From an uncultured Acidobacteriota bacterium (GTDB lineage Bacteria > Acidobacteriota > Thermoanaerobaculia > Gp7-AA8 > CAVUJZ01), in assembly GCA_963741905.1 (NCBI GenBank), contig CAVUJZ010000017.1, positions 273,626 to 337,625 of the forward strand: a stretch of 64,000 nucleotides of DNA, in the 5' to 3' direction. Under the pieces are notes generated by a model that was not told the origin of the DNA, did not search any database, and saw nothing but the letters and a program-made list of their open reading frames with translations. Of this stretch, positions 1 to 64,000 are shown one piece after another. The position numbers and the translations under genes are program-made. Positions within the stretch are counted from its first letter, which is position 1; each line of letters starts with the position of its first letter.

Positions 1-167
1 TGTCCACGAACCTGCAATGCCGCCTGTCCGCTCTTGTTGCGATCCATCTTCTTACGGCTGGTTTCGCGTTTGCGCAGCTTCCGAATCAGGGTTGCCTCAG
101 TGGGCGGCTCTATGACGCCGGCTCGGGGGCTCTGCTTCGCGGCCGGCTGGTCCTTGGCGATCAGGGC

Positions 168-3100
168 GTGCGGGAGGTGGAAGGCGAGTTTCGCGTCTGT
201 GACATCTTCGCGACCGACACGAAGATCATGGCCTCGGCGGAGGATCACATCTCCCAGTACTATCCGGGAATCGACCTATGTGCCGCTGACGAAGGCGAAT
301 CACAGTCGCTGTACCAGCAGGCAGCCGTGGTGTCGATCGGGCCGGGGAAGGAGCCCCGCGTCGAGTTTCCCCTCCATCGGGGTGGTTCCCTGGCCGGCAG
401 GATCACCAGCCGCGAGACCGGGGCGCCGGTTGCAGGCGCGAGGATCGAGGTCTATCGGTTCAACGGGAGGGGATATTCGGGCGGGGGTTGGGTCGAATCG
501 GACCTCACCGGGGCGTATGTCATTCCGGGGGGGGTCTGCGGTGGTGATCAGTACAAGGTCAGGGTCAGTGCTGAGCGCTACCTTCCCGCGCTTTCCGGCG
601 ATCCCGACTGCTCGACGTGCGACATCCTGTTCGAGGGAAGCCGGATCACGATTGCGGGGGAGGGGCAAACCAGGCTCGACTTTGCTCTGCGGGAGGCGAT
701 GGGTACCGTCACGGGTCATGTGATCGACCGCTTCACTCGAAAGCCCATCGAGGGAGCGAGAGTGATCAACGAGGTCACCGGAGTCGACGGAAGTTATTCG
801 CTGGAGCTGGAGCGGAAGCCGTTTCGGATCTGGGCCGAGGCCGAGGGCTATGCTCGGCAGGTCTATCCGTGTGCCTATCACTGTGAGCTCGAAGAGACGC
901 CACCGATCGCGTTCGGGACCGGGGGGACCATGGTCGTCGATTTCGAGCTGTCGACGATGGATCTCGTGAGGGTGATCCCGAGCTGGTCGACCCCTGCAGG
1001 GGGCGAAACCGCCCGCATCGAGGGGGTCGGTCTGGACGATGTGACCGCTCTCTGGATCGACGGGACCTCCGTTCCGATCCGGGCGGCAAACGAGACGTTC
1101 GTGGAATTCAGGATTCCGGCGCACCCGGAAGGCGCCGTCTCGCTTCGCGTGGCCGATGGGGATGGACGTTCCTATGAGCTGATGGAAGGCCTCACCTACT
1201 GGAAGGGATCTCAGCCGCGCAGAATTCGAGACATCGAGAAGAACCGATCCATCATGACGGAAGCGGTCCCGGATGAGATCGTCGCGATGGGTGGAGCGAT
1301 CTACTTTGCCGAGACCGATACCAGGGATGGTCGCGAGCTCTGGCGGTCGGACGGTACAGGGGCGGGAACGACGATGGTCAAAGACATCGAGCCGATTGCG
1401 GGTCATGGCTCGAGCCCTGCGGGCCTGGTTGTTCTCCGCAGCTCCCTCTACTTCAGCGCTTCGGGAATGTTCACTCTTCCCACGCTGTGGCGCACCGATG
1501 GCACGGAGTCGGGAACGAGTCCGGTGCTCGCCATTGACGGTTCGGTTCTGACCGCACCCGACTGCACCGCTGCGGTGAACGGGTCGGTCTATCTGCAGGC
1601 GATCGATCCGGCTGGAGCTCGCTGGCTCTGGCGCATCCCCTCCGAAGGATCGCGGGCGCAGCCGATCCTCCGCGTCCTCTCCTCCTCCGAGTGCAGCGAG
1701 TTCGGACATCTCGGCACGCGGGTGGTCACGGGGGCCGCGGCAGGCCCGGAAGGACAGGAGCCATGGATCACCGACGGAACGCCGCAAGGGACGCACCTGC
1801 TCGGGGATCTTTATCCGGGAAACGACGGCTCGAAACCCGACGAATTCACGGAACTGAATGGTCGCGTCTTCTTCGCGGCCACCACGAACTGGGGGCGCGA
1901 GCTCATCGTCAGTGACGGCAGCCCCTCGGGAACGCGCATGGTCGTGGATCTCCAGCCGGGACAGGGGGGCTCATTCCCGCGGTATCTCGTCGCCTTCAAC
2001 GGGCGTCTCTATTTCGAAGCCGCCAGTCCGAATGGCGTCGGAATCTGGAGCACCGACGGTACCGAAAAGGGGACGCGCTTTCTCGTTGCCGGCGGCGGCC
2101 CGATTGTCGCCTACAGGAACGCGCTCTACTTCATCGCCTCGAACCGCCTGATGCGTACGGACGGCACGACCTCGGTGCTCGTCAGCACGGTTCGCGACGG
2201 TCGCGATCTCTCCGTCGCGAATGACCATCTCTGGTTCAGTGCAGAGGGGCAGATCCCCTGCGAAGCGGGGGTGACCTGGTGCCGACCACTGTGGGTTTCC
2301 GACGGCACGTCTTCAGGGACTCGTCCGGTGGACAACATCTGGTGGGCCGGCGCTCCGTTCAGCCTCGGAGCTCGAACCTGTTTTGCCGGCCGCGATCCAC
2401 ACAATGTCGGAGGCCTGTGGTGTGGCGATGCCGGAGGAAACTCGATCTCTCTCGTGTGGAACTTCGATCCCGTTCCGCTCTCGAGAGGCTCGAATCCAAT
2501 GATCGAGCCGCTGAGCGAGAAGATCATTCTGATCGCGGCAACCACGGTGGAATCGGGGACCGAGCTCTGGACCTCCAACCTCAGAGAGGAGGGAACGGTC
2601 CTGTTGACCGACATCGCTCCAGGACCCGAATCGGGGTTTACTCCCCCCATTCTCGCCGCGGGTTCGCAGTACTTCTTCCGTGGAATTACGCCTTGGCACG
2701 GCCGGGAGCTCTGGGTCACCGACGGAAGGCCGGAGAACACGCATGAGGTGGTGGATCTGACCCCCGGCGTTGAAGACGGAGTGGGCTGGCTGCTGTTCGC
2801 CGGCGGAGATTCGGTCTATTTCACCCGACCCGGTCCTGATGGTGAATCACTCTGGAGATCCGATGGGTCCGCAACGGGAACCAGGCAGATCCTGGAGGCT
2901 GTCCCCTCGGTCGCCACCGCCTGGAAGGGCGCGCTGGTCTTCGCCGGAAACCGCTCCGTGAACGGTTGTGTGGTGTGCCGCATGACTCCATCCGGCTCGT
3001 TCGAGGAGCTCTGGCAACCGGAGGAGTCTCGTGGCTGGGACCCGGACGTGTCGCACCTGGATGTCGTCGGCGACCGACTGTTCCTCAGAACCTCCACATC

Positions 3101-3716
3101 TGGATGGAGCGGGATGTTTTCGCTGGGAGAGGGGCCGTCGGCGAGGCTCACCTCGCAGACCGTAGACACAGTCTCAGCGTCTCAGTCCGGAATGGCCCTG
3201 TTTCATTTCTTTCAGCCATACGGCCTCGGAAAGTCGCTGGAAGTGTTCTGGACCGATGGAACGCCTGCAGGGACGACGTTGCTGGGCACCATCGGACCGC
3301 TGCAGGACACGAACGTGACGGCGTCCGGCGCCGGGAGTCGCGTCTTCTTCCGGGTGGAACCTCTCGCCGGCAATTCGGATCTGGGGGTGGAGCTCTGGGT
3401 GACGGACGGAAGGAGCCTCGAGCTGGTGCGGAGGCTTCGTTCCATGGCTTCGGAAATGGCCGGCACGCCGGAAGGCGGGATTTTCTTCTCAGGGCGTACG
3501 CCAGGGACGGATTGGGAAGTGTGGCAGAGCGATGGTACCTCGGAGGGAACCCGTCTCGCCTGGGACGTGAATCGCGAGGGGCCCTCCAACCCGCGGGACT
3601 TTCACGTTGTGGGGCCGTACCTGCTGTTCTCCGCGGAAGCGCCGGAAAATGATCGGGAGCCGTGGGTGGTGCAGTACCGGCCCCCCGACCGAAAGCGTCG
3701 AGCGCACCGACCTTGA
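168..3716 (+). CDS. ELWxxDGT-repeat surface/secreted protein with carboxypeptidase-regulatory-like and IPT/TIG-like N-terminal domains
   Basis: 1182-aa ORF. It has more than 12 repeats of about 50 aa ending in (R)ELW(R/V/T)(S/T)DGT..GT, for example RELWRSDGTGAGT, RELIVSDGSPSGT, RELWVTDGRPENT and WEVWQSDGTSEGT. The N-terminus carries GRITSRETGAPVAGARIEVY (CarboxypepD_reg-like) and VRVIPSWSTPAGGETARIEGVGL (IPT-like). There is no signal peptide after the GTG at 168, so the true N-terminus may be upstream or off-window. Confidence 0.75.
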   Translation: MREVEGEFRVCDIFATDTKIMASAEDHISQYYPGIDLCAADEGESQSLYQQAAVVSIGPGKEPRVEFPLHRGGSLAGRITSRETGAPVAGARIEVYRFNGRGYSGGGWVESDLTGAYVIPGGVCGGDQYKVRVSAERYLPALSGDPDCSTCDILFEGSRITIAGEGQTRLDFALREAMGTVTGHVIDRFTRKPIEGARVINEVTGVDGSYSLELERKPFRIWAEAEGYARQVYPCAYHCELEETPPIAFGTGGTMVVDFELSTMDLVRVIPSWSTPAGGETARIEGVGLDDVTALWIDGTSVPIRAANETFVEFRIPAHPEGAVSLRVADGDGRSYELMEGLTYWKGSQPRRIRDIEKNRSIMTEAVPDEIVAMGGAIYFAETDTRDGRELWRSDGTGAGTTMVKDIEPIAGHGSSPAGLVVLRSSLYFSASGMFTLPTLWRTDGTESGTSPVLAIDGSVLTAPDCTAAVNGSVYLQAIDPAGARWLWRIPSEGSRAQPILRVLSSSECSEFGHLGTRVVTGAAAGPEGQEPWITDGTPQGTHLLGDLYPGNDGSKPDEFTELNGRVFFAATTNWGRELIVSDGSPSGTRMVVDLQPGQGGSFPRYLVAFNGRLYFEAASPNGVGIWSTDGTEKGTRFLVAGGGPIVAYRNALYFIASNRLMRTDGTTSVLVSTVRDGRDLSVANDHLWFSAEGQIPCEAGVTWCRPLWVSDGTSSGTRPVDNIWWAGAPFSLGARTCFAGRDPHNVGGLWCGDAGGNSISLVWNFDPVPLSRGSNPMIEPLSEKIILIAATTVESGTELWTSNLREEGTVLLTDIAPGPESGFTPPILAAGSQYFFRGITPWHGRELWVTDGRPENTHEVVDLTPGVEDGVGWLLFAGGDSVYFTRPGPDGESLWRSDGSATGTRQILEAVPSVATAWKGALVFAGNRSVNGCVVCRMTPSGSFEELWQPEESRGWDPDVSHLDVVGDRLFLRTSTSGWSGMFSLGEGPSARLTSQTVDTVSASQSGMALFHFFQPYGLGKSLEVFWTDGTPAGTTLLGTIGPLQDTNVTASGAGSRVFFRVEPLAGNSDLGVELWVTDGRSLELVRRLRSMASEMAGTPEGGIFFSGRTPGTDWEVWQSDGTSEGTRLAWDVNREGPSNPRDFHVVGPYLLFSAEAPENDREPWVVQYRPPDRKRRAHRP

Positions 3717-3799
3717 GCCGCCAGCGGGAAAGGTCGAACGACTCCGGAAGCGATGGAGGCAATCGTGAAATCGTCACGCTGACGACCGGATCGAAGATG

Positions 3800-4611
3800 A
3801 TGGCGTACGTCTACACGGCGGACGACGAGCGGTTGTGGGAACTGAACGCGACCACCAGCCGGTCGCAGTACACCCTGCGGGATCTCGACCACAAGCCGCT
3901 GCGGGTGATCGAGGAGGACGGCTCGTCGGGGACGGCGGTCTGGAGCTGGAAGGAGGACTGGGTCTACCGCGGGGGGACGCTGATGACGGCGGTCAAGCCC
4001 ACCGGGGATCCAGTTCCACGTCGACCACCTGGGGACGCCGCGCCTCGTCACCAACTCCACCCGCGGGACGGTCGGCCTGCATCAGTACTACCCCTTCGGC
4101 GAGGAATCGACCTCCCCGACGCAGGACACCGAGGAGCTGAAGTTCACCGGCCACGAACGGGACACCGAATTCTCCGGAGCCCGCGACTACCTCGATTACA
4201 TGCACGTCCGGTATTATGCCGATGGGGCGACGGTGCTTATCAGTTGATCCTTCGCAGAACACTTGCAAGAACCGCACGAGTACCGCAGACGAATGGAACC
4301 GCTAAACGTATGTGCTCGACAAGCCGCTTCGTGCGAGGGAGCTGACGGCAAATATCAGCCCGGCGTGGGGTCGGTTTTTATCCGTGGATCCGGTCCTCGA
4401 TGTAAAACAGGCGATGACGAACCCTCAGGGTTGGAACCGATACGCGTACGTGTTCGACAACCCGCTCCGCTTCACAGACCCGACGGGCAAATATGTATGC
4501 CGTGGTGATGAGGCCTCATGCAAGGCGATCGAGGCGACGCTTGGCGTGATGAAGCAAGCGGCAGCCGGGTTGAAGAGCGACGACCCACGTCAAGCGCAAC
4601 GAATCAGGTGA
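3800..4611 (+). pseudogene. Orphan RHS/YD-repeat core C-terminal fragments: two nested core ends plus a short C-terminal tip
   Basis: Starts MAYVYTADDERLWEL..YTLRDLDHKPL (YD repeats). There is a 2-nt indel near 4005 relative to the copy at 6699. A first core end reads YY.PMGRRCLSVDP..EWNR(TAA)TYVLDKPL and contains an in-frame stop. A second core end at 4312-4611 reads SPAWGRFLSVDP..GWNRYAYVFDNPLRFTDPTGKY and is followed by a tip of only about 40 aa. Confidence 0.7.
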
Positions 4612-4924
4612 CGCACTCGGAAAGCCGGCGACGCTAAGACGAAAATCTGACGTCTGGGCGAACCCCATGAAGCAAGATGAATCACGCAAGTTGAAGCCGG
4701 AAGACAACACACTGCGTATACGCTCATAGCGATTGATCTTCGAACAGGCCGTAGAGAAGGAACTTTCTCCGTGAATCCAACATGATAGAGTAAACGGCTG
4801 GAACGGGGCCAACAGCGACAAGGTGCACATTTTCGTATTCGTGGAAGGAAAGAAATTGACGACCGATCCAGTGGTTCAAAGACCGTCCATCAAAGATCGA
4901 GAGGACGCAGGAGTTACCGAAGCC

Positions 4925-5080
4925 ATGAGAGCGATTCACATCCTTTGTGTCGCGGTTCTGGCGCTCGCTGGAGCAGCAGGTGCTTCAACGGGAGAGACGG
5001 ACGAACCGCGCGAGCGTCCCGACGTTGCGACTGCCTCGAAGGTGGAGCCTTCACCTGAGGAGCATATCTGGCAACATTGA
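4925..5080 (+). CDS. Small hypothetical secreted protein in a lower-GC cassette
   Basis: MRAIHILCVAVLALAGAAGAS looks like a signal peptide, and an AGGAG lies about 12 nt upstream. The ORF is short and I recognise no homology. Confidence 0.25.
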   Translation: MRAIHILCVAVLALAGAAGASTGETDEPRERPDVATASKVEPSPEEHIWQH

Positions 5081-6100
5081 GTTATCACGGGCGGCACGGG
5101 TCATCACGTGGTTGTGTACAACTGGCTTCGCCAAGGAGATGTCGTCGGCACGGTCAGGAGAAGGCGCTGGCCGGAATCCGAGCCCAGATCGACAGTGTCT
5201 CCTGGTCCAGCGGCAGTGCTGGCTGCTCATCAACCTCCTCAGATGTGACCTGACAACGCGGTAGCTACAGCCCGGGTCGACACTGGAATCACGATGCCGA
5301 ACAAGTAGTAGTCGGCGGCGACCGATTTTTCATCGCTGCTCACGGGGACCATCCGGTCATGAGTCGGTGGCCCTTGCCGCCGGGAGCCGAACGCGGAGAT
5401 TGCCTCCGCTCTGTTCTTGGTATCGCCTGTCCCGACACAGGCCGGCCGAAGCTATTGCTCTCAAACCAGTCGACTAACCACGATCGGAAGTCAACGCGGA
5501 TGCGTCATCGTGAAGACGCCATGGCGGTACGGGTACTGAATCGAGCGGCCCCGAACTCGACGCGTCCATTTGCCGATGGTCGAGTCCGATCCGTGTTCCG
5601 CGAGAGGTTTGCCCGAAGCCGAAGCGGGAGCGCCTTGCCCCTGCCGCGGCGCCCGCGGGCCCGCCCGGCCTGGCGAGCTCGCTGGGGCATCGCGCCGAGC
5701 AGCGGTCGCTTGGCCGGAGCGTGGAGAAGGAAATGTGCGGGTGGTGATTCGCGGGGGCTTTCGCGCGGAGTCCGGATTGGCGGGATCTCCTTGACAGGAG
5801 TGTAGCTGATCGTCAGTAGCCGAGGGGGGTGGATTCTAATCTTTGCAAGGTCAACCATCTGGCGTCAGGAAACACGGAGAACGCGACTACTCGACGTGCT
5901 ACGTCACGACCGGTACGGCAACACACTCAGATGATCCCCCGCTTGAAAAGGTGGTGCGATTCGACCGGGTACCATGTCGATCGACAGACGCGGATGCTCG
6001 GCGTACTCGATCCTCGGGCATTGTGACCCGATTTCGCCGACGCAATCGCCGCGCTGCCGTACAAGAGATGCGGGCGAACCAGACGGGCGTGGGGACTGAA

Positions 6101-6165
6101 GGGTCAGGTCTTCGATCTTCGGTCAAGGCCGCCGAAGATCGAAGATGTGGCCCCGGTTTTGGGCA
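6101..6165. repeat. Inverted REP pair forming a hairpin, plus a conserved GGTTTTGGGC tail
   Basis: GGGTCAGGTCTTCGATCTTCGGTCAAGG (6101-6128) is followed by its inverted partner CCGCCGAAGATCGAAGATGTGGCCCC (6129-6154). CTTCGATCTTCGG pairs with CCGAAGATCGAAG. The same 65-nt module recurs at 7236-7300. Confidence 0.8.
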
Positions 6166-6181
6166 CTGGAGGACCCAAGCA

Positions 6182-6673
6182 ATGAGGAATGAAGTTATGC
6201 TGGCGCTCTTGGTGCTGGGATGCTCTTGTTCGCTTCTATCGAATGATAGACGAGATGTCTGTCGAGGCAGTGCAGTACGACCAGCCGACGAGATCTCACC
6301 AGGTCAATTGATCTACGAGGTAGAAGCAGGAAGCCAGTGTGCGATTGTCAGGGCGTTCGATGTGCTCAGTCGTGGTTCTGCCGGGGGTGGGGATATGGAG
6401 GATATTTATCGCGCGCTCGCCACTCAGCTTGCTGTGAATCCTTTGCTCATTCTCGCGCAGACTCGCGACCGAGACTGGTCAGTTGACCAAATCCAGATCT
6501 TGGCCAATTCATTGCCGCTCGAGAGTGTTGACGACTCACCCCGACGGATCACCATTCTCAGGTCCCGGTTACAGGCGGTTGAACGTGTGAATGATGATTC
6601 TCTCACAAGAGAAAAGATGGCCACCGTCGCCGCGCTGTCGGACTATCTTGCACGACTCTCAAAGTCTCTGTAG
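6182..6673 (+). CDS. Hypothetical lipoprotein, candidate RHS-cassette immunity protein
   Basis: MRNEVMLALLVLGCSCS carries a lipobox (VLGC). The segment is visibly lower in GC than its flanks and lies between two orphan RHS fragments. I recognise no family. Confidence 0.5.
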   Translation: MRNEVMLALLVLGCSCSLLSNDRRDVCRGSAVRPADEISPGQLIYEVEAGSQCAIVRAFDVLSRGSAGGGDMEDIYRALATQLAVNPLLILAQTRDRDWSVDQIQILANSLPLESVDDSPRRITILRSRLQAVERVNDDSLTREKMATVAALSDYLARLSKSL

Positions 6674-6698
6674 ACGAAAGGGCAGGGGGTACAGGACC

Positions 6699-7190
6699 AT
6701 GGCGTACGTCTACACGGCGGACGACGAGCGGCTGTGGGAGCTGAACGTCACCACCAGCCGGTCGCAGTACACCCTGCGGGATCTCGACCACAAGCCGCTG
6801 CGGGTGATCGAGGAGGACGGCTCGTCGGGGACGGCGGTCTGGAGCTGGAAGGAGGACTGGGTCTACCGCGGGGGGACGCTGATGACGGCGGTCAAGCCGA
6901 CGGGTCGGATCCAGTTCCACGTCGACCACCTGGGGACGCCGCGCCTCGTCACGAACTCCACCCGCGGGACGGTCGCCCTGCACCAGTACTACCCCTTCGG
7001 CGAGGAGTCGACCTCCCCGACGCAGGACACCGAGGAGCTGAAGTTCACCGGCCACGAACGGGACACCGACTTTTCCGGAGCGCGCGACTACCTGGACTAC
7101 ATGCATGCCCGGTACTACAGCCCGATGATGGGGAGGTTCCTGAGCGTGGATCCGGGCGGCATGGACCCGAGTACGCCGCAGTCAGACGCG
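6699..7190 (+). pseudogene. Orphan RHS core fragment no. 2, truncated by REP sequences
   Basis: About 425 nt are near-identical to 3800-4222. It reads in frame through HVDHLGTPRLVTN..YYPFGEE..FTGHERD..YMHARYYSPMMGRFLSVDP and then runs into the REP copies at 7198. No toxin tip is present. Confidence 0.7.
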
Positions 7191-7197
7191 CAATACT

Positions 7198-7290
7198 GGG
7201 GTCACATCTTCGATCTTTGGTCAACGCGCAATACTGGGGTCACATCTTCGATCTTTGGTCAAGGCCGCCGAAGTTCGAAGATGTGGCCCC
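7198..7290. repeat. REP cluster left of the RAYT gene: two direct copies plus one inverted copy
   Basis: GGGGTCACATCTTCGATCTTTGGTCAA occurs at 7198 and 7236 (38-nt period). The inverted copy CCGCCGAAGTTCGAAGATGTGGCCCC lies at 7265-7290. Confidence 0.8.
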
Positions 7291-7512
7291 GGTTTTGGGC
7301 GGGAGGAGGGCGTGAGCCAGGTCGAGCATCGCGCGAAGTCGCGCGATCTGGTCTGCACGGAGTTCGCGAGTGGCGCCAGGAAGGGCGGAAATGCCGACTG
7401 GCGGTGGCGACCACCGGCTGGATCGGGTGAATCAGGCGGAGCTCGGCCGGGCCTGCTCAGCCGAGAAGGTGCGAATTCAACCTTGAGATGTCTGTCGGGG
7501 GGCTCCGCGCCG

Positions 7513-8504
7513 TCAGGCGCGGTAGTGCTGAGGCAGCGGCGGAGCGTGCTGGCGCGCGCGAGCGATGCACTCGTCGAAGAGCTGACGCAGAAACGGGTCG
7601 CGCTCGCATTCGCGACGGCAGCGTTTCACCAGATTCGATACATGTCCCGCGCTTCGGAGCCCCAGCTCCCGGGCAATCTCGCGCAACGTGCGAAGCCCTT
7701 CCCACCAGCCGAGCCGCGCATAGATCATCCGGCAGAGCGCCCCACGATTCGTCCGGATCTCCTCCTCGGTCACGTCCATCTTCTCGGCCACCGCGGTCAT
7801 GATCGCGTCGAGCGGCGGACGTCCCACCTCACGCTGGAACCGCGGATGCTCGGTCGATCTCTCCTCGCTGTCGATCAGCTCCTGGACCGTCGCGACGAAC
7901 TCCGCCGTCCCCAGCACGATCTGACCCACGACCTTCGCCATCAGATCGTCCGCCACACCAATCGCCGCCTCGACGAACGCTTTGTACTCCTGTCGCGCCG
8001 TCTTCGCGTCGCTGCCGAACAGCGCAAGGCTGTCCATGCAGAGCCATTCCGGCGGCTTCTCCAGCCCGATCTTCGCTCGATAGCTCGACCAGCGATAGTC
8101 CTCGGGGCGCTCGACGATCCCCGCACGAACGGGATTGAGCACGATGTAGCGGCAGAGCTCGAGCAGATAAGCCTCGCGCTCGACGATGACCGACTTGAAC
8201 CGCCCCTGGAAGAGATGCCCCACCCGCCCATGACGCTTGTTGAAGCGCTGCGCATACCGGCTCTGGAAGTGCTGCATGCCCTGGGAGAGGTTTCCCTCGG
8301 GAGTCTCGATCGAAAAATGGAAATGATTGTCGAGCAAACCGTATTCGTGAATCAGCCAGTTGCAGCGGCGTTGTTCGTCGCTCGAGGAGCCAGAAGGAAG
8401 TCCTCGCGGTCCTCGTCGCAGAGGAAGATGTCCTGTTGAGCGTTGCCGCGGTTCATCACGTGGTGAATGGCCCCGGGAAGATCGAGTCGAAGTGGTCTCG
8501 CCAT
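7513..8504 (-). CDS. REP-associated tyrosine transposase (RAYT, IS200/Y1 HUH family) with a C-terminal DnaA-C-like HTH; one frameshift
   Basis: The N-terminal part MARPLRLDLPGAIHHVMNRGNAQQDIFLCDEDREDF is in one frame. The rest, LIHEYGLLDNHFHFSIETP..GHLFQGRFKS..CRYIVLNPVRAG..YRWSSY, is in another frame, with the switch near 8390. The HUH motif (NHFHF) and the catalytic-Tyr region (YIVLNP) are present. The tail REIARELGLRSAGHVSNLVKRCRRE looks like an HTH. Confidence 0.75.
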
Positions 8505-8621
8505 AACAAGCCGAGGATCCCTCGGAAAATCCGATCTGTCCAATCATTGCCGTAATCAGGCGCTTTTTCTCCTCGGAATGGAAACTCGCTCTACGAGGAG
8601 TAGATCCGGGTGGCGAAGCGA

Positions 8622-8679
8622 ATCTGACGATCGACGACCTGCCCCCGCAGCCGAATCCGACGATCGAAGACCTGACCCC
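8622..8679. repeat. REP doublet right of the RAYT gene, inverted relative to the left cluster
   Basis: ATCTGACGATCGACGACCTGCCCCC (8622-8646) and ATCCGACGATCGAAGACCTGACCCC (8655-8679) have a 33-nt period. The reverse complement GGGGTCAGGTCTTCGATCGTCGGAT matches the REP at 6101. Confidence 0.75.
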
Positions 8680-8800
8680 GCAGCCGGGGAGACGGGAGAC
8701 TCCGCCAGAGCTCCGTCTCCTCAGCCTGGTGATTTCATCCTCATCGCCACCCGGACGTGCAACGTCCGGCCACTCGTGGCAGAACTTTCGTCCAGACCTC

Positions 8801-10612
8801 CTACCGCCGATGCTCTCCCCAGCAGAGTTGCCAGAGATTCAACTCCCCGGAACCTCCGGTACCTGACCCGTCGACGGCGATTTCCAGGAGATTGTGATCC
8901 GACTGAAGACTCCTGGGCACCTCGTAGATCACCTGGTGACCTCCCCGCCCGAGCTCTTCCCGCTCCAGTCGCTGGCCGTTCCACTGAATCTCGACCGTCG
9001 ATCGTGCTTCGAGCGTGAAGCCAAGCTTCAACCAGCCGCTGTCGGCCCCGGGTGATGGCGGGAGCATCAGCGCGGATCTGCCGCCCATCGTTCGGGAGGG
9101 GCGCTCCGGATCCGTCTCCGTGTCAGGCGCGCTCCATCCGGCGCGGAAGTCCGCACGCTCGCGCCAGGGGACGATGGAGATGTGGTAGTAGTGCGAGCGG
9201 GTGATCTTCCGCAGAGGATACTCCTGGCGATCGAACCGCACGACGGCATTCGGATCGGTGCCCTCACCCACCAGCAGAGTCCCCGGCTCGACCGGTGCGA
9301 GGGGGACGGCGTCGATGTCCAGGACCTGCGTGAGGGGCACGTCGCGGAGCGCATACTCAGCGAATGGCTTCATTCCGAACGCCACCGCCAGGTGGGGCAT
9401 CACCACCGAGGGCTGACTCTCGAGCCACTCCACGGCTGCCCAGGAGGGGGAGTCGCTGGTGCGGACGAGAGCCAGCGAGGGGAGCGTCCAGACGAGAAAC
9501 GCCGCGCTGATGGCCACCGCGCCGGACCAGAAGATGGCCGGCTTCCAGCGCGAACCTCGCGCCGTCCATCCGCTGACCCGCTCCAGACCGTCCATGGCGA
9601 TCATCGCGAACATCGGGCTGTAGCCGATCGCGAACCGGGTCAGGCTGAACCGGTCGAGCAGAAGAATGGCCATCAGCAGAAACGGTCCGAACGTGGATGC
9701 CACCAGGAAGACGGCAAGTCGCCTTTTGCGAAAGGAGGCCACGATCGAGACGAGCACGAGCAGCGAGACCAGATGGCCCAGCGTGAAGAACGAGTAGTGC
9801 CGGAAGGCGAACTCGCCGAACACGGTCAACAGCGGGGGCCGGTCCGGACTGAGAAAGGAATCCTGAGTGAGGATGTATTGCCGGTGCGCGCTCAGCGTGG
9901 CGAGATAGCCCTGGACCGACGCGGATGCGAGCGCAGCGCCGGTGTAGATTCCGATCAGGACCAGGCCGCCGGCGACCATCCCGAAGAGCGGTGTTTTCAC
10001 CTCCCGCCGGCGCAACCACGCGGCGGAGGCGAGCAGCGCGGGGATCATTCCGATCAGCAGATTCTGAGGGCGCACCCCGGACGCCAGGGCGAGAACCACC
10101 GCCCCGAGGATCAGCGAGCTTCTGCTCCGGCAGCCCCGGAGAAGCAACGCCACCGCCAGACAGACCAGCATCAGCGACAAGACGTCACTGAACGCGGTTC
10201 CACCAAAGAACCAGATGTTCGGGAAGAAGCAGCAGAGGAGGCTTCCGCCCGCCGCCACCGGAAAGGAAAACCGCATCTCCCGGGCCATGAAGAGCAAGGC
10301 GGGGAAGAGAAGCAGCGAGGCGATCAGGACCACCGTCTGAAGGGCGACGAAATCGCTCGCGACGACCGGGCGGATCAGATGGGCGAGGAAGATGTAGAGA
10401 GGAAATCCCGGCGGATGGGGGTGGTGAAGGGTCACGTCGAACTGGCGCAATCCCAGTGCGAACAGAATCTCGTCCCACTCCCAGGGAGTGCGGGCGAGTG
10501 CGAGAAACCGGCTGGCCGCCACCGCGATCGCCAGGATCGGTATGGCCACACGCGCGTGGCGTGACCACGGCTCAGGCGGAGTGCTCAGCTCATCGAGAAG
10601 GCGTCGGATCAT
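8801..10612 (-). CDS. GT-C fold membrane glycosyltransferase (ArnT/PMT/GT39-like)
   Basis: 603 aa with about 12 predicted TM helices. The first loop carries WEWDEILF..HHPHPPGFPLY, and there is a soluble C-terminal domain. The ATG overlaps the upstream stop codon (ATGA at 10609-10612). Confidence 0.55.
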   Translation of the reverse strand: MIRRLLDELSTPPEPWSRHARVAIPILAIAVAASRFLALARTPWEWDEILFALGLRQFDVTLHHPHPPGFPLYIFLAHLIRPVVASDFVALQTVVLIASLLLFPALLFMAREMRFSFPVAAGGSLLCCFFPNIWFFGGTAFSDVLSLMLVCLAVALLLRGCRSRSSLILGAVVLALASGVRPQNLLIGMIPALLASAAWLRRREVKTPLFGMVAGGLVLIGIYTGAALASASVQGYLATLSAHRQYILTQDSFLSPDRPPLLTVFGEFAFRHYSFFTLGHLVSLLVLVSIVASFRKRRLAVFLVASTFGPFLLMAILLLDRFSLTRFAIGYSPMFAMIAMDGLERVSGWTARGSRWKPAIFWSGAVAISAAFLVWTLPSLALVRTSDSPSWAAVEWLESQPSVVMPHLAVAFGMKPFAEYALRDVPLTQVLDIDAVPLAPVEPGTLLVGEGTDPNAVVRFDRQEYPLRKITRSHYYHISIVPWRERADFRAGWSAPDTETDPERPSRTMGGRSALMLPPSPGADSGWLKLGFTLEARSTVEIQWNGQRLEREELGRGGHQVIYEVPRSLQSDHNLLEIAVDGSGTGGSGELNLWQLCWGEHRR

Positions 10613-12183
10613 GCCGAAGCCCGGAAGCGCCGGAACGCTCTGGCGAATTTCATCATCGCGGGAAGATTGGAGATTTTCACCTTCCCGGTCATCACGGCGA
10701 ACTGCGGGTCCTTCTCACCGCTCTCGACCCCGAGGTAGGTCTTCTCATTCGTGGTGACGATGCAATCCGGATCCCCGTGGAGTCCCTCCCGGACGGTGCA
10801 GGATCCGCCGTCGATCGTGACGGTCCATTCGGGAGGATCCGCATCGGAGATCCGGAAGTGGAAGCAGGCGCGCCAGCCCTCGGTTCGGTCCGCTCGGAGC
10901 CGTCGCGGAAGGGAGCGAAACAGCGCGGGGAGGGTCAGGGGTCCGTCTGATTGCTCTTCGTCGGAACCCCCCGCACCCGGATCGTCGGCCGCCGTTGCAC
11001 TCTCCCCGGAAGGGTGCTTCTCGAAGCGCACTCCGTCGATGTCGATCTTTGCGATGATCTCGCGCATGATCTCGCTGGTTCCGGCGACGATCGTCGACAC
11101 CCGTGCGTCCCGATAGAACCGCGAGATGACGTACTCCTCGGTGTAGCCGAAGCCGCCGAAGAACTGCAGGCATTCGTCGGCCACCCTGGTGTTCAGCTCG
11201 GTGGCGAGAAGCTTGGCCATCGCCGACTCCCGCACCGCCTGATGCCCGTTCTGGTGGAGCCAGGCCGCGTGATAGACCAGTTGGCGCACCGATTCGAGCT
11301 CCGCGAACAGATCGGCGAGACGGTGCCGAAGCGCCTGGAACCGGTTGATCGGACGGCCGAACGCCTGCCGCTGACTCATGTAGTCGAGGGTTTCCTGCAG
11401 GATCAGATCCGACGCACCGATCGAGGTGGCCGCGGCCACGAGACGCTCGAGCGCGAAGGTCTCCATGATCGCGTAGAAGCCCTCGTTTCTCAGGCCCACC
11501 AGATGATCTGCCGGCACCCGTACGCCGTCGAAAGTAATCTCTGCCGTATCGGAGCAATGCCATCCCATCTTGCGGATCGGTTTCGCGGCCACTCCCGGGG
11601 TTCCGGCGTCGACGACGATCAGACTGATTCCTCCCGCGCCGGCATCCGGATCGGTCTTGCAGGCGACGACATTGAAGTCTCCATACACCCCGTTGGTGAT
11701 CCAGGTCTTGGCTCCGTCGATGATCCACTCGCCGCCCTCGAGAACCGCGCGGGTGCGAATGGCGGCGACATCCGATCCCGCATCGGGCTCGGAGATGGAG
11801 ATGGACCCCACCTTCTCGCCCGAGATCGACGGGACGAGATAACGCAGTTTCAGATCCTCCGATCCGCGATGGAAGATCGCACCGGTGGCGATGAACTGCT
11901 GCACCGTGACCGCCGCGGCGAAGCCGCCCATCCGGGAGCGGGCCAGCTCCTCCAGAAAGGCGATGGCGAAAAAGAGATCCGCGCCCGATCCGCCGTATGC
12001 CTCAGGGAAGGTGATCCCGAGGAAGCCGCGCTCGCCCATCCGCCTCCAGATGTGGGGTGGAATGCGTTGGTCCCGTTCCCACTCCGCGGCGTAGGGGGCG
12101 ACTTCCGTCTCCATCAGCTCACGCACGCTGCGGCGGAACATCTCGTGTTCTTCGGTAAAGTAGGCGGAGGGCATCGCTCGCAA
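10609..12183 (-). CDS. Acyl-CoA dehydrogenase fused to a C-terminal SCP2 sterol-carrier-like domain
   Basis: 524 aa. The ACAD hallmark layout is present (FTEEHEMFR.., ..GSDVAAIRTRA.., ..YRDARVSTIVAGTSEIMREIIA). After a linker comes FHFRISDADPPEWTVTIDGGSCTV..DPQFAVMTGKVKISNLPAMMKF, which looks like SCP2. Confidence 0.85.
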   Translation of the reverse strand: MRAMPSAYFTEEHEMFRRSVRELMETEVAPYAAEWERDQRIPPHIWRRMGERGFLGITFPEAYGGSGADLFFAIAFLEELARSRMGGFAAAVTVQQFIATGAIFHRGSEDLKLRYLVPSISGEKVGSISISEPDAGSDVAAIRTRAVLEGGEWIIDGAKTWITNGVYGDFNVVACKTDPDAGAGGISLIVVDAGTPGVAAKPIRKMGWHCSDTAEITFDGVRVPADHLVGLRNEGFYAIMETFALERLVAAATSIGASDLILQETLDYMSQRQAFGRPINRFQALRHRLADLFAELESVRQLVYHAAWLHQNGHQAVRESAMAKLLATELNTRVADECLQFFGGFGYTEEYVISRFYRDARVSTIVAGTSEIMREIIAKIDIDGVRFEKHPSGESATAADDPGAGGSDEEQSDGPLTLPALFRSLPRRLRADRTEGWRACFHFRISDADPPEWTVTIDGGSCTVREGLHGDPDCIVTTNEKTYLGVESGEKDPQFAVMTGKVKISNLPAMMKFARAFRRFRASA

Positions 12184-12248
12184 TGATAGCTCGCGATGAG
12201 AACGGTGTGAGAGCTCCCGTCGGCCACGAAGCCCATGCGGGTGCCGCT

Positions 12249-13640
12249 CTCGTCATCCTGAGCGCCAGTACACGTGTCGAAGCCCATGCCGTGGGTCGCC
12301 CTCGTCATCCTGAGCGCCGGCAAACGTGTCGAAGCCCATGCGGTGGGTCGCGAAGGATCTTGCCTTCGTGAGGGTCGAGAGCGCGGCACACGCGAAACGC
12401 CGGTACTACCCGCTGGGCTCGATTCGCCACCAGCGCGGATTCGTCTCGACCGTTGCGAGAGGCAAGATCCTTCGCGGGACGGTTCTCGGCTTCGACACCA
12501 GCACGGGCGCTCAGGATGACCGAGTGGGGGACGTTCCCGCAAGGTTGTCGCCCTCGTCATCCTGAGCGCCGGCAAACGTGTCGAAGCCGATGCGGTGGGT
12601 CGCGAAGGATCTTGCCTTCGTGAGGGTCGAGAGCGCGGCACACGCGAAACGCCGGTACTACCCGCTGCGCTCGATTCGCGCGGATTCGTCTCGACCGTTG
12701 CGAGAGGCAAGATCCTTCGCGGGACGGTTCTCGGCTTCGACACCAGCGCGGGCGCTCAGGATGACCGGGTGGGGGTCCGTTGCCGTAAGGTTGTCGCCCT
12801 CGTCATCCTGAGCGCCGGCGAACGTGTCGAAGCCGATGCTGTGGGTCGCGAAGGATCTTGCCTTCGTGAGGGTCGAGAGCGCGAAACGCGACACCGCTGC
12901 GCTCGATTCGCCCATCAGCGCGGATTCGTCTCGACCGTTGCGAGAGGCAAGATCCTTCGCGGGACGGTTCGCGGCTTCGACACCAGCGCGGGCGCTCAGG
13001 ATGACGGAGTGGGGGACGTTGCCGTAAGGTTGTCGCCCTCGTCATCCTGAGCGCCAGTGAACGCGTCGAAGCCGATGCGGGTGCCCCCTCGTCATCCTGA
13101 GCGCCGGCAAGCGTGTCGAAGCCGATGCTGTGGGTCGCCCTCGTCATCCTGAGCGCCGGCGAACGCGTCGAAGCCGATGCTGTGGGTCGCGAAGGATCTT
13201 GCCTTCGTGAGGGTCGAGAGCGCGGCACACGCGAAACGCCGGTACTACCCGCTGCGCTCGATTCGCCCTCCGCGCGGATTCGTCTCGACCATTGCGAGAG
13301 GCAAGATCCTTCGCGGGACGGTTCGCGGCTTCGACACCAGCACGGGCGCTCAGGATGACCGGGTGGGGGACGTTGCCGCAAGGTTGTCGCCCTCGTCATC
13401 CTGAGCGCCAGTGAACGTGTCGAAGCCGATGCCGTGGGTCGCGAAGGATCTTGCCTTCGTCAGGGTCGAGATTCCTCCACGCGAAACGCCGGTACCACCC
13501 GCTGCGCTCGATTCGCCACCAGCGCGGATTCGTCTCGACCGTTGCGAGAGGCAAGATCCTTCGCGGGACGGTTCTCGGCTTCGACCCCAGCACTGGCGCT
13601 CAGGATGACCGAGTGGGCGACATTGCCGCGAGGTCGCCCG
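12249..13640. repeat. Tandem array of about 250-bp units, each containing a long (about 215-nt) imperfect palindrome
   Basis: Full units lie at 12301-12520, 12553-12765, 12799-13005, 13140-13359 and 13393-13609. Each is bounded by CTCGTCATCCTGAGCGCC and GGCGCTCAGGATGAC, with mirrored internal blocks (TGTCGAAGCCGA/TCGGCTTCGACA and CGCGAAGGATCTTGCC/GGCAAGATCCTTCGCG). Left-arm-only copies of 52 nt lie at 12249, 13038 and 13088. A conserved linker of about 32 nt (..GTGGGGGACGTTGCCGCAAGGTTGTCGCC) joins the units. Confidence 0.9.
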
Positions 13641-13728
13641 CAACACGTCGCTGGTCGACAGCCGCGTGGGCGAGGGGAGCGCGTTTCATGTTGCCCTTCC
13701 CGCCCTGGACGCCGGGCGCGACTGAACT

Positions 13729-15867
13729 TCAGGCGTAGAATCGCTCTCCGTTCCCCGCAATCTCGACCAGCAGAGGGGCCGGCTCGAATCGCGCCCCCAG
13801 CCTCGAAGCCAGCTCCCTCATCCGGCGCACCACCGACTCCGGGCCGGCGGCATCCACCGTGTGGAACGGACCTCCACGGAATGGCGGGAATCCCAGTCCG
13901 AGAATGGCCCCGACGTCCCCGTCCCGAGCCGAAGAGAGGATTCCCTCCTGAAGACACCAGACCGCCTCGTTGATCATCAACAGGGACAGCCTGTCGGCCA
14001 TCTCACGCGAGTCGATCGCTTTTCCATCGGCGCCGCCGAAGAACCGGGAAACGTCCGGGTTGATCGGTCTCGATCCGTGGCGGTTTTCCGGTTCATAGAG
14101 GAAGAACCCCTTCCCGTTCTTGCGGCCTCCATAGCCGGCCTCGACCATCCTCGGGAGAATGTCCGATGGCGCAAGCCCGCGCGCGGCGAAGGCCTGACCG
14201 AGATCGCGTGAGACATGGGTCGCCACGTCGAGGCCCACCTCATCGAGCAGAGTCACCGGCCCCACGGGGAATCCGTACTGCCTGAGTGCTGCATCCAGCG
14301 CATCGATTTCCGCTCCTTCCCCGAGCAGGACGATCGCCTCGTTCATGAATGGTGCGAGGATCCGGGTGGTGTAGAAGCCGGGGCCGTCGCGGACCACGAT
14401 GACCGTCTTTCCCTGCGCCGTTCCGAAGGCGTGTGCGGTCGCGATCGCTCGATGGGCGGTCTTCTCTGTCCGGACGATTTCCAGGAGCGGCATCTTCGGA
14501 ACCGGTGAGAAGTAGTGCATGCCCAGAACGCGCTCTGGGTGGAGCGCTCCGGCAGCGATGTCCGCGATGGGAATCGCGGAGGTATTCGACGCGAAAACCG
14601 CATCGGAGGTGAGCACCGTCTCGGCGTCGGCGAGGACCTGTCGTTTGAGATCGCGGTTCTCGAAGACCGCCTCGATGACCAGATCGCATTCTTCCAGATC
14701 TCGAGCGCTCGTGCTGGTCTTGAGCTTTCTCTTTCCTCCGCCGGGGAGCTCGGCACCGACGGACCCGGAGCGAACGCGCCGCTCGAGGTTGTGGGCAATG
14801 CGCTCGGTTGCGCGGTGGAGAGTCTCCTCCGAAATATCCTGGAGAATCACGGCGGCGAGATCGATCGAGATCGAGGCGATCCCCTCTCCCATCAGTCCCG
14901 CTCCGATCACCCCCAGCCGGGCGATCGCCCGAGGGGGGGCATCGACGGGTGGGCGTTTGAGATCCGTCGTCGCCTTGAAGAGCCAGATCAGATGCCGCGA
15001 TCCGGCAGACGTGACCAGGGTTCCGAAGAGCTCGATCTCCTTCTGCCGCCCCGCCTCGAAGCCGTCGCGAAGACCGGTCTCCACGGCGTCCAGAAGCGCG
15101 TGTGGGGCCCGATAGTGGCTGCCGGTCTTTTTCCTGACTGCCTCCCGTGCGCGGCGCAGGACGAATCCGCGGACCGGAGCGAAGTTGGTCAGGCGCTGGA
15201 GGAAGGAACGCGATCTGCGATTGGAAAGGGGTCGTCCCCGTAGGAGCCTCGAACAGGCGCGGTCGACCACCTCGGGTAAAGAGTCCGGTGTGGCGATCTC
15301 GTCGATCAGACCGTACTCCAGAGCCTTCCGCGCTCGGATCCGTTTTCCGCTGAGCATGATCGGGAGAGCCCGAGCCAGCCCGATCAGGCGGGGAAGCCGC
15401 TGTGTTCCGCCTCCCGCCGGGATCAGGCCGATCATCGCTTCCGGAAGGCCCAGGACAGTCGCGGGGTGTTCGGTGGCGATGCGATAGTGGCAGGCGAGCG
15501 CGATCTCCAGTCCTCCCCCGAGCGCGGCACCGTGGATGGCGGCGATCACCGGCTTCCGGCTGCCGGCGACCCGGTCGAGCAGCCGATGCGCTTCCCGGAC
15601 GAAGGCCGAGGCCTCCCGTGAGGAGCTCATCGAGAGGATCTCGTCGAGATCGGCGCCGGCCAGGAAGTTGTCGGTCTTCGCGCTCTCGAGGACCACGACG
15701 GCGATCGATTCGTCACTCTCGATTCGATCGAGCAGCTCCCCGAACCCGCGGAAGAAGGCGCGGGAGATCACGTTGACTTTCTCTCCGGGTGTGTCGAAAA
15801 CGACATGAAGAACACGGTCCTGCTGCCGGATCCGGAATGGGAGGTCATCTCTGGTGTCGGCGTCCAC
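13729..15867 (-). CDS. Multifunctional fatty-acid oxidation enzyme (enoyl-CoA hydratase plus 3-hydroxyacyl-CoA dehydrogenase, FadB/FadJ type)
   Basis: 712 aa. The N-terminal crotonase fold carries FLAGADL and AAIHGAALGGGLEIALAC. The central part has the Rossmann motif LGVIGAGLMGEGIA. A 3HCDH C-terminal domain follows. Confidence 0.9.
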   Translation of the reverse strand: MDADTRDDLPFRIRQQDRVLHVVFDTPGEKVNVISRAFFRGFGELLDRIESDESIAVVVLESAKTDNFLAGADLDEILSMSSSREASAFVREAHRLLDRVAGSRKPVIAAIHGAALGGGLEIALACHYRIATEHPATVLGLPEAMIGLIPAGGGTQRLPRLIGLARALPIMLSGKRIRARKALEYGLIDEIATPDSLPEVVDRACSRLLRGRPLSNRRSRSFLQRLTNFAPVRGFVLRRAREAVRKKTGSHYRAPHALLDAVETGLRDGFEAGRQKEIELFGTLVTSAGSRHLIWLFKATTDLKRPPVDAPPRAIARLGVIGAGLMGEGIASISIDLAAVILQDISEETLHRATERIAHNLERRVRSGSVGAELPGGGKRKLKTSTSARDLEECDLVIEAVFENRDLKRQVLADAETVLTSDAVFASNTSAIPIADIAAGALHPERVLGMHYFSPVPKMPLLEIVRTEKTAHRAIATAHAFGTAQGKTVIVVRDGPGFYTTRILAPFMNEAIVLLGEGAEIDALDAALRQYGFPVGPVTLLDEVGLDVATHVSRDLGQAFAARGLAPSDILPRMVEAGYGGRKNGKGFFLYEPENRHGSRPINPDVSRFFGGADGKAIDSREMADRLSLLMINEAVWCLQEGILSSARDGDVGAILGLGFPPFRGGPFHTVDAAGPESVVRRMRELASRLGARFEPAPLLVEIAGNGERFYA

Positions 15868-15968
15868 GACATCAGTGTAGCGCCTCGAGAGTGGAGGGAT
15901 CGGGGCGAGCCACCGGATAACCCCCGGTATGGTACGCCATCCGCAGTCTTGTCGAGGAAGGAGGACCT

Positions 15969-16244
15969 ATGGCTGTGATCGTTTACGGGGCTGACTGGTG
16001 TGGTGACGTGGTCAGCCTCAGGCGCGAGCTGGATGCCCGCAGAATCAATTACCGTTTCATCGATGTCGACGAGGATCATGCGGCATCCGAACGAGTGAAG
16101 AACTGGAACAACGGCCGTCGTCGGATTCCGACCGTCGAGATCGAGTCGAAGATGGGAAACGCCATTCTCCGGGTGCCGCATGCCGGTGAGGTGGAATCGG
16201 AACTGGAGAAGCTCGGCCTCGCCAACTACGATCAGTCCTCCTAG
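15969..16244 (+). CDS. Glutaredoxin-like thioredoxin-fold protein with a single Cys (WCGD)
   Basis: 91 aa. The layout VIVYGADWCGDVVSLRRELDARRINYRFIDVDED...RRIPTVEI is typical of small glutaredoxin/NrdH-like proteins. Confidence 0.6.
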   Translation: MAVIVYGADWCGDVVSLRRELDARRINYRFIDVDEDHAASERVKNWNNGRRRIPTVEIESKMGNAILRVPHAGEVESELEKLGLANYDQSS

Positions 16245-16252
16245 ACCACGCC

Positions 16253-16366
16253 CTCGTCATCCTGAGCCGTTGAAGGCCCCCCGTGTGGGACGGGTCTCCC
16301 GACCCGTCCCGGGTATCGGACGTCTCGTCCGACCCCCATGGGCGCCATTCAACGGCTCAGGATGAC
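16253..16366. repeat. Solo 114-bp palindromic element sharing the GTCATCCTGAGC terminal inverted repeat with the 12.2-13.6 kb array
   Basis: CTCGTCATCCTGAGCCGTTGAA and TTCAACGGCTCAGGATGAC form perfect 19-bp terminal inverted repeats. Inner hairpins are GGGACGGGTC-tccc-GACCCGTCCC and CGGACG-tct-CGTCCG. The element starts 9 nt after the stop of the glutaredoxin-like gene. Confidence 0.8.
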
Positions 16367-16454
16367 CGGGCAGGTGCACCCACGGCAGGATTGATCTCCG
16401 GCCCGGCAGCGTGGATAATCTGCTGCAAATTCAATCTGCAGGAAGGGCCAATCC

Positions 16455-17457
16455 ATGAAGAAGGGTTTCAGGATTCTGGGGATTCTTGTCGCCGTCGTCG
16501 TTCTGGTCGCTGCCGGGGGAGTGGCGTTTCTGATGCTGCGGTTTCCACGGCATCGCCCGCTGACTGCTCTGTCGATCGATCCGACGCCCGAGCGCGTAGC
16601 CCGGGGGCGCTACATCGTGGAGCACGTCAGCGACTGTTTCGGGTGTCACTCCGACCACGATTTCGATCGTTTCGGGATCCCGGTGAAGGCGGGAACCGAG
16701 GGCCAGGGGGGCTTCGTCTTCGACGAGAAGTTGGGTGTTCCCGGCATCGTGGCCGCGCACAACATCACCCCCGATCCGGCCACGGGGATCGGAAGCTGGA
16801 CGGACGATGAAGTGGTGCGGGCGATCCGGGAAGGGGTGTCGCGAGACGGCCGCCCGCTGTTTCCGATGATGCCGTACGAGGATTTCCGTCACATGAGCGA
16901 TGAGGACGTCTACTCGGTGGTCGCGTATCTGCGGAGTCTGCACCCGGTCCGGAACACCGTCGCGGCCACCCGGATCAAATTTCCGGTGAACCTGATCATG
17001 CGGACCATTCCGTCCCCGCTCTCGGCCCCGGTCACCGCGCCGAGCGACGAGCAGGACCATCTCGGCTATGGAAGATATCTGGTGACCATTGCCGGCTGCG
17101 GCGGGTGTCATACACCCCATGACGACAAGGGGGCGCCGATTCTCTCGGAGAGCTTCAGCGGCGGATGGGAGATGCACGGACCATGGGGACGGGTGGTGAC
17201 GGCCAACATCACCCCGGCATCCAACACATTCGTCGGAACGGCGACAAAGGAGGAGTTCATCGCCCGATTCAAGGGCTTCGCCTCGATGAATCCGAGACGC
17301 TCCGGTGGCCGGTCCCGGACAGAACACGGTGATGCCGTGGCTCGCATTGTCAGGGATGACCGAGAAGGATCTCGGCGCGATCTACGACTATCTCCACACG
17401 CTTCCGCCGGTGGAGAAGGAAGTCGTGACATTTCCGGATGCCATGGGCTCGAACTGA
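16455..17457 (+). CDS. c-type cytochrome (multihaem), with a frameshift near 17295
   Basis: An N-terminal TM/signal segment is followed by haem motifs CFGCH and CGGCH. After a frame switch the C-terminal part reads ..GQNTVMPWLALSGMTEKDLGAIYDYLHTLPPV, typical of a cytochrome c subunit of membrane dehydrogenases. The true stop is at 17455-17457. Confidence 0.7.
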
Positions 17458-17507
17458 GAACGGAAGGCTGCTCGCCGCGACGGCGCGGCGAGCCGCGATC
17501 CGTCAGC

Positions 17508-19047
17508 TCAGCATGCCGCGGCGATCAGTTCCCGTAGTCGCTTCATATCCACCGGCTTGGTGAGGTGGTGGTCGAACCCGGCCTCCAGCGCCCGCTGCCG
17601 ATCCTCAGGCTGGCCGTATCCGGTGAGGGCGACCAGCACGATCTCGTCGCCGACGGCCTCTCGAATCCGGCGCGCGACCTCGTATCCGTCGATTCCTGGG
17701 AGGCCGATGTCCACGACGGCCAGGTTGGGGCGGTGCTCGATCGCTTCCTCGACCCCGCGAAGGCCATCCTCCGCGACGAACACCTCATGGCCGTGCCGCT
17801 CCAGCTTTTTCTGCAGGAGCAGGCGAATGTCCGGATTGTCCTCGACCACCAGGATTTCGTGCGGCAGTTCCGCTTCCTTCGGGTCTGCAGAATCAGCCTT
17901 CCCGGTTTCGGCAGGAGCCTCAGCCAGGGGGAGCCGGATGACGAACTCGCTCCCCTTGCCGTGCCCTTCGCTCGCCACCGAGACGGTGCCGCCATGGAGC
18001 TCGATGAGATTCCGGACCAGGGTCAGTCCGATTCCCATTCCGCCCTGGTGCACGTCGCGGCGCGTCCGCGCCTGAACGAACATGTCGAACACTCGGGGAA
18101 GGACGTCCGCGGCGATTCCGTCGCCGGTATCGCGAATGGTGACGATCGCGGAATCTCGATCCTGATCCACGCGGATGGTGAGGCTTCCGCCGCTCGGGGT
18201 GTACTTGATCGCATTCGAGACCAGATTGGTCACCACCTGCTCGATGCGCACCCGGTCGACCGAGGCGTAGACGGCTCCGGTGCCGGAATAGCAGCGCATC
18301 GTCAGACCAGCCTGACGTGCGGTGGGCCGAAGCTCCTCGGCGCAACGGCGAACCAGGTCGCTCACATCGACCGTCTTCTTCTGCAACTCGATCTTGCCCC
18401 GGGTGACCCGGGAGATGTCGAGCAGGTCGTCCACCAGCCGCTTCAACCGCTTCGATTGCCGCCGGATCACCGCCACTTTGTCGCGCAACTCTTCCGCTCC
18501 CAGCTCGTGACCATCCTCGGTGGCCAGCACGATTGCGTAGAGTGGATTGCGCAGTTCGTGGCCGAGCATCGCGAGGAACTGATCCCGCTCGTGAATCCGT
18601 TCCTGGAGGGCATCGAGCAGATCCCGGACCTCATACTGATGCTGCCGGGCCCTCAGGGCGGAGCGGGTCACGCTGACCAGAGTCTTGATTCGGATCGGCC
18701 GATCGATGATCGTCACGTTCGCCTTCGGACCGAGCCGCTCGAACGAACGGACCTGCAGGTCCACGCTCGGCTGTGCGGCAAAGACGAGGAACGGAAGCTC
18801 GGACCAGTTGGGTTGTTCCGCAACGACCTCGGAGATGGGCTCCACCGTATTCGGCAGGAGGGCCTCCTCGGTGATCAGCGCCGCGCCGGCGCCGCGCCGG
18901 ATCTCCGCCGACCAGAGCCTCCACGTCCTCACAGGATTCGCAGTCGAGTCCTGCCTCGGTCAACACGGTGCAGGCGAGCTCGCTGTCTCTTCCGGTTGGG
19001 GCGAGGATCAGGATCCGGTTGGAAAGGTCGGACGACTCACTGTTCAC
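17508..19047 (-). CDS. Hybrid histidine kinase: N-terminal receiver-like domain, HisKA, HATPase_c and a C-terminal receiver; frameshift near 18925
   Basis: H-box FLAMLGHELRNPL, N/G boxes ..VVTNLVSNAIKYTP.. and DTGDGI..GGMGIGL, and a C-terminal REC ILVVEDNPD..VVDIGLPGIDGYE..TKP. The N-terminal ILILAPTGRDSELACTVLTEAGL is in another frame. A GTG start at 19047 is preceded by GGAGGA and overlaps the end of the KaiC-like gene. Confidence 0.8.
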
Positions 19048-20628
19048 CCAGTCCTCCCACGTCCGGAATCTCCTTCTCCTGATAGACCGGTGCGCCACCG
19101 AGAACGTCCCGGAATTGTCCAAGAGGAGGCCCGACCCGCAGGCCTTCCGAGCTCATCTGGTATTCGCGAATGGTCCGTTCATGCCTGCCCGTCCGCTTCT
19201 TCACCACCGAGATGGACTTGCGAACCTCTCCATCCATCTCGAAATAGCGGAGAAGAATCACCGCATCGGCGAGATAGCTGACGTCGACGTCGGTGTTGGG
19301 CACCGTGCTGAGAAGCCCGTGCTGGGTCGAGATCAGAATGGTGGCGATATCCCTCTGACCGAGGTCGGTCAGGAGCTCGTGGAGCTGAGCGGTGAGGAAG
19401 TTCGCCTCCGGCATTGCATTGAGATACCCGTTGAGGCTGTCGATCACCAGAAGCCGGGTTTCGTTCTGACCGACATCGGTGCGAACCTGGTGCGCGAACT
19501 CTCCGGGCGTCAGCTCCGCGGGATCGACCTGTCGGAGACAGATCAGTTCGCGCTCGATTGCGTCGCGGACATCCATTCCGAGAGCCCGGGCTCGTTCCAG
19601 GAATGTGGATTCTGATTCGTCGAAGACGTAGACGATCGATCGCTCGCCACGCTTCTGCCGCCGCCAGAACGTACTGGGTGGCGAGTGCCGATTTCCCCGC
19701 ACCCGACGGCCCGGTGATGAGCGTGCTCGTCCGGGTATTCAGACCCCCGCCGAGCAGGTCGTCCACCTGCTTGATTCCGCTCGAGATCGTGCACATCGCC
19801 TGTTCCTCGCCGCGGCTTTCGGAGGCGACCAGCCGGGGATAGACGACCACTCCTCCGGTCTGGATGTCGAAGTCGTGATAGCCGCCGGAGTAGTTCACAC
19901 CGCGGATCTTCACCACTCGCAGCTTCCGCCGTTCTGCCCCATAGGTCGGGAGAGTTGTGGAACAGCTCGATCACTCCGCTCGGAACGCTCTGCATCTGGA
20001 TGTCGTCGGTGTAGGTCCGGTCGTCGAGCAGAATCACCGTCGTCTGATAGCCCGCGAGGTACTGTTTGAGCGCGAGGATCTGACGACGGTAGCGAAGGGG
20101 TGTCTGCGCCAGCAGCCGGATCTCCGAGAGGGAGTCGAGGACCAGCCGCTGAGGCCTGAGGTCGACGATCTGCTGGAGCAGAACCTTCATCGTTTCGGCC
20201 AGCTCGATCTCCGAAGGATGGAACAGGGTGTTCTCGTCCTCCGGCAGAAACGGACTCTTCGCCAGCGGAGGCTCGAAGATGGTCACCCCGTCGAGATCCC
20301 ATCCGTGGGAGACCGCCACCTGGCGGAGCTCCTCCGCGGATTCGGAGAGCGTGATGTAGAGACTCGTCTCGCCATGCCTGGCACCTTCCAGGAGAAACTG
20401 GAGCGCCATGGTCGTCTTGCCTGATCCGGGATCGCCCTGAATCAGATAGACGTAATTGCGGGGAAGCCCTCCGCCGGTAATCGCATCGAGGCCCGGAATT
20501 CCGGTCGGCAGTCGGTTACTGATTCGTTGATTGGATTTCACCCTCGGAGGCCGCTCGGGAGACGAGGACTCCGGGTCGTTTTCAGAACTGGTGATTTGAT
20601 TCGGTTCGTGTGTCATCGCACCCTCCAT
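19037..20628 (-). CDS. KaiC-like double RecA-domain ATPase; two frameshifts near 19935 and 19690
   Basis: Domain 1: TGIPGLDAITGGGLPRNYVYLIQGDPGSGKTTMALQF. Domain 2: SGIKQVDDLLGGGLNTRTSTLITGPSGAGKSALATQY. The segments YGAERRKLRVVKIRGVNYSGGYHDFDI and ISVVKKRTGRHERTIREY match the KaiC/RadA-like layout when the three reading frames are joined. Confidence 0.8.
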
Positions 20629-20752
20629 TTTGCAAATGGAAGGCCAGCTTTCCAGCTACGTAAAGGCTGGGATCAATGGGCTTATGGGGTACGGTTGAGC
20701 CCCCTCCCGAGCGGCGGAGGGTCGGGTGAAGGGCGGGCGCGACCCTCCCTCC

Positions 20753-23700
20753 CTATGGTTTCTGGTGGAGCTCCTGAAGGCTCAGAAGTGTGTGGACTCC
20801 CTCCTGCATCGCCCGGATTCCCTCGACCGCGGCGGTGGCCGCCGAGATCGTGGTGATGCAGGGGATGGAACGCTGCAGGGCGATCCGCCGGATGTAGGTG
20901 TCGTCGTACCAGGCGAACCGGCCCAGAGGTGTATTGATCACCAGATCGATCTCGTCGTTGATCATCCGGTCGGTGATGTTCGGCCGTCCTTCGTGAACCT
21001 TGAGGACCAGCTCCGCCTCGACGCCGTGATCTTCCAGGTACTGACGCGTCCCGGTGGTGGCCACCAGATGAAAGCCGAGCTCGTGAAGCTCCTTCGCCAG
21101 CGGAACGATTGATCTCTTGTCTTCCTGGTTGACGGAGATGAATGCGGTTCCGGTGCGAGGAAGAGCCTGGCCCGCGCCAAGAAGCGCCTTGACGTAGGCT
21201 TCGCCGAAGGAAGACGAACTGCCCATCACTTCGCCGGTCGACTTCATCTCCGGGCCGAGAACGGTGTCTTCGCGCGGGAACCGGGAGAAGGGGAAGACCG
21301 GAGCCTTGACGAAGTAATGATCAAGCTTCGGTTCGGCGGTCAGCCCGATCTGGTCGAGCGTCTCGCCAGCCATGACCCGCGCCGCGATCTTCGCAAAGGG
21401 AACGCCGGTCGCCTTCGAGACGTACGGAACTGTTCGGGATGCGCGGGGATTGACCTCGAGCACATAGATCTCACCCTGATGGATGGCGAACTGGATGTTC
21501 ATCAGTCCGACCACCTTCAGCAGCTTCGCGAGCTCGACCGTCCTTCGCCGGATCCGATCGAGATCCCGTGGTGAGAGCGCCCAGGCAGGAACCACCGTGG
21601 TGGAATCGCCGGAGTGGATTCCGGCCTCCTCGATGTGCTGCATGATGCCACCGATCACCACCCGGTTGCCGTCGGAGAGCGCATCGACGTCGATCTCGAA
21701 TGCATTCTCGAGAAACCGGTCGAGCAGAATGGGATGCTCGGGCGAGGCTTCCGCGGCCTCACGGGTGTAGCGCTCCAGAGCGGATTCGTCGTAGACCACC
21801 GCCATGGCCCGGCCTCCGAGAACGTAGGAGGGACGGACCACCAGCGGATATCCGATCCGCCCGGCGATCTCCAGCGCCTGCTCTTCCGAGCTTGCACTTC
21901 CATTCTCCGGAACCGGGATCCCCGCCTTCTCCAGCAGGTCCCCGAACCGCTCCCGGTCTTCGGCGAGGTCGATCGATTCGGTGGAAGTCCCCCAGAGCGG
22001 GACCCCGGCGGCAGCGAGGGCTCCGGCCAGTTTGAGGGGGGTCTGCCCTCCGAACTGGAGGATCACCCCGGCGGGTTTTTCCAGATCGATGACCTCCAGA
22101 ACGTCCTCGAGGGTGAGGGGCTCGAAGTAGAGCCGATCCGAGGTGTCGTAGTCGGTCGAGACCGTCTCGGGATTGCAGTTGATCATGATCGTTTCGAGGC
22201 CCTGCTCGCGGAGCGCGAACGAAGCATGCACGCAACAGGAGTCGAACTCGATCCCCTGGCCGATTCGATTCGGTCCGGAGCCGAGAATCACCACCTTGCG
22301 GCGATCGGTGGGATTCGATTCGTTCTCCGTTTCCCAGGTCGAATAGAGATAAGGAGTGCTCGCCTCGAACTCGGCCGCGCAGGTGTCGACGCGCTTGTAG
22401 ACGGGGCGCAGACCGAGGCGATGCCGCAGTTCCCGCACCGCGGTTTCACTCTGTCCCGTGAGTCGCGCCATCTGCCGGTCGGAGAATCCCAGCCGCTTCC
22501 ATCGCCTCAGGTCCCCGCGAAGGTGATCGTCCCCGGAGGCGAAGCGCTCGGCAGCGGCGACGATCTCCCGCTCCGCCGCGATGATCCGCTCCATCTGCTG
22601 GAGAAACCAGGGATCGATCCAGCTGGTCTGATAGATCTCGTCGCGGCTGATGCCGGCTCGCATCGCATCCGCCACGGCGTAGATCCGGGTGGGTGTCGCG
22701 GTGCGCATCAGGTCCACCAGACGCTGGCGATCGGCGCCCGCAAACTGGCTCTGCAGCCCGTCGACGCCGGTCTCGAGAGAGCGGAGCCCCTTCTGCAGCG
22801 CCTCGTTGAAGGTTCGTCCGATTGCCATGACCTCGCCGACCGATTGCATCGACAGGCCGAGGTTGGGCGGGGTGTTGGGGAACTTCTCGAATGCGAAGCG
22901 GGGGATCTTGACCACCACGTAGTCGATGACCGGCTCGAACGACGCGGGAGTCTTCCGGGTGATGTCGTTGGGGATCTCGTCGAGGGTGTAGCCGACGGCG
23001 AGTTTCGCGGCGAATTTCGCGATGGGGAACCCGGTGGCCTTGGATGCGAGGGCCGAGGATCGGGAGACCCGCGGATTCATCTCGATGACGACCCGCTGGC
23101 CATCTTTCGGATTGACGGCGAACTGGATGTTCGAGCCGCCGGTCTCGACTCCGATGGCGCGGATGATCGTCTTGGCGTCATCCCGCATCGCCTGGTACTC
23201 CTCGTTCGACAGGGTCATCTGAGGAGCCACGGTGATCGAGTCGCCGGTGTGAACCCCCATCGGATCGAAGTTCTCGATCGAGCAGACGATGATCACGTTG
23301 TCGGCATGATCCCGCATCACCTCCAGCTCGAACTCCTTCCAACCCAGAACCGACTCTTCGATCAGCACGCTGTGGACCGGGGAAAGCTGCAGGCCGCGGC
23401 TGACGATCTCCCGGAATTCTTCGACGTTGTAGGCGATCCCGCCGCCCGTGCCGCCGAGGGTGAAGGAGGGGCGGATGACGATGGGATAACCGATGTCGAT
23501 CGCCAGGGCGAGCGCCTCGTCGAGGGTGGTGGCGTAGCCCGAGCGCGGGACGGCGATGCCGGCTCGGGTCATCGCCTCCTTGAACAACTGCCGGTCTTCG
23601 GCGGTCTTGATCGCTTCGTAGCTCGCGCCGATCAGCTCGACCCCGTGCTCGGCGAGCACCCCGGCCTCGTGCAGCCCGATGGCGAGGTTCATTCCGGTCT

Positions 23701-23977
23701 GCCCGCCGACGGTGGGGAGGATGGCGTCCGGTTTCTCGCGCGCGATGATCTCCGCCACGACCGGAACCGTCAGTGGCTCAATGTAGGTGCGATCCGCGAA
23801 TTCCGGATCGGTCATGATCGTGGCGGGATTGGAATTGACCAGAATGATCCGGTAGCCCTCGTCCCGGAGAGCCTTGCAGGCCTGCGTACCCGAGTAGTCG
23901 AATTCACAGGCTTGTCCGATGACGATGGGGCCGGATCCGATGACCAGGATCGAGGAGATATCGGTGCGCTTTGGCAT
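20753..23977 (-). CDS. carB: Carbamoyl-phosphate synthase large subunit
   Basis: 1074 aa from [42 protein letters not shown]. It has duplicated ATP-grasp halves and an MGS-like C-terminus. The longer ORF in the track only adds translation of the heptamer repeat. Confidence 0.95.
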
Positions 23978-24004
23978 CGAAGACAGGATGGTACCGCATT
24001 CGGA

Positions 24005-24225
24005 GGCGAGAGGCGAGAGGCGAGAGGTGAGAGGTGAGAGGTGAGAGGTGAGAGGTGAGAGGTGAGAGGTGAGAGGTGGAGAGGTGAGAGGTGAGAGGTG
24101 AGAGGTGGAGAGGTGAGAGGTGAGAGGTGAGAGGTGAGAGGTGAGAGGTGGAGAGGTGAGACGGTGAGAGGTGAGAGGTGAGACGGTGAGAGGTGAGAGG
24201 TGAGAGGTGAGACGGTGACGGTGGG
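24005..24225. repeat. Heptanucleotide tandem repeat (GAGAGGT/GAGAGGC), about 31 units with interspersed 8-mers
   Basis: The tract reads (CGAGAGG)x3, (TGAGAGG)x7, TG, GAGAGG, (TGAGAGG)x3, TG, GAGAGG, (TGAGAGG)x5, TG, GAGAGG, TGAGACGG and so on. It ends 28 nt upstream of the carB ATG. On the carB sense strand it reads (ACCTCTC)n. Confidence 0.95.
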
Positions 24226-24475
24226 AGGCACCTTTGGTGGGGGTTGGGCCTCTGGCCCGATCCCCGGGCGGCCTCCGGCCCCCGAGGGCGCGCTCCACAG
24301 GCGACCCGGGTTCACTCTGGGCGTCCCACTCTTATCCGAAGTGAGACGGTGAGCGAATCGAGACGGTGGTCATCGTTTCGAGCGGCGGGGCGACCCGGGC
24401 AAGTGAGGCATCTTGTCCGATCCCGGTTTGGACCTCCGGTCTCCGGTCACCCTATCTGCGGTATGCTCTCGGCCG

Positions 24476-24949
24476 ATGGACCCTTTGATCGAGTGGGATG
24501 AGCTGCACCTTCGCGTGCGGGCCGAGCGGGTGATCGGCATTGCCCGGGAGGTGATCCGGCAGCAGAAGCTTCCGGTGGAAGATCTGCGAATGGACTTCCG
24601 GGAAGGAATCCTGCAGGTGGAAGGGAGAGTGCGAAAGGTGCTTGCGGTACCGTTTCGCGTGGTGATCCGGCGGATCATCGCCGAGGGTTCGGTGGTACGG
24701 GTTCCGATCGAGACGATGAGCGCGATGGGATTCCCTCTGCCGGCCCTTCTGGCGCGGCTGATTCCGCCCGATCTGTACGAACGAAAAGTCTTTCTCGATC
24801 CGGGGCCGACCGTGGTGATTCACATCGACCAGCTTCTGCCGCCGTTCATGAATGTCGCGCTGAGGGAGATCCGGATCATCGACGGAGGTCTGGCGGTGGT
24901 CACCGGGGCGGGAGCCGCGGACCTGCCGGAGCCTGGAGGCATGGGATGA
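24476..24949 (+). CDS. Hypothetical protein
   Basis: 157 aa from MDPLIEWDELHLRV. Codon usage looks consistent with neighbouring genes, and the stop overlaps the next ATG (ATGA). I recognise no family. Confidence 0.45.
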   Translation: MDPLIEWDELHLRVRAERVIGIAREVIRQQKLPVEDLRMDFREGILQVEGRVRKVLAVPFRVVIRRIIAEGSVVRVPIETMSAMGFPLPALLARLIPPDLYERKVFLDPGPTVVIHIDQLLPPFMNVALREIRIIDGGLAVVTGAGAADLPEPGGMG

Positions 24950-25497
24950 TCGACAAGCGCGGGAACGGAAACGAAGATGCGCCGATGGAAGAGCAGCTCA
25001 CCGAGAGCCTCGAGCTGAGCGCCGGGATCGAACCGACTCAACTGCGGGTCGAGATGAATGAAGCGCGGGCGCAGCGGTTCTATGACCGCGTCCGTGCTTC
25101 CATCGTCAAGTACGTCGAAGCGCGCGGGCTGAGCCTCGGGCGGACCCGCGAATATCTGCTCCTCGTCCCGGACGTCTTCATTCTGCTGTTCCGTCTGTCG
25201 GTCGATGCGCGGGTCTCCCGCAAGAACAAGGCGCTCCTGGCGAGCGGAATCGCCTACTTCATCTTTCCTCTGGACTTCGTTCCCGAGATCATCGTCGGTC
25301 CGATCGGATTCCTGGACGATCTGGTCTTCGGGGTCTTCGTCCTCAACCGGGTCCTCGCGGAGACGGATGCCGACATTCTGCGGGAGCACTGGAGCGGCGA
25401 GGGGGATGTCCTCGAGATGATCCGCAACGTTCTCGGAGCCGCCGACGGACTGGTCGCCTCGAAGTTCGTCCGGAGAATCAAGAAACTGTTCGATTGA
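24946..25497 (+). CDS. DUF1232 / YkvA-family membrane protein
   Basis: The core LASGIAYFIFPLDFVPEIIVGPIGFLDDLVFGVFVLNRVL is characteristic of DUF1232. Confidence 0.7.
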   Translation: MIDKRGNGNEDAPMEEQLTESLELSAGIEPTQLRVEMNEARAQRFYDRVRASIVKYVEARGLSLGRTREYLLLVPDVFILLFRLSVDARVSRKNKALLASGIAYFIFPLDFVPEIIVGPIGFLDDLVFGVFVLNRVLAETDADILREHWSGEGDVLEMIRNVLGAADGLVASKFVRRIKKLFD

Positions 25498-25818
25498 TCG
25501 CGGCGCTGGAGCGAGCCTGCTTCCGCCCCGGGAAGACTTCGCCCCGGCGAAACCGAGAGCCTCATCCCGTTCTCATGGCGTGGACGAGCCTGTCTGTACG
25601 GGTGCATTCTTTTCGAGAAGATTCCCGGTGACAGATAGGGAAACCCGCACCAGGGTCACTCTTCTCTGTTGAAGCTTCTCCGGACCGAGTGACTCGGATG
25701 ATCAGGGAACGCAGTCCTGCTGGCGAGACAGCAATCGGGTCGCTTACTGCGAGGCGCCTTGTTCGGGCACGACATGTTACCGCGTCTGAGGTGCTGAGGG
25801 ACAAGGGTGAGCGATACG

Positions 25819-27011
25819 ATGAAGAAGCAGACCGGTGTGGCACCGGCGATTCTGATGGTTCTGATCTTCCTCGGGTTCGGTTCACCGGGGATCGCCGGGG
25901 CCGTATCGGTCACGGATGAGCCGGAGCCGGAATCCTGTCTCATCGCCACGCTGGACTTGCCGGAAGGCATGACTCCCCCCGCGATGCTCGCGGTGAGGCT
26001 GCATCAGCGCGACGTCAATGCCGACGATTCAAGGATCGAGTGTCCGGTCGTCGGCAGGACACTCGACTGTTCGATCCCGACCGGGCTGTTCGACGTCGAA
26101 CTGAGCGGGGATGCTCTCGCACCCCGGTACTTCTGGGACCTCGCGGTCGCTCCCGCTGGTTCGACCGATCTCGGTACCCTTCGGTTCGCGCCGGGCGCCG
26201 AGGTGAGCGGAGCGGTCGAAACAGGGGAGGGGGGCTCGACGATCTGGAAGTGGTTCTCATCCCGCAGAGCACATATCTGTCCGCGGGTGAGGAAACGCGA
26301 AATCAATTCATGGTTCAACGTGCGGGTGTGGACGTACACGGCCGGTACCTCTTCACCGGTGTCGGCGCCGGAATCTACGACGTCGTCGCCAGCATGCCCG
26401 GCTATTCTCCCGCCCGTGAGCAGAATGTGAGAGTCGATCCCCCCGACCCCGTTCTCATCAAAGAATCGCTCGTCCTCGCCCCACTTGGACGGCTGGAAGT
26501 CTTCATCCATCCTCCCGTCGACCCAGCCGGGAAACCGTGGCAACTGTCGCTCCTCCGGCCCCTCCCGCTGTCGACCTATGATGAGACGGTGGATATCCGG
26601 TCCGTGTCGCCGGCCGGTTCGCTTCGTCTGGACGACCTGCAGGCCGGGAGCTACGGAATCAGGCTCCAGACGCACGACGGAAGAGTGGTCCATCGCCAGA
26701 AGATCGGGGTGGACGGGGCGACCAGACTCTCGATTCATGTCGAGTCGGTGATCCTCGACGGAACGGTCGTTCAGGGAGACGAGCCGGTCGCGGGGACGGT
26801 GATTCTCATCGCCGACGACGGAACCCGCTTCACCTTTCGTGCGAATGATGATGGCATGTTTCACGGGGTACTTCCTCGCGAGGGAGAGTTTCGGGTAGGC
26901 GTACGCCTGCGCGGAGAGGGACGCGGAACGGTGAATCTCGACAAGCAGATGGAGATCGAGGGGGCGCGGACGGACATGCGAGTCCTCGGATCGAGCTTCC
27001 GGACGGAGTGA
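25819..27011 (+). CDS. Secreted protein with carboxypeptidase-regulatory-like (Ig-like) repeats; frameshift in a G-run near 26230
   Basis: Signal peptide MKKQTGVAPAILMVLIFLGFGSPGIAGA. Repeats resemble ..GRYLFTGVGAGIYDVVASMPGY.. and ..LDGTVVQGDEPVAGTVILIADDG. Two frames join at GAVETGEGG/LDDLEVVLIP. Confidence 0.55.
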
Positions 27012-27817
27012 TTCGAGGGCGGGTGGTCGGTGTCGACGGCGTCGCGGTCAGCGCATCGGTGATGTTGTTTCGAGGGGCAGACATGGTGGCGTCGACCGCG
27101 GCGTTCGGAGAAGACGGGTTCGAGATCGAGGCCCTGGCGGATGGCGCGTACACGATTCAGGCGATGGCCCGCGAGGGCGAGAGCGACCGGGTGCCGGTCG
27201 AGCTGAGTCAGGGACGCTCGAGATCCGTCACGCTGACCATTCGATCCCGCGTCTCCGTGGAGGGACGGGTGGTGACCTCCGACGGACGACCGGTTGCCGG
27301 TGCGGTGATCCGCTATGGAGAATCGCCGGAGACATTCCGGGAGACGCTGGCCGGAATCGACGGCGACTTTCAATTCTCGGTGCGGCCCGGAACGATCGCG
27401 ATCGCGGTCCTCGTGCCCGGACTCCCCATTCATCTCGGCACCCGGCAGATCCGTTCCGAGGGGGATGAGCCGCCCCTCATCCTGACGATGGCGGACGCGG
27501 AGGCGTCGCTTCATCTGCTCCTTGGACCGTCGCCTCCGTGGCCCCTGGTCAGCCGGGACGGTGTCAGCTTCTTTCCCGTTCCGACGCTCTTTCTTCCGCG
27601 TGGAGCCGCCCCGCCTCGAGAGCTCGATTCCCGGGGAGGATACCGGCTCGTCGTCGAGCCAGGGCTCTACCTGGTCTGCCCTTTCCCATCCATGTCAGGC
27701 GACTGTCTCCGTGCCTCGCTCGGGCCGGGATCCGAGGTAACGGTCTCCACGGGTGCGTTCTACGAGGACCGGTCACCTTCCACGGGAGATTCGCAATCAA
27801 AGGAGAAGACGCCATGA
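27008..27817 (+). CDS. Carboxypeptidase-regulatory-like repeat protein; a continuation of, or coupled to, the preceding gene
   Basis: IRGRVVGVDGVAVSASVMLF.. and VEGRVVTSDGRPVAGAVIRY.. are CarboxypepD_reg-like starts. There is a GTGA overlap with the upstream stop and an ATGA overlap with the downstream start. Confidence 0.5.
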   Translation: MIRGRVVGVDGVAVSASVMLFRGADMVASTAAFGEDGFEIEALADGAYTIQAMAREGESDRVPVELSQGRSRSVTLTIRSRVSVEGRVVTSDGRPVAGAVIRYGESPETFRETLAGIDGDFQFSVRPGTIAIAVLVPGLPIHLGTRQIRSEGDEPPLILTMADAEASLHLLLGPSPPWPLVSRDGVSFFPVPTLFLPRGAAPPRELDSRGGYRLVVEPGLYLVCPFPSMSGDCLRASLGPGSEVTVSTGAFYEDRSPSTGDSQSKEKTP

Positions 27818-28317
27818 AACGCATCACTCGATTCGAACCCCGACGCGCGACTGTTCTCCTCACCGTGGTGTTGAGTCTGATCAGCTCGCTGGGCTGGGCC
27901 TCCGATCCGCCAGCTTCCGGTGATGCAGTTCCCGATCGGCCGGCATCCTTCGGATTCGTCTGCAGCCTGGAGAAGGGCTCAGGCGAGGATTCCGCCCAAA
28001 GGTGGCTGCTGGTTCGCGAGATCGTTCCCGGCGGTCCGGCGGACCAGGCTGGCCTGAAGCCCGGTGATCGGATCATCGGCATCGAAGGCGAGCCGGTTCG
28101 TTTCCGGAGTGGTGTGGAACTGCTCGAAGGGCTTGCGGCGAATCCGCCCGGCCGGGAGGTGCGTTTCGAAGTGCTTCGTGACGACGCCCGTCTCGACCTG
28201 ATCATCGTTCCCGACGAAATGTCGGAGGTGCAGGCGGAACGCTGGAAAGCGATTCTCGAGAAGGTCCGCGCCGACGAGAAGAAGCCGCGCTCGGTGGAAA
28301 AGAAGTCGTTGAGATGA
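27814..28317 (+). CDS. Secreted PDZ-domain protein
   Basis: AAGGAG lies upstream of the ATG. There is a signal peptide (..LLTVVLSLISSLGWA). The PDZ core reads LLVREIVPGGPADQAGLKPGDRIIGIEGEPV. Confidence 0.7.
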   Translation: MKRITRFEPRRATVLLTVVLSLISSLGWASDPPASGDAVPDRPASFGFVCSLEKGSGEDSAQRWLLVREIVPGGPADQAGLKPGDRIIGIEGEPVRFRSGVELLEGLAANPPGREVRFEVLRDDARLDLIIVPDEMSEVQAERWKAILEKVRADEKKPRSVEKKSLR

Positions 28318-28518
28318 CTCGGTCGAGCGCTCGGACGTTCGGCGGGGGCGGTCGGTATGTCATGGTTCGATCGTTTTCATTGAGCTGTATCGTCTCGTGC
28401 TGATCTCAGCGCTGCGAGGACGCGGCGTCCCGAGGTGTTCGCTCATCGCGGGTGGGACGATGGCCGAACATCGGAATGTTCGCCCACAGGCGTCGTGGTG
28501 ACGGCGTAGAATTGGGGC

Positions 28519-30232
28519 ATGAGAGCGAAACTGTGCATCGTCCTCCTTGCCGTCGCCGCGTTCGCCTGGGTCGCCCGGGCCCAGGAGCAACCTTCCGAAG
28601 CGCCGTTCTCCGTCGTCGAGGCGTCGATTCCCGAGATGCAGCGGGCGCTCGCCGAGGGCCGCGTGACCTCGCGCGAGCTGGTCCTGCAGTCGCTCGCGCG
28701 CATCGCGACGTACGAGGACCGACTCCACGCGGTGATCACCGTCAATCCGCACGCGCTCGAGGAGGCCGACGCGCTCGACGCGAGCGCGCGGGCCGGGCAC
28801 GTGCGCGGGCCGCTGCACGGGATTCCGATCGCGCTCAAGGACAACATCCAGACGACCGACATGCCGACCACGGGCGGCGCGCTCGCCTTCGCGCGGCTTC
28901 GTGCCGCCGTACGATGCGACGCTGACGAAGAACCTCCGCGACGCCGGCGCCGATCATCATCGCCAAGACGCAGATGACCGAGCTCGCCAACTGGGTGACC
29001 GAGCGGCGATGCCGAGCAACTACAACGCGCGTCGAGCGGCTACGGCTACAACCCGTACGACCCGCGCCGCGATCCGCGCGAGGGAAGACCTTCGACGGCC
29101 GGCCGGTGCTCGACACCGGCGGCTCGAGCTCGGGCGCCGGCACCGCCGCGAGCTTCTGGGCGGCCAACGTCGGCACCGAGACCTCGGGCTCGATCCTCAG
29201 CCCGTCGAACCAGCAACATGCTGGTCGGCATCAAGCCGACGGTCGGGCGCGTGAGCCGCTACGGTGTCATCCCGATCACCGCCGACCAGGACACGCCGGG
29301 GCCGATGGCGCGCACGGTGACCGATGCCGCGATCATGCTCGGCGCGCTCGAGGGCCGCGGCGCCGATCCGCACGATCCGGCGACGACGCCGCTGCACGCC
29401 GCCGCCCGGCGGCGACTACACGCAGTTCCTGCGCGCGCGACGGCCTGAAGGGGCGCGGATCGGCATCCCGCGCGCCTACTACTACGCCGAGACGACGCCG
29501 CCCGGCGGCCGAGCAGCCGCGCGGCGGGTCTCAACGAGGCGCAGGCGAAGGTCATGGCCGACGCCATCGCGGTGCTGAAGCGGCAGGGGGCGATCATCGT
29601 CGATCCCGGCGGACATCCCGAGCGTCGTCGACACGCGACCCGGAGAGGAACTATGCTCGACTGGGGCGATCTGCGCGAGCGTGCGACGAGGTGAAGGAGC
29701 GGGACTGCTCGATCGTCCTCGGATACGGCATGAAGCGCGACTTCAATCGCTGGCTCGACGACGCTCGGCGACCGGCGCCGGTGAAATCGCTGACCGGCCT
29801 GCGACAGTGGAACCGAGGCGCATGCGACGGCGGGCGCGATCAGTACGGCCAGTCGATGCTCGACATCTCCGACGCGATGGATCTCGACGACCGACCGGGC
29901 GCGCTACGAGGCGGACCGCGCGCGGGACCTCGAGCTGACGGCGACGCACGGCATCGACGAAGTGATGAAGGCGAACAAGCTCGACGCGATCCTTTTTCCC
30001 GGGCCGTGGGGCGCGTCGATCGCGGCGCGGCCAGGCTACCCGACGGTGATCGTGCCGTTCGGCACGGTGCCGAACGCGCCCGACGCCGCCGTTCCCGGAC
30101 GGATTCGACGCGAAGCCGGCGCCGTTCGGCGTGAGCTTCACCGGGATGGCCTGCAGCGAGCCGACGCTGCTGCGGCTCGCCTACGCGTTCGAGCAGGCGA
30201 CGAACCGGCGGGTTCCGCCTCCGTTGGAGTAG
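28519..30232 (+). pseudogene. Secreted amidase (amidase-signature family) broken by at least 10 frame changes
   Basis: A signal peptide is followed by amidase motifs spread over all three frames: [142 protein letters not shown] and FGVSFTGMACSEPTLLRLAYAFEQAT. This segment looks higher in GC than its flanks. Confidence 0.8.
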
Positions 30233-30242
30233 GGTGGATCGC

Positions 30243-30641
30243 TCACCAGATGGTTTCGATCCCGGCGAATGAACGGATGGTTCGATCGCGGGTGATCACC
30301 GGCAGTCGATGATGGAGTGCTGTCGCGACGATCATTCGATCGACGGGATCCCGATGTGACCAGTCGAGACGGGCCGCCTGGACGAGAATCTCCGGTTCGA
30401 GATCGATGACCCGGACCCGGGGAAGTGCCAGCGCATCGCGAATCCACTGCAGAACGTCTCGATCGAGCTCGAGCCGGCCGTGCTCGACCAGCATCGCGAG
30501 CTCCCAGCAACTGAACATCGGGATGCCGACGACGGAAGAGGCTTCGATAGCGCGTCGCGCGGCGGCCGAGAGCCGGCGATCCTCCCCGGCCCACCAGATC
30601 CAGGCGTGGGTGTCACAGAGAATCACCGGTCCGCGTCCCAT
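30243..30641 (-). CDS. vapC: Type II toxin VapC (PIN domain)
   Basis: MGRGPVILCDTHAWIWWAGEDRRLS..SCWELAML..DPVDRMIVATALHHRLPVITRD fits the PIN acidic-residue layout. It overlaps the antitoxin gene by 19 nt. The 206-aa ORF in the track is an upstream extension. Confidence 0.85.
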   Translation of the reverse strand: MGRGPVILCDTHAWIWWAGEDRRLSAAARRAIEASSVVGIPMFSCWELAMLVEHGRLELDRDVLQWIRDALALPRVRVIDLEPEILVQAARLDWSHRDPVDRMIVATALHHRLPVITRDRTIRSFAGIETIW

Positions 30642-30844
30642 TCCTCGTCGATCGGGCCGATCAGGTCTTCCTGGCGGACGATGCTGCCTCGGAGGGGCCT
30701 GGCCTCCTCCAGCGGAACCACCCGCGCAACCGGCCTGCCCCGTTTGGTCACGATCAGCTCGGTCTTCGTCTCGGCGACGTGGTCGAGGAGCCGCAGGCAC
30801 CGGGCCTTGAATTCTCCCGCCGGAATTTCCTCTTTTCTGGCCAT
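30623..30844 (-). CDS. Type II antitoxin (Phd/YefM-like)
   Basis: 73 aa. IPAGEFKARCLRLLDHVAETKTELIVTKRGRPVARVVP is a typical prevent-host-death-type antitoxin sequence. Confidence 0.8.
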   Translation of the reverse strand: MARKEEIPAGEFKARCLRLLDHVAETKTELIVTKRGRPVARVVPLEEARPLRGSIVRQEDLIGPIDEEWDADR

Positions 30845-30942
30845 GGTCGTCTCCCATGGTCATAACCGCGCCGCGGGGGATTTGTTCCCATGTCCGGTTC
30901 CCTGGGGCCTTGGTCCGGCCTCTGGCGCAGAATCTACGAGTT

Positions 30943-30976
30943 GTGGATTTTTGTGGACTTTTGTGGTCGCGGGTGG
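30943..30976 (+). promoter_or_regulatory. Putative MraZ operator: four GTGG boxes at exact 10-bp spacing
   Basis: In ttGTGGattt ttGTGGactt ttGTGGtcgc ggGTGGtagt, GTGG occurs at 30943, 30953, 30963 and 30973, about 75-105 nt upstream of mraZ. Confidence 0.6.
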
Positions 30977-31048
30977 TAGTTTAGGGTCAATCCGGACCTG
31001 AAATGGACCGTTTTACAGGATCTCGACAACGTGGAAATCAATGATCTG

Positions 31049-31483
31049 ATGGGGCATGCCCCCGCGAAAGTCGACGAGAAGGGCCGCATCAAGGTCCCCA
31101 CGGCATTTCGCAGGGTGATCGAGGACCGATGGGGTCCCGAATGTTTCATCACATCGTTCGATGGCGAAAAGGCGGAGATTTATCCGCTGGATGTCTGGCG
31201 ACAGATGCAGTCGAGGCTGGCGGGAGTGCCGTCGGCGAATCCGGCGAAGCGGAAGTTCATGGAGAAGGTGAACTACTTCGGTCAGCTTGCAGCGCTCGAT
31301 GGGCAGGGTCGTCTTCTGGTTCCGGGGGTTCTGCGCCAGGTGGCGTCCCTGGACGGAGACGTGGTGGTTCTGGGGAGTGAGGATCATCTCACCGTCTGGA
31401 ACGAGCAGCGGATTGAGAGCCGGGTCCAGGAGACCCCGCTCACGGATGAAGATTTCAAGGAGCTCGAGCTCCACGGGGTGTAG
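31049..31483 (+). CDS. mraZ: Transcriptional regulator MraZ
   Basis: MGHAPAKVDEKGRIKVPTAFRRV.. and a second half ..LDGQGRLLVPGVLRQ form the duplicated SpoVT/AbrB-like MraZ repeats. It is the first gene of the dcw cluster. Confidence 0.9.
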   Translation: MGHAPAKVDEKGRIKVPTAFRRVIEDRWGPECFITSFDGEKAEIYPLDVWRQMQSRLAGVPSANPAKRKFMEKVNYFGQLAALDGQGRLLVPGVLRQVASLDGDVVVLGSEDHLTVWNEQRIESRVQETPLTDEDFKELELHGV

Positions 31484-31489
31484 CGCTCC

Positions 31490-32458
31490 ATGGAGCATCA
31501 GCCGGTTCTTTTCACTGAAGTTCTCGATCTGGTCCGTCCGGCAGCGCCTGATGGTTTGATCGTCGACGCGACGATCGGGCTCGGAGGGCACGCCGAGGGA
31601 ATGCTCGAGCGGTGGCCTGAGGTGAGGCTGGTCGGAATCGACCGCGATCCGAGGGCGCTCGAGCGGACTGCGCGGCGGCTGGAGCGGTTCGGCGATCGGG
31701 TGATTTTGCGAGAGGGCCGGTACGAGGCGCTCATTGACATTCTGGATTCTCTGGGAGCAGGCGGGATCGATGCGCTTCTTGCGGACCTCGGTGTTTCCTC
31801 AATGCAGCTGGACCAGGCGGAGCGGGGGTTTTCCTTCCGATTCGAGGGTCCGCTGGACATGAGGATGGGGTCCGCTGGTCCGACCGCGGCAGATCTCGTC
31901 AATCGGCTCAGCGAGGGTGAGCTCACTGACATTCTCCGTACCTGGGGGGAGGAGCCGATGGCGAGGCGGATTGCGGCAGCGATCGTCGAGGCACGCTCCG
32001 AGGGCGCCATCGAGACGACGGCCCGGCTGGTCGGGATCGTCCACTCGGTCAAGCGGCCGCGGGGTGATCGGATCGATCCCGCCACTCTGACCTTTCAGGC
32101 GTTGCGGATCGCGGTCAACGAGGAGATCGTCGGGCTCGACGAGTTCGTGGACCGGGCGGTCGAACGGCTGATTCCGGGCGGAAGGATCGGGATCATCTCT
32201 TTTCACTCGCTCGAGGATCGGGTAGTCAAGCGGGCATTTCGGCGCCTGGAAGGGGAGTGCCGGTGTCCTCCCGGTCTTCCGATCTGCGGTTGTGGTGCGG
32301 TTCAGGTGGTCCGGGTTCTGACCCGGAGGCCGGTGGGGGGAGCGGAAGAGGAAATCTCGAGGAATCCGCGAGCTCGAAGCGCGCGGTTGCGAGTGGCGGA
32401 GAAGCAGACCTCGGGATCAGAGGATGGGGAATCGGAAGTGGTGGAGCAGCAGGATTGA
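31490..32458 (+). CDS. rsmH: 16S rRNA (cytosine1402-N4)-methyltransferase
   Basis: HQPVLFTEVL..DATIGLGGHAEGML..LADLGVSSMQLD..ISFHSLEDRVVK..NPRARSARLRV are conserved RsmH/MraW motifs. Confidence 0.95.
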   Translation: MEHQPVLFTEVLDLVRPAAPDGLIVDATIGLGGHAEGMLERWPEVRLVGIDRDPRALERTARRLERFGDRVILREGRYEALIDILDSLGAGGIDALLADLGVSSMQLDQAERGFSFRFEGPLDMRMGSAGPTAADLVNRLSEGELTDILRTWGEEPMARRIAAAIVEARSEGAIETTARLVGIVHSVKRPRGDRIDPATLTFQALRIAVNEEIVGLDEFVDRAVERLIPGGRIGIISFHSLEDRVVKRAFRRLEGECRCPPGLPICGCGAVQVVRVLTRRPVGGAEEEISRNPRARSARLRVAEKQTSGSEDGESEVVEQQD

Positions 32459-32654
32459 CAGAGGAAGGAACGATCAGAGTTTCGTGAGTCAGGAAGCAAG
32501 GGTGAAGGTCCGGGGAAGGGATGGGTGTGTGTGCCCCCGGTGAAGCTCGGGAGGGGTGGAGCGTGGAGTGTGGGTGTAAGTGGATGGTTTCCCGTGGCGT
32601 ACAAAAAGGCAGATCTTCACCCTTGTTTGCTGACTTACCGGTGGTCCCGAGAGC

Positions 32655-33032
32655 ATGTACGCGCAGAAGAAATCCATCGACAATGTTCATATTGTCCGCG
32701 AGAGGGATCGTCAGCGATTCCGTGAGCTTCTCGCGGTCTTTTCTCTCGGGGTCCCTCTAGGTCTCTTCCTTCTTCTTTTCACCTGGCAGAACATCGAGGT
32801 GATCCGTCTGGGGCGGGAAGCGACGCGCCTGCAGGAGGTCCGCCGCGATCTGGAGGACGAGAATCGCAAACTCGCCGTTCAGATCGAGCAGACCATCGCC
32901 CTCGATCACGTCGAGGAGCGCGCCGCGGATCTCCGTCTGCATCCGGTGGAGGATGGCGCTCTGGTGATCGTCACTCCGTCCCGCTCGAGCCGCAATGTCG
33001 CGAGGGCGTCACGCCGGGAGGCCCGGCCATGA
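32655..33032 (+). CDS. ftsL: Cell division protein FtsL-like
   Basis: 125 aa with a single TM (LLAVFSLGVPLGLFLLLF) followed by a coiled coil. It sits between rsmH and ftsI, and its stop overlaps the ftsI start. Confidence 0.6.
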   Translation: MYAQKKSIDNVHIVRERDRQRFRELLAVFSLGVPLGLFLLLFTWQNIEVIRLGREATRLQEVRRDLEDENRKLAVQIEQTIALDHVEERAADLRLHPVEDGALVIVTPSRSSRNVARASRREARP

Positions 33033-34831
33033 CTCTTCAGCGAAGGCGGATGTTTCTGCTGGGAATGGGCGTCGCCGTATGGGCGGTGATCATCGTCGCC
33101 CGGCTGGTCCAGATCCAGATCGTCCGGCACGAGGATTACGTGCAGAGAGCGGCGCGCCAGCAGGAGCGCACCATCACGCTCACGCCGATGCGCGGCTCGG
33201 TCTACGACGCCCGAGGAAGGCTGCTGGCCGAGAGCATCACCTCGAACTCCATCTACGCCGATCCCCAGGCCATCGAGGATCCGAAGGCGGTGGCGTCCGC
33301 TCTGGCGAAGGTGGACGGTCTTCATCTGGACCGGGACGATCTGGAGAGGCGACTACGGCGTGGTGGCGAGTTCGTCTGGGTCGCCCGTCAGGTCAGTGAT
33401 CCGGTCTGGGCGGCGGTCTCGGGACTGAATCTGCCGGGAATTCACTCGCTCGACGAGCATCGCCGGGCGTGGCCCAACGGGCAGCTCGCCGCCTCGGTTC
33501 TCGGATGGGTCGGAATCGACGGTGAAGGTCTCGCCGGGGTGGAGCACGCATTGAACCGTTACGTGCGCGGCAACGCCGGGGTGGTCACACTCCTCCGTGA
33601 CGCGCGGCGCGGGATGTATCAGGTAGGCGGCGAAGGGGGCGACCAGCCGGTCAACGGCCTGGACGTCTACCTCACCGTCGACGAGGTGATCCAGCATCTC
33701 GCGGAGCGGGCGCTGGAGAAGACCGTAGAGCAGTATCGAGCCCGGAGCGGGGTGGTGGTGGTGATGGATCCGCGGGACGGCTCGGTGCTGGCGATGGCCT
33801 CCTCCCCCTCGTTCGATCCGAATCGCTTTGGCCGCTATCCATCGAGCGCATGGCGGAACCGTGCGGTCCAGGACGTTTACGAACCGGGCTCCACCTTCAA
33901 GATCGTCACTGCCTCGGCGGGTCTGGAAGAAGGAATCGTCACCCCGTCCCAGGTGATCGACTGTCAGGATGGATCGATTCAGGTCGCCAACATTCGGATC
34001 CGCGAACACGACGGCAATGCCTACGGACTGATGTCGTTCGAGGACGTGATCGCCCACTCCTCGAATGTCGGGACGATCAAGGTCGCCCTCTCGCTCGGTC
34101 CCGAGCGGCTCTACGACTACGCTCGCCGCTTCGGATTCGGTCAGACCAGCGGCATTCAGCTTCCGGGTGAGGCGGCTGGAATCCTCCGACCGACCGAAAA
34201 ATGGTCGAAGGTCTCGAACGCCGCGATCGCCATCGGTCAGGAGGTGGCGGTGACTCCGCTGCAGATGGCTCACGCGATGTGCATCGTGGCCAACGGAGGC
34301 CGGAGCGTTCCGCCTCACATCGTCGATCGGATCGTCGATCCGGACGGAAGCGTCGTCTGGGCGCCTCCTGCACAGAAGCCGGTTCGGGTGATCTCCGAGC
34401 GCACCGCCGCCGTCATGAACGAGATCCTCAAGGGGGTCGTCGATCATGGAACGGGGCAGCATGCGGCCCTTCCCGAGTATGTGGTGGCCGGCAAGACCGG
34501 AACCGCGCAGAAGGCCGGCCCGGGAGGATACCTCCCCAATGCGAGCATCGCATCCTTCATCGGATACGTCCCGGCGGATCGACCCCGGCTGGTCGTCCTG
34601 GTGGTGATCGACGAGCCTCACGGCTCCCAGTACGGTGGAACGGTCGCCGCACCGGCGTTTCGGGAGATCGCCGAGGGTTCGTTGAGATACCTCGGAGTCG
34701 AGCCTGCATTTCCTCAGAGACAGATCTCTCTGGACGACAACACCCGATTGGCGAAACTCTCGCAACCGTCCCCGCTCAGAGAACGATCCGCCCGAGCGGG
34801 CGGAATTCTGCCAGGGGAGGGGTTGCAATGA
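33029..34831 (+). CDS. ftsI: Peptidoglycan D,D-transpeptidase (class B PBP, FtsI/PBP3)
   Basis: An N-terminal TM, a PBP dimerisation domain, and transpeptidase motifs STFK, SSN and KTGT are present. Confidence 0.9.
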   Translation: MTLQRRRMFLLGMGVAVWAVIIVARLVQIQIVRHEDYVQRAARQQERTITLTPMRGSVYDARGRLLAESITSNSIYADPQAIEDPKAVASALAKVDGLHLDRDDLERRLRRGGEFVWVARQVSDPVWAAVSGLNLPGIHSLDEHRRAWPNGQLAASVLGWVGIDGEGLAGVEHALNRYVRGNAGVVTLLRDARRGMYQVGGEGGDQPVNGLDVYLTVDEVIQHLAERALEKTVEQYRARSGVVVVMDPRDGSVLAMASSPSFDPNRFGRYPSSAWRNRAVQDVYEPGSTFKIVTASAGLEEGIVTPSQVIDCQDGSIQVANIRIREHDGNAYGLMSFEDVIAHSSNVGTIKVALSLGPERLYDYARRFGFGQTSGIQLPGEAAGILRPTEKWSKVSNAAIAIGQEVAVTPLQMAHAMCIVANGGRSVPPHIVDRIVDPDGSVVWAPPAQKPVRVISERTAAVMNEILKGVVDHGTGQHAALPEYVVAGKTGTAQKAGPGGYLPNASIASFIGYVPADRPRLVVLVVIDEPHGSQYGGTVAAPAFREIAEGSLRYLGVEPAFPQRQISLDDNTRLAKLSQPSPLRERSARAGGILPGEGLQ

Positions 34832-36321
34832 AATTACGGAATCTTCTCGAGCAGGTCACCGTCAGACGGATGCTCGGCAGCGACGCGGTCGAGATCGCCT
34901 CGGTGACCTCCGATTCCAGACTGGTCCACCAGGGCTCGCTGTTCGTCGCCATTCCGGGGTTCCAGGTCGATGGGAACGAATTCATCGACAGCGCGATCGA
35001 GAAGGGTGCGAAGGCCATTCTCTCGGACCACGAGCCGCGTCAGATCGAGGGGGTGACCTTCGTTCAGGTCAACGATGCAAGGGAGGCCTGCTCGCTGGTC
35101 GCGGCGGCCTTTCACGGCAACCCTGCTTCGCGGTTCCCGCTGGTCGGGGTCACCGGAACCTCCGGAAAAACCACCACCACGAAGATGCTCGAGTCGATTT
35201 TCGATGCGACCGGCGAGCCGACCGGTCTGATCGGAACCATCGAGTATCGCGCCGGCCAGCAGCACGAGATCGCCGATCGCACCACTCCCGACTCGGTGAT
35301 CCTGCAGGAATGGCTCGGAAAGATGGTCGAAGAGCGGGTGCGGTACGCGGTGATGGAAGTTTCCTCCCACGCGCTGGCCCTCAAGCGGACTCACGGGATG
35401 CATTTCGCCGCGGCAATTTTCACCAACCTGTCGCGCGATCACTTCGACTTTCACGCCGATTTCGAGGATTACTTCTCGGCAAAGAAGATCCTCTTCGATC
35501 AGATCGACCGGTCGCGCCGCACCGCGGTGGTCAATCGGGATGATTCCTGGGGGCGGCGGCTGATTGACGAGCTTGGAGACGCGGCCCTGACCTTCGGACG
35601 CTCCAGCGAGGCGGACGTGCGGCCGGAGGGGGATCTCCAGGTCACCATTCACGGTCTCCACGGAACGATCGCGACTCCGCAGGGGCCGGTGCGGCTGGAA
35701 TCCGCCCTGCTCGGAGTCCCCAACCTCTACAACTGGCTGGCCGCGATCGGGGTGGCGAGGATCCTGAATATCGAGACCGAGGCGATCGAAGAGGGCATCC
35801 GCAATCTGCGATCGGTGCGGGGGCGATTCGAGCGAGCCTCGCTCTCCGAGGATCAGCTTCCGGTGATCGTCGACTACGCACACAAACCCGATGCTCTCGA
35901 AAAACTGCTGCGCGCGGTCCGCGAGCTCGCTCCTGACCGGAAGCTCGTGCTGGTGGTCGGCTGCGGCGGAGATCGGGACAAGGGAAAACGGCCGCTGATG
36001 GGAGAGATCGCCGTCCGCCTCGCGGATCAGACCCTGATCACCAGCGACAATCCGCGGAGCGAAAAGCCGGAGGCGATCATTGCGGAGATGGAGGCGGGGG
36101 CGCGGGAGGCCGAGGGAGGCGACTACACAGTGGTCGTGGACCGTCGCGAAGCGATCGAGAAGGCCATCGTCGAGGCAGAGGACGCCTCTGTGGTGGTGAT
36201 TGCGGGGAAAGGTCACGAGGACTATCAGGTCATCGGAGACCGGATTCTGCACTTCGACGATCGGGAGGAAGCGAGGGCGGCGCTGGAAAAAAGAGAAAGA
36301 AAAAGACTCGGGAAAAAATGA
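34828..36321 (+). CDS. murE: UDP-N-acetylmuramoyl-L-alanyl-D-glutamate--2,6-diaminopimelate ligase
   Basis: The start MKLRNLLEQ overlaps the ftsI stop (ATGA). GVTGTSGKTTT and the DNPR motif (ITSDNPRSE) are present. The longer ORF in the track is an upstream artefact. Confidence 0.9.
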   Translation: MKLRNLLEQVTVRRMLGSDAVEIASVTSDSRLVHQGSLFVAIPGFQVDGNEFIDSAIEKGAKAILSDHEPRQIEGVTFVQVNDAREACSLVAAAFHGNPASRFPLVGVTGTSGKTTTTKMLESIFDATGEPTGLIGTIEYRAGQQHEIADRTTPDSVILQEWLGKMVEERVRYAVMEVSSHALALKRTHGMHFAAAIFTNLSRDHFDFHADFEDYFSAKKILFDQIDRSRRTAVVNRDDSWGRRLIDELGDAALTFGRSSEADVRPEGDLQVTIHGLHGTIATPQGPVRLESALLGVPNLYNWLAAIGVARILNIETEAIEEGIRNLRSVRGRFERASLSEDQLPVIVDYAHKPDALEKLLRAVRELAPDRKLVLVVGCGGDRDKGKRPLMGEIAVRLADQTLITSDNPRSEKPEAIIAEMEAGAREAEGGDYTVVVDRREAIEKAIVEAEDASVVVIAGKGHEDYQVIGDRILHFDDREEARAALEKRERKRLGKK

Positions 36322-36345
36322 TGATGATTATTCCCGAAATGCTGG

Positions 36346-36375
36346 TTGAAATTCACTATGAAAATATCGTATCCT
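36346..36375 (+). promoter_or_regulatory. Candidate internal sigma70-type promoter in an AT-rich island (TTGAAA-N18-TATCCT)
   Basis: TTGAAA lies at 36346-36351 and TATCCT at 36370-36375, inside the 290-nt murE-murF gap. It shares TTGAAAT(T)CAC with the murG-murC gap. Confidence 0.3.
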
Positions 36376-36611
36376 AGCAACCTGAAATCGAGCTGCCCTG
36401 TTCCGGCTCCGCCGGCGAGTGGGTGGGGGCGAGGGTGTACAGCGACCGCGAGGCAGTCCTGGGGGGAAGGGGCGATCGCTGTACACGACCGGTGGGGTCG
36501 GAAGAGCGCAGTTCGTTTCGCCTGCCACGTCATTCCCGAGGAGCGTGTCGTTCCCGCCCCGTCACGCGGGGCGACAGTCCTGCCTGCATACGATCCGAAA
36601 GGGGAGAGTGC

Positions 36612-37985
36612 ATGCCTCGGTTGACCTTTGATCGAATTGCGGAGATGGCCGGAGGACGGGTCGTCCGCGGTGGCGATCTCTTCGCGGATTCGGTGGTGAT
36701 CGACAGCCGGAAGGCGGCGGAGGGCGCAGTCTTTTTCGCCATCCGCGGAGAACGGCTCGATGGTCATGACTTCCTCGTTCAGGCGCTCGAGAGCGGTGCC
36801 GGAGCGGTGGTGGAGCAGGTGCCGGAGGGGCTGCCTGCGGATCGCGGAATCGTTCAGGTCGACGACACCACGCGAGCACTGCAGGCGCTGGCCAGGAGCA
36901 TTCGGAATGACTCGGACGTCCTGCTGATCGGTGTGACCGGTTCGACCGGAAAGACCACCACGAAGGAAATGATCGCCTCGTTGATCGGGACCTCCCGGAA
37001 GGTCTGGCGGTCCTGGGGAAACTTCAACAACCACATCGGTCTGCCGCTCTGTCTGTCGAACATGCCGGAGGAGACCGAGGTGGTCGTTTCCGAGATGGGG
37101 ATGAGCGCCAAAGGGGAGATCGAGTTTCTGGCCCGTCTGGCGGGCCCGAACATCGGCGTCTACACCAACATCCGTCCGGTGCATCTGGAGTTTTTCGACT
37201 CGATCGACGGGATCGCGGCCGCCAAGCGGGAGCTTCTGGAGAACGTGCGGCAGGGCGGCTCGATCGTGATCAACGCCGACGACGAGCGGGTGGTGGGGAT
37301 CAGTGAAGGATTCCCCGGAAGGAAAGTCACCTACGGAGTGGAGAAGGATGCGGAATTCCGCGCGCTCGAGGTGCGGTCGCTGGGGCTGCTCGGGACCGAG
37401 CTCACACTGCGGGCGGAAGGATCGGAGCGGCGTCTTTCGTCGTCCCTGCCCGGGCGGTACAACCTGGAGAACCTCCTGGCTGCCATCGCCACGGCCCGGA
37501 TGGTGGGGATCGGGTGGGATGAGATCGAATCCGCGGCGGCGGCTCTTCAGCCGGCGGAGCATCGAGGCGTGGTGGTGAAGATGCGGGGCCTGACCGTCTA
37601 CGACGATTGTTACAACTCGAATCCGTACGCTCTCGGCCGGGCGCTGGAGCTGATGTCCGAGGTGCCATGGGAGGGGCGGCGGATCGCGGTAGTTGGGGAC
37701 ATGCTCGAACTGGGGGGAGACGAGCTGGAGTTTCACCGTGAGGCGGGCCGTGCGATTCCCTCCGCGGTGGACGTGATCGTCGCGGTGGGGCGTCGCTCGA
37801 AGGCGTTGATCGAGGGGGCCGGCGAAGCTGGCTTCGCCTCGGATGCGCTGCATCACTTCGACGACGCGGAAGCGGCCGGGGAGTTCCTGGACGGCTTCGT
37901 CCGTCCCGGGGATCTCGTTCTGCTGAAGGCATCGCGCGGGATCGGACTCGATCGCATCCTCACCCGGCTGGAGAGGGAGGCCTGA
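36612..37985 (+). CDS. murF: UDP-N-acetylmuramoyl-tripeptide--D-alanyl-D-alanine ligase
   Basis: Begins MPRLTFDRIAEMAGGRVV. GVTGSTGKTTTKEM and the Mur ligase central and C-terminal domains are present. Confidence 0.9.
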   Translation: MPRLTFDRIAEMAGGRVVRGGDLFADSVVIDSRKAAEGAVFFAIRGERLDGHDFLVQALESGAGAVVEQVPEGLPADRGIVQVDDTTRALQALARSIRNDSDVLLIGVTGSTGKTTTKEMIASLIGTSRKVWRSWGNFNNHIGLPLCLSNMPEETEVVVSEMGMSAKGEIEFLARLAGPNIGVYTNIRPVHLEFFDSIDGIAAAKRELLENVRQGGSIVINADDERVVGISEGFPGRKVTYGVEKDAEFRALEVRSLGLLGTELTLRAEGSERRLSSSLPGRYNLENLLAAIATARMVGIGWDEIESAAAALQPAEHRGVVVKMRGLTVYDDCYNSNPYALGRALELMSEVPWEGRRIAVVGDMLELGGDELEFHREAGRAIPSAVDVIVAVGRRSKALIEGAGEAGFASDALHHFDDAEAAGEFLDGFVRPGDLVLLKASRGIGLDRILTRLEREA

Positions 37986-39073
37986 TGCTTTATTACCTGC
38001 TCTACCCTCTGCGGGAGTTCGTCAGTGGATTCAATGTCTTTCGCTACATCACCTTCCGTGCGGCCTTCGCGGCGCTGACGGCGCTGATGATCTCGTTCAT
38101 TCTGGGACCGTGGCTGATCCGGCGGATGACCCAGATCAAGGCCGGGCAGTTCATTCGTGAGGAAGGTCCGAAGTCGCACCAGCAGAAGGCCGGAACCCCG
38201 ACGATGGGGGGGATTCTGATCAATCTCGCCATCCTGATTCCGACCATCCTCTGGTCCGACATTCTCAATCCGTACGTCTGGATCGTTCTGTTCGTGACGC
38301 TCTCGTACGGCGTGATCGGTTTCTTCGACGACTTCCAGAAGCTGGCGAAACGACAGAACCTGGGGCTGACCGCCAGGCAGAAATTCTCGGCGCAGATTCT
38401 GGTCGCGCTGGTGGCGGGGCTCGCGGTGGCGTATCTGCCGCAGCTCCAGACGCGGTATTCGACCACCCTGGCGCTTCCGTTCATCTCCAAGTTCGTCCTC
38501 GATCTGGGGATCCTCTACATCCCCTTCGTGATCGTGGTGATCGTCGGTTCGTCCAATGCGGTCAATCTGACCGACGGGCTCGATGGGCTGGCGATCGGCA
38601 GCACGTTGATCGCCGCGGCGACGTACGCGATTCTGACCTACGCCGCGGGACACGCGCGGGTGGCGGAGTACCTCCGGATCGTCTGGGTGCCCGGCTCGGG
38701 CGAGCTGGCGGTGTTCTGCGCCGCGATGGTCGGTGCGTCGCTGGGCTTCCTCTGGTTCAATGCCCATCCGGCGAAGATCTTCATGGGCGACGTCGGATCA
38801 CTGGCGCTGGGCGGCGCGATCGGCTGTCTCGCTGTGATCATCAAACAGGAAGTGCTGCTGGTCCTGGTGGGCGGGCTGTTCGTGGTCGAGGCGCTCTCGG
38901 TGATTCTCCAGGTGATCTCGTTCAAGACCACCGGAAGGCGGCTTTTCAAGATGTCTCCGATCCATCATCACTTCGAGCTTTCGGGATGGACGGAGACGCA
39001 GGTCGTGGTGCGGTTCTGGATCATCGCGATCATGTTTGCTCTGCTGAGTCTGGCGACTCTGAAACTGAGATAG
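37985..39073 (+). CDS. mraY: Phospho-N-acetylmuramoyl-pentapeptide transferase
   Basis: 362 aa and polytopic. Motifs include KAGTPTMGG, VGFFDDF.K, NAVNLTDGLDGLA and the HHHFEL motif. Confidence 0.95.
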   Translation: MLYYLLYPLREFVSGFNVFRYITFRAAFAALTALMISFILGPWLIRRMTQIKAGQFIREEGPKSHQQKAGTPTMGGILINLAILIPTILWSDILNPYVWIVLFVTLSYGVIGFFDDFQKLAKRQNLGLTARQKFSAQILVALVAGLAVAYLPQLQTRYSTTLALPFISKFVLDLGILYIPFVIVVIVGSSNAVNLTDGLDGLAIGSTLIAAATYAILTYAAGHARVAEYLRIVWVPGSGELAVFCAAMVGASLGFLWFNAHPAKIFMGDVGSLALGGAIGCLAVIIKQEVLLVLVGGLFVVEALSVILQVISFKTTGRRLFKMSPIHHHFELSGWTETQVVVRFWIIAIMFALLSLATLKLR

Positions 39074-39082
39074 GGAGGTCGA

Positions 39083-40414
39083 TTGGCCGACGAGATGAAA
39101 CGGGTGACGGTGTTCGGTGCGGGACGTTCAGGAGTCGCGGCAGCGTCGTTTCTGGCGAACCGTGGCGTGGAGGTGACCCTGACGGACTCGGCGTCCGAGC
39201 AGCAGCTTCCCCTGGCCAACGATCTTCCTCCCGGTGTGACCCGTTCATTCGGGGGACATACCGAGCAGGTCATCGAGGGGCGGGACACGATCGTGCTCAG
39301 CCCGGGAATCCGTCGCAGCCTTCCGATTCTCGAGCGGGCGGCGTCTGCCGGGGTGGAGATCATCTCCGAGATCGAGCTCGCGTTCCGGCATCTGAAAGGG
39401 CGGGTCATCGCGGTGACCGGCTCGAATGGCAAGTCGACCACCACCACGCTGATCGGGGAGATCCTCAAGGGTGGAGGGTTCGATCCGATCGTGGCCGGAA
39501 ACATCGGCACGCCTCTGACGGCACTGCTCGACGAACAGCCCCGCAACTACGTCATCGAGCTCTCCTCGTTCCAGCTCGAGACGGTGGAGAGCTTCCGCGC
39601 GGACATCGCGGTGCTGCTGAACATCACACCGGATCACATGGATCGCTACGACACGATGGACGACTACGCGGCGGCGAAGTACCGGATCTTCCGGAACCAG
39701 CGTCCGCAGGATCACGCCATCGTCAATGGCGATGACCCTCGGACGGCGGAGCCTCCCACTCCGGCCAAAACCTGGCGGTTTTCATCGCGCCGGCAGGTCG
39801 TCCCGGGTGCCTGGTTCGACGGTGAATCGCTGGTGATCGACATCGAGGGTCTGGAGCGGCGGATTCCCCGCAAAGCGCTCGCGCTCGGCGGAATGGCGAA
39901 CGTGGAGAATGCGCTGGCTTCCTGGCTCGCGGCTCGTTCGATCGGAGCCACCGATCTCGACGCTGAAGTGGCCTTCGGCTCGTTTCGGGGATTACCTCAC
40001 CGGATGGTGATGGTGCGGGAGCGCAACGGGGTCCGGTGGATCAACGATTCGAAAGGAACGAACGTCGATGCGACACTCAAGTCTCTGGAGGGCGCCGAGG
40101 ATCGAAGCGTGATTCTCATCCTCGGAGGAAAGGACAAAAAGGGGGAGTTCGAGCGGCTGCGCGACGTGGTCGGGCGGAAGGCCCGGATGGTGCTGACCAT
40201 CGGTGATGCGGCCTCGCGGGTTCAGTCTGCGCTCGAGGGAACCGTTCAGATCGTTCCCTGCGGAGACATGCAGCGAGCGGTTCAGTTCGCCGCTTCCGAA
40301 GCGCGGGAGGGGCATGTCGTGCTGCTCTCGCCGGCCTGCGCAAGCTTCGATCAGTACGACAATTTCGAGCGACGTGGCGAGCATTTCGAGGCTCTGGTGA
40401 GAGAGCTTCTGTGA
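39083..40414 (+). CDS. murD: UDP-N-acetylmuramoylalanine--D-glutamate ligase
   Basis: VFGAGRSGVAAASFL (Rossmann) and VTGSNGKSTTTTL. The position after mraY is as expected. Confidence 0.9.
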   Translation: MADEMKRVTVFGAGRSGVAAASFLANRGVEVTLTDSASEQQLPLANDLPPGVTRSFGGHTEQVIEGRDTIVLSPGIRRSLPILERAASAGVEIISEIELAFRHLKGRVIAVTGSNGKSTTTTLIGEILKGGGFDPIVAGNIGTPLTALLDEQPRNYVIELSSFQLETVESFRADIAVLLNITPDHMDRYDTMDDYAAAKYRIFRNQRPQDHAIVNGDDPRTAEPPTPAKTWRFSSRRQVVPGAWFDGESLVIDIEGLERRIPRKALALGGMANVENALASWLAARSIGATDLDAEVAFGSFRGLPHRMVMVRERNGVRWINDSKGTNVDATLKSLEGAEDRSVILILGGKDKKGEFERLRDVVGRKARMVLTIGDAASRVQSALEGTVQIVPCGDMQRAVQFAASEAREGHVVLLSPACASFDQYDNFERRGEHFEALVRELL

Positions 40415-40426
40415 TTCGGTTCCGGT

Positions 40427-41551
40427 GTGGCCGGGAGGGAGACGAGAACCATGAGCAGAAAGCTGACCTATGACCGATACCTGTTCGGTGCCGCGATGCT
40501 GATCATCGTGGTCGGACTGGTGATGATCTACAGCGCCTCGGCCATGCTCGCGGTCCATCGCACCAGCTCGGGCAGCCCGTATTACTTCCTGATCCGGCAA
40601 TGCGTCGCCTTGTGCGTCGGCGGTGCGTTGATGTTCGCGCTGATGCACGTCGACCTGAGCATCCTGAGGGATTCGCGGGTCATCTACGCGCTGATGGCCG
40701 GGCTCTGTGTCGCACTGGTGCTGGTGCTCTTTCAGCCGCCGATCAACGGGACCCGGAGGTGGTTCGTTCTCGCCTCGTGGCAGTTCCAGCCGGCCGAGCT
40801 GGCGAAGCCCATTCTGGTCCTCTTCCTCGCTTCACAACTGGCGCATCGGGAGGAGCGGATCAACGAGCTGACCTCCACGCTGCTGCCGCTGATCGCGATG
40901 ATCGCCATCCCCATGGGACTGATTCTGCTCCAGCCCGACTTCGGAACGGCCTTTACCATCGGGCTGGTCGCGGCGGTTCTGCTCTTCGTCGCCGGGATCT
41001 CCTGGCGCCGGATCCTGATGTCGTCGGTGGTGCTGATCCCTGCCGGTGTGGCGGTGATGCTCAGTGCCGACTATCGGCGGGAACGGCTGCTCTCGTTCAT
41101 CAATCCGCAGGCGGATCCTCTCGGGAGTGGTTTCCAGGCGATGCAGTCACTGATTGCGCTGGGGACCGGTGGCGTCACCGGCCTGGGAATCGGCAACGGA
41201 CGGCAGAAGCTCTTTTTTCTGCCGGAGCCACATACGGATTTCATCTTCTCGATCATCGGCGAAGAGCTCGGTTTCATCGGTGCGGCCACGCTGCTCGCGC
41301 TCTTCACGTTTCTGATCTGGCGAGCGACCCGGATGGCCTGGAAAACCGAGGATCGTTTCCTGCGGTATGCCGCGCTCGGATTCGGCTGCATGATCGGACT
41401 GCAGGCTCTGATCAACATGAGCGTGACGCTCTCCCTGCTTCCGACCAAAGGGCTGCCCCTGCCGATGGTCAGTTACGGCGGTTCATCGCTGATCACCAAT
41501 CTGGTGGCCCTGGGCATTCTTCTGAATCTCTCCCAGCACGCCGAAGCCTGA
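40427..41551 (+). CDS. ftsW: Peptidoglycan glycosyltransferase FtsW (SEDS family)
   Basis: A 10-TM SEDS protein with FQPAELAK, PDFGT and LPTKGLPLPMVSYGGSS. An alternative ATG lies at 40451. Confidence 0.9.
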   Translation: MAGRETRTMSRKLTYDRYLFGAAMLIIVVGLVMIYSASAMLAVHRTSSGSPYYFLIRQCVALCVGGALMFALMHVDLSILRDSRVIYALMAGLCVALVLVLFQPPINGTRRWFVLASWQFQPAELAKPILVLFLASQLAHREERINELTSTLLPLIAMIAIPMGLILLQPDFGTAFTIGLVAAVLLFVAGISWRRILMSSVVLIPAGVAVMLSADYRRERLLSFINPQADPLGSGFQAMQSLIALGTGGVTGLGIGNGRQKLFFLPEPHTDFIFSIIGEELGFIGAATLLALFTFLIWRATRMAWKTEDRFLRYAALGFGCMIGLQALINMSVTLSLLPTKGLPLPMVSYGGSSLITNLVALGILLNLSQHAEA

Positions 41552-41570
41552 GGGACGTGGATCTTTCGAG

Positions 41571-42683
41571 ATGACGAACGGACCGACATCGACCGAGCGC
41601 AAATGCCTCCTCATTGCAGGAGGTGGAACCGGCGGACACATCTACCCGGCCATTGCCGTGGCGAAGGAGTTTCTCGCCGCGGGGGCGGGTCGCGAAGTGG
41701 TGTTCGTCGGAACCCCCTACGGGCTGGAGAACCAGATTGTTCCGAAGGCCGGTTTTCCTCTGGAACTGGTGGACGTTCGGGGACTGAAAGGGAAGTCTCT
41801 GCTGACCACTCTGCGGAATCTGGTTCGGCTTCCGGCCAGCCTGTTCACCGCGTGGCGGATCATCAGCCGCACCCGCCCCGACGCGATTCTCGGGGTGGGT
41901 GGCTACGCTTCCGGTCCGGTTCTGCTGGTCGGGGCGTTGCGGCGATATCCGACCATGATTCAGGAGCAGAACGCCTATCCCGGAATCACCAACCGGATTC
42001 TCGCCCGCTTCGTCCGGGAAGTGGCGGTCGCCTTTCCGGAGGCGCTGGCGCATCTCAGGCGGGAAGGATCGGTGACTGGAAATCCGGTTCGCCCGGAGTT
42101 CTTCGAGCAGCCCGCTCCGCCACCGTCGTCGCCGGATCGGCCGCGACGACTGCTGGTCTTCGGCGGCAGTCAGGGATCGCGGATCCTGAACGAGACGATG
42201 ATCGAGTCGCTGGATCGGCTCGCCCCGTTGAAGCCGAGACTGAGTATCGTCCATCAGACCGGGCCTTCCGGACTGGATGCGGTACAGCAGGCCTATCGGC
42301 GCTCTGCCTTTGCCGATGCGCGGGTGGTGGCGTTTCTCGATCCGATGGCGGACGAGATGGCGGCGGCGGATGTGGTGTTGTGCCGAGCCGGGGCGATCAC
42401 CATCGGGGAGCTGGCCGCAATCGGCCGTGCCTCGATTCTGATTCCCTTCGCGGCAGCCGCGGACAATCACCAGGAGTTCAACGCCCGGGCGATGGAGAAA
42501 GCCGGCGGCGCGGTGGTGATCACCGAACGGGAGCTGAATCCGGAGCGCCTGGCGACGGCGATCTCCGAACTGATCGCGGCGCCGGAGCGGACCCGGAGGA
42601 TGGCTTCAGGAGCAAAAACGGTGGCCACACCGGACGCCGCGAGAACAATTGTCGAAATTCTCACTCGAATTGCGGGAAATTAA
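41571..42683 (+). CDS. murG: UDP-N-acetylglucosamine--N-acetylmuramyl-(pentapeptide) pyrophosphoryl-undecaprenol GlcNAc transferase
   Basis: AGGGTGGHIYPAIAV, a GT28 N-terminal domain, and the C-terminal segment ..RAGAITIGELAA..HQEFNA. Confidence 0.9.
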   Translation: MTNGPTSTERKCLLIAGGGTGGHIYPAIAVAKEFLAAGAGREVVFVGTPYGLENQIVPKAGFPLELVDVRGLKGKSLLTTLRNLVRLPASLFTAWRIISRTRPDAILGVGGYASGPVLLVGALRRYPTMIQEQNAYPGITNRILARFVREVAVAFPEALAHLRREGSVTGNPVRPEFFEQPAPPPSSPDRPRRLLVFGGSQGSRILNETMIESLDRLAPLKPRLSIVHQTGPSGLDAVQQAYRRSAFADARVVAFLDPMADEMAAADVVLCRAGAITIGELAAIGRASILIPFAAAADNHQEFNARAMEKAGGAVVITERELNPERLATAISELIAAPERTRRMASGAKTVATPDAARTIVEILTRIAGN

Positions 42684-42712
42684 TTGAAATCACATCGTAC
42701 CAACTTTAAAAT
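42684..42712 (+). promoter_or_regulatory. Near-consensus sigma70-type promoter upstream of murC (TTGAAA-N17-TAAAAT)
   Basis: TTGAAA at 42684-42689, a 17-nt spacer, and TAAAAT at 42707-42712. It lies in a 53-nt gap that is very AT-rich for this genome. The murC ATG is at 42737. Confidence 0.5.
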
Positions 42713-42736
42713 CAATTATTAAAGATACTCAATTTC

Positions 42737-44113
42737 ATGGATTTCGGACAGATCAGAAACATCCACTTCGTCGGGATCGGCGGAATCGGCATGAGCGGCA
42801 TTGCCGAGATCCTCTCGAACTACGACCTCCGGATCTCCGGTTGCGACCTGATCGCCTCTCCGACGACCGAGCGGCTCCGGAGGAAGGGCATTCGTGTGGA
42901 CATCGGACATGATCCGGCACATGTGAGGGATGCCGACCTGGTGGTGGTGTCTTCGGCGATCCGGAAGACCAATCCGGAGGTGCTCCGTGCGCGGGAGGCG
43001 AATCGTCCGGTGATCCGGAGAGCGGAGATGCTCGGAGAGATCACCCGTCTGAAGCGGGCGATCGCGATCTCCGGAACGCACGGAAAGACCACCACCTCGG
43101 CAATGACCGCGCGGGTGCTGTCGGAGGCCGGGCTGGATCCGACGCTGATCATCGGCGGAGTGTTGCGGGAGTTCGACAGCAATGCGCGGCTGGGTGCCAG
43201 CGATCATCTGGTGGTGGAAGCGGATGAATACGATCGCTCGTTTCTGGCGCTTTATCCGACCGTGGTGGTGATCACCAACATCGAGGCGGATCATCTCGAC
43301 TGCTATCGCGATCTGGACGACATCCGGGGCGCATTTCTGGAGTTCGCGAACCGGGCGCCGTTCTTCGGTGCCGTGATTGGTTGCATCGACGAGCCGGCGG
43401 TGGCATCGCTGCTGAGCGAGCTGCCGAAGCGGACGGTTGGCTACGGGCTGAACCGGGAGGCGGACGTTCGTGCCGTGGACCTGGTATTCGAAGGGGTGAG
43501 CACCAGCTTCGGGGTGGAGCAGAAGGGTCATTCGCTGGGTCGGGTGACGCTGCAGGTGCCGGGGGCTCACAACGTGCGCAATGCGTTGGCCGCGATCGCG
43601 GTGGCCCTGGATCTGGAAGTGCCCTTTCAGGCCATCGCCGACGCTCTCGCGACGTTCCGAGGTGTGGAGCGGCGATTTCAGATCGTGGGCGAGTGGAAAG
43701 GGACCGTGGTGGTCGATGATTACGCCCACCATCCGACCGAGATTCAGTCGACACTGTCGGCCGCGAAGCGGAGCTACCCCGGGCGGCGGATCGTGGCGCT
43801 GTTCCAGCCGCATCTCTACTCCCGGACCCGTGACTTCGCGGAAGGGTTCGCGGAGGCGATCGCGCTGGCCGATGTTCCCCTGATCGCGCCGATCTATCCG
43901 GCGCGGGAGGAACCGATCGAAGGGGTGAGCTCGGCGTTGATCGCGGATGCGGCCAGGGCTCAGGGGCACCCCGAGGTCGAGGTCATCGACCGGCGGAAGC
44001 GGGATCTGGTGGTCTGGCTTCGGGAGCATCTCCGGGAGGGAGATCTCCTGCTGACGATGGGGGCGGGAGACATTCACGAGGTTGCGCGGATGCTGGTGGA
44101 GGAGCCTTCGTGA
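42737..44113 (+). CDS. murC: UDP-N-acetylmuramate--L-alanine ligase
   Basis: IHFVGIGGIGMSGIAEIL, ISGTHGKTTTSAM and DDYAHHPTEI. Confidence 0.9.
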   Translation: MDFGQIRNIHFVGIGGIGMSGIAEILSNYDLRISGCDLIASPTTERLRRKGIRVDIGHDPAHVRDADLVVVSSAIRKTNPEVLRAREANRPVIRRAEMLGEITRLKRAIAISGTHGKTTTSAMTARVLSEAGLDPTLIIGGVLREFDSNARLGASDHLVVEADEYDRSFLALYPTVVVITNIEADHLDCYRDLDDIRGAFLEFANRAPFFGAVIGCIDEPAVASLLSELPKRTVGYGLNREADVRAVDLVFEGVSTSFGVEQKGHSLGRVTLQVPGAHNVRNALAAIAVALDLEVPFQAIADALATFRGVERRFQIVGEWKGTVVVDDYAHHPTEIQSTLSAAKRSYPGRRIVALFQPHLYSRTRDFAEGFAEAIALADVPLIAPIYPAREEPIEGVSSALIADAARAQGHPEVEVIDRRKRDLVVWLREHLREGDLLLTMGAGDIHEVARMLVEEPS

Positions 44114-44940
44114 ACGGACTGGAAACCACGAACCGCTTTCTCCGTCCGATCGACGTGCGGGCGACGCCTCGGAACCGGCGACGGGTCCAGGCGCGGCGGC
44201 TGTTGATTTTCCTCACGAACCTGGTCCTGGTGACGGTGCTCCTGGCCGGTGCCGGCTGGGTGTATCAGCGCACCCAGCAGGACAGTCGGTTCGCTATCCG
44301 GACGATCGAGACGGTGGGTCTGGATCACGCTTCGAAGGCGGCGGTCGAACGGGTCACTCGTTCCTACCAGGGGGCGAATCTGTTTCGCCTGGACATCAAA
44401 CGGCTGCAGGCAGAGCTCTCCGGGATCTCCTGGGTGGAGGGGGCAGCGATCGAGAAGAAGCTGCCGGACGCTCTGCGGATCCAGATTTTCGAGCGGGTGC
44501 CGGTGGCCATCTGGCGCGGGCCGAAAGGGGAGCGTTACATCGACCGGCACGGGGCGATTTTCGCAGTACTGTCGCCCCGGATCGACAACGCGCGCCTCCC
44601 GGTGATCACCCACTCGACTCCGGATCAGGCCCGGCGATGCGTCAGCTTTCTCCAGAGCCTCGATGCAGGTGAAGACGGATTGCTCGCCAGGATCGAGACG
44701 ATCCGGCCGGCGGACGGATCCGGGTGGATCGTGCAGGACCGTCGCCTGGAGACCGCGGTGATCGTGAATGAACAGAATGCGCGCGGCAAATGGACGCTGC
44801 TGGACCGCATCGCAGCGGTGGAGGGGCTCGATCACGCGGGGATCGAGTACGCCGATCTCAGATTCGAAGGACAGATCGTGTTGAAGGCGATTCATCAGGA
44901 AAGACTCGGAGGAGAAGTCGACCATGCCCAGGACAGATAA
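44110..44940 (+). CDS. ftsQ: Cell division protein FtsQ (POTRA domain)
   Basis: The GTG overlaps the murC stop. A TM (LLIFLTNLVLVTVLLAGAGWV) is followed by the POTRA-like segment FAIRTIETVGLDHASKAAV. Confidence 0.8.
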   Translation: MNGLETTNRFLRPIDVRATPRNRRRVQARRLLIFLTNLVLVTVLLAGAGWVYQRTQQDSRFAIRTIETVGLDHASKAAVERVTRSYQGANLFRLDIKRLQAELSGISWVEGAAIEKKLPDALRIQIFERVPVAIWRGPKGERYIDRHGAIFAVLSPRIDNARLPVITHSTPDQARRCVSFLQSLDAGEDGLLARIETIRPADGSGWIVQDRRLETAVIVNEQNARGKWTLLDRIAAVEGLDHAGIEYADLRFEGQIVLKAIHQERLGGEVDHAQDR

Positions 44941-46150
44941 ATACGTCGTAGCAGTCGATATCGGGACTTCAAAAGTGTGTGTGCTGGTGGGGGAAGTCAA
45001 CGACCGCGGCCAGCTCGAGATCATCGGGAAGGGGAGTGCCCCGATGAAGGGAACGCGACGGGGCAACATCGCGAATCTCGACCAGGCCATCGATGCGCTG
45101 AAAAAGGCGGTGGATGAAGCCGAGGTGATGGCAGGATTGCAGATCGAGTCGGCGTACGTCGGGATTGCCGGAGACCACATCCGCTCGGTCAACTCCCGTG
45201 GCGTGGTTTCGGTGATGGGGCGCAACAAGGAGATCACTCGCGAAGACATCGATCGGGTGATCGAGGCTTCCCGCTCGATCAACATCCCCGGCGAGCTGGA
45301 GCTCCTGCACGTGATTCCCCGCGAGTTCGTGGTGGACGGTCAGGACGGCATTCAGGACCCCCTGGGCATGACCGGATCGCGCCTGGAGGCGAACGTCCAC
45401 ATCGTCAGCGGCGCCCGCACCCATGACCAGAACGTTCAGGCCAGCGTGAACAAGGCAGGCATCGCGGTCAGTGAGCTGGTTCTCGAGCAGCTCGCCGCGG
45501 CCGAAGCCGTCCTCTCCCACGACGAAAAGGAGATGGGCGTGCTGCTGATGGACATCGGCGGGGGCACCACTGATTACGCCGTCTTCATGGAGGGGCAGGT
45601 TCTCCATACCAATGTCCTTCCGGTGGGGGCAGGCCACTTCACCTCCGACATCTCGGTGGTTCTCCGCACGCCGATGGAAGATGCCGAACGCATCAAGAAG
45701 CGCTATGGGTGCGCCCTCGGATCGCTGGTGACCGACGACGAGCCGATCGAAGTGCCCACCGTCGGTGGACGTCAGGCCAAGATTCTCCCCCGTCACGAGC
45801 TGGTGAGCATCCTCGAGCCGCGAGCGGCGGAACTGGCCAAGCTGGTCTACAACGACCTGGAGAAGGCCGGCCTGGAGAAGGAGATTCGTTCCGGGGTGGT
45901 GGTGGTCGGCGGCGGCGCGGAAATGGACGGAATGCTCGAGATGATCGAGCAGGTGTTCGATCAGCAGGTTCGCAAGGGGATTCCTCAGGGCATCGGTGGG
46001 CTGGTCGACACCGTGAACGGTCCGGAATGGGCCACCTCGGTCGGTCTGCTTCTTTGGGGATTCCGGGAACGGACGCGGGTGCGTGTTCCCGCCCGAACCG
46101 GATTTGCCCGGATGGCGGATTCGGTCCGGCGCTGGTTCGCGGCCCGATGA
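44924..46150 (+). CDS. ftsA: Cell division protein FtsA
   Basis: VVAVDIGTSKVCVLVGE.. and ..LLMDIGGGTTDYAVF.. indicate the actin-like ATPase fold. Confidence 0.9.
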   Translation: MPRTDKYVVAVDIGTSKVCVLVGEVNDRGQLEIIGKGSAPMKGTRRGNIANLDQAIDALKKAVDEAEVMAGLQIESAYVGIAGDHIRSVNSRGVVSVMGRNKEITREDIDRVIEASRSINIPGELELLHVIPREFVVDGQDGIQDPLGMTGSRLEANVHIVSGARTHDQNVQASVNKAGIAVSELVLEQLAAAEAVLSHDEKEMGVLLMDIGGGTTDYAVFMEGQVLHTNVLPVGAGHFTSDISVVLRTPMEDAERIKKRYGCALGSLVTDDEPIEVPTVGGRQAKILPRHELVSILEPRAAELAKLVYNDLEKAGLEKEIRSGVVVVGGGAEMDGMLEMIEQVFDQQVRKGIPQGIGGLVDTVNGPEWATSVGLLLWGFRERTRVRVPARTGFARMADSVRRWFAAR

Positions 46151-46198
46151 GGCGCAATGATCGTCCACAAATGACTACAGATAAAACAGGACCGATTT

Positions 46199-46207
46199 TG
46201 TTACAAT
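46199..46207 (+). promoter_or_regulatory. Candidate extended -10 element (TGtTACAAT) upstream of ftsZ
   Basis: The sequence ttTGtTACAATtt lies in the 138-nt ftsA-ftsZ gap. No good -35 element is present. Confidence 0.35.
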
Positions 46208-46288
46208 TTAAGGGAAGCGGTTTTCCAGTTTGTCGCCGGCCGCAGCGCAGACCGGTGGGAACGAGCTGCCAGGAAAAGGGGAAGGGCA

Positions 46289-47581
46289 ATGATCACGTTT
46301 GACGACGCACCGACGCAGGACAGCCTGAAGATCTCGATGGATGACGAGCTCCCTGCAAAGATCAAGGTGATCGGGGTGGGAGGCGGTGGAGGAAATGCCG
46401 TCAACCGGATGATCCAGGCGGGCATCAAGGGGGTGGAGTTCCTGGTCGCGAACACTGACCTGCAGGCGATGAAGCACTCCTCCGCGGCGACCAAGATCCA
46501 GCTGGGTGCGAAACTGACAAAGGGCCTCGGAGCGGGGGCGAACCCCGATGTCGGGAAGCAGGCCGCTCTGGAAGATACCGATCGGATTCTGGAGGCGCTT
46601 TCCGGCTCCGACATGATTTTCATCACCACCGGCATGGGCGGTGGAACCGGGACCGGGGCCACGCCGGTGATCGCTTCGCTGGCCGCGGAGCTGGGCGCGC
46701 TGACGGTCGCCGTGGTGACCAAACCGTTCAATTTCGAGGGCAAACGACGCCGGGTGCAGGCGGAGCATGGAATCCGCGCGCTTCGCGATTCGGTGGACAC
46801 CCTGATCACCATCCCGAACGAACGGCTGCTCAACTTCGTGGAGCGGGGAACCTCCGTTCCGGAAGCGTTCAAGAATCGCGGACGACATTCTGCGCCAGGC
46901 GGTTCAGGGCATCTCGGACCTGATCACCATTCCGGGCGAGATCAACCTCGACTTCGCCGACGTGCGGACCATCATGCATGGGATGGGGATGGCGTTGATG
47001 GGGACTGGCGTCTCGGCGGGCGAGCACCGGGCGGTCGAGGCGGCTCAGCGGGCCGATCTGCGTCGCCGCTGCTCGAGGAGGCGTCGATCGAGGGTGCGAA
47101 GGGCGTGCTGATCAACATCACCGGGGGTCCGGACCTGACACTGTTCGAGGTCAACGAAGCGGCGTCCATCATTCAGGAGGCCGCGGACGAAGAGGCGAAC
47201 ATCATCTTCGGCACGGTCATCGACCCGAAGATGAAGGAGGAGGTCAAGGTCACCGTGATCGCGACCGGGTTCGACGCGGCGACCCGCGGGTATCTCAATG
47301 CCCGAGGCGAGGCGCTGTCCGGACGGGGCGAGAGCCGGCCCGAAATGGGCGCCGGCCGGCGTCCCGAACCCTCCGAGCCGCGGCCCTACGCCGCCGCCGA
47401 TGCCGAAACCGAGGGAGAGGAGCGCTCCGGTCAGATCGGCGCCGAGGGTGAGATCTACGATCCTCCCTTTTTTCGCAAAGGAATCGGACCCGGAGGAAGC
47501 TCCGGGTTCGGGCCGATGGCGTCGAATGATTTCGGCAATGATCTCGATATTCCGACGGTGATCCGCAATCTGAGCGATTGA
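46289..47581 (+). CDS. ftsZ: Cell division GTPase FtsZ; the ORF is open but about 62 codons are out of frame between two compensating indels
   Basis: [13 protein letters not shown] and [17 protein letters not shown] are present. From about 46873 to 47058 the true sequence [60 protein letters not shown] is in the +1 frame. The frame is restored at [22 protein letters not shown]. Confidence 0.9.
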
Positions 47582-47770
47582 CGGAGAACCCGAACGAGGG
47601 GAGGACGGACCGATGAAATGATGCGACGACCTCGGGAACGAAGCTTCATCCCTGGATGTCACCTCGAGTAAGGGAGAGAGATTCGATGCGTGGTGTGGTC
47701 AGATACAGTCGCTGGTTCAGATTCGGATGCCGTCAACCCCGGAACACACCCTACTTCTGGAAATGGATGA

Positions 47771-47802
47771 GGCCGGTCTCTCGCGGACCGGCCTTCCTTT
47801 TT
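47771..47802 (+). terminator. Rho-independent terminator candidate downstream of ftsZ
   Basis: GGCCGGTC-tctcgcg-GACCGGCC is followed by TTCCTTTTT. Confidence 0.6.
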
Positions 47803-47988
47803 CGATCCCGCCGGTGATTGAAGTCGGACAGGTCGGACCTGTCCGACCTGTCCGACTCGGCCGGGACCCGCCCCGGAGGCCCTTTCCGTCACCCTCCTGG
47901 TGTATCTCCTGTCACTGGTCGCCCTCGTGCCGCAGACTAGACTGGGAACGTCCGAGCTCAAGGGCCCGAACCCCGAAGAGAGGACTTT

Positions 47989-49323
47989 ATGGAACGTACG
48001 AGGGTCGTGATTCTGGGCGCCGCGGGGCGCGATTTTCATAATTTCAACGTCGTCTATCGCAACGATTCGTCCTTCGAGGTGGTGGCCTTCACGGCGACCC
48101 AGATTCCGGGGATCGACGGAAGAGAATATCCGGCGGAGCTGGCAGGAGAGCTTTACCCGAAGGGGATTCCGATTGTCCCGGAGGCGGAGCTGTCCCGGCT
48201 GATCCGCGACGAAAGGATCGATCTCTGCGTCTTCTCCTATTCCGACGTCACCTATCAGCATGTGATGAGCCTTGCGGCTCTCTGCAATGCCGCGGGAGCC
48301 GGCTTTATCCTCCTGGGGGCGGAGCCGACCATGATCCAGTCCGCTCTCCCGGTCATCGCGGTGACCGCGGTTCGCACCGGATGCGGCAAGAGCCAGACGA
48401 CGCGTTACCTTTCGAACATCATCAAGAATCTGGGCCGGAAGGCGGTGGCGATCCGTCATCCGATGCCCTACGGCGACCTGGCGGCGCAGGCTGCACAGCG
48501 CTTCGCCGCCTACAGCGATCTCGATCTGGAGAAGTGCACCGTCGAGGAGCGCGAGGAATACGAGCCTCACATCGACAATGGATTCGTGGTGTATGCCGGG
48601 GTCGACTACGCGGAGATTCTCCGTCGGGCCGAGAAGGAAGCCGACGTCATCCTCTGGGACGGAGGAAACAATGATCTTCCGTTCTACAAGCCTTCGCTCC
48701 ACATCTGCGTGGCAGATCCTCATCGGCCCGGCCACGAGACGATGTACTACCCGGGAGAGACGAATTTCCGGATGGCGGACCTGATCATCATCAACAAGTG
48801 CAACACGGCGAAGGAAGAGGCCATCCGATCGATCGAGGATGCGGCCGCACGGATCAATCCGGGGGCGAAGGTGATGCGGGCGGATTCGCCGGTGACGCTG
48901 TCCGATCCGGATGCGGTGCGAGGCAAGCGGGTGCTGGTGATCGAGGACGGTCCGACGCTGACTCACGGGGGCATGAGCTACGGTGCCGGCTGGGTCGCCG
49001 CGCGTGACGCCGGTGCGGCGGAGATCGTCGATCCGCAGCCGTTCGCGGTCGGGTCCATTCTCGCGACCTATCGCAAGTACCCCAATGCCGGAGGAATCCT
49101 CCCGGCGATGGGCTACAGTGACGAGCAGATCGCCGAGCTCGAGGAGACCATCCGGCGGACCGACTGTGATGTGGTCGTGGTCGGAACGCCGATCGATCTG
49201 ACCCGGGTGCTGAAGATCGACAAGCCGGCGGTGCGGGCGAGGTACGATCTGGCCGAGATCGAGCCGGGCAGGCTCGAGACGATTGTCAGAGAGGCGCTGG
49301 CCTCCGCTCCGGCACGAGTCTGA
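47989..49323 (+). CDS. COG2403-type P-loop protein (cyclic 2,3-diphosphoglycerate synthetase homologue / predicted GTPase)
   Basis: 444 aa. The N-terminus RVVILGAAGRDFHNFNVVYR and the P-loop VRTGCGKSQTT match my recollection of this family. The assignment has not been verified by search. Confidence 0.5.
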   Translation: MERTRVVILGAAGRDFHNFNVVYRNDSSFEVVAFTATQIPGIDGREYPAELAGELYPKGIPIVPEAELSRLIRDERIDLCVFSYSDVTYQHVMSLAALCNAAGAGFILLGAEPTMIQSALPVIAVTAVRTGCGKSQTTRYLSNIIKNLGRKAVAIRHPMPYGDLAAQAAQRFAAYSDLDLEKCTVEEREEYEPHIDNGFVVYAGVDYAEILRRAEKEADVILWDGGNNDLPFYKPSLHICVADPHRPGHETMYYPGETNFRMADLIIINKCNTAKEEAIRSIEDAAARINPGAKVMRADSPVTLSDPDAVRGKRVLVIEDGPTLTHGGMSYGAGWVAARDAGAAEIVDPQPFAVGSILATYRKYPNAGGILPAMGYSDEQIAELEETIRRTDCDVVVVGTPIDLTRVLKIDKPAVRARYDLAEIEPGRLETIVREALASAPARV

Positions 49324-49328
49324 GACGC

Positions 49329-49366
49329 AAAAAAAGCGCCGGTCGCCGCTCATCGGCGGCCGGCGC
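49329..49366 (-). terminator. Rho-independent terminator candidate, read on the minus strand
   Basis: On the minus strand, GCGCCGGCCGCCG-atgag-CGGCGACCGGCGC is followed by TTTTTTT. On the plus strand the A-run precedes the stem. Confidence 0.5.
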
Positions 49367-49463
49367 TCGCTCGATGAACCGCTGGTGTCCGGGTGGATGA
49401 TTCCCCTCGTGCCCCGCCGGAAGCCCGTTCGATCCTGCAGAGCCACGTCCAGCAGGGGCGGCG

Positions 49464-49724
49464 GTGTTCGCGGCGATTGGAGCACCGGAGCGAGCCGAAG
49501 ACTGGATCCGGCGGGCGCTCGCGATCGATCCGAACGAGCCGATCATCCAGTACAACGCGGCCTGCACCTGGATCGCACTTCACCGTGAAGGCGATGCCCT
49601 CGATTGCCTGGAGGCGTCCATGGGGCAGGGCGGGTTGGCCCGGGAGTGGATCACGAATGATCCCGATCTCGATCCGGTCCGCGATCATCCTCGGTTTCAG
49701 GAGATGCTCGCCCGCCTCCGCTGA
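49464..49724 (+). pseudogene. C-terminal remnant of a TPR-repeat protein
   Basis: RALAIDPNEPIIQYNAACTWIALHREGDALDCLEASM..WITNDPDLDPVRDHPRFQEMLARLR is a typical TPR C-terminal tail. No upstream coding sequence is available for it. Confidence 0.45.
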
Positions 49725-49729
49725 CCGTT

Positions 49730-50224
49730 CTACTGCTGCTGAGCTCCGTTCGGGTAGACCATGAATGAGCCATTCTGGTAAATGATGTCGCAGTCGAAAT
49801 TCGTCGTGGCTCCATCCTGATCGGTGCTGTTGAATTGTCCATCCGCGCCCTGCGAGCCGATCTCGTAGCTGCGGGTGTCACCGCTGATCCTGAATCGGAA
49901 GGGGCGGTTCCAGCCGTCCATCTCGGGGAGCTTCTGGATGTAGGTTGGCGCGATCGCCCCGGCGAGCCCGGAGTACGACTGAGGCGTGGCTCCGTCGAGC
50001 TGGGTCCAGGCGGCTGGCGCAAAGCTGCTCTGCGCGACCGAGTAGGCTTCCCAGGCCGTGGCGACCGAGCGGATGTCCGCCATGGTTCGTTTCTGTCGCG
50101 CCCGTTGCAGGGCGTTGAGCAGATTCGGGATCGCGATCGCCGCCAGGATCCCGATGATCGCCACCACGATCAGAAGCTCGATCAGGGTGAATCCTCGATG
50201 TTTCGTCTCCGCAGGTCTTCGCAC
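49730..50224 (-). CDS. Prepilin-type N-terminal cleavage/methylation domain protein (type IV pilin / T2SS pseudopilin-like)
   Basis: The GTG at 50224 is preceded by AAGGAG. The leader VRRPAETKHRG is followed by FTLIELLIVVAIIGILAAIAIPNLL. Confidence 0.8.
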   Translation of the reverse strand: MRRPAETKHRGFTLIELLIVVAIIGILAAIAIPNLLNALQRARQKRTMADIRSVATAWEAYSVAQSSFAPAAWTQLDGATPQSYSGLAGAIAPTYIQKLPEMDGWNRPFRFRISGDTRSYEIGSQGADGQFNSTDQDGATTNFDCDIIYQNGSFMVYPNGAQQQ

Positions 50225-50418
50225 AGACGTCTCCTTTCCAGTGAGCGCCTGATGCACTCCGTTCGCCGATATGGGAATGGTACGAGCGTTGGGGGGGGCC
50301 TGTCGTCCTGCATTCTGATGAGAACGAGCAGATTTTTTCCGGGAAAGGGGGAAAGGGAGGTGTGCGGGGGCAGGAGGCAATGCGGGAGGGAGACGTCACG
50401 TCCCCCTCCCGCCGAATC

Positions 50419-53400
50419 CTACCGCTTGATCGCAACCATCCCGCCCAGGGCGAGGATCAGCGCGAGCAGCGCCAGGCCGAGGGGGGAGACTGCCGGAATG
50501 TCGTTGGTGACCGCAAACGCGGTGGGACCGGTTCCGCCCGAGCCGGGAACCGAACTGATCACCGACTCGTTGGTTCCGTCACCGTTCTGGTCGAAGTGAA
50601 GAATCCCCTCATTCTCGACCGTCCCTCCGACCGCCCGTGAATCGACGGTCGCCGTAATGGTGATGGTGACGCTGGTTCCGGACGGGATCGCTCCGTTCCA
50701 GGTCACCAGGTTCGTCGAGGGGTCCGCGATTGCAGTGCCGCTGTCCGCCTCGGCGCTGACCAGATGCAGCAGGTGAACGTCGAGCTGATCCTCGAATTCA
50801 TTCCCCGGATTGTCCATCTGATCTCCGCCGCCGTTGTTGGTCAGGACCACCGTGTAGACCACCGTGCCGGTCCCGCGGAATTCGCCCGACACACTCTTGG
50901 TCGCGGTGACGGCCGCGGGGAACCGGAAGTACGCAACGGGAGCATCGTGATCGCTGATCCGCTCCGGACGGGTGAAGTCGTTGCGGTAAATTTCCGGGAA
51001 GTCCGCATTGTTGCGCGCGTACTCCATCCCGGCGGAGAAGGGAAGCGCGGCGGGGCTCAGCAGCACGTGGTCGAGAACCTGCGCGTTCCCCTCGAACAGG
51101 AAGGAGTAGCGCTCGGTCGAGGGGAGGAGGTTGACCAGGTTGGTCAGATCGGGATCGATCAGATCCGCGGAAGCCTGGAGCACCTGATCCGCCGGCGCAG
51201 GACTGCCCTGGACCGCACCCATCACGTCGACGTATCCGTCGTTGAACTGATACGCGTTGAAGTCTCCGACCAGCACGATCCGTTCGTCCGGATTGATCGT
51301 CAGGCGGGACTGGACGTAGTTCGCCAGCCACTCGCCTCCGGCATTCCGCTTCGCGCGTACGCGCTCCCCTCCGCTTGGATCGTCGATCCCGGAGAGCGAG
51401 CGGAAGTGGTTGACGATCACCGTGATCGGGAAGGGATCCCCGACCGGCGGATTCACCAGCGCTTCGAGAACCAGCGGCGGACGATCCCAGATCAGATCCT
51501 CCGATGAAGTGGTCGGGTTGGTGAAGGTGTCGGTCTTGCCTACCTGAGTCACCGAGAGGACGGTCACTCGTCCGCCGCCCTTGACCAGCAGGCCGACGTC
51601 GATGCCGCCGATGTCATTGCCTTCCTCGAGATAGGCGGTGTACTGCGGGTCGGGCTGGCTGGCCGCGATTGCATCGGTGGAGATGCGGCTGGCCAGAGCC
51701 TGGAGTGTCGAGAGATTCTCGATCTCGACGATTCCCAGGATGTCCGGCGTCCGGAGTACATTCCGGATCGCCAGCGAGGCCTTCTGCAGACGGTGATCGA
51801 ACGCGGTGGGAGTGAGGACCGGATCATCCGTGTCGGGATCATTCACGGTGTCGAAGAACCGTTCCAGGTTGAACGACGAGACGGTGAACTCGCTCGGCAG
51901 TGCTGCCCGAACCGGGGTCGCCGTCACGTTGCCGGTGATGGTCGTCGGTGATGTCGGATCCGGCAGGACCGTCCAGGTCCGGTAGGCGAAGTCCATCACG
52001 CCCGTCATGTCGGTCAGGGTTGCGCCGGCAGTGACGTCGAGGGTCGGTGCTCCAACCAGAGCGTCGCTGTCGATGCGAAGGCGCTCGGGATTCTCGTCAA
52101 AGTGAGGAATGCAGCAGGGAGCACCGGGGACCGGGAAGTCGAGATCCTCGATGCCGGGCTCACGGAACGTACGACCCACGCCGGTGACCACGGCGTAGAA
52201 CAGGCCGTTCGACGACGAGGTGGCGTCGGTCTCGTTCACGCTGCCCTCGGTGCCGTGCACCACGGTGAGTGACGGGAACCGGACCCGCATCCCCTCGAAA
52301 GGCTCGAGCTGGTCGAGGCCGCCGGAGGGATCGGTCTGCGCGGCGGTGATGGTGATCGGTGCAGGCAGCGGATTGCCGGTGGAGAACGTGCACCAGGTGG
52401 CGAATCCGGAGATCTCGGTCAGTGGCGGGCTCGCCGGATCGGCCGAGGGGATGTAGTCGTCGACCGTGCCGGTGACCTGAAGGTAATCGCCCAGGGCAAC
52501 GGATGGGGTGGAGCTGGTGAAGACGAAGATTCCTTCCGAGGTATTCGGATCGGCATCGATGTCCGCATCCGGTGTCTGCAGATAGAACCCGTTGTATTTG
52601 ACCGCGGTGACCACGCCCTCGGTGGTGACGGTGTTGCCGTCTTCCGGCGAGAGCGATCCGGCGCCCTGGATGCCGTGGATCGGCGTGACCACGCTCGCCG
52701 GTACGGTGACGACGACGCTCGCGGAGGCGGTTCGGGTCTGATCATCGGCGATGGTGATCGGAATCGTGTACGCGCCCTCGGAGAGTGCACCGCTGATCGT
52801 CGTCTGGAAGCTGAAGGTGTCATCACCAGGGACCACGTCCCCGTTCGAGCCGTCGTCGTAGAACGTCTGCGATGCTGCCCCACCGATGGAGGTGAGGTCA
52901 CCGGTGACCGTGAGGCCGGTGCTCGGCGGGGTGTAGCCGGGGGTGACGATCACGGTGAGCAGCGTCGAGCCGCCCGCGGGAACGCAGGAGGGGATGGCGA
53001 CTCCCATGCCGGTCGGTTTCCCCGAATTGTGCGGGTCGGGGGATCCTGCAGTGAAATCGTCGGCGTTCACGTCGGTGTCGGTTGCACCGCCCGCCAGGCG
53101 GGTCGCCGCGGTGGTGTTACTCAGTCCGGGTGCCGCGCCGCTGCCTTCGTAGCAGTTGGCGCTCCCGTACCCGACGAAGTCGTAGACCTCCGCCGCGGGA
53201 ATCGGGCAGGTACCGGAAAGGCTGCTCGTCCCATTGACCAGCGCAACCTTTCCGTTGGTGCCGGACATGGAGATCCCGCCGATGACGTCCGGCTCGGGAA
53301 GAGGTACCCCGTTCGAGCCGCCGTTCTCCTGCACCAGGAAATGCCCTCCCGGCTGAATGAATCCGGTCAGCGGGGTGACCTGCCATGAGCTGCCGGATGA

Positions 53401-54568
53401 CGATGCGTACTGGACCGACCAGCCGTCGAGGAGGAATTCGGTCGAGCCCGGGTTGTAGAGCTCGATGAAGTCGTGATCCAGGGGAGCGCCGGAGTTTCCG
53501 CCGCCGCCGTAAACCTGGCTGATGGTCAGCGCCGGCGGCGTGATCGTGGCGGTCAGGGTGATCGAAGTCGATCCGTTCCGGGCCTGGGCGTCGGTGATCG
53601 AGATCGGAATCGTCTTGACGCCCTGGGGTGTGGAGTTGTCGACCGTGGCGTTGAAGGAGAAGGTGTTGTCGCCGGAGGTGACGTCGCCATTCGTGCCGTT
53701 ATCGTAGAAGGGCTGCGAGGCGCTTCCGCCGATGGAGGAGAGATCGCCGGTTACCGCGAGTCCGGTGGAAGTAGGACTCGCGCCCGGAATCACGGTGACG
53801 GTGAGCAGCGTGGTGTTTCCGATGATTACGGTGGACGGGTTTGCAGAGCCGGTTCCGCTCGGGTTCGATGCCTCGGTGATCGAAATGTCGTCGATGCCCA
53901 CCCATTCGTCATTGCCGGCAGCGTTGGTGGTGATGACGCGGATCTGAACCGCCGACTGGTTGTCCGCGGCCGCCGGCAGGATCACACTTCACCGGGGTGA
54001 CCAGAGTGGCGAGATTCGGTCCGGTTGTGGCGTCGGCGATGTAGCCGCCAGCGAGATTGGTGAAGCTTCCACTGGTGCCGACTCGATACTGAAGCGCAAC
54101 CTGCTGGTTCGTATCGTCACCGCCACCGTCGATGTCCCGGACGTTGTACTGAACCCGGATGTTCGACTTGCCGGTCGTGTCGATGGTGATCAGAAGAAAC
54201 GGCGCATCGGCCGTTCCCGATCCCTGCAGAGCCACCACCGGATCGGTGATTCCGTCGAATTCGGTGACCCCTCCCGTGGCGTAGGTATTCGGATCGCTGC
54301 GATTCGCGTTGACGTCGACCGTGGTCTCGTCGGCGGTGATCGTCTGGGGATCCGTGCCGGTGGAGGCGGTCAGTCCGTCACCGCGATACCCGGTGATCCC
54401 CGCGACGCCGCTCCAGTCGTCGGTCGCGGTGATCAGACTGCCGTCGCTCCAGTCCTGGGTGAACGGTATCGTCTGTGGTGTGTTGTCGGCGCGAAGAGAG
54501 AAAAGCGGAAAGAGGATTGTCAGCGAAAGGAAAAGGAAAACGGGACGAAGGCATTTCGAAACGAGCAT
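50419..54568 (-). CDS. ExeM/NucH/Xds-like extracellular nuclease (lamin-tail domain, OB-like, endonuclease/exonuclease/phosphatase) with a C-terminal IPTL-CTERM-like sorting signal; one frameshift near 53985
   Basis: The ATG at 54568 is preceded by AAGGAG and followed by the signal peptide MLVSKCLRPVFLFLSLTILFPLFSLRA. There are two Ig-like repeats (..TGL.VTGDL.SIGG.ASQ.FYD.G.NGDV..GD.TFSF). The LTD segment reads ISQVYGGGGNSGAPLDHDFIELYNPGSTEF. IHGIQGAGSLSPEDGNTVTTEGVVTAV follows. The EEP domain has FTVSSFNLERFFD, ILGIVEIEN, VLVGDFNAYQF and LDHVLLSP. The C-terminus is DIPAVSPLGLALLALILALGGMVAIKR. Confidence 0.8.
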
Positions 54569-54780
54569 GCAGCGAGACTCCTTGCTGAGAATTGACCCCC
54601 GCAACACCCGCCACACCCTCGAGAACGCACCCTTCAGTTTCGGAAGCCGAGCGTCCGGCATTATATGCCCCGAAGGTGCAATTCTGGTGTGAAGTTTTTC
54701 AGGAGCCAGCGTTCGACCGCTCGAGGAGCGGGGAAAGGCCATTGCTGTGAAGTGGACCAGACCTCCTCAGGCCTGTGAAG

Positions 54781-55703
54781 TGGGCCGGGCCTTCCCAGGC
54801 CCGGCCCCGCGTAAAGCGTGCAGGTTACGCAGCCCGGGCTACGTGCCGAGATGTTGGACCCGCCTGAAAGCCCGCGCGACGGTCGCCGCTTCGTCGCCCG
54901 TGCCGGTCGAGAGCCAAGGTCGTCGCGGGACCGAGCGAAGGAACACTCGGTCCACTTTGTCGAGTTGCCCAGGTGGGCCGGGCCTTCCCAGGCCCGGCCC
55001 CGCGTAAAGCATGCAGGTTACGCAGCGCGGGCTACGTGCCGAGATGTTGGACCCGCCGGGAACCCGGCGCGACGGTCGCCGCTGCGTCGCCCGGGCCGGT
55101 CGAGAGCCAAGGGCGTCGCGGGACCGAGCGTAGGAACACTCGGTCCACTTTGTCGAGTTGCCCAGGTGGGCCGGGCCTTCCCAGGCCCGGCTCCGCGTAA
55201 AGCATGCAGGTTACGCAGCCCGGGCTACGTGCCGAGATGTTGGGCCCGCCGGGAACCCGGCGCGACGGTCGCCGCTTCGTCGCCCGTGTCCGTCGAGAGC
55301 CAAGGGCGTCGCGGGACCGAGCGAAGGAACACTCGGTCCACTTTGTCGAGTTGCCCGCGTAAAGCATGCAGGTTGCGCAGCGCGGGCTACCTCCCGAGAT
55401 GTTGGACCCGCCTGAAAGCCCGCACGACGGTCGCCGCTTCGTCGCCCGTGTCCGTCGAGAGCCAAGGTCGTCGCGGGACCGAGCGTAGGAACACTCGGTC
55501 CACTTTGTCGAGTTGCCCAGGTGGGCCGGGCCTTCCAGGCCCGGCCCCGCGTAAAGCGTGCAGGTTACGCAGCGCGGGCTACGTGCCGAGATGTTGGACC
55601 CGCCGGAAAGCCGGCGCGACGGTCGCCGCTTCGTCGCCCGGGCCGGTCGAGAGCCAAGGTCGTCGCGGGACCGAGCGAAGGAACACTCGGTCCACTTTGT
55701 CGG
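54781..55703. repeat. Tandem array of five units of about 190 bp, rich in GC hairpins
   Basis: Units lie at 54781-54973, 54974-55166, 55167-55356, 55357-55521 (this one lacks the first 30-nt hairpin) and 55522-55703. Each contains GGGCCGGGCC-ttccca-GGCCCGGCCC, GCGTAA-N10-TTACGC, GCGACG-N10-CGTCGC and GGACCGA-N12-TCGGTCC. The array ends 7 nt from the corrected guaA stop. Confidence 0.9.
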
Positions 55704-55710
55704 GCAGGAT

Positions 55711-57333
55711 CATTCCCACTCGATGGTGCTGGAGGCTTCGACGAGATGTCGTAGACCACCCGGTTGATGCCCCGAACCTCGTTGACGATCCGCCGCGAGA
55801 TCTGATCCAGCACCTCGTGGGGAAAGCGGTACCAGTCCGCCGTCATGAAGTCGCTGGTGGTCACCGCACGGATCGCCGCTACATTCTCGTAGGTTCGCTC
55901 GTCGCCCATCACTCCGACACTTCGTACCGGGAGAAGAACGGTGAGCGCCTGGGAGATCTCCGCATACAGTCCGGCCTTCCGGATCTCCTCGATCAGAATG
56001 GCGTCCGCTTCCTGCAGGATCTCCACCCGCTCCGGGGTGACTTCCCCAGGATCCGCACGGCGAGCCCGGGTCCCGGGAACGGGTGCCGCCAGACGAACTC
56101 CTCGTCCAGCCCCAGTTCCAGTCCCAGTCTCCGCACCTCGTCCTTGAACAGCTCCCGCAAGGGCTCGATCAGCGCCAGTCCCATCTTCTCCGGCAGGCCC
56201 CCGACGTTGTGGTGCGTCTTGATCACCGCGGAGGGACCCTTGACCGAGACCGACTCGATCACGTCGGGGTAGAGGGTTCCCTGGACCAGAAACTTCACGT
56301 CCGGGATCTTCTTCGCCTCTTCCTCGAAGACGCCGATGAACTCGTGACCGATCTTCCGCCGCTTCAGTTCCGGGTCGGAGACGCCTGCGAGCTCTCGATA
56401 GAACCGTTCCCGCGCATCAACGGCAACAATGTTCAACCCGAGACCGTCGCTGAGGCGAGAGACCACCTGGATCGCCTCGTTCTTCCGCAGCACGCCATTG
56501 TCGACGAATACCGCGGTGAGCTGCTTTCCGATCGCCTCGCTGACCAGCACCGCGGCGACCGACGAATCCACGCCACCACTGACCGCGGCGATCACGTGGC
56601 TGTCACCGACCGTCTCCCGGATCTCCTCGACCTTCCGCCGCCGGAAATCCTCCAGATTCCATTCGCCACGGCATCCGCAGATCTCGAACAGGAAGTTTCT
56701 CAGGATCTGCGACCCATACTCGGTGTGGGTCACCTCCGGATGGAACTGGATGCCCCAGATTCTTCTCTCCGGGTTTTCGAAGGCGGTGAAGGGGGCGTTG
56801 GGCGAGGTGGCGATCCGCCCGAAACCGTCGGGGGCAGCGAGAATCCGATCCCCGTGGCTGGCCCAGACTTTCTGGCGTGCCGGAGTGCCGCGGAACAGCA
56901 CGCTGTCTCCCTCGGTAGTGATCTCCGCCCGGCCGTACTCCCGCTCCTCGGCGGCCTGAACGTTTCCGTCCAGGAAATAGGTGGTGAGCTGCATCCCGTA
57001 GCAGATGCCGAGAATGGGAGCGCCGAGATCGAAGTAGGCGCGGTCGCACCAGGGGGCATCCTCGCCGTACACCGACTGCGGGCCCCCGGAGAGGATGATG
57101 CCGCGGGGCGCCATCGCCCGCGCATCGGCGATCGGAAAGTCGAAAGGATGGATCTCGCAGTAAACGTTCTGCTCGCGAATTCTACGGGCGATGAGCTGGG
57201 TGTACTGCGAACCGAAATCGAGAACGAGAATGGATTCGTCGCGGCTGGTCATCTCGGGGGCGAATTGTACTTCGGATGGCGTTGAGGCGCAGCGCCCCGG
57301 TCCGTGGCATTCCTTATGCTCTCGATTGCGCAT
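55711..57333 (-). CDS. guaA: GMP synthase (glutamine-hydrolysing); two 1-nt deletions near 56033 and 55730
   Basis: GATase [20 protein letters not shown], the ATP-PPase motif [13 protein letters not shown], and ..[14 protein letters not shown] then (frame change in a G-run) [30 protein letters not shown] then (frame change) ATIEWE-stop. Confidence 0.9.
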
Positions 57334-57387
57334 GGCGCAAATCGCAGCCGGAGTGGCAATCGGAGGAGCGTCAGAAAGGAGAACTGA

Positions 57388-57759
57388 ATGACCGTCAATC
57401 CAAACACTCCGCGAGAACCGGAGCCGCGGGAGGCTGCCGGGTGTGCCTGGTGGTGGATCGTGATTCTGATCGTCGTCATCGTCCTGATCATCGTCTGGTG
57501 GTGGGGGTGGGGACGACCGTCGACCGTGACCCCGGTCACCGAAACCAGCGTGACCTCAGTGACGATGCCTGCGGCACCAACCGGAACCGCGGGGGGTGAG
57601 GTGACTCCGACCGGAACCGGGGCCGGGGAGATGACCGGCACCAACACCGGCGGAACCAGCGGAGGCACCCTGACCGACACCTCCGGGACCGGGGCTGGCG
57701 GAATGAACGACACCACCGGAACCGACACCTCGGGGTCCAGCGGAACCGGGACCTACTGA
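57388..57759 (+). CDS. Hypothetical small membrane protein with a Thr/Gly-rich low-complexity tail
   Basis: AAAGGAG lies 7 nt upstream of the ATG. There is a Trp-rich TM segment (CAWWWIVILIVVIVLIIVWWWGWG), and the remainder is TG-rich repeats. The ORF could be spurious. Confidence 0.4.
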   Translation: MTVNPNTPREPEPREAAGCAWWWIVILIVVIVLIIVWWWGWGRPSTVTPVTETSVTSVTMPAAPTGTAGGEVTPTGTGAGEMTGTNTGGTSGGTLTDTSGTGAGGMNDTTGTDTSGSSGTGTY

Positions 57760-57993
57760 GCTTCTGACGTCCCATCGGGGACTGTGTCCGCGCCGGTCGT
57801 CCGGAGCAGACACCGACAGCCCTCTTCAGGCGAGTTCGGAGGCCTCGGGCCGTGCTGTCGCGTAGCTCGCGTGAGGGAATGACCCTCCGGGACGCCCGGT
57901 CCGGAGGGCCGTATCCTCATTCCGGAGCGAGGTCCAGCCGGCGCGCAACCGGACGAAGTACGCCCCGCTCGCCAGGGCTCTCGTCGAAATTTC

Positions 57994-58029
57994 TTGACAC
58001 ATGCCGTTGTGACGCTACACTTGTAGTGT
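57994..58029 (+). promoter_or_regulatory. Promoter (TTGACA-N16-TACACT) overlapped by a TACA/TGTA dyad operator; the transcript is probably leaderless
   Basis: TTGACA at 57994-57999 and TACACT at 58016-58021. The dyad ACGCTACA-ct-TGTAGTGT lies at 58012-58029. The ATG of the BlaI-like gene is at 58031, only 9 nt after the -10 element. Confidence 0.55.
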
Positions 58030-58030
58030 C

Positions 58031-58420
58031 ATGTCTACCACCGAAGAATCCGTCATTCCCAATCGAAGCGAGACCTCGGTGCTGAAGGTCCTCTGGAACG
58101 AAGGGGAGCTGAGCGCTCGCGAGGTTCATGACCGGGTGGGGGAGGCCCAGCAGTGGGCCTGCTCGACAACCCGGACGATCCTCGACCGGATGGTGAACAA
58201 GGGGCTCGCGGAGCGGCGCTCGCTTCACGGGATCCAGGTATTCAGCGCCGCGATCGGTCGGGCCGAAGGCTTCGCCGCGATCGTCAAGGATTTCGCGGAT
58301 CGTCTCCTGGATGGTCACTACACCGCGGTGGTTCCACTCTTCGTCAAGGGTAAGCGCCTGTCGAATGAGGATCTCGACGAGCTTCGAGCGCTCCTCGAGG
58401 CGGAGGAGGACAAGCGATGA
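58031..58420 (+). CDS. BlaI/MecI/CopY-family transcriptional repressor
   Basis: A winged-helix N-terminus (SVLKVLWNEGELSAREVHDRV..WACSTTRTILDRMVNKGLAERR) and a C-terminal dimerisation helix are present. Confidence 0.85.
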   Translation: MSTTEESVIPNRSETSVLKVLWNEGELSAREVHDRVGEAQQWACSTTRTILDRMVNKGLAERRSLHGIQVFSAAIGRAEGFAAIVKDFADRLLDGHYTAVVPLFVKGKRLSNEDLDELRALLEAEEDKR

Positions 58421-59809
58421 TCGTGAGCCCGCAGCCTCTCTTCGATGCCGTGCGCTTCAATGCCTTCGCCGGCTCGATGGTCTTCCTGATCGTTCTCGGA
58501 CTGACCCGGCTCCTGAGGGGCCTGTTCGCCGGCTCTCCACCATGCGCTCTGGCTGCTGGTGATCGTCCGGCTGGTGCTTCCTCCGTCTCTGGCGACACCG
58601 TTCAGCCTGGCGAATCTCCTGGCATCGTTCCAGCCGGAGACGAGGGTCGCGGAGCCATGGTCCGAGGCGCCGGTGGACGTGCGGAGCGACACCAGCGGAG
58701 CTCCGGCGGAGGGGAGGGTTGCGGTACCTCTCCTTCTCCTCTGGGCGACCGGGGCGTCTCTGTGCTGGCGCTGGTGGTTGCGTCGTCGCGGGCAGTTCCT
58801 CGCTCTGGCGAACTGGCGGAACCGATCGAAGATCCATCGGTGCTGGCGCTGGCGGAGCGCTGGCGGCAGTTGTTCTCGGTACGGCGGAAGGTCCGGCTCC
58901 TGAGGGTGAAGGCGGAGGTGTCCCCCTTCACTCTCGGCGTATGGCATCCGGTGATCGTCCTGCCGGCGAGCCTCGGTGCACGCTCCGCGAAGACGCTGGA
59001 AAGTGTGATTGCGCACGAGATGGCGCACGTGGCGCGGTTCGATGATCTGCAACTGCGGATTCAGAACGGAATCCGGGCGCTCTGGTTCTTTCATCCGGTG
59101 GTGTGGCTGTCGCTGGCGGCGATCGAGCGGGAGCGGGAATCGGCGCGGGATGCCGAGGTGCTGCGGACCGGCTGGATCGCGCCGGTGGAGTACGCACGGG
59201 GCCTGTTCGAGCTGGTCTCGAAGGAATGCGCGTCCGCAAGCGGGATCGCTGCGTTCGGAACGGAAAGGGGGAGATTACTGATGCGTTTTCGATCGATTGT
59301 TGATCATTGTCCGGAGCCTGTGTGGCGGATGCGTGCAGTGGTCCTGGTGGTGGCTCTGCTGGTTCTGCCGATGAGTACCGTTCGAGGTCAGAGTGGGGCG
59401 GGAGGGGAGCTCGCCAGCCCGCTGCCCGGCGCGACGGTGACCTCACCGTTCGGCGACCGGGCCAATCCCTTCAGCGGGGAACCGGCGCATCACGATGGGG
59501 TCGATCTCCGTGCCACGGGAGGAACGGCCGTGCTTGCGCCGGCCGATGGAGTCGTGCTGGAGGTGGCACCGGGGGAGAGGCTGAAAGAGAGCGACGGGGT
59601 GACCCTGGTGATTGGCCATGACGACGATCTGGTGACGGTGTACACGCACCTTCGGTCGGTGCGTGTGGAGGTGGGCGAGCGGGTTCGGCGGGGAGAGCCG
59701 GTTGCAACGGTCGGGGCGACCGGCAAGGTGACGGGACCGGCATCTCCACTTCGAGGTGCGCCGGGACGGGGCTCCGATCGATCCCGCATCCCTGATCGCG
59801 CAGTGGTAG
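58417..59809 (+). CDS. BlaR1-like M56 metalloprotease sensor fused to a C-terminal M23 (LytM-type) peptidase domain; three frameshifts near 58545, 58795 and 59740
   Basis: The ATGA overlap with the repressor gene is present. HALWLLVIVRLVLPPS is in an alternate frame. The M56 HExxH motif reads VIAHEMAHVARFDD. The M23 part reads PFGDRANPFSGEPAHHDGVDLRA..GTAVLAPADGVV..VYTHL..GATGKVTGP then, after an extra G, HLHFEVRRDGAPIDPASLIAQW-stop. Confidence 0.8.
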
Positions 59810-59949
59810 GCGGAGCCGGGACGTCGGCTCCCCCAGCCGAAGTCCCCGGCTCTCCGCCCCTCTCTTGCATCTCGCCGGGGAGTGGCGGTATCCTTCGCCT
59901 CCGCCGGAAATAGGCATCGGCGTTCCGGCGGTTCTGGAGGATCGCTCGC

Positions 59950-60026
59950 AGGCGCTTAGCTCAGCTGGTTAGAGCACCACCTTCACACGGTGGGGGTCAG
60001 CGGTTCGAGTCCGCTAGCGCCTACCA
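59950..60026 (+). tRNA. tRNA-Val (anticodon CAC), CCA encoded
   Basis: Cloverleaf folded by hand. Acceptor AGGCGCT/AGCGCCT, D arm GCTC..GAGC, anticodon stem CCACC/GGTGG with loop TTCACAC, T arm AGCGG-TTCGAGT-CCGCT, then A-CCA. Confidence 0.9.
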
Positions 60027-60082
60027 GAGCTCATTCGAAGCACCGATCGCGGCCCTCTCCGGGCCGCCCGCGCCACGGATAC

Positions 60083-60159
60083 AGGCTCTTAGCTCAGCTG
60101 GTTAGAGCGCCACCTTGACACGGTGGAGGTCAGCGGTTCGAGTCCGCTAGAGCCTACCA
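60083..60159 (+). tRNA. tRNA-Val (anticodon GAC), CCA encoded
   Basis: Acceptor AGGCTCT/AGAGCCT, anticodon loop TTGACAC, and the same D and T arms as the neighbouring tRNA. It lies 56 nt downstream of it. Confidence 0.9.
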
Positions 60160-60284
60160 ATTCTCCCTTCCACCTTTCGTCGCGATTCGCACGGGTTACC
60201 GTTCCTGCCATCGGTGTGGGCGGGATTCGGGATCCGGGGCGCGGGATGCGGAGATGCAAGGCCACAATTTCGCCCCAGCCGGGC

Positions 60285-60430
60285 GGCGGAGCCGCGACAG
60301 GAACCCTCTCCCCGTCCGGCAGGTGACTTCGAAGCGGGACTTCTGTTCGGGGAGAGGGCAGGGTGAGGGGCAACCGGAGAGCTCGAGAGCGACCAGTCAC
60401 AGCGAGATGCGGAGAGCTCTCGCGACCGCC
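60285..60430. repeat. MITE-like hairpin element, copy 1
   Basis: Ends GGCGGAGCCGCGA and TCGCGACCGCC. Internal stem CCCTCTCCCCG-N32-CGGGGAGAGGG. Positions 60285-60412 are repeated in inverted orientation at 61984-62110. Confidence 0.7.
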
Positions 60431-60589
60431 AGGTCTGCAGCGGAGCGGTTCCCGACCGGCCTCGCTACCAATTCTTCCTTTCAGCCGTCGTCGTATTCGG
60501 ACGGGTTTCGTTCCTACCCTCGGTGTGGGCGGGGCGTGGGATGCGAGGTGCGAGACCGCACTGCAGACAAACGAAAACGGCGACCGGTA

Positions 60590-60860
60590 CTGGAGACCAT
60601 CGAGATCGCCGTAGAGTTCCTCCTCGGGAGCGGCATCCGCGTCGGCGAGCTCGTCACCATCAGGCGAGCGGACGTGAACCACGAGGACGGCACCATCATT
60701 ATCCGCGGAAAAGGACAGCGGGAACGGCAGGTCTGCCTCCTACCGACGTGGCGCGGCTTCTCCGCACCTGCGAGCGACCCACGACAGGGGAGACCCTGCT
60801 CGTCAGCCGCCGAGGCGAGCCGGTAACGACGAGTTACATCAGGGAATGCCTACGCCGTCT
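60590..60860 (+). pseudogene. Tyrosine recombinase/integrase remnant (central part only, frameshifted)
   Basis: LETIEIAVEFLLGSGIRVGELVTIRRADVNHEDGTIIIRGKGQRERQV is followed, after a frame change, by LPPTDVARLL..TLLVSRRGEPVTTSYIRECLRRL. The Arg-I box region is present. The HxxR and catalytic Tyr regions are absent. Confidence 0.6.
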
Positions 60861-60945
60861 CCCGGGATCCCGGGAGGAAGGAGAGCGGAATCGTCTTCGC
60901 GCCATCGCCGACCGGCAGGATGCGCTCCGCCGGTATAATCGTGCG

Positions 60946-61335
60946 ATGGACGAGGAGCGACTGGAAAGAGTGGCTCGCCGGCACGGGATCCGATTGATCG
61001 TGAAGTTCGGTTCGGCTGTGACGGGGCGGGTGCACGCGGGAAGCGATCTCGATCTGGGAGTCTTCCTGGAACGGGTTCCTCGGACGGCGACCGAGCGCAT
61101 CGAGCTTACTGGTGATCTTCAGGAACTGGCTGCAGGGACGGATGTCGATGTGGCAATCATCAATCGGGCTGATCCGCTCTTTCTCAAGCAGATCATGCAG
61201 CGGTGTGAGCTCATTTATGGGGATCGCCGCACGCTGGCGGAGCTGAAGATGCTTGCCTTTCGCCGATATCAGGATCACCGTCCGTACCTGGAGATGGAAA
61301 GCAGGTATGTCAGGCGCGTGTCGGGGATGGAATGA
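60946..61335 (+). CDS. Nucleotidyltransferase (MNT-type antitoxin of an HEPN/MNT pair)
   Basis: GIRLIVKFGSAVTGRVHAGSDLDLGVFL shows the GS-X10-DxD minimal NTase motif. A TATAAT box ends 6 nt (60934-60939) before the ATG at 60946, so the mRNA may be leaderless. The stop overlaps the HEPN start (ATGA). Confidence 0.8.
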   Translation: MDEERLERVARRHGIRLIVKFGSAVTGRVHAGSDLDLGVFLERVPRTATERIELTGDLQELAAGTDVDVAIINRADPLFLKQIMQRCELIYGDRRTLAELKMLAFRRYQDHRPYLEMESRYVRRVSGME

Positions 61336-61757
61336 CGATCGATCGAGAACTGGTCACCCGTAAGATGCTCCTGATCTCCCGCGATCTGGAGGAGTTGCGC
61401 TCGATGCTCCCGGCGGATGCTCAGTCGTATCGGGAGAGCCTGAGAGATCAGGCCGTCGTGGAGCGCTACCTGGAACGGATGATCGGTCGGACGATCGACA
61501 TCAACTTTCACCTGATCACCGAAAGCGGCAATGCCCCACCATCGGATTACTACGCTTCGTTTGCGCAGCTCGCGGATTTGAAGATTCTCGAAGCCGCTTT
61601 TGCGAGGAGGATCGCCGCTGCCGCCGGCCTTCGGAACCGATTGGTTCATGACTACGACAGAATCGATCCGGACAGAGTGTTCGAGGCGCTGCAATCCGCC
61701 TTGGCGGACATTCCCCAGTACATCAGACAGGTGGAAGGTTTTCTGGAGCGGCGGTAG
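61332..61757 (+). CDS. HEPN (DUF86) domain protein, toxin partner of the MNT
   Basis: 141 aa with the R-X4-H motif in RNRLVHDYDRID. Confidence 0.85.
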   Translation: MTIDRELVTRKMLLISRDLEELRSMLPADAQSYRESLRDQAVVERYLERMIGRTIDINFHLITESGNAPPSDYYASFAQLADLKILEAAFARRIAAAAGLRNRLVHDYDRIDPDRVFEALQSALADIPQYIRQVEGFLERR

Positions 61758-61983
61758 CGAAACCAGGACGGGCATCCGGGGTCAGACCCGCAAGACGAAG
61801 CGATCACGTTTCTCGATGTTGGCCGAAGGGCTTCTGGCCACCGCGTGATGGCCGACCGCTGGGCGATCCTGGGCGATCCTGGCGCGTTCCCCCGGGATGC
61901 CATTTCGCGTCGCCCGATTCACCAGGATCGTGACGGAGTGATCCGTTGCCGACGTGGACGAGCCAGCTCCTGATGATGTGTAC

Positions 61984-62110
61984 ACCGGATCTCGCTGTCA
62001 TTGGTCGCTCTCGAGCTCCCGGTTGCCCCTCACCCTGCCCGATCCCCGAACAGAACTTCCTCCTCGAATCACCTGCCGGACGGGGAGAGGGTTCCTGTCG
62101 CGGCTCCGCC
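61984..62110. repeat. MITE-like hairpin element, copy 2 (inverted, truncated)
   Basis: The reverse complement aligns with 60285-60412 at roughly 85-90 percent identity by eye. It sits inside the remains of a PIN-domain gene. Confidence 0.7.
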
Positions 62111-62148
62111 GCGCGTTACGACCGCAGTTTGGCCTCTCATCTCAGGCC

Positions 62149-62259
62149 CATGGTGATCCGTTCGACCGCCTCCTGGTCGCCCAGGCGCTCGAAGGGAAGC
62201 TGGCCATCGTCTCCGCCGATTCCGTCTTCACGGAATACGGTGTGCGTCGAATCTGGTAA
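62149..62259 (+). pseudogene. PIN-domain (VapC-like) C-terminal remnant
   Basis: HGDPFDRLLVAQALEGKLAIVSADSVFTEYGVRRIW is a typical PIN C-terminus. A possible N-terminal trace (WAILGDPGAFPRDAIS) lies near 61860, left of the inserted repeat. Confidence 0.5.
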
Positions 62260-62417
62260 TCCGCGGGCCCGAGGGCGGTTCAATCCCGGGTATTCTCACC
62301 GGCGGGCGTAACCGGGTGCCGGGGAGATGATCACCCCATCCCCGTCCCGATCTGCGCCGCCGCGGTTGTCCTCGAGACGTCTTTTCTTCGGGCATATTCG
62401 TAGACTTCGACACCAGA

Positions 62418-63590
62418 TTGACGGTAAAATTGGTGTCGATGTTTCCGCGCAGCCTGCAGCCACCTCGCGGCTCCTTTTTTCTGTTCGGAGCTCGCGGCAC
62501 CGGGAAGAGCACCTGGATCCGTGTCCATTTCCCGGATGCCTTGGTCGTGAATCTCCTCGCCACGGATCTCATGCTCCGGTACGAACGGGATCCGGCGGAG
62601 CTCCGGCGGGAAGTCCTCGCGGTTCCGCGGACGCGGTGGATCGTTCTCGATGAGGTTCAGCGCGTGCCGAGACTCCTGGACGAGGTCCATCTCCTCATCG
62701 AGGAGCATGGTTACAAGCGGTTTGCGCTCACCGGATCGTCCGCGCGAAAGCTCAAACGGGGAGCGGCGAATCTGCTCGCGGGACGAGCGGTGGTGCGGAA
62801 TCTGTTTCCTCTCAGCACCGCGGAGATGAATTTTTCGATCCCTCCGGCGCAACTGATGCACTTCGGATCGATGCCGTTGAGTGTGAATGCCGAGGATGAC
62901 GAGGCGCGCGAGGAGTTTCTCCGGGCCTACGTCAGCACCTATCTGAGCGAAGAGATCAAGGCAGAGGGGCTGGTGCGGGAGCTCGGTGGGTTCAGCCGCT
63001 TTCTCCAGGTGGCTGCGCTCGCCGCGGGGCGGAGGACGAATGTCTCCGGTCTCGCCCGCGATGCAGGGGTCTCGCGTGAGACGGCGCGGGGCTATTTCGA
63101 GGTGATGGTGGATACCCTGATCGGGCACTGGTTGCCGGCGTACCGGCCGCGCGCCCGGATCAAGGAAGTCGCGCTGCCGAAGTTCTACTGGTTCGATCCT
63201 GGCGTTCTGGTTGCCGCCGCCGGAGGATTTGATCAGCCTCTCCCGGCGGACTGGGATGGCGTCCTGCTCGAGCATCTCATTCTCCACGAGATGCGCAGCC
63301 GGATGCACTACCAGAGGGTTCGTGGCTCGATCGGCTACTGGGCGACGCCGAGCGGAAGCGAAGTCGATTTCGTGTTCTGGCATGGAACCGACGTCGTCGC
63401 AATCGAGGTCAAACACGCCCGCGAGTTCCGACGGGAGTATCGGAAGGGTCTCGCCGCCTTCATGGAGGGGCATCGGGCGCGCAGCTACGTGGTCTATCGC
63501 GGCGACCGGGAGCTGCTGGTCGACGGAACACGGGTGCTTCCGCTCGAGATCTTTCTGCGCCGGTTACACGCCGGCGAGATCATCGGCTGA
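62418..63590 (+). CDS. AAA+ ATPase with a DUF4143 C-terminal domain (COG1373 family)
   Basis: Walker A FLFGARGTGKST, Walker B WIVLDEVQ, and the tail ..YWATPSGSEVDFVF..VAIEVKH, which looks restriction-endonuclease-like. Confidence 0.8.
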   Translation: MTVKLVSMFPRSLQPPRGSFFLFGARGTGKSTWIRVHFPDALVVNLLATDLMLRYERDPAELRREVLAVPRTRWIVLDEVQRVPRLLDEVHLLIEEHGYKRFALTGSSARKLKRGAANLLAGRAVVRNLFPLSTAEMNFSIPPAQLMHFGSMPLSVNAEDDEAREEFLRAYVSTYLSEEIKAEGLVRELGGFSRFLQVAALAAGRRTNVSGLARDAGVSRETARGYFEVMVDTLIGHWLPAYRPRARIKEVALPKFYWFDPGVLVAAAGGFDQPLPADWDGVLLEHLILHEMRSRMHYQRVRGSIGYWATPSGSEVDFVFWHGTDVVAIEVKHAREFRREYRKGLAAFMEGHRARSYVVYRGDRELLVDGTRVLPLEIFLRRLHAGEIIG

Positions 63591-63612
63591 CGCGAGGGGG
63601 GTGTTTTCCATC

Positions 63613-64000
63613 TCATTCTCCACCATTGATCCGGGAGCGGGATCCAGGCGTGCGATGATCAGCGTCTGCATCCGAACCAGCGCATCTCACCTCCGAAAAG
63701 TCGCCGGCCGCGTGACCGAGGGTGAGAATGATCGCGAGTGCGACAAGCGCGACCTCGAGTGCGCGAATTCCGAGAAAGACCCACGAAGCGACTGGTGTGG
63801 CGCTTGCCTGCATGAGACGCTGGACGCTCAGCACACCGCCCCCCGACCAGCGAAAAAGAGCACTGCCGATCATCGGAGCGGTTTGTCCGGCGTAGTCCCT
63901 GAACAATGCCCCCTCGTGAATGAGTAGATCCCACAGAACGGCATAGGCGAGCGCAGCGGTGGCGAGCCTTCGCGGAATGTGCTGAAGTGCGGGTGCGAGG
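63613..64000 (-). CDS. Hypothetical membrane protein, C-terminal part (continues beyond the window)
   Basis: The frame is open to the window edge: ..LATAALAYAVLWDLLIHEGALFRDYAGQTAPMIGSALF..VALVALAIILTLG. I recognise no family. Confidence 0.3.
   Translation of the reverse strand, partial: LAPALQHIPRRLATAALAYAVLWDLLIHEGALFRDYAGQTAPMIGSALFRWSGGGVLSVQRLMQASATPVASWVFLGIRALEVALVALAIILTLGHAAGDFSEVRCAGSDADADHRTPGSRSRINGGE

Follow-up and report, generated by a model that had tools for sequence, protein, structure and literature searches.

The array at positions 12224-13645 of the window (the whole 64-kb stretch of DNA that was analysed) is, with a probability of about 70%, a tandem cluster of a REP-doublet (REPIN-like) element, an arrangement of the kind also seen in the BIMEs of E. 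coli and in ordered REPIN clusters from Pseudomonas. It comprises five full units, three left-arm-only modules and one truncated module. The whole doublet, including a 35-nt linker, is present five times alongside the extra left-arm copies, and its left arm and inverted right arm enclose a palindromic spacer, giving a hairpin of more than 200 nt. Among the three alternatives offered in the initial annotation, MITE/BIME-like amplification is the one favoured by the REP-type arms, their alternating orientation, the two conserved spacers, the copied linker and the similar clusters found elsewhere.

Anatomy of the array

At its outer edge the array starts with the truncated 3' part of a left-arm module (12224-12242; CGAAGCCCATGCGGGTGCCGCTCTC, the end of the 52-nt module), and the 52-nt periodicity detected by TRF begins at 12227. 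Left-arm-only module A (12243-12294, 52 nt) consists of the head GTCATCCTGAGCG and the insert, without the GCGAAGGATC half. It is followed by full unit U1 (12295-12546, 252 nt), made up of left arm, palindromic spacer/apex, right arm and linker, by U2 (12547-12792, 246 nt), which has an 8-nt apex deletion and forms a long hairpin on both strands, and by U3 (12793-13031, 239 nt), with a 14-nt apex deletion. Modules B (13032-13081, 50 nt) and C (13082-13133, 52 nt) come next, then U4 (13134-13385, 252 nt) and the edge unit U5 (13386 to about 13645, about 255 nt), which terminates within the linker. These coordinates bear out the layout first described, with five full and three left-arm-only units between the two flanking genes. 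The left-arm-only units had all been given as 52 nt long, which holds for A and C but not for B, and the additional truncated module at about 12224-12242 had been missed.

Full units are 239-255 nt long and 90-97% identical to one another, U5 being the most divergent (90-92% identity to the others), and private indels and 3-10% substitutions distinguish them. The apex does vary between units, as initially annotated, but not freely: the differences are the deletions in U2 and U3 and one short substituted patch in U5. As in a BIME, the orientation flips from each arm to the next and two spacers are conserved, the linker and a spacer/apex that puts about 105 nt between inner blocks; a right arm, the linker and the next left arm together make a further hairpin. 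The head GTCATCCTGAGCGCC has 13 exact copies (8 on the plus and 5 on the minus strand, against 0.34 expected), every one inside the array, and the inner block CGCGAAGGATCTTGCC has 10 (0.11 expected). Read directly from the sequence, the edges of the modules coincide with a direct repeat, GTCGC, copies of which lie in the 5' flank and ahead of GAAGGATC. There is a higher-order duplication with a period of 354, in which the block of module C and U4 matches that of module A and U1 at 94% identity. The linker was copied along with the unit, in line with the earlier suggestion that its conservation points to amplification of whole units.

Elsewhere in the 64-kb window the repeat is represented by one solo hairpin element (16249-16372), which carries two further copies of the head motif beside the 13 in the array, all of them extragenic. 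It has array-type termini (CGCCCTC-GTCATCCTGAGC ... GCTCAGGATGAC-CGGG) and a different interior, has a glutaredoxin-like gene on one side and a cytochrome c gene on the other, is 2.6 kb from the array, and folds at -96 and -103 kcal/mol (z -10.4 and -9.5). No direct repeats flanking the solo element or the array ends were seen by eye. A palindrome family unrelated to this repeat shows a similar left-arm duplication at 7181-7262.

Flanking genes

Upstream of the array lies a FadB/FadJ-type enoyl-CoA hydratase/3-hydroxyacyl-CoA dehydrogenase gene (13729-15867, minus strand; Pfam ECH_1, 3HCDH_N and 3HCDH), and downstream an acyl-CoA dehydrogenase (ACAD) gene fused to a C-terminal SCP2 domain (10609-12183, minus strand); for both, the Pfam domains agree with the identities first proposed. 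The ACAD gene starts at a TTG (12183), with an alternative in-frame ATG at 12174, and there is a 4-nt overlap between its stop and the start of the following ORF (8801-10612, minus strand). Between the array and this gene is a weak sigma-70-like promoter match (12183-12211, minus strand), with only 9 of 12 consensus matches. The array was initially placed inside a beta-oxidation operon; from two co-oriented genes 1.55 kb apart, we infer only that it may lie in one. The closest FadB homologues do not exceed 60% identity and belong to MAGs of Thermoanaerobaculia and of other Acidobacteriota. In the three distant homologues examined (57-59% identity) the fadB-ACAD pair is not kept; the head motif is absent from the examined FadB-homologue loci, which, with no fadB-ACAD synteny, yielded no empty site.

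Folding and coding potential

Every full unit folds into a hairpin of more than 200 nt on either strand (z about -9.5), with stems that hold runs of about 23 and 32 near-perfect pairs. For U2, the fold reaches -151.8 kcal/mol on the plus strand (z -9.3) and -142.0 kcal/mol on the minus strand (z -9.7), and none of 200 shuffles was as stable, so that the long hairpin first described for single units stands on both strands. Covariation among the five units was uninformative for this long hairpin (one double change, a level matched by 283 of 500 shuffles), and arm substitutions among them mostly disrupt pairs. Isolated arms fold no better than shuffles (left arm z -0.6 and +0.4; right arm z +1.7 and +0.5). 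That the arms still behave as REP hairpins after their expansion is a candidate property, which these isolated-arm folds do not back.

Rfam cmscan, a check proposed in the initial annotation, found two tRNAs only in the whole window; the array matches no family at the gathering threshold, and at E<=10 its region gives sub-threshold miRNA hairpin models only. Neither a terminator-like site in the array nor, by consensus promoter scan, a sigma-70-like site within the units was detected. ORFs crossing the array reach 198 aa (minus strand) and 151 aa (plus strand), longer than the "only short" ORFs noted before. Pfam matches none of them, and a search of 5.8 billion proteins turned up no homologue of the 198-aa ORF; on these grounds a coding reading was rejected and the non-coding assignment stands. 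CRISPR-like and integron attC readings were rejected on anatomy, the array having no unique spacers and no cassettes.

A widespread 25-nt hairpin family

The array arm consists of both halves of a 25-nt hairpin motif, GTC-ATCCT-GA-GC-GNA-GC-GA-AGGAT-C, parted at the triloop by a 33-nt insert. Around this insert the window arms retain the ATCCT/AGGAT stem, the GA/GA mismatches and the GCG/CGC pairs. Exact matches to the unsplit 25-mer number at least 120 in genomes from many phyla, with a further 88 in viral contigs. Searching with the pattern GTCATCCTGAGCG-N(0-30)-GCGAAGGATC returned at least 120 stretches; among the matches listed, these come from Chloroflexota, Acidobacteriota, Patescibacteria, Bacillota, Bacteroidota, Cyanobacteria, Planctomycetota, Pseudomonadota and others, and 109 of the gaps between the two halves measure 2 nt and 25 measure 3 nt. 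The GTCATCCTGAGCG head had been described as resembling a short repeat scattered in many soil-bacterial genomes, which this genome search confirms and extends to many phyla. In eight Acidobacteriota and related matches, the triloop is enlarged by 19 nt at the position where the array arms have their insert.

The canonical motif has five Watson-Crick pairs, two G.A mismatches and two further Watson-Crick pairs, a GNA or GNNA loop of 3-4 nt (of 146 copies, 109 have 3 nt) and a C-T-N tail. Its stem types include ATCCT, ATTCT and ATGCT. Canonical copies vary in the base that precedes GTC, and the window left arms read CTC-GTC-ATCCT...AGGAT. The motif is a real hairpin, because compensatory changes occur at six of its seven stem pairs (29 cells; 34 unconstrained partner arms), a level reached by none of 500 shuffles, with at most 3 cells in slid controls. 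Whereas the stems covary, no variation is seen in the GTC tag, the tandem G.A pairs or the GNA loop. Its usual form is an inverted doublet with the two copies 10-90 nt apart, and "head-only" stutters stand 5' of a complete hairpin at 10 or more loci. Rfam cmscan of 18 loci with canonical doublets yielded tRNAs only.

Doublets also form tandem clusters with conserved spacer and linker in the isolate genome of Pedobacter sp. AK013 (locus L124, 140-nt units), in Aminivibrio (L093) and in a viral contig (L251, 87-nt units). The composite unit itself was found nowhere else and has no ORF-level homologue: its left arm, GTCATCCTGAGCGCC-N9-GTCGAAGCC, has no match in 185,579 species genomes and 241 million metagenome records, and one array unit had no match in plasmids by distant BLAST. 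Literature matches to the repeat sequence strings were irrelevant primers only.

Association with GIY-YIG nuclease genes

Small GIY-YIG nuclease genes lie within inverted hairpin pairs at 34 of 80 independently sampled loci, and because of this nesting the data suggest a RAYT-independent, REPtron-like system. Pedobacter sp. AK013 and Hymenobacter glaciei are two isolates with such a nested gene. Beyond the hairpin, about 30 nt are common to short doublets and a gene-carrying element (L089 compared with L031 and L126). By regex motif search of the six-frame translation the window holds no GIY-YIG gene, and a motif search found none adjoining the viral-contig copies. We found no report of a GIY-YIG/REP link in the literature.

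Tentatively, the 25-nt hairpin could be what a pan-bacterial "REPtron", independent of RAYT, recognises, with the stand-alone GIY-YIG nuclease (about 95 aa) as its enzyme. Hairpin-gene-inverted hairpin copies (about 400 nt) might then be autonomous, and short doublets, stutters and tandem clusters their non-autonomous progeny and by-products of nuclease-triggered repair. If this possible scheme were true, it would identify the enzyme, so far missing, that mobilises CGTC/TGTC-type REPs and explain the exact 25-nt conservation from Patescibacteria to Cyanobacteria.

Origin of the array and alternative explanations

The array is probably selfish or neutral in origin. One doublet, a putative non-autonomous relative of the elements with a small GIY-YIG gene between two hairpins, would have landed between fadB and the ACAD gene. 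Its copies may then have multiplied on the spot, through replication slippage or through unequal recombination among the direct repeats within it, since each 52-nt module has GTCGC at both ends and the duplications take in entire blocks of module plus unit. If the array is co-transcribed with its neighbours, the mRNA would contain five consecutive long stems with no U-tract. Effects of E. coli REPs on upstream mRNA stability and read-through are documented, and REP325 combines the roles of terminator and stabiliser inside an operon (bioRxiv 10.64898/2026.03.23.713779). By analogy with these REPs, which are the source of any RNA role suggested here, the stems would shield the upstream fadB message from 3' exonucleases, reduce read-through into the downstream gene and offer substrates to RNase III.

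Such effects could also be the reason for the array, if the five stems had been retained as a selected cis-acting RNA module that uncouples the two cistrons, whether by processing with RNase III, by protecting the 3' end of the fadB mRNA or by attenuating read-through into the dehydrogenase gene. Same-pathway, co-oriented genes with no terminator-like site between them, the long near-perfect pair runs of the stems and the dual role of REP325 are consistent with this. It is nevertheless rather unlikely, as the units show no covariation and their arm substitutions mostly break pairs, the gene pair is not conserved in the examined relatives, the repeat type occurs in unrelated contexts elsewhere, and a promoter-like site precedes the downstream gene. 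Five side-by-side insertions of a mobile doublet, with its own sequence or flank as the target, in place of duplication, would recall the disordered REPIN clusters thought to come from insertion beside existing REPINs (PMC3116915), and the family does appear mobile, being dispersed across phyla and present in viral contigs. We regard repeated insertion as improbable, however: the linker and flanks were copied with the unit, module-plus-unit blocks were duplicated whole with a period of 354, a 5-nt direct repeat marks the module junctions, and the unrelated palindrome in the window has the same arm stutter.

An array of independent structured ncRNAs or template RNAs, such as sRNA genes or the ncRNA arrays associated with reverse transcriptases, would fit units that are strongly structured on both strands, and hairpin ncRNA arrays are known in other systems (bioRxiv 10.64898/2026.09.22.753630). 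The arms, however, are plainly derived from a REP family, spurious miRNA hairpin models are all that Rfam returns even at E<=10, the consensus scan gave no sigma-70-like site within units, and the scanned immediately flanking ORFs are metabolic or lack a Pfam match, which makes this reading very unlikely. Equally slight is the chance that the assembly over-expanded a shorter repeat, although repeats are error-prone in assemblies. Every unit has private differences (the 8- and 14-nt deletions, the substituted apex patch, the 3-10% substitutions), which argue for an old, real array; moreover, the host contig is 546,864 bp long and comparable arrays occur in isolate genomes, such as that of Pedobacter sp. 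AK013.

Significance

As a tandem cluster of REP doublets the array is a fairly ordinary feature, and it matters little for the biology of the locus unless it tunes the fadB/ACAD expression ratio. It indicates that tandem clusters of the REPIN/BIME type extend beyond the GTAG/RAYT systems of Proteobacteria and that their units can reach 250 nt. The larger point is the hairpin family, with its base-exact conservation across many phyla and viral contigs and its nested GIY-YIG genes. If functional, the GIY-YIG link would define a new class of nuclease-associated repeat system, and the spread of "transposase-less" CGTC-type REPs, a long-open question, would become directly testable. The repeat is also relevant to annotation because it generates many spurious small ORFs.

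Comparison with known repeat systems

REPs in general are short imperfect palindromes whose structure is conserved among copies, which the covariation of the canonical 25-mer demonstrates for this family. The array further shows the hallmarks of ordered REPIN clusters (inverted REPs that form one hairpin, in tandem doublets with their flanks) and of BIMEs (alternating REPs with two alternating conserved linkers). Tandem REPIN clusters that include the flanks have been published for Pseudomonas fluorescens SBW25 (Bertels and Rainey 2011, PMC3116915); like the array, they consist of inverted palindrome doublets in near-identical tandem copies, sometimes with an extra single REP, and the largest comprises four REPINs and one REP over more than 700 bp. 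The SBW25 REPs are of the GTAG type and linked to RAYT (IS200/IS605-like Y1) transposases, whereas the array arms begin with (C/G)GTC-AT in place of a 5' GTAG tetranucleotide, and their GTC-tagged hairpin has tandem G.A pairs and a GNA triloop. The array differs also in the 33-nt loop insert of its arms, its 250-nt unit and its total length of 1.4 kb, and the gene found within related doublets encodes a GIY-YIG nuclease rather than a RAYT.

According to two published accounts (PMC2817692, PMC3333891), E. coli REPs and BIMEs resemble the array as extragenic palindromes of alternating orientation, with two alternating conserved linkers, in tandem. They often lie between co-oriented genes, as the array does, but they belong to a different sequence family, and the array units are about five times longer. 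E. coli REPs and BIMEs are bound by IHF, gyrase and Pol I.

The CGTC-tagged REP superfamily includes dRS3 of Neisseria, and as far as the account of Di Nocera et al. (2013, PMC3733652) goes, no dedicated transposase is known for it. According to the same account, its members carry an unpaired CGTC, TGTC or CCTC tag at one end, begin their stem with A-T and then T-A, have about nine stem positions, are mostly dimers and occur in several phyla; the window left arms (CGTC-AT...) share the tag and the stem start, and the other points are likewise common to the superfamily and the present hairpin family. The paired 8-9-bp stem, 4-5-nt loop and CCA tail given there are found neither in the canonical motif, with its 3-4-nt GNA/GNNA loop, two G.A mismatches and C-T-N tail, nor in the window arms, whose loop is about 27 nt. 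The comparison covers the text descriptions of the four families of the superfamily in that account, and identity with any one of them is at most a possibility. MITEs, finally, are likewise short and non-coding with terminal inverted repeats, but no target-site duplication was seen by eye and no DDE-type transposase partner was seen, and the termini of the element are hairpins with internal covariation, a hallmark of REPs rather than of MITEs.

Layout of the tandem array

TRF and a repeat finder reported periods of 52, 250 and 354 nt in the array, and together with direct reading of the sequence they bore out the initial annotation's layout of five full units and three left-arm-only modules. 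By sequence reading, the full units lie at 12295–12546 (U1), 12547–12792 (U2), 12793–13031 (U3), 13134–13385 (U4) and 13386 to about 13645 (U5), and the modules at 12243–12294 (A), 13032–13081 (B) and 13082–13133 (C), with an additional truncated module at about 12224–12242. Pairwise identity among units is 90–97%, with a mean column identity of 93%. All 13 copies of the head GTCATCCTGAGCGCC and all 10 copies of the inner block CGCGAAGGATCTTGCC fall within the array, against shuffle expectations of 0.34 and 0.11, respectively. The same annotation had called the array non-coding, which held, with no sign of coding, but its statement that only short ORFs cross the array did not, as these reach up to 198 aa. 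The apex, described as variable, does differ between units, but most of the difference comes from two deletions and a single substituted patch.

The long hairpin proposed for each unit was upheld on both strands by folding U2, which pairs positions 2–234 at −151.8 kcal/mol on the plus strand (z −9.3) and reaches −142.0 kcal/mol on the minus strand (z −9.7). By direct reading, the left arm and the reverse-complemented right arm have three identical blocks in common; the stretches separating these blocks bear no relation to one another (GGCAAACG vs CGCGCTGG; GATGCGGTGGGT vs GAGAACCGTCC), so the arms are not simple inverted copies. The repeat finder reported a second pairing, formed by the right arm, linker and next left arm together. 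Double changes among the five units involve one pair only, arm substitutions are mostly pair-breaking, and nothing among these units shows selection on the long hairpin.

The pentamer GTCGC stands at both the start and the end of the 52-nt modules, occurring in the 5' flank (GTCGC-CCTC-GTCATCC) and again where the arm's 3' half is about to begin (GG-GTCGC-GAAGGATC), a junction of the kind that slippage between short direct repeats would be expected to leave. Larger blocks were duplicated too, since module A plus U1 and module C plus U4 are 94% identical (repeat finder) and TRF gives the 354-nt period.

A 25-nt hairpin family underlies the arms

The array clusters tandem copies of one doublet, and the arms of this doublet derive from a GTC-tagged family of 25-nt hairpins. 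The composite left arm had no match elsewhere in scans of genome and metagenome contigs. Its head, GTCATCCTGAGCG, and the start of its inner block, GCGAAGGATC, resemble two halves of a single motif, and the pattern GTCATCCTGAGCG-N(0-30)-GCGAAGGATC occurred in at least 120 stretches of genome contigs and in 88 stretches of viral contigs (IMG/VR). Phyla among the matches listed include Chloroflexota, Acidobacteriota (including Thermoanaerobaculia), Patescibacteria, Omnitrophota, Bacillota, Bacteroidota, Cyanobacteria, Planctomycetota, Verrucomicrobiota, Gemmatimonadota, Nitrospirota, Synergistota and Pseudomonadota. Among these listed matches, the gap was 2–3 nt in 134 of 146 occurrences, giving the 25-mer GTC-ATCCT-GA-GC-GNA-GC-GA-AGGAT-C, with N being C in 48, A in 34, T in 17 and G in 8. 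The exact 25-mer, GTCATCCTGAGCG-NA-GCGAAGGATC, is common to MAGs and isolates of more than 12 phyla (retrieved loci L008–L127; viral loci L209–L297), a breadth unusual among REP-type repeats.

The 25-mer folds into a 5-bp stem, two G·A/A·G mismatches, a 2-bp tip and a GNA triloop; d(GCGNAGC) is a classic mini-hairpin of unusual stability. Its usual arrangement is an inverted doublet in which a spacer of 10–90 nt separates the two copies and the GTC tags lie on the outside. Partner arms of these doublets, collected without any pairing constraint, often carry two changes relative to the query arm that are complementary to each other within the arm. Stem variants included ATTCT/AGAAT (15 partner arms), ATGCT/AGCAT (five), ATTCC/GGAAT (three), GTCCT/AGGAC (two) and ACTCT/AGAGT (one). 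Across 34 distinct partner arms, compensatory changes occupied 29 cells at six of the seven pairs, which none of 500 shuffles matched; slid controls gave at most 3 cells. Because six of seven pairs are compensated, the conserved structure is the small, REP-like hairpin within each arm. Stems covary in the family, and the GTC tag, GA/GA mismatches and GNA loop are fixed. Acidobacteriota and related MAGs have triloop expansions of 19 nt, and other hairpins have a lengthened GC tip with the GNA loop kept. The 33-nt insert of the array's arms also sits at the triloop position and is the largest expansion seen.

The outer flank of the array's right arm (13595–13645, 12760–12775) reads, as reverse complement, CCCCCACCCG|GTCATCC, close to the flank CCCCACCCT|GTCATCC of a Chloroflexota subfamily (L015, L029, L031, L053, L089, L126). 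This sequence likeness hints either that the shared terminus is longer or that phyla have exchanged sequence by horizontal transfer.

Stutters and tandem clusters

Head-only stutters (GTCATCCTGAGC plus 6–12 nt, period 17–24 nt, two to six direct copies) precede complete hairpins at no fewer than ten loci, for example L037 270–723, L113 5072–5171, L054 6381–6574 and L184 about 1427–1450. Some elements have four to six stutter heads at each end, and in L037 the stutters are symmetrical, at both ends of the element. They may originate from slippage at the hairpin or be iterated protein-binding sites. The array's 52-nt modules are this stutter phenomenon on a larger scale. Elsewhere, in Pedobacter sp. 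AK013 (L124; 140-nt units, at least five copies), in Aminivibrio (L093; two clusters) and in the viral contig L251 (87-nt units, five copies), whole doublets form tandem clusters whose spacer and linker are conserved.

The window holds a second palindromic family, GGGGTCACATCTTCGATCTTTGG / CCGAAGTTCGAAGATGTGGCCCC, unrelated to the array (6101–6153, 7181–7301, 8619–8686). At 7181–7262 its 38-nt left arm and flank are tandemly duplicated ahead of a single right arm, mirroring the array's left-arm-only modules. That an unrelated palindrome also duplicates its left arm argues for general slippage at hairpins that is not sequence-specific.

GIY-YIG nuclease genes inside hairpin doublets

In 3 of the 120 genome stretches among the matches listed, a GIY-YIG ORF (about 95 aa, Pfam PF01541) lay 1–174 nt from the hairpin. 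Stand-alone genes of this type sit within inverted hairpin pairs at L061 4130–4433, L089 3313–3710 and L124 4871–5216. We examined an independent sample of 80 metagenome loci (L128–L207), picked by GIY-YIG protein similarity only and ignoring the repeat, and counted hairpins by a structural definition. Hairpin density near the gene (within 200 nt upstream or 250 nt downstream) was 1.97 per kb vs 0.25 per kb elsewhere in the same loci, an 8-fold difference, and 0.015 per kb in the reversed sequences. At least one nearby hairpin was present in 34 of the 80 loci; upstream hairpins were in plus orientation in 24/35 and downstream hairpins in minus orientation in 25/32. Given this enrichment and orientation bias, the gene typically lies inside an inverted doublet. 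The Chloroflexota flank subfamily includes one such element, L089, whose whole gene-carrying unit is 398 nt and whose ends match short doublets of other Chloroflexota MAGs over 57–65 nt, about 30 nt past the hairpin.

These data fit a nuclease that mobilises the hairpins, and they also fit a nuclease gene that is itself a homing element targeting them. A motif search found no GIY-YIG gene in the window, and our literature search turned up no publication connecting GIY-YIG genes to REPs. The array by itself is of modest interest; a hairpin family common to many phyla and associated with GIY-YIG genes is the part worth following.

Genomic context

The array lies between a FadB/J-type gene (13729–15867) and a gene for an acyl-CoA dehydrogenase-SCP2 fusion (10609–12183), both on the minus strand. 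The stop of the dehydrogenase gene and the start of the next ORF overlap by 4 nt. No terminator-like sites were found within the array, and a single weak promoter-like site, a consensus match only (9/12 matches), lies between it and the dehydrogenase gene. One database protein, on a 546,864-bp NCBI/ENA contig, is identical to FadB. Identity drops to 60% or less in the next best homologues, which come from MAGs of Thermoanaerobaculia and other Acidobacteriota, so that, the identical protein aside, the data searched contain no close relatives of the lineage. In the relatives with FadB homologues that were examined, both the fadB–ACAD pair and the head motif are absent. A solo hairpin element at 16249–16372, between glutaredoxin-like and cytochrome c genes, has termini as in the array (CGCCCTC-GTCATCCTGAGC ... 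GCTCAGGATGAC-CGGG) and a different interior.

Other repeats occur in the window. A second long tandem array at 54780–55702 (about 4.8 copies of roughly 193-nt units, range 162–193; 92–95% matches) has the palindrome GGGCCGGGCCTTCCCAGGCCCGGCCC opening each unit, an unexceptional unit fold (z −1.3) and flanking ORFs at 53909–54742(−) and 55993–57333(−), the latter GATase/NAD-synthase-like. The heptamer GAGGTGA occurs about 30 times at 24003–24218, at the 5' end of the CarB ORF (20753–24298, minus strand); since the CPSase domains begin only at residue 114, the repeat is probably part of the leader or located shortly before the real start. An isolated inverted repeat at 32484–32638 has 27-nt arms, 85% complementary and spaced 101 nt apart.

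Comparison with known repeat systems

The array matched no Rfam family. Membership of the GTAG/RAYT system was considered and rejected, as the array lacks GTAG and no evidence points to a RAYT. According to Di Nocera et al. (PMC3733652), CGTC-tagged REPs have no dedicated transposase; going by the paper's verbal description, the array resembles that superfamily in tag, AT-starting stem, size and dimer habit, and differs in loop length, G·A mismatches and tail.

In E. coli, REP325 inside yjdMN causes partial termination and protects upstream mRNA (bioRxiv 10.64898/2026.03.23.713779). By analogy, if the array is co-transcribed it could partially terminate transcription and protect upstream mRNA, and its 23- and 32-bp stems would likely be RNase III-sensitive. 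One doublet probably inserted and was then amplified by slippage or unequal exchange, and the array is probably maintained as selfish or neutral sequence.

As in BIMEs, the arms alternate in orientation, there are two conserved spacers, flanks are copied with the unit and extra single arms occur; by this analogy, the array behaves as a REPIN/BIME cluster would. The feature is real and its kind is known, but it is a variant in its long unit, its expanded-loop arms and its non-GTAG family.

Follow-up and report, generated by a model that had tools for sequence, protein, structure and literature searches.

The described systems closest to the locus reported here are the minisatellite or VNTR loci, such as the mycobacterial MIRUs, the REP and BIME clusters of enterobacteria, and the NsiR1 arrays. 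MIRUs are about 40–100 bp long, with unit lengths divisible by three and small ORFs that overlap the ends of the genes on either side, lie in frame with the flanking ORFs and constitute a dispersed family. REPs measure about 35 nt and occur in hundreds of dispersed copies, and BIMEs alternate in orientation. Each repeat of an NsiR1 array is equipped with a regulated promoter and a terminator of its own, and conservation of the sRNA extends across genera. REP325, a six-repeat palindrome cluster, is the source of the RNA naRNA4 (PMC4550694), and NsiR1 of heterocystous cyanobacteria is made up of tandem sRNA repeats (Ionescu et al. 2010, as cited in PMC4734099).

The array analysed here lies between guaA and a nuclease gene in a window of 64 kb, the whole stretch of DNA that was analysed, which belongs to a contig of about 547 kb. 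Its organization is analogous to that of minisatellite or VNTR loci, with head-to-tail repeats in one spacer between genes of the same strand, imperfect units and mosaic variants, in a class whose arrays are often lineage-specific. A minisatellite requires at least three head-to-tail repeats, each exceeding 10 bp, outside coding sequence; here there are five, with a 193-nt period. By contrast with MIRUs, the period of 193 bp is long for the class, the unit is not a multiple of three, and no other copy is present in the window; with units of 193, 193, 190 and 165 nt, the register changes from one unit to the next. As in REP and BIME clusters, GC-rich extragenic palindromes capable of forming hairpins or cruciforms are reiterated 3' of a gene, where they could plausibly act as mRNA 3' barriers or protein-binding sites. 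The unit, however, measures 193 bp, contains several unrelated stems in one orientation and occupies a single locus within the 64-kb window, in which neither dispersed short palindromes nor an alternating orientation of this kind was found. The array shares with NsiR1 the arrangement of non-coding direct repeats beside a gene, each of which could in principle yield one small structured RNA, but its units carry no promoter or terminator consensus and are not conserved outside the contig. In contrast to CRISPR arrays, the units abut with no unique spacers. Neither convincing terminal inverted repeats (by reading) nor dispersed copies in the window, as in MITEs, were found. We assign a probability of about 0.6 to the array being a lineage-specific, non-coding minisatellite that expanded in the guaA–nuclease spacer of one Thermoanaerobaculia lineage.

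Organization of the tandem array

The array spans positions 54780–55703 and is formed by five head-to-tail units of 193, 193, 190, 165 and approximately 183–192 nt. TRF reports a 193-nt period at 54780–55356 (score 1056, 95% matches) that is continued to 55702 by rows of 162 and 192 nt, and a repeat search of the window places the starts of the five copies 193, 193, 162 and 192 nt apart. The MAFFT alignment of the five units has a mean column identity of 93%, and over the 155 columns common to all five the pairwise identity between units ranges from 91.6 to 97.4%. The number of array copies expected by chance in the pattern searches of the window is zero. Both genes lie on the minus strand and are separated by 1,142 nt, of which the array takes 924 nt (81%). 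TRF, the repeat search and MAFFT are in agreement with the original prediction, which had described five head-to-tail units filling most of the gap between the two genes, the fourth without its first hairpin. The features of the region are the following.

54780–55703, unstranded: whole array, five units, 70% G+C (TRF, repeat search, MAFFT, composition)
54780–54972, unstranded: unit 1, 193 nt, nearest the nuclease gene, CGCCKG stem broken (MAFFT, folding)
54973–55165, unstranded: unit 2, 193 nt (MAFFT)
55166–55355, unstranded: unit 3, 190 nt, its last 3 nt within the 31-nt deletion (MAFFT)
55356–55520, unstranded: unit 4, 165 nt, without the 26-nt GC palindrome (MAFFT)
55521–55703, unstranded: unit 5, adjoining guaA (sequence, MAFFT)
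54745–54772, unstranded: degenerate partial copy (28 nt, 82%) in which the left edge of the array and the palindrome's 5' arm are repeated (TRF, repeat search)
54569–54779, minus strand: unique 211-nt nuclease-proximal spacer, 59% G+C (sequence, composition)
55711–57252, minus strand: guaA (GMP synthase), with two 1-nt deletions (protein comparison)
50419–54568, minus strand: secreted nuclease with LTD and endonuclease/exonuclease/phosphatase domains (ORFs, domains, homologues)

Unit 4 is the most divergent, with 91.6–94.2% identity to the other four. At its border with unit 3, the alignment lacks 31 nt, which comprise the last 3 nt of unit 3 and the first 28 nt of unit 4; this gap coincides exactly with the GC hairpin of unit 4 and has GCC(C) microhomology on its flanks. 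Variants are shared among the units in non-nested patterns, reading, for example, CGCGG at column 55, TGGTT at column 141, ATATA at column 159, and CCTTC/GGCCG at columns 124/126, which is typical of established arrays undergoing concerted evolution. The array has a G+C content of 70% against 59% in the adjacent unique spacer, and is therefore not simply duplicated ordinary intergenic DNA. As the inter-unit junction CTGGGCAACT matches neither flank of the array, simple duplication in situ of the flanks now present fails to account for how the unit arose. The partial copy at 54745–54772 marks an earlier local duplication.

Unit homology extends as far as 55703, leaving 7 nt to the guaA stop codon (TCA at 55711–55713, ending ...TIEWE*), and the opposite edge of the array lies 211 nt before the nuclease ATG (54568–54566). 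By reading, the unique spacer contains a TATAAT-like hexamer (54665 to 54660), not called by the scan for consensus promoters, together with a ribosome-binding site, AAGGAG (54583 to 54578). Just upstream of the hexamer, the octamer TGTGAAGT occurs three times on the plus strand (54689, 54747 and 54775), its last copy touching the array edge; these octamers may constitute a candidate regulator-binding repeat.

Distribution of the unit and the loci of relatives

No sequence similar to the unit was found elsewhere in the 64-kb window with nhmmer or with word-7 blastn on the masked window (E < 0.01), and neither the 26-nt palindrome nor the unit has a further copy there at up to 3 mismatches. The lack of similarity to the 12–13 kb array, as proposed originally, was thereby reproduced, and it holds for the rest of the window as well. 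The window does contain other repeats. About 30 tandem GAGGTGA heptamers, with occasional GGAGAGGTGA or GACGGTGA variants, occupy positions 24003–24218, inside or bordering a long ORF on the minus strand (20753–24298), and a duplication of about 420 bp is present at 3800–4216 and 6699–7117, the two copies being 2.9 kb apart and 94–97% identical.

Exact-pattern scans, for which four different conserved stretches of the unit were used, gave 0 matches in the GTDB representative genomes (two different 23-mers), 0 in the JGI metagenomes (two unit patterns) and 0 in the IMG/VR viral contigs (one conserved stretch). No match to the unit was detected in plasmids and phages by blastn in 'distant' mode, or in seven loci from relatives by nhmmer and blastn, and a literature search for tandem repeats between genes of Acidobacteria returned nothing. 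Across the collections searched, the unit is an orphan. The guaA protein shares 78–80% amino acid identity with proteins of Thermoanaerobaculia MAGs, which places the host among the uncultured Acidobacteriota of the class Thermoanaerobaculia; the same search found no close relative of the host among 5.8 billion proteins (at most 80% amino acid identity). Since the nearest relatives are this distant, the absence of the unit elsewhere is weak evidence against a function.

Among the relatives examined, only one locus, the Logan contig L004, has the guaA–nuclease pair. In L004, guaA (...SKPPSTIEWE*) is followed by a 335-bp spacer and a nuclease with 66% amino acid identity, and nucleotide homology with the window (84%) ends at the guaA stop codon. 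In the L004 spacer, a good promoter (TTGCGT-N16-TATAAT), a small hairpin and a duplication of 14 nt are present, with zero copies of any unit-like sequence. The nuclease homologue of L005 is located in a different context, and at the other five loci (L001, L002, L003, L006 and L007) guaA has other downstream neighbours, which are a convergent gene of 626–663 aa, ftsZ and a DUF6036 gene. The region 3' of guaA is a synteny breakpoint among the Thermoanaerobaculia relatives examined.

The array is missing from L004, the only relative with the gene pair, and therefore does not represent a conserved element of the guaA 3' side or the nuclease 5' side. A conserved guaA 3' element was likewise rejected on the basis of the downstream regions at the guaA loci of five relatives, which are short and unrelated, and a conserved nuclease 5' leader on the basis of the L004 spacer, which has no similarity to the unit, and of the different context in L005. 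The absence of the unit from relatives implies a lineage-specific expansion within an older guaA–nuclease spacer. The 3' end of guaA is an attachment site for some genomic islands. Integration of a mobile element at this site was considered and discarded, as neither an integrase nor a duplicated guaA end was seen and the anomaly at the C-terminus is a 1-nt deletion.

Hairpins and folding of the unit

Two hairpins are located at the ends of the unit, given here with the coordinates of their first copies.

54782–54807, unstranded: 26-nt GC palindrome, GGGCCGGGCC-TTCCCA-GGCCCGGCCC (repeat search, folding)
54928–54953, unstranded: hairpin GGACCGAG-N10-CTCGGTCC (pattern search, folding)

The GC palindrome is repeated at 54975–55000, 55168–55193 and 55523–55547 and is missing from unit 4. 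The GGGCCGGGCC/GGCCCGGCCC hairpin (about 10–11 bp) has a predicted energy of −28.4 kcal/mol (z −5.5 against shuffled controls), and no U-tract follows it on either strand. The GGACCGAG hairpin is found in all five units, with further copies at 55121, 55314, 55476 and 55668, and its GGACCGAG/CUCGGUCC stem of 10 bp has an energy of −19.4 kcal/mol (z −5.3 against shuffled controls). Both end hairpins are invariant in each unit that possesses them. Read on the minus strand, the unit opens with the −19 kcal/mol hairpin and closes with the −28 kcal/mol hairpin.

The stems named in the original prediction (a 10-bp stem, GCGTAA/TTACGC, GCGACG/CGTCGC and GGACCGA/TCGGTCC) are all present, GCGTAA/TTACGC being weak (z −1.1). 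The same prediction saw partly compensatory changes in one stem, an interpretation that the alignment contradicts. Units 2, 3 and 5 have the same 6-bp stem and differ only in its 4-nt loop (plus-strand GAAC or AAAG). In units 1 and 4, two changes affect separate base pairs and break both, and folding of the stem is lost (−2.1 kcal/mol, z +1.0). Across the five units, none of the 65 pairs predicted by RNAalifold is changed on both sides, a comparison of five near-identical copies that has low power; the covariation term (+2.11) is a penalty, approximately seven substitutions break predicted pairs, and four leave only a G-U wobble.

Against dinucleotide shuffles, the whole unit folds with z values of −2.6 (plus strand) and −3.2 (minus strand). 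When compared with all 193-nt windows of the 64 kb by regression on G+C, these values become −0.6 and −1.2, respectively, and 24% (plus) and 8% (minus) of the background windows fold as well as the unit or better. Folding is therefore ordinary once G+C is taken into account, and much of the apparent structure of the array is due to its G+C content of 70%. The strongest-folding part of the window is a complex array at 12227–13684, with units of 52, 250 and 354 nt, whose GC-adjusted folding energies (MFE z −5 to −7, both strands) contrast with those of the 193-nt array.

The Rfam search advised in the original prediction was run with Rfam 15 and matched no family to the array at the gathering score. 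The only matches in the window are two tRNAs outside the array (59950–60023 and 60083–60156), which are 94% identical, lie 133 bp apart, have the anticodon loops CAC and GAC, and are probably both tRNA-Val. Sub-threshold matches (E ≤ 10), among them several miRNA models, score 14–21 bits against thresholds of 38–99 and represent noise; the best is RsmW, with 20.9 bits against a gathering score of 52. The RsmW match prompted the consideration of a CsrA sponge, which was set aside because GGA occurs, by eye, about four times per unit on the plus strand against two to three on the minus strand, a number that is not striking. Inspection by eye also yielded no convincing motif of an integron attC array, a sigma-54 promoter or a G-quadruplex. 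A consensus-type scan of positions 54300–56000 detected neither a sigma-70-like promoter nor a terminator of the hairpin-plus-T-run type in any unit. A canonical terminator does occur in this genome, after ftsZ (47769–47795).

The array had been described at the outset as an amplified structured element. The first half of this description stands, in that the array is real, amplified, non-coding and located in the guaA–nuclease spacer; the second, the reading of the array as a structured element, is weakly supported, as selected RNA structure was not found and 0 of 65 pairs covary.

An array of functional RNAs is an unlikely alternative in the face of these results. It would require processing of the minus-strand 3' UTR of guaA in the A/U-richer linkers CAACUCGACAAAGU, which would release modules about 190 nt in length with a role as sRNAs, in sponging a protein or in acting on the nuclease in cis. 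The hairpins of −19 and −28 kcal/mol that bound each minus-strand unit, invariant where present, agree with such modules, as do the shuffle z values of the whole unit (−2.6 plus, −3.2 minus), the start of the array 7 nt past the guaA stop codon, which makes read-through plausible, and the precedent of NsiR1, where sRNAs are encoded in tandem direct repeats. The interior of the unit, by contrast, shows broken pairs without covariation and an internal stem destroyed in two of the five units, its folding is ordinary against background of the same G+C, no consensus-type promoter or terminator was found in any unit and no Rfam family matches, and the array is absent from L004, the only syntenic relative. 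That the locus represents a new kind of 3'-UTR-derived RNA array, composed of five modules of about 190 nt with a 10-bp hairpin at the 5' end and a GC hairpin of 11 bp at the 3' end, seems very improbable.

A role at the level of the DNA is likewise doubtful. Its palindromes could form a cluster that binds proteins or extrudes cruciforms, similar to REP and BIME clusters and recognized by nucleoid proteins or gyrase; alternatively, the array could be a tuner of the nuclease promoter that depends on copy number, or a member of a family dispersed elsewhere in the genome. The perfect GC palindrome per unit with arms of 10 bp, the presence of shorter palindromes such as GCGAC-G-GTCGC, and the position of the array directly upstream of the nuclease promoter region would suit such a role. 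With up to 3 mismatches allowed, the 64-kb window yields no further palindrome or unit, which argues against it, as does the composition of the 193-bp unit, in which several unrelated hairpins in one orientation take the place of alternating palindromic units of about 35 bp. Nor was a RAYT-like gene noticed, and L004 has the gene pair without the element.

Neighbouring genes and quality of the assembly

Comparison of the guaA protein with its homologues locates two 1-nt deletions in the gene. In the first, GGGGG is shortened to GGGG at approximately 56040–56044 (...RILG|EVTPE...), and in the second, one base is lost at approximately 55727, 17 nt before the stop codon (...SKPPA|TIEWE*). If real, these deletions would make guaA a pseudogene whose frame runs about 50 codons into the array. 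The nuclease contains a lamin-tail domain and an endonuclease/exonuclease/phosphatase domain, and its homologues are 'extracellular nucleases' of 1,350–1,400 aa. In the window it is split into a 219-aa ORF with the signal peptide and a 1188-aa ORF, which overlap at 53909–53985 in different frames; the split probably reflects a third frameshift, situated no more than about 4 kb from the array. The cell-division (dcw) genes at 36–47 kb, ten in number, are intact. The guaA deletions and the split of the nuclease gene are probably indel errors of a long-read assembly. Given such errors in the window, unit details at the level of homopolymers (193 or 192 nt) are unreliable. What defines the array are substitutions and a clean deletion, not homopolymer indels.

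These errors also bear on the copy number of the array and on the variants of its units, which could in theory be artefacts of assembly from error-prone long reads. The 1-nt indels near the array (guaA, ~56040 and ~55727), the split nuclease gene and the fact that the organism is on record as a single contig speak for this explanation. It is nevertheless very unlikely, as the units are told apart by mosaic substitutions and the clean 31-nt deletion instead of homopolymer indels, assemblers usually collapse tandem repeats and seldom invent them, and an array of 0.9 kb is easily spanned by long reads.

Coding potential

The unit length is indivisible by three and the reading register shifts between units. 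The spread of G+C over codon positions is 0.15 in the array against a mean of 0.33 in coding windows. A chimeric six-frame query, meant to catch spurious ORFs called on related arrays, matched no protein at E ≤ 0.001 among 5.8 billion. The 484-aa ORF that extends across the array had been regarded as an artefact from the beginning, and the present data concur, since its register shifts between units and it then runs antisense to guaA. A hidden coding repeat of about 64 aa, its frame masked by indel errors, is extremely unlikely, for although 192 and 162 nt, half of the four spacings, are divisible by three, indel errors are present nearby and several frames lack stop codons, the Arg/Pro/Gly/Ala-rich translations are junk-like and match no protein among the 5.8 billion, the codon-position GC periodicity is weak, the variable sites are spread over the codon positions (7/9/2, hand tally), and both the end of guaA and the start of the nuclease signal peptide lie outside the array. 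For annotation, caution is advisable at this locus, as the array yields the spurious 484-aa ORF and its neighbours guaA and the nuclease gene are frameshifted.

Discussion

No sign of selected structure or function is found in the array. Among the readings offered originally, the fallback of simply selfish DNA fits best. A minisatellite at this locus would have been created, and would be maintained, by unequal recombination of the RecA type, together with slippage during replication and gene conversion between units, and these processes would account for the mosaic sharing of variants. The loss of 31 nt in unit 4 could be the result of slipped-strand excision of the palindrome between the GCC(C) microhomologies.

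As a minisatellite, the array would have no sequence-specific function, and any side effect is likely to be physical. Its expansion would have stretched the spacer from approximately 220–335 bp to 1.14 kb. Read-through from guaA would place nine stable hairpins (four of −28 and five of −19 kcal/mol) in the guaA 3' region, and these could act as exonuclease barriers or as transcriptional roadblocks that insulate the nuclease promoter. By analogy with the 3' barriers formed by REP and BIME elements in E. coli, the array might be, at most, an incidental hairpin-rich insulator.

Several observations run counter to a purely neutral minisatellite. The array has been kept even though its units have diverged by 3–8% through substitution, and since direct repeats of 193 bp should be lost readily by recombination, this retention could hint at selection. 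In addition, the two end hairpins are invariant, with z values of about −5, the G+C content of the array exceeds that of the neighbouring spacer (70% and 59%), and the inter-unit junction corresponds to neither flank.

Were the array to encode RNAs, these would be stable molecules that control the extracellular nuclease encoded next to them or sequester a protein, in a dosage set by the copy number of the units; discrete unit-length RNAs, if ever shown, would provide an example of a tandem sRNA array outside cyanobacteria. For a lineage-specific minisatellite, the significance is modest. Bacterial intergenic tandem repeats are already known, and the 193-bp array is one more example, a lineage-specific intergenic repeat from the poorly sampled class Thermoanaerobaculia in an assembly with visible indel errors. 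For the lineage that carries it, the array is a candidate VNTR marker.
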